From the IMG/VR virus record IMGVR_UViG_2579778666_000008: a stretch of DNA of 5,985 nt. The stretch is one strand, 5' to 3'. Every line of letters begins with the position of its first letter. Positions within the stretch are counted from its first letter, which is position 1. Positions 1-5,985 of the stretch are shown in pieces. Position numbers and translations under genes: made by a program. Source of the stretch: a virus. Lineage: Duplodnaviria; Heunggongvirae; Uroviricota; Caudoviricetes. Below the pieces are notes generated by a model. That model was given only the letters and a program-made list of their open reading frames with translations. It did no database searches and had not been told where the DNA came from.

Positions 1-939
1 CGGGACCGTCTGGTCGCAGTACTGCCCGATGGCATACAGCGCCCACTTGTCCACATCCGCCGCCCCCAGACGTTTTCCCATGCCGTAGCGCGGGTGAGTC
101 AGCATGTCCCACAGACACCAGGCCGGGTTGTTGCTGTATGCCGGTTTCAGGCTGCCGTCCCAGATACCGCTGTACGTGCGTTTTTCCGGGTCATAGTTTG
201 ACGGCACCTGAATGATGCGACCGCGGATATGGTAGTTCACCGTCATCTGCTGGCCGCCGAACTGCTCCGCATCCACCTGCAGCCCCACAATGGCCGTGTT
301 CGGGTAGCACTGTTTCACATCGATGATTTCGGTGTATGACGACCACAGCGTCTTATTCTGCAGCTGGTCCGTGGTGCTGTCCGCTGTCTCCCGGACCATC
401 CGGATGTTAAAGGGCCGGGGAGGCAGATTATCCAGAATCACCGAGGCCAGGAACTGTGAGGTGGTCTTGCCGTTAATGGTGACGTCCTTTTCTGTCACCC
501 AGTTACCGTTACGCTGTAACTGAATCAGCAGGCGGACAGACGTCGGGTTACGGTCACCCTTTGAGGTGGTCTCCACCAGTGACTGCACCCCGAAGGTAAC
601 CCGCAGGCGGTCAATGTTCGCGGACGTAATGGTGCGCGTCACCGGCTTTGCCTTCGTCACTTCCACACCCAGTACAGTTTCAGCTCCGGAGGACTCAAAG
701 CCTTCCGGTGGTGTCTGCTCCTGCTCCCCGGCGCGCCAGACCGCTGTCACACCGTGTATCACGGGATTACCGTCCGTGTCCGTCAGCGGGGTTTTGTTCA
801 CCAGGATACTCTGCAGTCCCTTCACCGGGCCTTCCACCGGTCCCTCACCACTGGCATCAATCACGCTCATCATCTGCGTGGATTTGAGATTATCCTTCGC
901 CTCACGAGGTGTGTGTGCCTTACCGCCACCTTTTCCCAT
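1..939 (-). CDS. J: Tail tip / host-specificity protein J, N-terminal 313 codons; the 3' end lies beyond the left edge of the window
   Basis: Hand translation of the minus strand from ATG at 939..937 gives MGKGGGKAHTPRE..., matching the lambda J N-terminus as I recall it (MGKGSSKGHTPREAKDNLKS). The frame stays open through position 1 with no stop (checked codon by codon). Codons at the left edge translate to ...SNNPAWCLWDMLTHPRYGMGKRLGAADVDKWALYAIGQYCDQTVP, near-identical to the corresponding lambda J segment. A GGAAGG Shine-Dalgarno sits 4-5 nt upstream of the ATG (minus strand, about 944..952). Not in the ORF track, presumably because no stop codon falls inside the window. Confidence 0.9.
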   Translation of the reverse strand, partial: MGKGGGKAHTPREAKDNLKSTQMMSVIDASGEGPVEGPVKGLQSILVNKTPLTDTDGNPVIHGVTAVWRAGEQEQTPPEGFESSGAETVLGVEVTKAKPVTRTITSANIDRLRVTFGVQSLVETTSKGDRNPTSVRLLIQLQRNGNWVTEKDVTINGKTTSQFLASVILDNLPPRPFNIRMVRETADSTTDQLQNKTLWSSYTEIIDVKQCYPNTAIVGLQVDAEQFGGQQMTVNYHIRGRIIQVPSNYDPEKRTYSGIWDGSLKPAYSNNPAWCLWDMLTHPRYGMGKRLGAADVDKWALYAIGQYCDQTVP

Positions 940-1042
940 ACAGCCTTCCCCTGAATAAATTAACCGCCACTTGCCATTCCGTACAGAAGTCGGATATCCT
1001 TCGCCCGAAAAGCATGAAACACATTTCTGCCATGCTAAAGAG

Positions 1043-1072
1043 AAACCCCGGTATCAGCAGATACCGGGGTTT
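1043..1072. terminator. Perfect 13-bp hairpin (AAACCCCGGTATC / 4-nt loop AGCA / GATACCGGGGTTT) flanked by T-rich tracts on both strands; putative bidirectional intrinsic terminator
   Basis: Seen directly: 1043..1055 pairs perfectly with 1060..1072, and the GC-rich core CCCCGG pairs with CCGGGG. On the plus strand it is followed by TTTTCTTTCAT; on the minus strand by TTTCTCTTTAG. It lies in the I-J gap, about 100 nt upstream of the J start. Confidence 0.55.
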
Positions 1073-1144
1073 TCTTTCATGCCCACCGATAATCCTGTTG
1101 GTTAAAACCGGTAATGGCATAAAAATTCTGAATATCTTCACATT

Positions 1145-1172
1145 TTCACACACTGACTGTGGCGCTTATAAT
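1145..1172 (+). promoter_or_regulatory. Candidate sigma70 promoter: -35 TTCACA (1145..1150), 16-nt spacer, -10 TATAAT (1167..1172); predicted start near 1179
   Basis: Seen directly: a perfect consensus -10 hexamer and a 5/6 match to the -35 hexamer at near-optimal spacing, in an AT-rich context. It points away from J and toward the terminator at 1237..1270. Confidence 0.4.
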
Positions 1173-1178
1173 TTCTCT

Positions 1179-1270
1179 GCGTTAATTTTTTTGTCGTGAT
1201 ATAAGAATAATTCCTTAACTCTAATCTTTGTCTGTCCCCGCAGCTCCGCGATCACTGCGGGATTTTTTTT
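1179..1270 (+). ncRNA. Candidate small non-coding RNA of about 90 nt (moron-type), running from the predicted start to the intrinsic terminator; the 5' end is uncertain and may lie near 1133 if the weaker upstream promoter is the one used
   Basis: A promoter and a terminator on the same strand are about 90 nt apart with no plausible ORF between them (only a few codons are open in any plus frame after the start). The body is AU-rich and ends in a GC stem plus U8, the usual architecture of Hfq-type sRNAs. It sits in a gap that is much shorter in lambda, as far as I recall. No homology to a named sRNA can be asserted from memory. Confidence 0.3.
1237..1270 (+). terminator. Rho-independent terminator, plus-strand oriented: stem CCCGCAG (1237..1243) / CTGCGGG (1255..1261), 11-nt loop, then A + T8 (1263..1270)
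   Basis: Seen directly. The T8 run follows the stem only on the plus strand; the minus-strand reading has an A-run before the stem and no U-tract after it, so it is not a terminator for the tail operon. It ends 7 nt before the I stop codon on the opposite strand (convergent). Confidence 0.7.
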
Positions 1271-1277
1271 ATTCTTT

Positions 1278-1958
1278 TTACCCCTGCCGCCCGATAACCA
1301 CGACCTTTCCGCCCCCGCCTTCATCACGGGTACTGATGTCCTGGGATATACGGCGGGAGCCAACCAGCATTTCCCCGTAGGGCACCGGCATCGGGTTACC
1401 CTGGGCAATCATGTTATCCAGTGACGAAAAATACGTGTTCTGTCTGCCGTTATCCGTTGCGCGGTAATCCGGTGTTTTTGCCTTCGGGGCCAGCATCTGG
1501 GCCACACCGCCCAGTATCATGCTGGCCCCCAGTGAAAACAGCATCGTGGTGGCAGAAAAACCGCCGGCACTCAGGGCTGTACCCCATAACGCCATCGAGG
1601 CACCGGCAGTGAGGAAAGAGCCCACGATGGCTGCCGCCCCCAGCACAATCTGCAGTCCACCCTTTCCGGCCCCGGCCAGTCGCGGCACAATATGGATAAC
1701 CGTTCCCTCACCCAGTGGTTCGTGAAGGCGGGCATACACCGCCTCCGGTGCCGTATCCTCACCGGCAATGCGTATCTGGTACCAGCCTTCGTTCATCTGA
1801 CGGCGAAAGCCCGGCACCTGTAACGACAGCGCCCGGATGGCTTCCGCTGCCGTGTTCACATACAGGCTGAGGCGGCGGCCAAATCGTTGTAAATCCCCGT
1901 GAAGGCAGATGCGTGCCAGTGGCGGTGACGCCAGACAGAATGCGTTCGTCGTTGCCAT
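1278..1958 (-). CDS. I: Tail tip assembly protein I (lambda gpI family)
   Basis: 226-aa ORF with ATG at 1958..1956 and TAA at 1280..1278. The N-terminus has the conserved ...ARICLHGDLQRFGRR... motif and the C-terminal half is the Gly/Ala-rich hydrophobic region typical of gpI. Its 5' end overlaps the 3' end of K by about 100 nt in another frame, as in lambda. A GAGAGG Shine-Dalgarno-like sequence lies upstream. Confidence 0.9.
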   Translation of the reverse strand: MATTNAFCLASPPLARICLHGDLQRFGRRLSLYVNTAAEAIRALSLQVPGFRRQMNEGWYQIRIAGEDTAPEAVYARLHEPLGEGTVIHIVPRLAGAGKGGLQIVLGAAAIVGSFLTAGASMALWGTALSAGGFSATTMLFSLGASMILGGVAQMLAPKAKTPDYRATDNGRQNTYFSSLDNMIAQGNPMPVPYGEMLVGSRRISQDISTRDEGGGGKVVVIGRQG

Positions 1959-2599
1959 TTTTCGGAATACCTCTCCCGTTTACTCAGTTGTTCAGGCAGA
2001 TGGTGAAGCAGCTCACCGTTGCCGCAGTAAATGGCGGCATGGTTCGGTACCGAAGCACCAAAGCAGCACAGCAGAATATCGCCCGCCTGTGCAGAGGACA
2101 GGGGCACCCGGTAAAAGCCGGTGACCGCCATATTGTCCAGGTAAAGGTTCTGACCGTTGCGCCACCAGTCATCCTCGCGATGAAAATCCGGCATTTCAGT
2201 CCCCGCCAGATGATAAGCATCCCGGAACAGCGTGTAACAGTCCGTCACCCCGTGCTCAAAGCGCCGTCCTGTCAGATGTGGCACACAGCGGAATTTGTGA
2301 ATGTCACCCCGGCAGACCAGCCACCAGGGCAGTGCGCTTTTTATCTGCAGCCGCCGGTCAGCCTCGCTCAGCCAGGGCAGCCCACCGGGATGACTGTGGA
2401 CCAGTGCCACAATCTCCCCCTGCATCTCTGCCCGCAGCCAGTCTTCCGGTGCGATACGAAAATACGCCTCCGGCTCTGCGGAAATATTCACACAAGGGAT
2501 ATACCACTCCCCCTCCGGCGTGCTTATCACGAAGCCGCACGACTCCGCAGGCGCACACCGCCGGGCATGCGCCAGAATCGCTGATTCTGTCTCTGTCAT
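1856..2599 (-). CDS. K: Tail tip assembly protein K (lambda gpK family), with an N-terminal JAB/MPN metallopeptidase-like domain and a C-terminal NlpC/P60-like domain
   Basis: 247-aa ORF starting MTETESAILAHARR, as lambda K does. A complete JAMM motif is visible (E...HSHPGGLPWLSEAD, i.e. H-x-H-x7-S-x2-D). The C-terminal part has NlpC/P60-like Cys and His residues (GVTDCYTLF..., ...NHAAIYCG...). It starts 5 nt after the L stop. Confidence 0.9.
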   Translation of the reverse strand: MTETESAILAHARRCAPAESCGFVISTPEGEWYIPCVNISAEPEAYFRIAPEDWLRAEMQGEIVALVHSHPGGLPWLSEADRRLQIKSALPWWLVCRGDIHKFRCVPHLTGRRFEHGVTDCYTLFRDAYHLAGTEMPDFHREDDWWRNGQNLYLDNMAVTGFYRVPLSSAQAGDILLCCFGASVPNHAAIYCGNGELLHHLPEQLSKRERYSEKWQRRTHSVWRHRHWHASAFTGIYNDLAAASACM

Positions 2600-2604
2600 G
2601 GGAT

Positions 2605-3303
2605 TTACTGCGAAAGTTTATTAATGGAAAGGAAACCGCCAAAATTGCCGACATTCCTGCGCAGTTCACACCCGCGCATGCACTTGCTGCATCTGTCCTT
2701 ACGGATATCCGTGGTGGGTTTATCGAACTCATCCGCCACAGCCCCGCCCGTGTAACCACACTCATCAGAGCGGTAGGTCCACATACAGGTGTTCGCCAGC
2801 ATGATACGACCGGGAAACAGCGCCCCGTCCGTCTCGGTCGGTGTGGCCAGCACAAACGAGGCCGTCATGGCTGTCAGCTGCGACATCTGCTCCACCACCC
2901 AGCGGTCGCTCAGCTCCTGCTCCGGGTCCGCTTCCGGATTGCCCGCCACAAAATTCACCGCATCCAGAAAACGGGCATACACCCGGCGGCGGACCACCGT
3001 GGCCCCCACCAGACTCTGCAGGTCTTCCGCCATCCCGGTGACAAGGCCGAACAGATTGGACACCGTCAGCGACGGTCTGGCACTGCTGCCTTTCCCGTTC
3101 ATTTCAAAGCCGCTGCCATCAATCGGGTACGCCTCATACTTACGCCCCTGCCAGGTGACCGGCTCCCCTTTTTCATTCAGCTCATTACAGAAAAAATACC
3201 GCTCACCGCCCTGTACCGTCAGGTCGATTTCCCAGAGTACCACCCGCGGTGACTGCTCTGATTTAACCGACTCGTTCAGACTTTCTTCGTGAATATCCTG
3301 CAT
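2605..3303 (-). CDS. L: Minor tail protein L (lambda gpL family)
   Basis: 232-aa ORF, the same length as lambda L as I recall. The C-terminal region has a five-cysteine cluster (TCM, DEC, DRC, SKC, RGC), consistent with the Fe-S cluster-binding region described for gpL. Its start overlaps the M stop (TGATG). It sits between M and K as in lambda. Confidence 0.9.
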   Translation of the reverse strand: MQDIHEESLNESVKSEQSPRVVLWEIDLTVQGGERYFFCNELNEKGEPVTWQGRKYEAYPIDGSGFEMNGKGSSARPSLTVSNLFGLVTGMAEDLQSLVGATVVRRRVYARFLDAVNFVAGNPEADPEQELSDRWVVEQMSQLTAMTASFVLATPTETDGALFPGRIMLANTCMWTYRSDECGYTGGAVADEFDKPTTDIRKDRCSKCMRGCELRRNVGNFGGFLSINKLSQ

Positions 3304-3644
3304 CAGTTCACCACCTGCTCAATCGTACAACTGAAATCACTGTACCTGGCGTTATCTGTGACGCTCCACTCCCGGCATACCACCCTCACCGTCCGGTTAT
3401 GTTTCGGCGGTCGCCACAAAAAGGCACGGTAACCACCATGCCACGATAAAAACTCTTCCAGCCATCGCCGGGTCGCCTCATCCGTCACCCGGAACACCGC
3501 CTGAAACGTCTTCAGTCGGGCATTAAGTCCCGTCGGGCGGCGCTGTTCATAACCGTCACCAAACCGTACCCTCGCCACCGACGGTTTCTCACTCACCTGC
3601 ATCCCTTCACGCGGGACCAGATGCAGCGTTTTTATCTCAGCCAC
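3303..3644 (-). CDS. M: Minor tail protein M (lambda gpM family)
   Basis: 113-aa ORF with the conserved ...VRFGDGYEQRRPTGLNARLKT... and C-terminal ...EQVVN, as in lambda M. The initiation codon appears to be GTG (plus 3642..3644 is cac), overlapping the H TGA stop by 8 nt. Confidence 0.88.
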   Translation of the reverse strand: MAEIKTLHLVPREGMQVSEKPSVARVRFGDGYEQRRPTGLNARLKTFQAVFRVTDEATRRWLEEFLSWHGGYRAFLWRPPKHNRTVRVVCREWSVTDNARYSDFSCTIEQVVN

Positions 3645-5985
3645 TCAGCATTCCTCCGTCACGTCGCATGGACAGCATCACCGCCTGCACCCGCTGGTCA
3701 ATCAGTTGCACAAGGCTGCCCGCAGCTTCCGGCCCTATCTGTCCGTTAGCCCCGTCATTCTGAATGGCGATATGGTAGACCGGGGAATACACCAGACCGG
3801 CACTGCCGTTCATACTGCCCACCGCTCGCACACCCAGCGAGCCATCCGCCGCCCGGGTCAGGGGCATAATGGCTTCAGGACCGGCCTCCCCCATCAGTCC
3901 CGCCCCTTTTGCAAAGGCAAAGTACGTGGGCGTATCCACAATACTGTTGCTGTACGCACTCAGGTTTGCCGAGGTATACACCCCGCCTTTTGCATTGGCC
4001 ACCGCACCGCCCAGCCAGCTACCAATACTGCCGATAAATCCTCCCGCTCCGGACATACTGTTTGCCGCCGTCTTGATCCCGTTGACAATCGCGGCATTCA
4101 TAAGAACTTTTGATATTTCCTGCAGCACTGATGAGGCCCAGCTGCGCCATTCCACTTTATTTCCGTTCAGCATCTCCGTGATGTTATTCACCATCCCTGA
4201 GATACCCTCCGTCGCCAGCTGTGCTGCCTGTGAGGCGTAATCGGACGCATTATCCACCCAGTTACTGAATCCCTCCTGCAGCCCTTTCTGCCAGTCCGCA
4301 CGCTGCACATCCGATTCGGCATAAAAGGCTTCCTGCTCTTTCAGACGTTCACTCAGATACTGCGCGTTCTGTGCCAGAGCCTGTCTGTAAAAATCCTCAC
4401 TGATATCCCCGGTCTGATACTGAGACTGAAGGTCCGCATCCTTCTGGCGGAAACTGTCGCGGATCTGCTGCAACTCCCGCATGCGTTCACGGAGCCGCTC
4501 TCCCTGCCCGTACCCCAGCAGTTCCGCTTCATTTGATGCACGCGCAGCCACATTATCATTCTTCAGGGTCTCTTCCCGGGACCGCAACTGCTCCCGGATT
4601 TTTTGCTGGTCAATCAGGGCCGCATTGCGCAGCAGTTCCTGCTTCTGCATCTCCGTCAGGGTTTTCAGTTCGCCCTGCGCAGTCTGGTATTTCAGCTTCG
4701 CCAGCTCTGTATTCTGCCCCGCAAGTGCCAATTGCTCTTTCTGCTGCTTCAGCAGCCGGGAAAAACTGTCTTCCGCTTTTTCCGTCTCTGATTTTCCACC
4801 CCGGGATTTGGGTTTATTCGCCTCGTTATTGCGCCAGGCTTCCAGGGCATTACTGATATAACGTTGTCTCGCCTCCTGATACGGTTCACCCACAAAACCG
4901 AGGTCATCCGCCGCATACCCCAGTCGGACACGCTCTTTTTCTTCCCCTTTCAGTCTGGACAGGGCCAGCTCACGCTCTGTTTTTGTCAGGGCACTCTGCT
5001 GTTTATCATCCAGAGTGGCCTGTGGCAGCCGTAACGGCACATTCACCAGTCCCTGCCGCTGCTGAAGCAGTTCATTACCCAGCCCCAGCAGACGGTTGAA
5101 TTCCGTATGCTGACCGTTCATAACCAGCATGGACTGGTACACCTTATTCTGCTCTGCCGCCTGCTGACGAATTAACGCCACACGACGGTCTTCCAGCCCG
5201 GCAAGCACATCCTGAATGGACTGCGCTTTTTCCTGCATCTGTGCCAGACGGGACTGCTCAACGGCAAGCTGCTCTGTTGCCTGAGAAAGCCCTTCCGTCA
5301 CGGTCTTCACCGATGTCAGATGGTTTATCATGAATCCGTCACCGGTTGTCCAGCCAGGGTTAGCCAGAACATACTGATATCCAGCGATTTTTTCCTGCAG
5401 GGATTTCACCCGGCTGGCCTGTTCATCAATCAGCCGGTTCTGCTCTGCCAGCGCCGCCCGTGTTCGTCCTTCATTATCTGAGGCTTCAGGCAAAGACATT
5501 GACGGCGTTTTATGCGCGATTTCATCTATCGTCAGTGCATACTGGCGCGCTGACTCCCTGGCCTGCTCCTGATTCTGGTACAGCGTATACCATGCTGCTG
5601 CCCCCAGCATCACCAGTCCGGGTACGCCACCAACCAGTCCCAACGCACCAGTCATCAGACGTGAGCCCACCGCCGTTGTACTGTTCAGCGCATTCTGGGC
5701 TGCGGTTCTGGCAGCAATATTTCTGTTCAGGCGTTCCTGTGTGGCCGCCAGACGGGCTTCTGCAGCAATCTGCATCTCCGTCCCGCGGGCTGCCGCCACA
5801 GCCTGCTGTGCACGGTACACGGCTGCCCTTGCCCGCGCCGTGGCAATCTGCGTCCCCCTGAGCTGTGCTTCCGCCAGTGCCACTTCATTACGTGCTGCCG
5901 TCACAAGTCCTGCCGTGGCAGACACCGCTCCGGAGGCCATATTGCCAAAGTACCGGGCAACCCCGACGGCAACCAGCGCCCCCGC
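3637..5985 (-). CDS. H: Tail tape measure protein (lambda gpH family), missing the 5' end; 782 codons plus stop lie in the window and the ORF runs off the right edge
   Basis: The reading frame is open from 5985 down to TGA at 3639..3637 (the last 15 codons before the edge were checked by hand). It has a long Ala/Gln/Glu/Arg-rich coiled-coil-like body, a hydrophobic Gly-rich segment near the N-terminal part, and a C-terminus ...QNDGANGQIGPEAA...RRDGGMLSG that resembles the lambda H C-terminus (...NNDGTNGQIGPAAL...MRDGGLFSG) as I recall it. It lies immediately upstream of M. Confidence 0.92.
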   Translation of the reverse strand, partial: AGALVAVGVARYFGNMASGAVSATAGLVTAARNEVALAEAQLRGTQIATARARAAVYRAQQAVAAARGTEMQIAAEARLAATQERLNRNIAARTAAQNALNSTTAVGSRLMTGALGLVGGVPGLVMLGAAAWYTLYQNQEQARESARQYALTIDEIAHKTPSMSLPEASDNEGRTRAALAEQNRLIDEQASRVKSLQEKIAGYQYVLANPGWTTGDGFMINHLTSVKTVTEGLSQATEQLAVEQSRLAQMQEKAQSIQDVLAGLEDRRVALIRQQAAEQNKVYQSMLVMNGQHTEFNRLLGLGNELLQQRQGLVNVPLRLPQATLDDKQQSALTKTERELALSRLKGEEKERVRLGYAADDLGFVGEPYQEARQRYISNALEAWRNNEANKPKSRGGKSETEKAEDSFSRLLKQQKEQLALAGQNTELAKLKYQTAQGELKTLTEMQKQELLRNAALIDQQKIREQLRSREETLKNDNVAARASNEAELLGYGQGERLRERMRELQQIRDSFRQKDADLQSQYQTGDISEDFYRQALAQNAQYLSERLKEQEAFYAESDVQRADWQKGLQEGFSNWVDNASDYASQAAQLATEGISGMVNNITEMLNGNKVEWRSWASSVLQEISKVLMNAAIVNGIKTAANSMSGAGGFIGSIGSWLGGAVANAKGGVYTSANLSAYSNSIVDTPTYFAFAKGAGLMGEAGPEAIMPLTRAADGSLGVRAVGSMNGSAGLVYSPVYHIAIQNDGANGQIGPEAAGSLVQLIDQRVQAVMLSMRRDGGMLSG

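Follow-up and report, generated by a model that had tools for sequence, protein, structure and literature searches.

What lies in a gap of 338 bp between tail genes I and J of a phage, where lambda and phage 21 each have 60 bp? We addressed this question in a window, the whole 5,985-nucleotide stretch of IMG/VR record IMGVR_UViG_2579778666_000008 (Caudoviricetes). Morons as defined by Juhala et al. 2000 are exemplified by lambda bor and lom, and an earlier note on this DNA had described the gap as a moron-like insertion with its own transcription signals. Here, we show that the 338 bp are two modules of different histories and not a single insertion. One is a cassette at 1113–1277 whose sequence marks it as an allele of the known Hfq-dependent small RNA (sRNA) PasB; the other is a separate leader of gene J with a hairpin. 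As a whole, we consider this the best explanation of the locus, with a probability of about 0.85. The PasB element is already published, and what is new is the mosaic allele in the window and the apparent equivalence of PasB with EcOnc22–24, which merges two experimental data sets, one from EPEC and one from EHEC. Given that PasB has been described, the value of the window element is mainly one of annotation: RefSeq and Rfam leave the locus unlabelled although at least 30% of complete Escherichia coli genomes carry it.

Layout and composition of the gap

In the list of open reading frames (ORFs), tail genes H, M, L, K, I and J are without exception on the minus strand. Gene I ends with a stop codon at 1278–1280 and J starts with an ATG at 939–937, preceded by the Shine–Dalgarno sequence GGGGAAGG at 951–944 (read from the sequence); in translation, the J product starts MGKGGGKAHTPREAKDNLKSTQ. 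The gap of 338 bp (940–1277) is as long as the earlier note had claimed, and the lambda gap of a few tens of base pairs given there is borne out. The main parts are as follows.

1–939, minus strand: host-specificity gene J, 5' part (BLAST annotations give host specificity protein J)
940–1112, no strand assigned: 'module B', an alternative long J leader of 173 bp (BLAST and genome matches)
1113–1277, plus strand: the whole PasB cassette, with A+T-rich block, promoter, transcript and terminator (aligned with the E2348/69 PasB locus and 12 Stx/lambdoid phage spacers)
1278–1958, minus strand: tail assembly gene I (ORF list; BLAST annotations give tail tip assembly protein I)

The G+C content is 34.7% at 1081–1230, for which a hand count had given about 35%, and 41.7% over the whole gap. 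The cassette at 1113–1277 has 35.8%, compared with 58.8% at 1–939 and 60.5% in gene I; the gap is distinct in composition, as had been proposed, although the flanks, with 59–60% G+C, are slightly below the 60–65% given previously. A promoter scan found 3 promoter-like sites compared with 0.9 ± 0.8 in shuffled sequences. Both the promoter and the terminator of the gap read from the plus strand, opposite in sense to the tail operon. Four ORFs of 44–96 amino acids overlap the gap and none of them matches a PHROG family, and the indels among related spacers are 1–5 nt long and not multiples of three. For these two reasons the gap has no credible ORF, as the earlier note had it, and its cargo is an RNA and not a protein.

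A promoter–terminator cassette antisense to the tail operon

The PasB cassette makes up about 165 bp of the 338-bp gap and is a widely shared module of the spacer. The cassette holds the following features.

1119–1144, plus strand: A+T-rich block upstream of the -35 hexamer, beginning with ATAAAAATTCTGAATATCTTCACATTT; in 13 of 13 intact spacers (BLAST)
1145–1150, plus strand: -35 hexamer TTCACA (promoter scan)
1167–1172, plus strand: -10 hexamer TATAAT (promoter scan)
1179–1270, plus strand: predicted primary transcript of the PasB allele, about 92 nt, with a putative start; coordinates transferred by alignment from NC_011601.1 1466343..1466261
1208–1228, plus strand: most conserved single-stranded core, UAAUUCCUUAACUCUAAUCUU; conservation over 60 alleles, unpaired in single and consensus folds
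1237–1270, plus strand: Rho-independent terminator (scan and folds)

The promoter, TTCACA-16 bp-TATAAT, matches 11 of the 12 consensus sigma-70 positions, and its hexamers and their spacing are identical in E2348/69. The A+T-rich block upstream of it looks like an UP element and may hold a regulator site; it doubled as the search pattern in the later sets, in which its conservation is by construction. The sequence TCTGA-N6-TCACA at 1135–1150 overlaps the -35 hexamer and a CRP site was considered, but a class II site is rejected here, with a centre at about -36.5 from the predicted start and not at -41.5.

Transcription would start at G1179, 7 nt past the -10 hexamer. The counterpart of the 5' end mapped in E2348/69 lies at about 1192–1193 in the window, which corresponds to an RNA of about 78 nt. 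Between the start expected from the -10 hexamer and the 5' end mapped in E2348/69, which is the more downstream of the two, there are about 15 nt; either the start has been misjudged or the RNA is processed. Within the transcript, the candidate seed is the core at 1208–1228, which includes two motifs of the family, UAAYUCCUUA and UAAUCUU; its UCCUU is complementary to the Shine–Dalgarno sequence AAGGA. The terminator consists of the stem CCCGCAG/CUGCGGG (1237–1243/1255–1261) with an 11-nt loop, A1262 and a U8 tail (1263–1270) of the Hfq proximal-face type, and the end of this T-tract is just 7 nt from the gene I stop codon.

The -10 (TATAAT, 1167), the -35 (TTCACA, 1145) and the intrinsic terminator (stem 1237–1261 plus T8) had all been named in the earlier note and were recovered. 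Their strand, antisense to the late operon, had not been given there, and the view of one insertion of 338 bp had to be given up: the cassette covers only about 1113–1277.

Relation to PasB and EcOnc22–24

The northern probe for PasB, AATCCCGCAGTGATCGCGGAGCT (table S6 of PMC8550237), is an exact match to the minus strand at 1242–1264, with 0 matches in 200 shuffles. PasB of EPEC O127:H6 E2348/69 (NC_011601.1 1466343..1466261, minus strand, 83 nt) is located directly past the I stop codon, antisense, in an I–J gap of 240 bp. It shares with the window its locus, the promoter with the upstream block, the terminator and the U-tract; in the alignment, no difference is seen from -35 to -10, in the terminator or over the final ~45 nt of the RNA. 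In contrast, the 5' ~45 nt of the RNA body (GUCGUGAUAUAAGAAUAAUUCCUUAACUCUAAUCUU in the window, GCCCGAGUAACAAAAACAACUCCUUCACAUUGAUCUUCAU in E2348/69) differ by many substitutions and small indels. The spacers differ in length (338 versus 240 bp) because they do not share the J-proximal module. An Rfam search, proposed as a check in the earlier note, gave no assignment: no model matches 940–1277 at E ≤ 1, and the only match of Rfam 15 in the whole window at this threshold is a chance snoRNA match inside J. PasB has no Rfam family and, because no Rfam 15 model matches, membership of the PasB family is assigned by sequence homology alone.

EcOnc22, EcOnc23 and EcOnc24 are Hfq-CRAC peaks in EHEC O157:H7 Sakai (Tree et al. 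2014, PMC4104026, Table S2), and we located them in the I–J gaps of Sakai prophages Sp15, Sp14 and Sp11. The published coordinates are from an older genome version, and after correction by an offset of +128, calibrated on AgvB1 and StxS, the peaks fall inside the PasB homologue; calibration on PasA/EcOnc51 is ambiguous, given two terminators 148 nt apart. Before the correction a peak appeared to lie on the J-proximal hairpin, which the offset rules out. The three loci and the window have in common the promoter block, the core motifs AACUCCAUAAC...UUAAUCUUC and the CCCGCAG/CUGCGGG terminator. Unlike the window, EcOnc22–24 have AATAAT as the -10 hexamer and a short-type spacer, and the Sp15-type allele (H195) is ~72% identical to the window cassette. 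From the alignment and the +128 calibration, PasB and EcOnc22–24 appear to be one gene family. In the PasB row of Table S6 (PMC8550237) no EHEC homologue is named, whereas the PasA and PasD rows name one, and EcOnc is not mentioned by Zhu, Shabalina and Storz 2026 (bioRxiv 10.64898/2026.05.13.724894).

Expression and partners of orthologous alleles

PasB of EPEC E2348/69 has been detected by northern blot, with Hfq-dependent stability (Pearl Mizrahi et al. 2021, PMC8550237). RNA-seq of EPEC, a lysogen with the orthologous locus, gave a pasB baseMean of 482 under activating and 1,082 under non-activating conditions, compared with 4.8 for gene I and 15 for gene J, and log2 changes of -6.8 and -2.4 for pasB in delta-hfq (PMC8550237). 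The independent transcription that the earlier note had put forward for checking is thus found at this locus. In EHEC, EcOnc22 gives a northern band of ~85 nt that is destabilized in delta-hfq (PMC4104026). By its sequence, the window allele would be expressed as well.

RIL-seq in E2348/69 lists 37 PasB partners, of which 30 are CDS or 5'UTR, 4 are 3'UTR or IGR and none is an sRNA; PasB is the second RNA in 99–100% of the chimeras, and accessory-genome partners account for ≤2% of its chimeric fragments (PMC8550237). The literature on PasB holds no validated target and no published phenotype, and its function is described as not elucidated by Zhu et al., who place a putative seed just upstream of the terminator (bioRxiv 10.64898/2026.05.13.724894). 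That seed overlaps the core favoured here (1208–1228) only in part. Pairing of the window PasB seed with the late mRNA of the window gave no signal, with a best duplex of -24.6 kcal/mol compared with a mean of -27.5 kcal/mol for shuffled seeds.

Allele diversity and distribution

The family comprises 60 distinct alleles, some of which are only ~70% identical, and the promoter, core motifs and terminator are kept in all of them. The -10 hexamer varies between TATAAT, AATAAT, GATAAT and TATCAT. The terminator is present in 60/60 alleles with variable loops; one has a compensatory stem, CCCACAG/CUGUGGG, and the most divergent alleles have wholly different stems. The consensus fold is the terminator with an unpaired body. 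Overall, a single-query BLAST search greatly understates how polymorphic and mosaic the family is.

The PasB locus was found in 1,612 of 5,426 complete E. coli genomes (at least 30%), and 137 phage records match the cassette. The exact window transcript is absent from these 5,426 genomes, in which the best full-length identity is ~88%, and it is not among the other 59 distinct alleles, collected from ~140 related loci. It looks mosaic, as if the 5' part of one common allele had been joined to a 3' part taken from a second. The locus has natural knock-outs, with IS629 in the promoter spacer or sodC in place of one flank. A species scan with the promoter block returned only Escherichia albertii and three tiny contigs in unrelated assemblies, which look like contamination.

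The J-proximal module and its hairpin

Module B (940–1112) is one of two alternative leaders for J, separate from the sRNA cassette. About 1,442 complete E. coli genome records carry it with 100% identity, and in phage records it is confined to the PPompW type; other phages have a module of 75–100 bp in its place. An apparent second copy in a PPompW phage was rejected, the 'second place' in BLAST being the palindromic hairpin matching itself. Two predicted structures lie in or at the edge of the module.

1046–1073, no strand assigned: perfect 12-bp hairpin AACCCCGGTATC-AGCA-GATACCGGGGTT (folds)
1078–1123, minus strand: second stem-loop, just upstream of the 1046–1073 hairpin in the late-operon sense (predicted fold)

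The hairpin at 1046–1073 is flanked by an A-tract and a T-tract, which read UUUCUCUUU in the late-operon sense and UUUUCUUU in the PasB sense. The z-scores of its fold are -5.4 and -5.3 for the plus strand and -6.4 for the minus strand, with 0 of 200 shuffles as good. The region 1030–1130 folds at -42.6 kcal/mol on the minus strand and -37.6 kcal/mol on the plus strand, a difference that leaves the strand undecided. In shape and position the hairpin looks like an intrinsic terminator in both directions; a simple terminator scan missed it, since pairing is possible between the T-run and the A-run upstream. The strong hairpin of the earlier note is real, but it belongs to the 173-bp J leader and not to the promoter–terminator cassette.

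Positional counterparts before J are a late-sense terminator in E2348/69, an annotated terminator in phage 21 and a hairpin in lambda. At the lambda and phage 21 junctions a G+C-rich hairpin with a T-run, in the late sense, is placed shortly before the J ribosome-binding site. The window hairpin takes the same relative place, without sequence similarity; it is longer (12 bp), is ~95 nt from the J start compared with ~20 nt in lambda and phage 21 and, unlike theirs, is followed by a T-run on either strand. From lambda onward, the junction consistently has a terminator-like hairpin ahead of J; the position of the sRNA cassette is upstream of this hairpin.

Proposed function and alternative readings

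Homology, gene anatomy, position and distribution come from this analysis, whereas expression, Hfq dependence and trans partners come from the literature on orthologous alleles; we infer that the window allele is expressed, which segment is the seed, that targets are repressed at their ribosome-binding sites and what the hairpin does. In the proposed mechanism, the plus-strand sigma-70 promoter (-35 at 1145, -10 at 1167) would start transcription near 1179, and the intrinsic terminator at 1237–1270 would end it, giving an RNA of ~80–90 nt whose U/A-rich body is unstructured and whose 3' end is formed by a hairpin and U8. In the lysogen the tail genes would be silent and the sRNA made independently. 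Hfq would bind and stabilize it, and it would pair in trans with host mRNAs, mostly of the core genome, most likely through the conserved UAAYUCCUUA...UAAUCUU core. Because this core looks like an anti-Shine–Dalgarno sequence, the probable outcome is altered translation or stability of the targets. The promoter and terminator would stay constant across alleles while recombination shuffles the body between them and, because the body is reshuffled between constant ends, the alleles probably differ in their target sets. If they do, prophage content would tune post-transcriptional regulation of the host strain by strain. The module-B hairpin would stop transcription without antitermination from entering J, and in this version also transcription leaving J towards the PasB promoter; in lytic growth, Q-modified polymerase would read through it.

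A role for PasB mainly in cis, on the late mRNA, with trans interactions being secondary, is the most probable of the alternatives, although we consider it unlikely. On induction, a duplex of ~90 bp between the sRNA and the late transcript would be cut by RNase III, or convergent transcription would interfere, and in either case J would be made independently of the genes upstream or be held back relative to them. PasB is perfectly complementary to the I–J spacer of the late mRNA, its antisense layout and position after the I stop codon are kept in every allele examined, the cassette is always between I and the late-sense terminator-like hairpin before J, and lambdoid phages do use antisense RNAs, OOP and paQ (PMC7547250). 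However, PasB is abundant in the lysogen, in which hardly any tail mRNA is present, neither I nor J occurs among the RIL-seq partners in the parts of the supplementary text that were searched (PMC8550237), and the small share of accessory-genome partners also argues against it. Neither does a purely cis function explain why the body is free to vary while short core motifs are fixed, because any sequence complements its own antisense. A sponge that titrates a core sRNA is a very improbable reading for PasB. Its model would be AgvB and AsxR, established as EHEC prophage anti-sRNAs (Tree et al. 2014, PMC4104026), which like PasB are short prophage Hfq-binding RNAs with a variable 5' part, a conserved terminator and an allelic series across lambdoid prophages; the PasB family, too, has a variable body between constant ends. 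Unlike AgvB and AsxR, PasB pairs with mRNAs and not with sRNAs in RIL-seq (0/37 sRNA; 30/37 CDS or 5'UTR). The Rfam models of AgvB (RF02702) and AsxR (RF02703) have no match in the window at E ≤ 1, and identity with them is rejected, since their genes are at a moron site downstream of PR', and not in the tail operon between I and J, and the sequences are unrelated (PMC4104026).

The remaining alternatives concern the module next to J and the state of the window allele. We regard it as improbable that the left half of the gap (940–1112) encodes a second small RNA, either a plus-strand RNA of ~70 nt from TTGCCA at 971-18 bp-TATCCT to the 1046–1073 hairpin with its UUUUCUUU tail, or a late-sense structured RNA with two stem-loops at 1123–1044. 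A promoter-like site at 971–1000 (9/12), the strong predicted structure on both strands (z of -5.3 to -6.4) and the invariance of module B in ~1,442 E. coli records next to a variable PasB body would fit such an RNA. The promoter match is weak, however, and no late-sense promoter for a module-B RNA was found by scan or by eye. There is no Rfam match, a natural variant (L119) has no hairpin, and Sakai prophage Sp12 has the long module-B spacer yet no Hfq-CRAC peak listed there, a point that also speaks against the preferred reading. A J leader with a terminator is the simpler reading, with shorter counterparts in lambda and Stx phages. Least probable of all is that the signals of the window allele are relics and the spacer is filler or a decayed protein-coding moron. 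The exact mosaic allele was not seen elsewhere in what was searched, and natural knock-outs with IS629 and sodC occur; against this, its promoter and terminator do not differ at all from those of E2348/69, in which the gene is expressed, its core motifs are preserved, the gap ORFs have no family match and the allele indels are not multiples of three.

On top of the preferred reading, a PasB-family sRNA gene with a separate J leader, the I–J spacer may work as a recombination cassette that sets the specificity of the sRNA, a speculative extension that we rate as unlikely. The promoter block and the terminator would serve as constant 'handles' between which short body segments are reassorted, and each prophage would have a PasB with its own seed combination and host target set. 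PasB, antisense to the late transcript, could also gate J on induction, and a further RNA from module B is possible in this scheme.

Comparison with phage morons

Much of the moron-like description holds. The gap holds additional DNA where the two genes are adjacent in relatives, it carries a promoter and a terminator of its own, and its G+C content is lower; as for prophage expression, the signals are present in the window and independent expression is known from the orthologous E2348/69 locus. The idea of an unknown cargo does not hold, given that the cargo is the described sRNA PasB; unlike that of a classical moron, it is a non-coding RNA and not a protein dispensable for the phage. The earlier note had also named a finding that would speak against a moron, an ancestral, universal spacer lacking independent transcription. 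By BLAST, the cassette does appear near-universal within the tail-gene lineage of the window, unlike sporadic morons, yet the orthologous EPEC pasB is transcribed independently. Because the cassette appears near-universal in this lineage, it is not a recent insertion in one phage.

Results

The I-J gap

The minus strand carries every gene of the window's lambdoid prophage tail module, and tail assembly protein I and host specificity protein J are the annotations on matching phage records (BLAST).

Features of the window (position, strand, feature, basis)
5940-3637, minus: tail gene H (ORF list)
3644-3303, minus: tail gene M (ORF list)
3303-2605, minus: tail gene L (ORF list)
2599-1856, minus: tail gene K (ORF list)
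1958-1278, minus: tail gene I (ORF list)
1237-1261, plus: terminator stem, then T8 (consensus scan)
1167-1172, plus: -10 TATAAT (consensus scan; promoter at 11 of 12 consensus positions)
1145, plus: -35 TTCACA (consensus scan; 16-bp spacer to the -10)
939-937, minus: ATG of gene J, 5' part (translation; product starts MGKGGGKAHTPREAKDNLKSTQ)

An earlier note had described the space between I and J as an AT-rich, moron-like insertion of 338 bp, compared with a few tens of bp in lambda. The gap does span 338 bp (940-1277, from the I stop to the J ATG), and measures 60 bp in lambda and also in phage 21. Its G+C content is indeed low, at 34.7% over 1081-1230 and 41.7% across the full 338 bp, although the flanks, at 58.8% (J) and 60.5% (I), lie at or just below the lower end of the claimed 60-65%. 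Scanning, folding and PHROG comparison recovered everything that had been read from the sequence, namely a promoter, a terminator, a strong hairpin (a perfect 12-bp stem at 1046-1073, folding z-scores -5.3 to -6.4) and no credible ORF, given that ORFs in 940-1277 matched no PHROG family. To this we add that promoter and terminator both belong to the plus strand, reading antisense to the tail genes. The longest I ORF shares 103 nt with the end of K (1856-1958), as in lambda; the true start codon of I is uncertain, because RefSeq annotates the orthologue in enteropathogenic E. coli (EPEC) E2348/69 from a later start (582 nt versus 681 nt).

The gap is the PasB locus

The I-J gap of the window is the already published locus of the small RNA (sRNA) PasB together with a variant J leader. 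Rfam returned no match for the gap. PasB is an 83-nt sRNA of EPEC E2348/69 (NC_011601.1, 1466343..1466261, minus strand), located in prophage PP6 between E2348C_1436 and E2348C_1437 (Table S6, PMC8550237). In E2348/69 this pair corresponds to I and J with a 240-bp gap, in which PasB, encoded on the other strand, begins 6 nt after the stop of I. The published northern probe (AATCCCGCAGTGATCGCGGAGCT; Table S6, PMC8550237) is an exact minus-strand match to window 1242-1264, which puts the window RNA on the plus strand. In the alignment, the promoter region and terminator of the E2348/69 gene are identical to those of the window, and the promoter scan returns TTCACA-16-TATAAT there too, whereas the RNA bodies diverge over their 5' ~45 nt and the J-side sequence is unrelated. 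'Moron-like' is right as to form, but the element is not of a new kind.

Expression of pasB in EPEC (baseMean 482 in activating conditions and 1082 in non-activating ones) far exceeds that of the flanking I and J (4.8 and 15; PMC8550237). Transcription independent of the late operon in a lysogen, which the earlier note had proposed to check, is thus seen at this orthologous locus. Deletion of hfq lowers pasB by log2 6.8 (activating) and 2.4 (non-activating), and a northern blot and Hfq-dependent stability have been reported (PMC8550237). In RIL-seq, PasB has 37 partners (30 CDS or 5'UTR, 4 3'UTR or IGR and no sRNA) in 258 activating and 1820 non-activating chimeric fragments, is the second RNA in 99-100% of its chimeras, and has accessory-genome partners in at most 2% of the fragments (PMC8550237). 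This pattern is that of a classical Hfq-dependent, trans-acting sRNA. A 2026 preprint places PasB inside a phage structural-gene operon, calls the sRNA broadly distributed and assigns it no function (Zhu, Shabalina and Storz, bioRxiv 10.64898/2026.05.13.724894).

Homologues in EHEC Sakai

EcOnc22, EcOnc23 and EcOnc24 are three homologous Hfq-CRAC peaks of Sakai, and EcOnc22 gives a northern band of ~85 nt that is destabilised in delta-hfq (Tree et al. 2014, PMC4104026). They map to the I-J gaps of prophages Sp15, Sp14 and Sp11. The published coordinates refer to an older Sakai genome version, and the offset to NC_002695.2 was calibrated two ways: AgvB1 gave +128 to +143 and the tR' end of StxS (EcOnc15), only 23 kb from EcOnc22, gave +123 to +131. 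At +128, EcOnc22 occupies 1143-1203 (plus strand) of the Sakai locus L015, within its PasB homologue (predicted start 1138, T-run end 1227). Going by position and homology, PasB and EcOnc22/23/24 appear to be equivalent, a link that is drawn here and was not found in the papers examined: the text of Zhu et al. does not mention EcOnc, and the PasB row of Table S6 (PMC8550237) names no EHEC homologue, though the PasA and PasD rows name theirs. The EcOnc coordinates of Table S2 (PMC4104026) are off by ~+128 bp over at least 1.94-2.93 Mb of NC_002695.2, and placing them there directly leads to the wrong feature.

Distribution and variation of PasB

The cassette in general is carried by at least 1,612 of the 5,426 complete E. 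coli genomes; with one genome per species, the promoter block was found only in Escherichia albertii, probable contaminants aside. Thirteen intact BLAST spacers and ~120 IMG/VR loci, the latter retrieved with the conserved promoter block as query, gave 60 distinct promoter-to-terminator alleles. Kept across them are an A+T-rich block with the -35 (TTCTGAANNTCTTCACATTT), a -10 (TATAAT, AATAAT, GATAAT or TATCAT), GCGUUA and then a U-run, two motifs (UAAYUCCUUA and UUAAUCUU), and a terminator; the segments in between exist in a few discrete versions, variously combined. At its base the terminator stem, CCCGCAG/CUGCGGG, hardly varies; loops measure 4 to 16 nt, one allele has a compensatory CCCACAG/CUGUGGG stem, and the most divergent alleles have wholly different stems. 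The consensus fold is this terminator and an unpaired body. The window allele is a mosaic: its 5' part is that of the L046 type, the most frequent IMG/VR allele, and its 3' part is that of the L032 type. This exact mosaic was not found among the other 59 alleles or elsewhere in the collections searched (best full-length identity ~88% in the 5,426 genomes); the locus itself is already known.

Tiny contigs from the Asaia platycodi (L019), Parendozoicomonas haliclonae (L020) and Streptomyces flavalbus (L022) assemblies contain this tail region of E. coli prophages; L022 is 96.6% identical to window 1-2406, and all three look like E. coli contamination. In L019 and the IMG/VR contig L069, an IS629/IS1203 end, 97% identical to the IS annotated in Sakai, lies between the PasB -35 and -10, a natural knock-out of the gene. 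In Stx2a phage Stx2_EH1846 (LC567840.1, locus 297-527), the 3' two-thirds of PasB and its terminator are retained beside I, and sodC (Cu/Zn superoxide dismutase), reading in the PasB direction, replaces the promoter side and J; here a classical protein moron landed at the PasB spot.

Proposed action and transcript ends

The window allele is probably expressed, since it shares an identical promoter and terminator with the E2348/69 gene, which is expressed. It would act through the conserved single-stranded core at 1208-1228, in which UCCUU is the complement of Shine-Dalgarno sequences, and targets would be expected to differ between alleles. During induction the RNA, antisense to the tail operon, might also act in cis on the late mRNA; for action in trans, the window's own late mRNA offers the PasB seed no site better than chance. 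The mapped 5' end in E2348/69 corresponds to about window 1192-1193, whereas the -10 predicts a start at 1179, some 13-15 nt further upstream; the published 83-nt form begins directly after a U7 run (window 1179-1193; E2348/69 locus L001, 2844-2860). This offset suggests either that RNase trims a ~98-nt primary transcript in the U-run or that the end was mapped imprecisely from read coverage. In EPEC, PasB levels in LB-type 'non-activating' conditions exceed those in DMEM (PMC8550237). TCTGA-N6-TCACA (1135-1150), conserved in all alleles, is a CRP-like palindrome with one mismatch that overlaps the -35; as a class II activator site it was rejected, since a centre near -36.5 does not fit.

Module B and the hairpin before J

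The J-proximal part of the gap (module B, 940-1112) is 100% identical in ~1,442 E. coli genome records. Among phage records it occurs in the PPompW type only, and a 75-100-bp module replaces it in other phages. The adjoining PasB part of PPompW-phage spacers is only ~86% identical to that of the window, so the two halves of the gap, which meet near 1112, differ in history. Whichever module is present, a hairpin separates the PasB promoter from J. That of the short module scores as a terminator when read with the late operon and has compensatory changes in its stem (for example CACCC/GGGTG and CATCC/GGATG), and the 60-bp gaps of lambda and phage 21 contain a hairpin and T-run, annotated as a terminator in the phage 21 record. 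The terminator-like element before J is therefore part of the ancestral junction, and the PasB cassette sits between it and I. With T-runs on both strands, the window hairpin may terminate both ways.

A further RNA might in principle be encoded in module B, which has a weak promoter at 971-1000 and, in the late sense, two stem-loops. No support for this emerged: the module B copy in Sakai Sp12 has no Hfq peak in the table of Tree et al. 2014 (PMC4104026), it has no Rfam match, and a natural variant on IMG/VR contig L119 lacks exactly the hairpin through a 47-bp deletion between two TTTCT repeats, which makes the hairpin dispensable in at least one natural prophage. Short-type J leaders (for example L011, L036 and L044) carry two to four copies of a 7-nt unit, TGTCTGA, directly upstream of the J ribosome-binding site.

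What the first reader, a model, noticed from the sequence alone, without database searches (positions are those of the whole stretch)
1043..1072. Strong bidirectional hairpin about 100 nt upstream of the J start, inside the tail operon
A perfect 13-bp stem with T-rich tracts on both sides looks like an intrinsic terminator in either direction. On the minus strand it would stop non-antiterminated transcription between I and J. On the plus strand it would block antisense transcription coming out of J, or terminate a short transcript starting near 1007. Either way it insulates the inserted cassette from the late operon, which only makes sense if late transcription is antiterminated (Q-like) or J is otherwise supplied.
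Basis: partly seen in the sequence, partly recalled or inferred. Interest (0 to 1): 0.45.

Follow-up and report, generated by a model that had tools for sequence, protein, structure and literature searches.

The report
Two-way terminator hairpin before tail gene J
The hairpin is real and looks like an ordinary two-way transcription stop signal just upstream of a prophage tail-fibre gene, at a spot where related phages (lambda, N15, HK97) carry the same kind of signal, so it is a routine feature and not a new mechanism.

Summary
A perfect 13-bp stem with a 4-nt loop lies at 1043-1055/1060-1072, 104 nt upstream of the J start codon (939, minus strand). It is the longest hairpin in the window, and none of 300 dinucleotide shuffles reached 13 bp. 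U-rich tracts follow it on both strands.

The "inserted cassette" next to it is a known gene. It encodes a variant of the Hfq-dependent prophage sRNA PasB, and probably matches EcOnc22-24 of O157 Sakai. It is a reverse-oriented, AT-rich moron in the I-J gap.

The hairpin is not part of PasB. It occupies the position where lambda has an unannotated terminator-like hairpin, and where the N15 and HK97 records annotate a "putative terminator" on the late strand just before J.

Other PasB-carrying prophages have an unrelated hairpin at this position. That one has a U-tract only on the late strand, plus one compensatory pair and U·G pairs that work only on the late strand.

An inducible phage (ASU11) with an identical hairpin encodes antiterminator Q.

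Best reading: a bidirectional intrinsic terminator that stops unmodified RNA polymerase and is read through by Q-modified polymerase. No 3'-end data were available. It is a new member of a known kind, and interest is low.

The parts
1043..1072 (.). Perfect 13-bp stem with a 4-nt loop. The GC-rich core is 1046-1055/1060-1069. The three outer A-T pairs double as the start of the U-tract on each strand.
1070..1077 (+). U-tract for termination on the + strand: TTTTCTTT, 7 of 8 T.
   Evidence: Read from the sequence; fold.
1037..1045 (-). U-tract for termination on the late-operon (minus) strand: TTTCTCTTT, 7 of 9 T.
   Evidence: Read from the sequence; fold.
940..1125 (.). 'Class A' spacer between the J start codon and the pasB promoter. 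It contains the hairpin. It is not homologous to the 83-93-nt 'class B' spacer of E2348/69, Sakai and PhiR12-type prophages. It is nearly invariant among carriers.
   Evidence: two classes; at least 99% identical in 1442 of 1451 E. coli records; pi 0-0.006 against 0.014-0.22 in the flanks.
1..939 (-). 5' part of tail tip/host specificity gene J. The start codon ATG is at 939-937.
   Evidence: homologues annotated as gpJ.
1278..1958 (-). Tail assembly gene I (226 aa). The stop codon is at 1280-1278.
   Evidence: annotations.
1145..1172 (+). pasB sigma-70 promoter: TTCACA, 16-nt spacer, TATAAT (11 of 12 matches).
   Evidence: The core 1126-1150 is invariant in all five class A and class B sequences aligned.
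1179..1270 (+). PasB-family sRNA gene, antisense to the late operon. Its terminator stem is 1237-1243/1255-1261, followed by T8 at 1263-1270. The 5' end is approximate (1179 from the promoter, about 1191 by alignment to the published E2348/69 coordinates).
   Evidence: The published PasB northern probe AATCCCGCAGTGATCGCGGAGCT is the reverse complement of 1243-1265. Alignment to NC_011601 1466343-1466261..
971..1000 (+). Weak promoter-like match (TTGCCA, 18-nt spacer, TATCCT; 9 of 12). This is the only candidate start for a short + strand transcript ending at the hairpin.
   Evidence: 4 such matches in the window against 3.0 +/- 1.9 in shuffles, so this is not evidence of function.

Best explanation
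The hairpin is a bidirectional Rho-independent (intrinsic) transcription terminator in the gap between tail genes I and J of a lambda-like prophage, between the PasB sRNA moron and J.

On the late-operon (minus) strand it is the positional counterpart of the terminator-type hairpin that lambda, N15 and HK97 carry just upstream of J. RNA polymerase that is not Q-modified would stop there. Such polymerase could come from read-through, or from stray promoters in the AT-rich pasB cassette, in a repressed lysogen. J and the genes downstream of it would therefore stay silent. Q-modified polymerase coming from the late promoter during lytic growth would read through.

This variant also has a U-tract on the + strand. 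It should therefore also stop antisense transcripts leaving J before they reach the pasB promoter.

Shown: the structure, its statistical significance, its position, the analogous hairpins in relatives, and Q in a phage with an identical hairpin. Inferred: that termination occurs, in which direction(s), and what benefit it gives.
For: (1) Anatomy. A 10-bp GC-rich core inside a 13-bp perfect stem, a 4-nt loop, -22 kcal/mol, and 7/8 and 7/9 U immediately 3' on the two strands. No shuffle reaches this stem length.
(2) Position. The lambda I-J gap (60 bp, no cassette) has AAACCGCC-TGCG-GGCGGTTT followed by TGTCATTTAT on the late strand. The N15 record annotates a 'putative rho-indep. transcription terminator' 11 nt before its J homologue. 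The HK97 record annotates a putative terminator 11 nt before J, and its I-J gap holds a moron and a 'reverse moron'.
(3) Non-homologous replacement. PasB prophages of class B carry a different hairpin at the same place, followed by TTGTTTTT on the late strand only. In that hairpin 98.8% of cells pair, one pair switches C-G to U-A, and three variants have U.G pairs, which would be C.A mismatches on the other strand.
(4) Antitermination is available. ASU11, obtained by mitomycin C induction and carrying an identical module, encodes Q.
(5) Moron context. The gap is AT-rich (35-47% GC against 55-65% in the flanks). pasB has its own promoter and terminator. PasB was detected by northern blot in E2348/69 cultures grown without prophage induction (PMC8550237). 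This matches the published definition of morons (PMC3594210).
(6) No alternative identity was found. There is no Rfam family, no PHROG family for ORFs crossing the hairpin, and no occurrence outside this context in Escherichia.
Against: No Term-seq, 3'-RACE or in vitro data for this hairpin were found, and no paper in the library prints its sequence.

The hairpin lies 104 nt from J, not 11-25 nt as in lambda, N15 and HK97, and it shares no sequence with their hairpins. The analogy is therefore positional only.

The class A module is nearly invariant, so covariation cannot test the structure here.

One contig (L066) has lost exactly the hairpin while pasB and the J start remain, so the hairpin is not indispensable for keeping the prophage.

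No minus-strand promoter was detected between I and the hairpin. What the late-strand terminator would stop in a lysogen is therefore unidentified.

The simple terminator scan did not flag the site. I attribute that to the scan's stem-extension rule.
Confidence: 0.7

Rival explanations
1. The hairpin is the terminator of a separate short + strand RNA of about 70 nt, starting near 1007 from the weak promoter at 971-1000. That would be a second small RNA gene in tandem with pasB and antisense to the J leader.
For: There is a promoter-like match, TTGCCA-18-TATCCT, at 971-1000. The + strand hairpin plus UUUUCUUU would give a typical Hfq-type 3' end. The whole 926-1150 segment is far more conserved than the neighbouring coding sequence, which could reflect a functional RNA.
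Against: The promoter match is weak (9 of 12), and such matches are no more frequent in the window than in shuffles. There is no Rfam family. No published sRNA maps here. The EHEC and EPEC Hfq data sets report only the pasB-type RNA in this gap, but those strains carry class B spacers. Class B prophages have no + strand U-tract, so such an RNA is not a general feature. The low diversity can also be explained by recent spread of the module through recombination, since there is a gradient of diversity into J.
Confidence: 0.1
2. The hairpin acts mainly at the RNA level in the Q-antiterminated late mRNA. It could be an RNase III or other processing site, or a stability barrier that separates the fates of the upstream (Z to I) message and the J message. 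On this reading it is not primarily a polymerase stop.
For: With the A/U-tract pairs the minus-strand helix extends to about 20 bp, long enough in principle for RNase III (my own knowledge of the enzyme's substrates). Late-strand hairpins also follow E, J and lom in lambda, where a stabilising role is plausible. In class B the U.G pairs show selection on the late-strand RNA, which fits either a terminator or a processing element.
Against: The late strand has a U-rich tract immediately 3' of the stem here and in lambda, N15, HK97 and class B. This is the signature of an intrinsic terminator and is not needed for a processing site. No processing data exist.
Confidence: 0.1
3. The hairpin is a physically competent terminator with no selected role. 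It would be a leftover or hitch-hiking boundary of past moron exchange at a recombination-prone junction.
For: The I-J junction is a mosaic boundary with at least two unrelated spacers and many pasB alleles. The class A spacer behaves as one block of low diversity with a gradient into J, as expected for a recently spread module. A natural 47-nt deletion of the hairpin exists (L066).
Against: A hairpin plus late-strand U-tract recurs in five unrelated sequence forms at the same junction: class A, class B, lambda, N15/HK97-type, and the K-I junction of HK97. Class B shows structure-preserving substitutions. The deletion variant is 1 of about 62 class A contigs, and at most 1 of 1451 E. coli records lacks full coverage.
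Confidence: 0.08
4. The 30-bp palindrome is a DNA-level site: an operator for a dimeric DNA-binding protein or a recombination site.
For: It has perfect dyad symmetry over 30 bp.
Against: The symmetric A-tract/T-tract flanks and the GC-rich base of the stem are what a terminator needs, not what an operator needs. The analogous sites in relatives differ in sequence but keep the stem-plus-U-tract design. The exact palindrome occurs nowhere else in Escherichia genomes except this context. There is no adjacent regulator gene in the window.
Confidence: 0.02

Closest known systems
Putative Rho-independent terminators annotated immediately upstream of gene J in phage N15 (stem_loop 15307-15330) and phage HK97 (15107-15129), and the unannotated equivalent in lambda (about 15466-15485)
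   Same: They lie in the same intergenic position (between tail genes I and J) on the same (late) strand. They share the design of a GC-rich stem, a 4-nt loop and a U-tract, inside an operon that is transcribed by Q-antiterminated polymerase.
   Different: There is no sequence similarity. The stem here is longer (13 bp against 7-8 bp). It lies 104 nt from the J start codon, not 11-25 nt. It has a good U-tract on the opposite strand too. A reverse-oriented sRNA gene separates it from I.
Moron elements of lambdoid phages (Juhala et al. 2000, from my own knowledge; reviewed in Cumby et al. 2012, PMC3594210), including the HK97 I-J 'moron' gp22 and 'reverse moron' gp23
   Same: The window has an AT-rich insertion in the late operon with its own promoter and terminator. 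The insertion is expressed from the repressed prophage and is tolerated because late transcription is antiterminated. The I-J gap is an insertion site already recorded in the HK97 annotation.
   Different: The cargo here is a small RNA (PasB family), not a protein. The hairpin under study lies upstream of the moron's promoter and is not its own terminator. Equivalent hairpins exist in phages with no moron at this site.
PasB (EPEC E2348/69; Pearl Mizrahi et al. 2021, PMC8550237; Zhu, Shabalina and Storz 2026 preprint) and probably EcOnc22/23/24 (EHEC Sakai; Tree et al. 2014, PMC4104026)
   Same: The neighbouring + strand gene at about 1179-1270 is a PasB-family sRNA gene. The published probe matches exactly, and the promoter, terminator and I-J location are the same.
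   Different: The hairpin at 1043-1072 lies outside PasB, about 70 nt upstream of its -35 element. Neither paper's passages that I read mention it. E2348/69 and Sakai carry the other (class B) spacer.
Bidirectional intrinsic terminators of E. coli (symmetric A-tract, hairpin, T-tract; Ju et al. 2019, cited from my own knowledge)
   Same: It has a symmetric hairpin whose upstream A-tract becomes the U-tract for the opposite strand.
   Different: Those typically sit between convergent genes. Here no annotated gene ends at the hairpin on either strand.

Membership tests
Rho-independent (intrinsic) terminator | Stable GC-rich stem-loop with a short loop | tested here: met
   13-bp perfect stem (10-bp core with 7 G-C pairs), 4-nt loop, -22 kcal/mol. 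z = -6.7. 0 of 300 shuffles reach this stem length.
Rho-independent (intrinsic) terminator | U-rich tract of about 7-9 nt directly 3' of the stem | tested here: met
   + strand UUUUCUUU (1070-1077). - strand UUUCUCUUU (1045-1037). Read.
Rho-independent (intrinsic) terminator | RNA 3' ends / release of polymerase at the site | not testable with these tools
   No Term-seq or in vitro data were found. No paper contains the sequence.
Bidirectional terminator | A-tract 5' and T-tract 3' of a symmetric hairpin, so that both strands have hairpin plus U-tract | tested here: met
Bidirectional terminator | Lies between two convergent transcription units that both end there | tested here: not met
   On the minus strand the late operon continues into J. 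On the + strand only a weak promoter-like site lies upstream.
I-J junction terminator of lambda-like tail operons (N15/HK97 annotation) | Hairpin plus U-tract on the late strand between I and J | tested here: met
   Window. Relatives.
I-J junction terminator of lambda-like tail operons (N15/HK97 annotation) | Sequence homology or the same spacing to the J start (11-25 nt) | tested here: not met
   The sequences are unrelated, and the spacing here is 104 nt. It is a positional analogue only.
Moron (promoter-gene-terminator insertion) | Extra DNA relative to related phages, with deviant GC content, its own promoter and terminator, expressed from the prophage | tested here: met
   This holds for the pasB cassette. 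The gap is 338 bp against 60 bp in lambda. There is a GC dip, a promoter and a terminator. A PasB northern blot is published.
Moron (promoter-gene-terminator insertion) | The hairpin at 1043-1072 is a component of that moron | tested here: inconclusive
   It lies upstream of the moron promoter. Equivalent hairpins occur without any moron (lambda, N15). The spacer that carries it recombines independently of the pasB alleles: 6 spacer haplotypes against 9 pasB haplotypes.
PasB sRNA | Lies within the transcribed PasB RNA | tested here: not met
   PasB maps to about 1179/1191-1270. The hairpin ends at 1072.
Any Rfam family | Covariance-model match | tested here: not met
   The only hit in the window at E<=1 is a chance snoRNA match at 831-877.

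The most novel reading that the evidence does not exclude
The approximately 225-nt class A spacer (926-1150), which contains the hairpin, is kept almost invariant by selection and not merely by recent spread. On this reading it encodes an undescribed function. Examples would be a second Hfq-type small RNA ending at the hairpin, or a regulatory leader controlling J. The hairpin would then be that element's 3' end or switch, and not a simple insulator.
Probability: 0.1. Interest if true: 0.45.

Novelty: new member of a known kind. Interest (0 to 1): 0.15.

Why it matters
It matters little in itself. It is one more example of the terminators that punctuate lambdoid late operons and that Q antitermination overrides.

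Its practical value is for annotation. It marks the J-proximal edge of the pasB sRNA locus, and this form is present in about 27% of complete E. coli genomes (1445 of 5426).

It also shows that the I-J junction keeps a late-strand terminator whichever sequence module occupies it. That point is relevant to anyone studying how prophage-encoded sRNAs are expressed without switching on tail genes.

Tried and rejected
(1) Rfam scan of the whole window at E<=1. Nothing was found at the hairpin or at pasB. AgvB/AsxR-type anti-sRNAs were considered and rejected, because they lie at the PR' moron site and not in the tail operon.

(2) Small ORFs crossing the hairpin (66 aa on the minus strand, annotated as hypothetical in ASU11; 61 aa and 44 aa on the plus strand). 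None matches a PHROG family, and a 30-bp palindrome inside an ORF that overlaps the J start is implausible. Rejected as coding.

(3) Mobile or repeated element. The exact core palindrome was scanned across one genome per species. Of 58 hits, 57 are unrelated palindromes in distant taxa, and only the E. albertii hit shares the pasB context. In E. coli every copy sits in the same context. Rejected.

(4) Covariation test on this hairpin. It is impossible, because the module is at least 99% identical in 1442 of 1451 records. Only singleton variants exist.

(5) Search for a minus-strand promoter in the cassette that could feed the late-strand terminator. None passed the consensus scan, and my reading of the sequence by eye found only poor candidates.

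(6) RIL-seq supplementary tables of E2348/69 searched for RNAs from the pasB-J spacer. There are no entries, and that strain carries class B anyway.

(7) Finding the window's exact source. The best complete E. coli genome is 98.3% identical over the whole window, so the source is not in that collection.

(8) A relatives search with the I protein in viral contigs returned only close relatives of at least 96% identity. Diversity therefore came from named phages fetched by accession.

Full report
CONTEXT. The window is the distal part of a lambda-like tail operon, read on the minus strand. The genes are tape measure H (5940-3637), M (3644-3303), L (3303-2605), K (2599-1856) and I (1958-1278), followed by J, which starts at 939 and runs off the left end (homologous RefSeq and GenBank annotations). 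The I-J gap (940-1277) is 338 bp, against 60 bp in lambda. It is AT-rich, at 35-47% GC against 55-65% in the flanks.

OBSERVATION. The inverted repeat is exactly as reported: arms at 1043-1055 and 1060-1072, 13 nt, 100% complementary, with a 4-nt loop.
- It is the longest perfect hairpin in the window. In 300 dinucleotide shuffles the longest stem was 11 bp, and none reached 13.
- Folding z-scores are -6.7 on the + strand and -6.6 on the - strand.
- The stem-loop alone is about -22 kcal/mol on either strand.
- The GC-rich core is followed by TTTTCTTT on the + strand (1070-1077) and by TTTCTCTTT on the - strand (1045-1037).
- The base of the stem is 104 nt from the J start codon.

WHAT THE NEIGHBOURING 'CASSETTE' IS. 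On the + strand there is a near-consensus sigma-70 promoter (TTCACA-16-TATAAT, 1145-1172) and a canonical terminator (stem 1237-1261 followed by T8).
- The northern probe published for the EPEC sRNA PasB (AATCCCGCAGTGATCGCGGAGCT; Table S6 of PMC8550237) is the exact reverse complement of 1243-1265.
- PasB is placed at NC_011601 1466343-1466261, between E2348C_1436 and E2348C_1437. Those are the I and J homologues of prophage PP6.
- The two loci align from the promoter to the terminator.
- PasB is 83 nt, Hfq-dependent, and was detected by northern blot in E2348/69 cultures. A 2026 preprint describes it as embedded in an operon of phage structural genes.
- In O157 Sakai, the Hfq-CRAC peaks EcOnc22/23/24 (about 85 nt, destabilised without Hfq) fall in the I-J gaps of Sp15 and Sp11. 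They land on the pasB-type RNA if the 2014 coordinates are shifted by +128 to +142 to the current record. That shift is supported at the stx2B/AsxR landmark, but it remains an inference.
So the cassette is a reverse-oriented sRNA moron of a known family. The hairpin under study is not part of the sRNA. It lies about 70 nt upstream of the pasB -35 element.

COMPARATIVE ANATOMY OF THE J-pasB SPACER. I fetched 120 viral contigs through the invariant pasB promoter core. With the named loci, they show two unrelated spacers between the J start codon and that core.
- Class A is the window's type: 186 nt, with the 13-bp hairpin.
- Class B is 83-93 nt and occurs in E2348/69, Sakai Sp15/Sp11, PhiR12 and many Stx phages. 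It carries a different hairpin, CAGGCA(C/T)CC-loop-GG(G/A)TGCCTG.
- On the late strand the class B hairpin is followed by TTGTTTTT. On the + strand it is followed by (T/C)(A/G)TCATGAC, which is not a U-tract. Class B is therefore a one-way, late-strand terminator design.
- Across nine distinct class B variants, 98.8% of cells pair. One pair switches C-G to U-A. Three variants (one of them seen in 17 contigs) have U.G pairs on the late strand, which would be C.A mismatches on the other strand. This is modest covariation, but it points to an RNA hairpin read on the late strand.

PHAGES WITHOUT THE CASSETTE.
- Lambda's 60-bp I-J gap contains AAACCGCC-TGCG-GGCGGTTT followed by TGTCATTTAT on the late strand, about 20 nt before the J start codon.
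- The N15 record annotates a 'putative rho-indep. transcription terminator' (AGCCACC-TCCG-GGTGGCT followed by T7) 11 nt before its J homologue.
- The HK97 record annotates the same kind of site before J (AGCCACC-TTTG-GGTGGCT followed by T6). It labels the two genes in its I-J gap 'moron product' and 'reverse moron product'. HK97 has another such terminator just before I.
- In lambda, similar late-strand hairpins follow E, J and lom.
A late-strand terminator just upstream of J is thus a recurring, previously annotated feature of lambda-like tail operons, with or without an insertion. The window's hairpin is its positional analogue in a new sequence form.

IS ANTITERMINATION AVAILABLE? ASU11 is a 44-kb Stx2 phage obtained by mitomycin C induction. 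Its I-J spacer is 100% identical to the window's over 945-1118. It encodes antitermination protein Q in the same orientation as the stx2, lysis, head, tail and J genes. It is also the standard explanation for morons.

MECHANISM I COMMIT TO. The hairpin is a bidirectional intrinsic terminator (confidence about 0.7).
- Late strand: it stops polymerase that is not Q-modified before it enters J. Q-modified polymerase passes.
- + strand: in this variant only, it also stops antisense transcripts coming out of J before they reach the pasB promoter.
- Shown: the structure, its significance, its position, the analogues, and the presence of Q.
- Inferred: actual termination, its efficiency in each direction, and any benefit.
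- Open point: I found no convincing minus-strand promoter between I and the hairpin. The source of the transcripts it would stop in a lysogen is therefore unknown.

RIVALS.
(a) It terminates a separate short + strand RNA starting near 1007. The only support is a 9-of-12 promoter-like match, no better than shuffled background, plus the striking conservation of the spacer.
(b) It is an RNA processing or stability element in the late mRNA. The extended helix is about 20 bp, but the U-tracts argue for a terminator.
(c) It is a competent terminator with no selected role, a scar of module exchange.
(d) It is a DNA-binding palindrome, which is unlikely.
Details and refutation tests are given in the rival entries.

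THINGS THAT DO NOT FIT NEATLY. Among 56 class A contigs, pairwise diversity is 0-0.006 across 926-1150. It is 0.014-0.05 in the adjacent J coding sequence, 0.015-0.08 in I, and 0.15-0.22 in the pasB RNA. In complete E. coli genomes the spacer is at least 99% identical in 1442 of 1451 records, while the 361-nt region that includes pasB is mostly 90-99% identical. Diversity rises gradually into J and abruptly at the pasB promoter. That pattern fits a recently spread recombination module, but purifying selection on an unknown function is not excluded. This is the basis of the 'novel case'. One contig (L066) has lost 47 nt comprising the hairpin, between two TTTCT repeats.

NOVELTY AND VERDICT. 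No Rfam family, no paper in the library, and none of the database annotations I inspected describes this particular hairpin. The kind of element is well known, and it is annotated at the same junction in N15 and HK97. I classify it as a new member of a known kind, with low interest (0.15). The terminator-and-antitermination logic is right. However, the cassette is a known sRNA gene, the conserved direction is the late strand, the hairpin type exists without any cassette, and nothing is yet shown experimentally.

Noticed in passing
window 1145-1270 (+): This is a PasB-family sRNA gene. The promoter and terminator match E2348/69 PasB, and the published northern probe matches 1243-1265 exactly. 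The 5' half of the RNA body differs from the E2348/69 allele. Among class A contigs this segment is the most variable part of the locus (pi 0.15-0.22, 9 haplotypes).
   Followed up: partly
window 926-1150: This is a non-coding island of near-zero diversity (pi 0-0.006, 6 haplotypes in 56 contigs). It is flanked by coding sequence that is 10-30 times more diverse. It is at least 99% identical in 1442 of 1451 E. coli records. Whether this reflects recent spread or strong constraint is not resolved.
   Followed up: partly
L265 1490-1732 (Sakai Sp15) and L266 672-913 (Sakai Sp11): The Hfq-CRAC sRNA candidates EcOnc22/23/24 of Tree et al. 2014 appear to be the Sakai PasB homologues in the I-J gaps. 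This assumes a +128 to +142 shift between the genome versions. The PasB entry in Table S6 of Pearl Mizrahi et al. lists no EHEC homologue.
   Followed up: partly
L189, L190, L194 (I-J gaps; sequences printed): Further sRNA-like alleles occupy the same promoter/terminator frame in the I-J gap but have a largely different RNA body. A short TTAATCTTC motif is kept before the terminator. The I-J gap seems to host a family of exchangeable sRNA cargos.
   Followed up: no
L066 (viral contig IMGVR_UViG_2671180417_000014): This is a class A spacer with a clean 47-nt deletion that removes the whole hairpin, between two TTTCT direct repeats. pasB and the J start are intact. It is a natural hairpin-minus control.
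   Followed up: no
L021 (viral contig IMGVR_UViG_2541047932_000014): Here the class A spacer is replaced from about window position 1090 leftwards by unrelated DNA. The J start and the hairpin are absent, which suggests an insertion or rearrangement breakpoint right next to the pasB promoter.
   Followed up: no
window 3442-3423 (-): A terminator-like hairpin (GGCATGGT-GGTT-ACCGTGCC followed by TTTTTGTGGC) lies on the late strand inside the coding sequence of tail gene M. It was the top hit of the simple terminator scan.
   Followed up: no
L264 (lambda) 7163-7180, 18920-18935, 19612-19633; L268 (HK97) 1800-1825: Late-strand terminator-like hairpins also follow lambda E, J and lom. Another precedes HK97 gene I after a small inserted ORF. 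Such sites are a regular punctuation of these late operons.
   Followed up: partly
window 1856-1958: Tail genes K and I overlap by 103 nt in different frames, as in lambda (K 14276-14875, I 14773-15444). This is an ordinary feature and is recorded only for completeness.
   Followed up: no

Follow-up and report, generated by a model that had tools for sequence, protein, structure and literature searches.

The stretch of DNA analysed here (5985 nt, hereafter the window) corresponds to the tail module of a lambdoid prophage of E. coli, with its genes on the minus strand. Its closest relatives are E. coli chromosomal prophages, which match it over the full length at 98.3% identity. The tape measure gene H (3637..5940) is followed by M (3303..3644), L (2605..3303), K (1856..2599) and the tail assembly gene I (1278..1859). 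The longest ORF of gene I reaches 1958, but in homologues the annotated gene measures 582 nt and overlaps K by ATGA. Beyond a spacer of 338 nt, and downstream within the tail operon, lies the 5′ part of J, the tail tip and host specificity gene (1..939, minus strand, ATG 939..937), whose translation begins MGKGGGKAHTPREAKDNLK; homologous loci are annotated as gpJ. The corresponding I-J gap of phage lambda is only short, and the spacer seen here is therefore regarded as inserted DNA. A predicted small RNA lies entirely within the spacer, in its I-proximal half and on the opposite strand, convergent with I. Between the promoter of this RNA and J stands a strong hairpin that can form on both strands (1036..1078; 10-bp stem, 1046..1055 with 1060..1069). 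Flanked by an A-run and a T-run, one on each side, it resembles a bidirectional terminator and folds at −31.9 and −29.9 kcal/mol on the two strands (z = −7.0 and −6.5).

The earlier note on this DNA proposed a prophage-encoded, non-coding sRNA at about 1179..1270 on the plus strand, and all the sequence features that it listed were recovered as placed. The sigma-70 promoter (1145..1172) consists of a −35 element TTCACA (1145..1150), a 16-nt spacer and a −10 element TATAAT (1167..1172), and a promoter scan gave 11 of 12 consensus positions. Three promoter-like sites were found in a 500-nt stretch against 0.8 expected; the motif count alone is not above chance, so the case for an RNA gene rests on conservation and on published experimental data. 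Upstream of the −35 element, at about −61 to −35, an A/T-rich conserved block, ATAAAAATTCTGAATATCTTCACATTT (1118..1144, plus strand), contains the dyad TGAA-N4-TTCA and looks like an UP element or the site of some regulator. A second, weaker promoter with TTGGTT at 1098..1103 had also been suggested, with a 5′ extension of the RNA carrying a CA-rich tract (1141..1155) as a potential seed. Neither of these suggestions is supported: the upstream hexamer lies within a type of spacer that is missing from E. coli E2348/69, where the RNA is still made, and from many other related loci, and the CA-rich tract is the −35 region plus part of the promoter spacer.

Judged from the position of the −10 element, transcription would start at about 1179 (G1179 is seven nt past it), giving an RNA of about 92 nt. 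The published 5′ end of the EPEC orthologue, taken from RNA-seq coverage, corresponds to about 1193 of the window and to an RNA of about 78 nt; because this end is some 15 nt downstream of the predicted start, the length is uncertain within 78–92 nt. The 58 nt after G1179 are AU-rich and unstructured. They include an internal U7 tract near the 5′ end (1186..1192), present as a run of 5–9 U in nearly all alleles, three A-R-N repeats, AAG-AAU-AAU (1203..1211), which are a candidate Hfq distal-face motif, and a single-stranded seed region, UCCUUAACUCUAAUCUUUGUCUGUC (1212..1236), which is unpaired in the consensus fold. The RNA ends in a Rho-independent terminator (1237..1270) that is also a candidate Hfq proximal-face module: a 7-bp stem, CCCGCAG (1237..1243) with CTGCGGG (1255..1261), an 11-nt loop, A1262 and U8 (1263..1270), with a folding energy of −12.6 kcal/mol (z = −2.6). 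On the minus strand the same hairpin is without a U-run, and since the run is found on the plus strand only, the hairpin is a terminator of the sRNA and not of gene I. The gap from the end of the U-run to the stop codon of I (1278..1280, minus strand) is 7 nt, as had been noted. The RNA also lacks coding capacity, again as first described: the only start codon within it is a GTG at 1196 that opens two codons. A small-protein reading was discarded, as there is no plausible ORF, and the indels among alleles are not multiples of three and break the frame.

The locus is a homologue of a known sRNA, PasB, and not a new locus; the window adds a new allele to an sRNA family already known and opens no new category. 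PasB (pathogenicity-associated sRNA B) is an 83-nt RNA of prophage PP6 of EPEC O127:H6 E2348/69 (Pearl Mizrahi et al. 2021, PMC8550237), encoded at NC_011601.1 1466343..1466261 on the minus strand, in the interval between E2348C_1436 and E2348C_1437 (Table S6, PMC8550237). In RefSeq this interval is flanked by a tail assembly gene and gpJ. Northern blotting with the probe AATCCCGCAGTGATCGCGGAGCT gave a band of the expected size, the RNA was reduced in a Δhfq strain (log2 fold change −6.8 and −2.4), was more abundant under non-activating conditions, and took part in 37 RIL-seq interactions (PMC8550237). It is among the more abundant Hfq-bound prophage sRNAs of EPEC. With the orthologue thus validated by experiment, the proposal of a non-coding sRNA in the window is supported.

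The reverse complement of the northern probe matches window positions 1242..1264 at 23 of 23 nt. From the upstream A-tract as far as TATAAT, the window and pasB of E2348/69 have essentially the same promoter, and the last 42 nt of the two RNAs, which include single-stranded UUUGUCUGUC, the terminator and the U-run, show no difference at all. Over the 98-nt form of PasB that begins at the inferred start, identity is 78.8%, and in the body it is 69%. Both genes occupy the I-J slot of a lambdoid tail operon on the strand opposite to I and end a few nt from its stop codon, and both RNAs have the same layout of 5′ leader, U-tract, A-R-N repeats, seed and terminator. The promoter and terminator features of the family are likewise present in the window. 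The differences are in the seed and in the spacer. EPEC CUUCACAUUGA is replaced by CUUAACUCUAA in the window, where a 4-nt deletion of CAUU removes the AUCUUCAUUUG box, so that the window allele does not share the seed, and presumably not the targets, of the EPEC allele, which leaves its family membership unaffected. The window spacer is of a longer 'type A', to which the bidirectional hairpin at 1036..1078 is specific; E2348/69-type spacers are without this hairpin and carry another one instead. Searches for other names of the locus gave no tail-gene or ECs2236 entries in the supplements of Tree et al., and no paper was found with the terminator or probe sequence in published full texts.

Conservation was measured as mean pairwise identity per segment in two sets, 13 divergent E. 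coli loci and 57 distinct IMG/VR alleles. The latter came from a scan of IMG/VR with the promoter block, which gave 120 viral contigs with 57 distinct locus alleles and 42 distinct RNAs. Identity is 96–97% in the upstream block (1126..1144), 75–78% from −35 to −10, 82–84% in the 5′ leader, 59–62% in the 5′ body, 64–67% in the seed region, 95–97% in the terminator arms and U-run, and 52–56% in the terminator loop. Selection of the IMG/VR loci on the upstream block inflates their figure for it, and the set derived by blastn gives the same value. The −10 element reads TATAAT, TAATAAT or TATCAT in all alleles. The consensus structure (RNAalifold) consists of the terminator hairpin only, and a conserved 5′ hairpin or a long-range CUGCG/CGCAG helix is absent from it. 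The stem is invariant in most alleles, and one (a20) has a compensatory change from G-C to A-U. Within the variable body, 25 diverse alleles all keep A1204, A1207 and A1210 (RNA positions 26, 29 and 32), a periodicity of 3 nt that is characteristic of A-R-N repeats. UCCUU and AAUCUU are near-invariant too. At the A-R-N site the E2348/69 allele reads AAC-AAA-AAC-AAC.

The 5′ part, the seed and the terminator loop reassort among alleles as modules. The window allele is a recombinant, in which a CFT073-type 5′ module is joined to a seed and terminator module that is otherwise paired with an EPEC-type 5′ module. At full length it occurs in none of 5426 complete E. coli genomes, where its best full-length match is 88.3%. 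Tandem arrays are also seen within the PasB family.

The authors of the RIL-seq study reported no common target motif for PasB (PMC8550237). We used the chimera-defined regions of ten strong partners, chosen by chimera count from the published interaction data: E2348C_2648, the napF 5′UTR, map, the nlpD-rpoS region, hflX, fabR, ler, the tolC 5′UTR, caiF and rplX. Full-length RNAduplex runs against 300-nt targets produced meaningless end-to-end pairings and were replaced by windowed duplexes with shuffle controls and by mapping of exact k-mer complements. Summed over the ten partners, the local duplex energy of EPEC PasB was −212.6 kcal/mol, compared to −183.2 ± 8.6 for 60 dinucleotide shuffles of the sRNA body (z = −3.4), and none of the 60 reached the real value. 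The exact complements fall on two adjacent hot spots of EPEC PasB directly 5′ of the terminator, UCCUUCACAUUGA and AUCUUCAUUUG, which we infer to be its seed. This agrees with the seed position proposed in a 2026 preprint (bioRxiv 10.64898/2026.05.13.724894). Among these ten partners, six have an exact complement of 9–11 nt to one of the two boxes. The pairing site covers −5..+5 of napF, over the GUG start codon, −3..+6 of tolC, over the AUG, +3..+11 of caiF, the Shine-Dalgarno sequence of yijD (−17..−7, within the fabR-yijD transcript) and +32..+41 of rpoS; in ler it lies in the distal part of the coding sequence. The gene after E2348C_2648 has a match of 7 nt in its Shine-Dalgarno sequence. 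No exact match of at least 8 nt to the seed boxes was present in hflX, rplX, map or E2348C_2648, and map has an 11/12 match. The pattern fits an Hfq-dependent sRNA that occludes translation initiation regions in the canonical manner, and the published partners point to a concrete EPEC seed that would cover the start codon or Shine-Dalgarno sequence in napF, tolC, caiF and yijD.

The single-stranded region of the window allele takes the position of the two EPEC boxes and differs in both. It reads UCCUUAACUCUAAUCUU-UG, with several substitutions and the 4-nt deletion relative to EPEC, and has no complement of at least 8 nt in any of the ten EPEC target sites. Its summed duplex energy against the ten partners is much weaker, −149.9 kcal/mol, a value not strictly comparable with that of EPEC PasB because its body is shorter and more AU-rich. 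With both boxes changed, the EPEC targets napF, tolC, caiF, yijD and rpoS are not matched by the window allele. Given its seed UCCUUAACUCUAAUCUUUGUCUGUC in place of EPEC UCCUUCACAUUGAUCUUCAUUUGUCUGUC, the RNA should act on different mRNAs, and to judge from the sequence it probably controls a set distinct from that of EPEC PasB. As it is exactly the seed that is altered, prophages that look alike by their tail-gene annotation may rewire different host genes.

We consider it likely that 1179..1270 on the plus strand is a PasB-family, prophage-borne, Hfq-dependent, trans-acting base-pairing sRNA, an opposite-strand moron with a re-targeted seed. The near-consensus sigma-70 promoter and its A/T-rich upstream block would keep the gene transcribed in the lysogen without reliance on the Q-dependent late operon. 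Transcription would end at the 7-bp hairpin and U8, and this module, together with the upstream A-R-N repeats, would bind Hfq. The unstructured segment just 5′ of the terminator would then pair with ribosome-binding sites or start codons of host mRNAs and of mRNAs from other mobile elements, and repress them. For the window allele its expression, exact 5′ end, use of the Hfq faces, repressive outcome and targets are the steps that we infer. A-R-N repeats are known to bind the distal face of Hfq, and by analogy those of the window RNA may do so as well. Class II Hfq-dependent sRNAs such as ChiX and MgrR are distinguished by their use of the Hfq faces. In these, as in the window RNA, A-R-N repeats precede the seed, the terminator carries a U tail and the rest of the body is unstructured; they pair to ribosome-binding sites, as is predicted for the window RNA. 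There is no sequence relationship to them, and a putative class II assignment follows the motif pattern, namely AAG-AAU-AAU at 1203..1211, the invariant A at 3-nt spacing in 25 alleles, and the U8 tail.

The geometry of the operon suggests another role, as a cis-antisense regulator of the tail genes, which could coexist with action in trans. To run from I to J, the Q-antiterminated late transcript has to traverse the spacer on the minus strand, and so would contain a perfect complement of the whole sRNA; the sRNA terminator, lacking a U-run on the minus strand, would not stop it. Pairing or convergent transcription could lead to RNase III cleavage between I and J, damp leaky expression of J in lysogens or tune the I:J ratio. 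In the other direction, the late mRNA is abundant and could titrate the sRNA once the prophage is induced. For all their heavy mosaicism, the alleles without exception retain the position and orientation. Free drift of the body would also be expected of an RNA acting purely in cis, since both strands change together, so that the hypervariability of the body could equally reflect relaxed constraint on such an RNA. Against this as the sole function stand the many reproducible trans partners of the EPEC orthologue, with long exact seed matches at translation initiation regions, and the invariant periodic A and conserved UCCUU and AAUCUU, which argue for constraint on the RNA itself. Nor did the alleles show any particular complementarity to the initiation region of their own J: own pairs (on average −25.65 kcal/mol) and non-own pairs (on average −25.55 kcal/mol) were indistinguishable, which gives no evidence for co-evolution or for trans-type pairing to J. 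The OOP RNA of lambda and sar of P22 are likewise short, terminator-ended RNAs directed against a phage operon from a constitutive promoter of their own. These have defined cis targets and lie across coding sequences or initiation regions, whereas the window RNA lies across an intercistronic spacer only and has an orthologue with documented trans partners. We regard the cis-antisense role as unlikely. In a broader scheme, the I-J spacer would be a platform on which sRNA seeds are swapped, and the late tail-operon mRNA a built-in sponge on induction; we hold this to be quite unlikely. If it were true, a fixed promoter and an Hfq and terminator scaffold with recombining, sometimes tandemly triplicated, recognition modules would give each lambdoid prophage a distinct post-transcriptional programme, the fully complementary late mRNA would switch that programme off on induction, and the window allele would be one re-targeted version.

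Prophage sRNAs can also act as decoys, a precedent that the earlier note mentioned, by mimicking mRNA targets and sequestering a core-genome sRNA. Precedents are AgvB (for GcvB) and AsxR (for FnrS), anti-sRNAs from prophages of EHEC O157:H7 (Tree et al. 2014, PMC4104026) and thus from the same E. coli pathotypes. Like the window RNA they are prophage-encoded, short, opposite-strand morons in which the 3′ scaffold is conserved and the recognition part varies; they bind Hfq, as is predicted for the window RNA, and the A-R-N motifs bound by the Hfq distal face in AgvB are present here too. They differ in belonging to a convergent sRNA pair in the moron site that lies after PR′ and Q, instead of in the H-M-L-K-I-J tail module, in their length of 51–60 nt against a predicted 78–92 nt, in a conserved 3′ region of about 42 nt (RF02702, RF02703) unrelated to that of the window RNA, and in acting on core sRNAs and not on mRNAs. 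The covariance-model search that had been recommended found no Rfam family, RF02702 and RF02703 included, that matched the region, either with the whole window as query (E up to 1) or with 940..1290 (E up to 10). The best sub-threshold score was for STnc310 on the upstream hairpin, at 19.4 bits against a gathering score of 40. An identity as AgvB or a GcvB mimic, suggested by the CA-rich tract, was rejected on these grounds, and also because the tract, as −35 region, is untranscribed from the conserved promoter. Among the PasB partners in the part of RIL-seq table S3 covered here there are mRNAs and no core sRNA, and the sole non-mRNA partner seen there is an intergenic region beside pasA. A sponge for core sRNAs is accordingly very improbable. 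It is scarcely credible that there is no RNA gene at all, the hairpin being only a 3′-end stabiliser or terminator of gene I and the promoter match fortuitous. Promoter-like hexamers are indeed common in AT-rich spacers, as the count of three against 0.8 illustrates, and nothing is annotated here in any record inspected. But only the plus strand has the U-run, the promoter block exceeds every other element of the locus in conservation, and the orthologous transcript has been seen by northern blot and RNA-seq and is Hfq-dependent. On balance we retain the reading of a PasB-family sRNA acting in trans.

A sensitive blastn search with 1100..1280 as query placed the family at 5745 sites in 1859 of the 5426 complete E. 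coli genomes, with up to 11 per genome, and none of these sites is annotated as RNA. Of 13 loci inspected (70–93% identity), 12 have the element between J and I and convergent with I, and the remaining one has sodC in place of J. About one third of complete E. coli genomes therefore carry an unannotated gene, and the I-J spacer deserves to be marked as a non-coding RNA gene in annotation pipelines. The body is also far more diverse than was reported in the 2026 survey of Zhu, Shabalina and Storz, the preprint cited above, which found few nucleotide differences among PasB variants. That survey used megablast with a word size of 28 and coverage above 75%, and alleles like that of the window probably fell outside its net. 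PasB has been reported as restricted to Escherichia and Shigella. Among species-representative genomes the exact 34-nt terminator had no matches and the promoter block had 18. Most of these were set aside as chance matches or a Nostoc repeat, and the real ones are in E. albertii and in two probable contaminant contigs, which agrees with the reported restriction.

The best-conserved portion of the entire PasB-like locus is a block directly upstream of the -35 element, ATAAAAATTCTGAATATCTTCACATTT (1118..1144, plus strand), in which conservation reaches 96-97% and exceeds that of the -35/-10 core. Within it lie the dyad TGAA-N4-TTCA and a loose CTG-N10-CAT motif, and the block may serve as an UP element or be bound by a regulator. 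In EPEC, non-activating conditions reportedly give higher PasB levels (PMC8550237).

Within the sRNA itself, the prevalent EHEC variant, found in the EDL933 and O103 copies (L004 and L005), differs from E2348/69 PasB by C27A, and is presumably the 'PasB-2' of a 2026 preprint (bioRxiv 10.64898/2026.05.13.724894). The substitution hits the centre of the inferred seed box 1, one of two putative target-pairing segments, changing CUUCACAUUGA to CUUAACAUUGA. While predicted folding was discussed in the preprint as the effect of the PasB-2 change (bioRxiv 10.64898/2026.05.13.724894), C27A may change target choice and not just the predicted folding.

Three PasB-like genes are arranged in tandem upstream of the 3' end of gene I in two IMG/VR contigs, L060 (about 130..700, reverse complement) and L134. 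Every copy has its own conserved promoter block, U-tract, A-rich stretch and terminator with a U-run, and the seeds of the three copies differ from one another. The first copy also has a different terminator stem, CUCCCGU...ACGGGAG.

The promoter of E. coli prophage PasB also occurs on short contigs from two unrelated bacteria: on a 3.4-kb contig of Streptomyces flavalbus (L152) it is accompanied by a complete sRNA gene, and it is also present on a 546-nt contig of Asaia platycodi (L145). The simplest explanation for both is that E. coli or phage DNA contaminated the respective assemblies. In L145, and likewise in locus allele a33, an IS3-type element lies between the -35 and the -10, and this insertion would inactivate the promoter. 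Other rearrangements affect the surroundings: an IS3-family transposase gene adjoins the sRNA promoter in L047, and a prophage sodC gene occupies the expected place of J in L013 (NZ_CP148334.1).

Between the sRNA promoter and J, folding identified a highly stable hairpin at 1036..1078 (-31.9 and -29.9 kcal/mol on the two strands, z about -7), with a 10-bp GC-rich stem pairing 1046..1055 with 1060..1069. With an A-run at one flank and a complementary T-run at the opposite flank, it resembles a bidirectional intrinsic terminator, passage through which would need Q antitermination in the sense direction of the tail operon. Spacers of the E2348/69 type, in contrast, contain another hairpin with a T-run in the sense direction only. 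A weak promoter-like site (9/12) lies upstream at 971..1000 on the plus strand, and a second plus-strand RNA of ∼70 nt could in principle run from this site to the hairpin.

The longest ORF of gene I encodes 226 aa (1278..1958, minus strand; ATG at 1958) and overlaps K by ∼100 nt. The 582-nt length of every annotated homologue places the true start codon at 1859, where it overlaps the stop codon of K (1856..1858) as ATGA.
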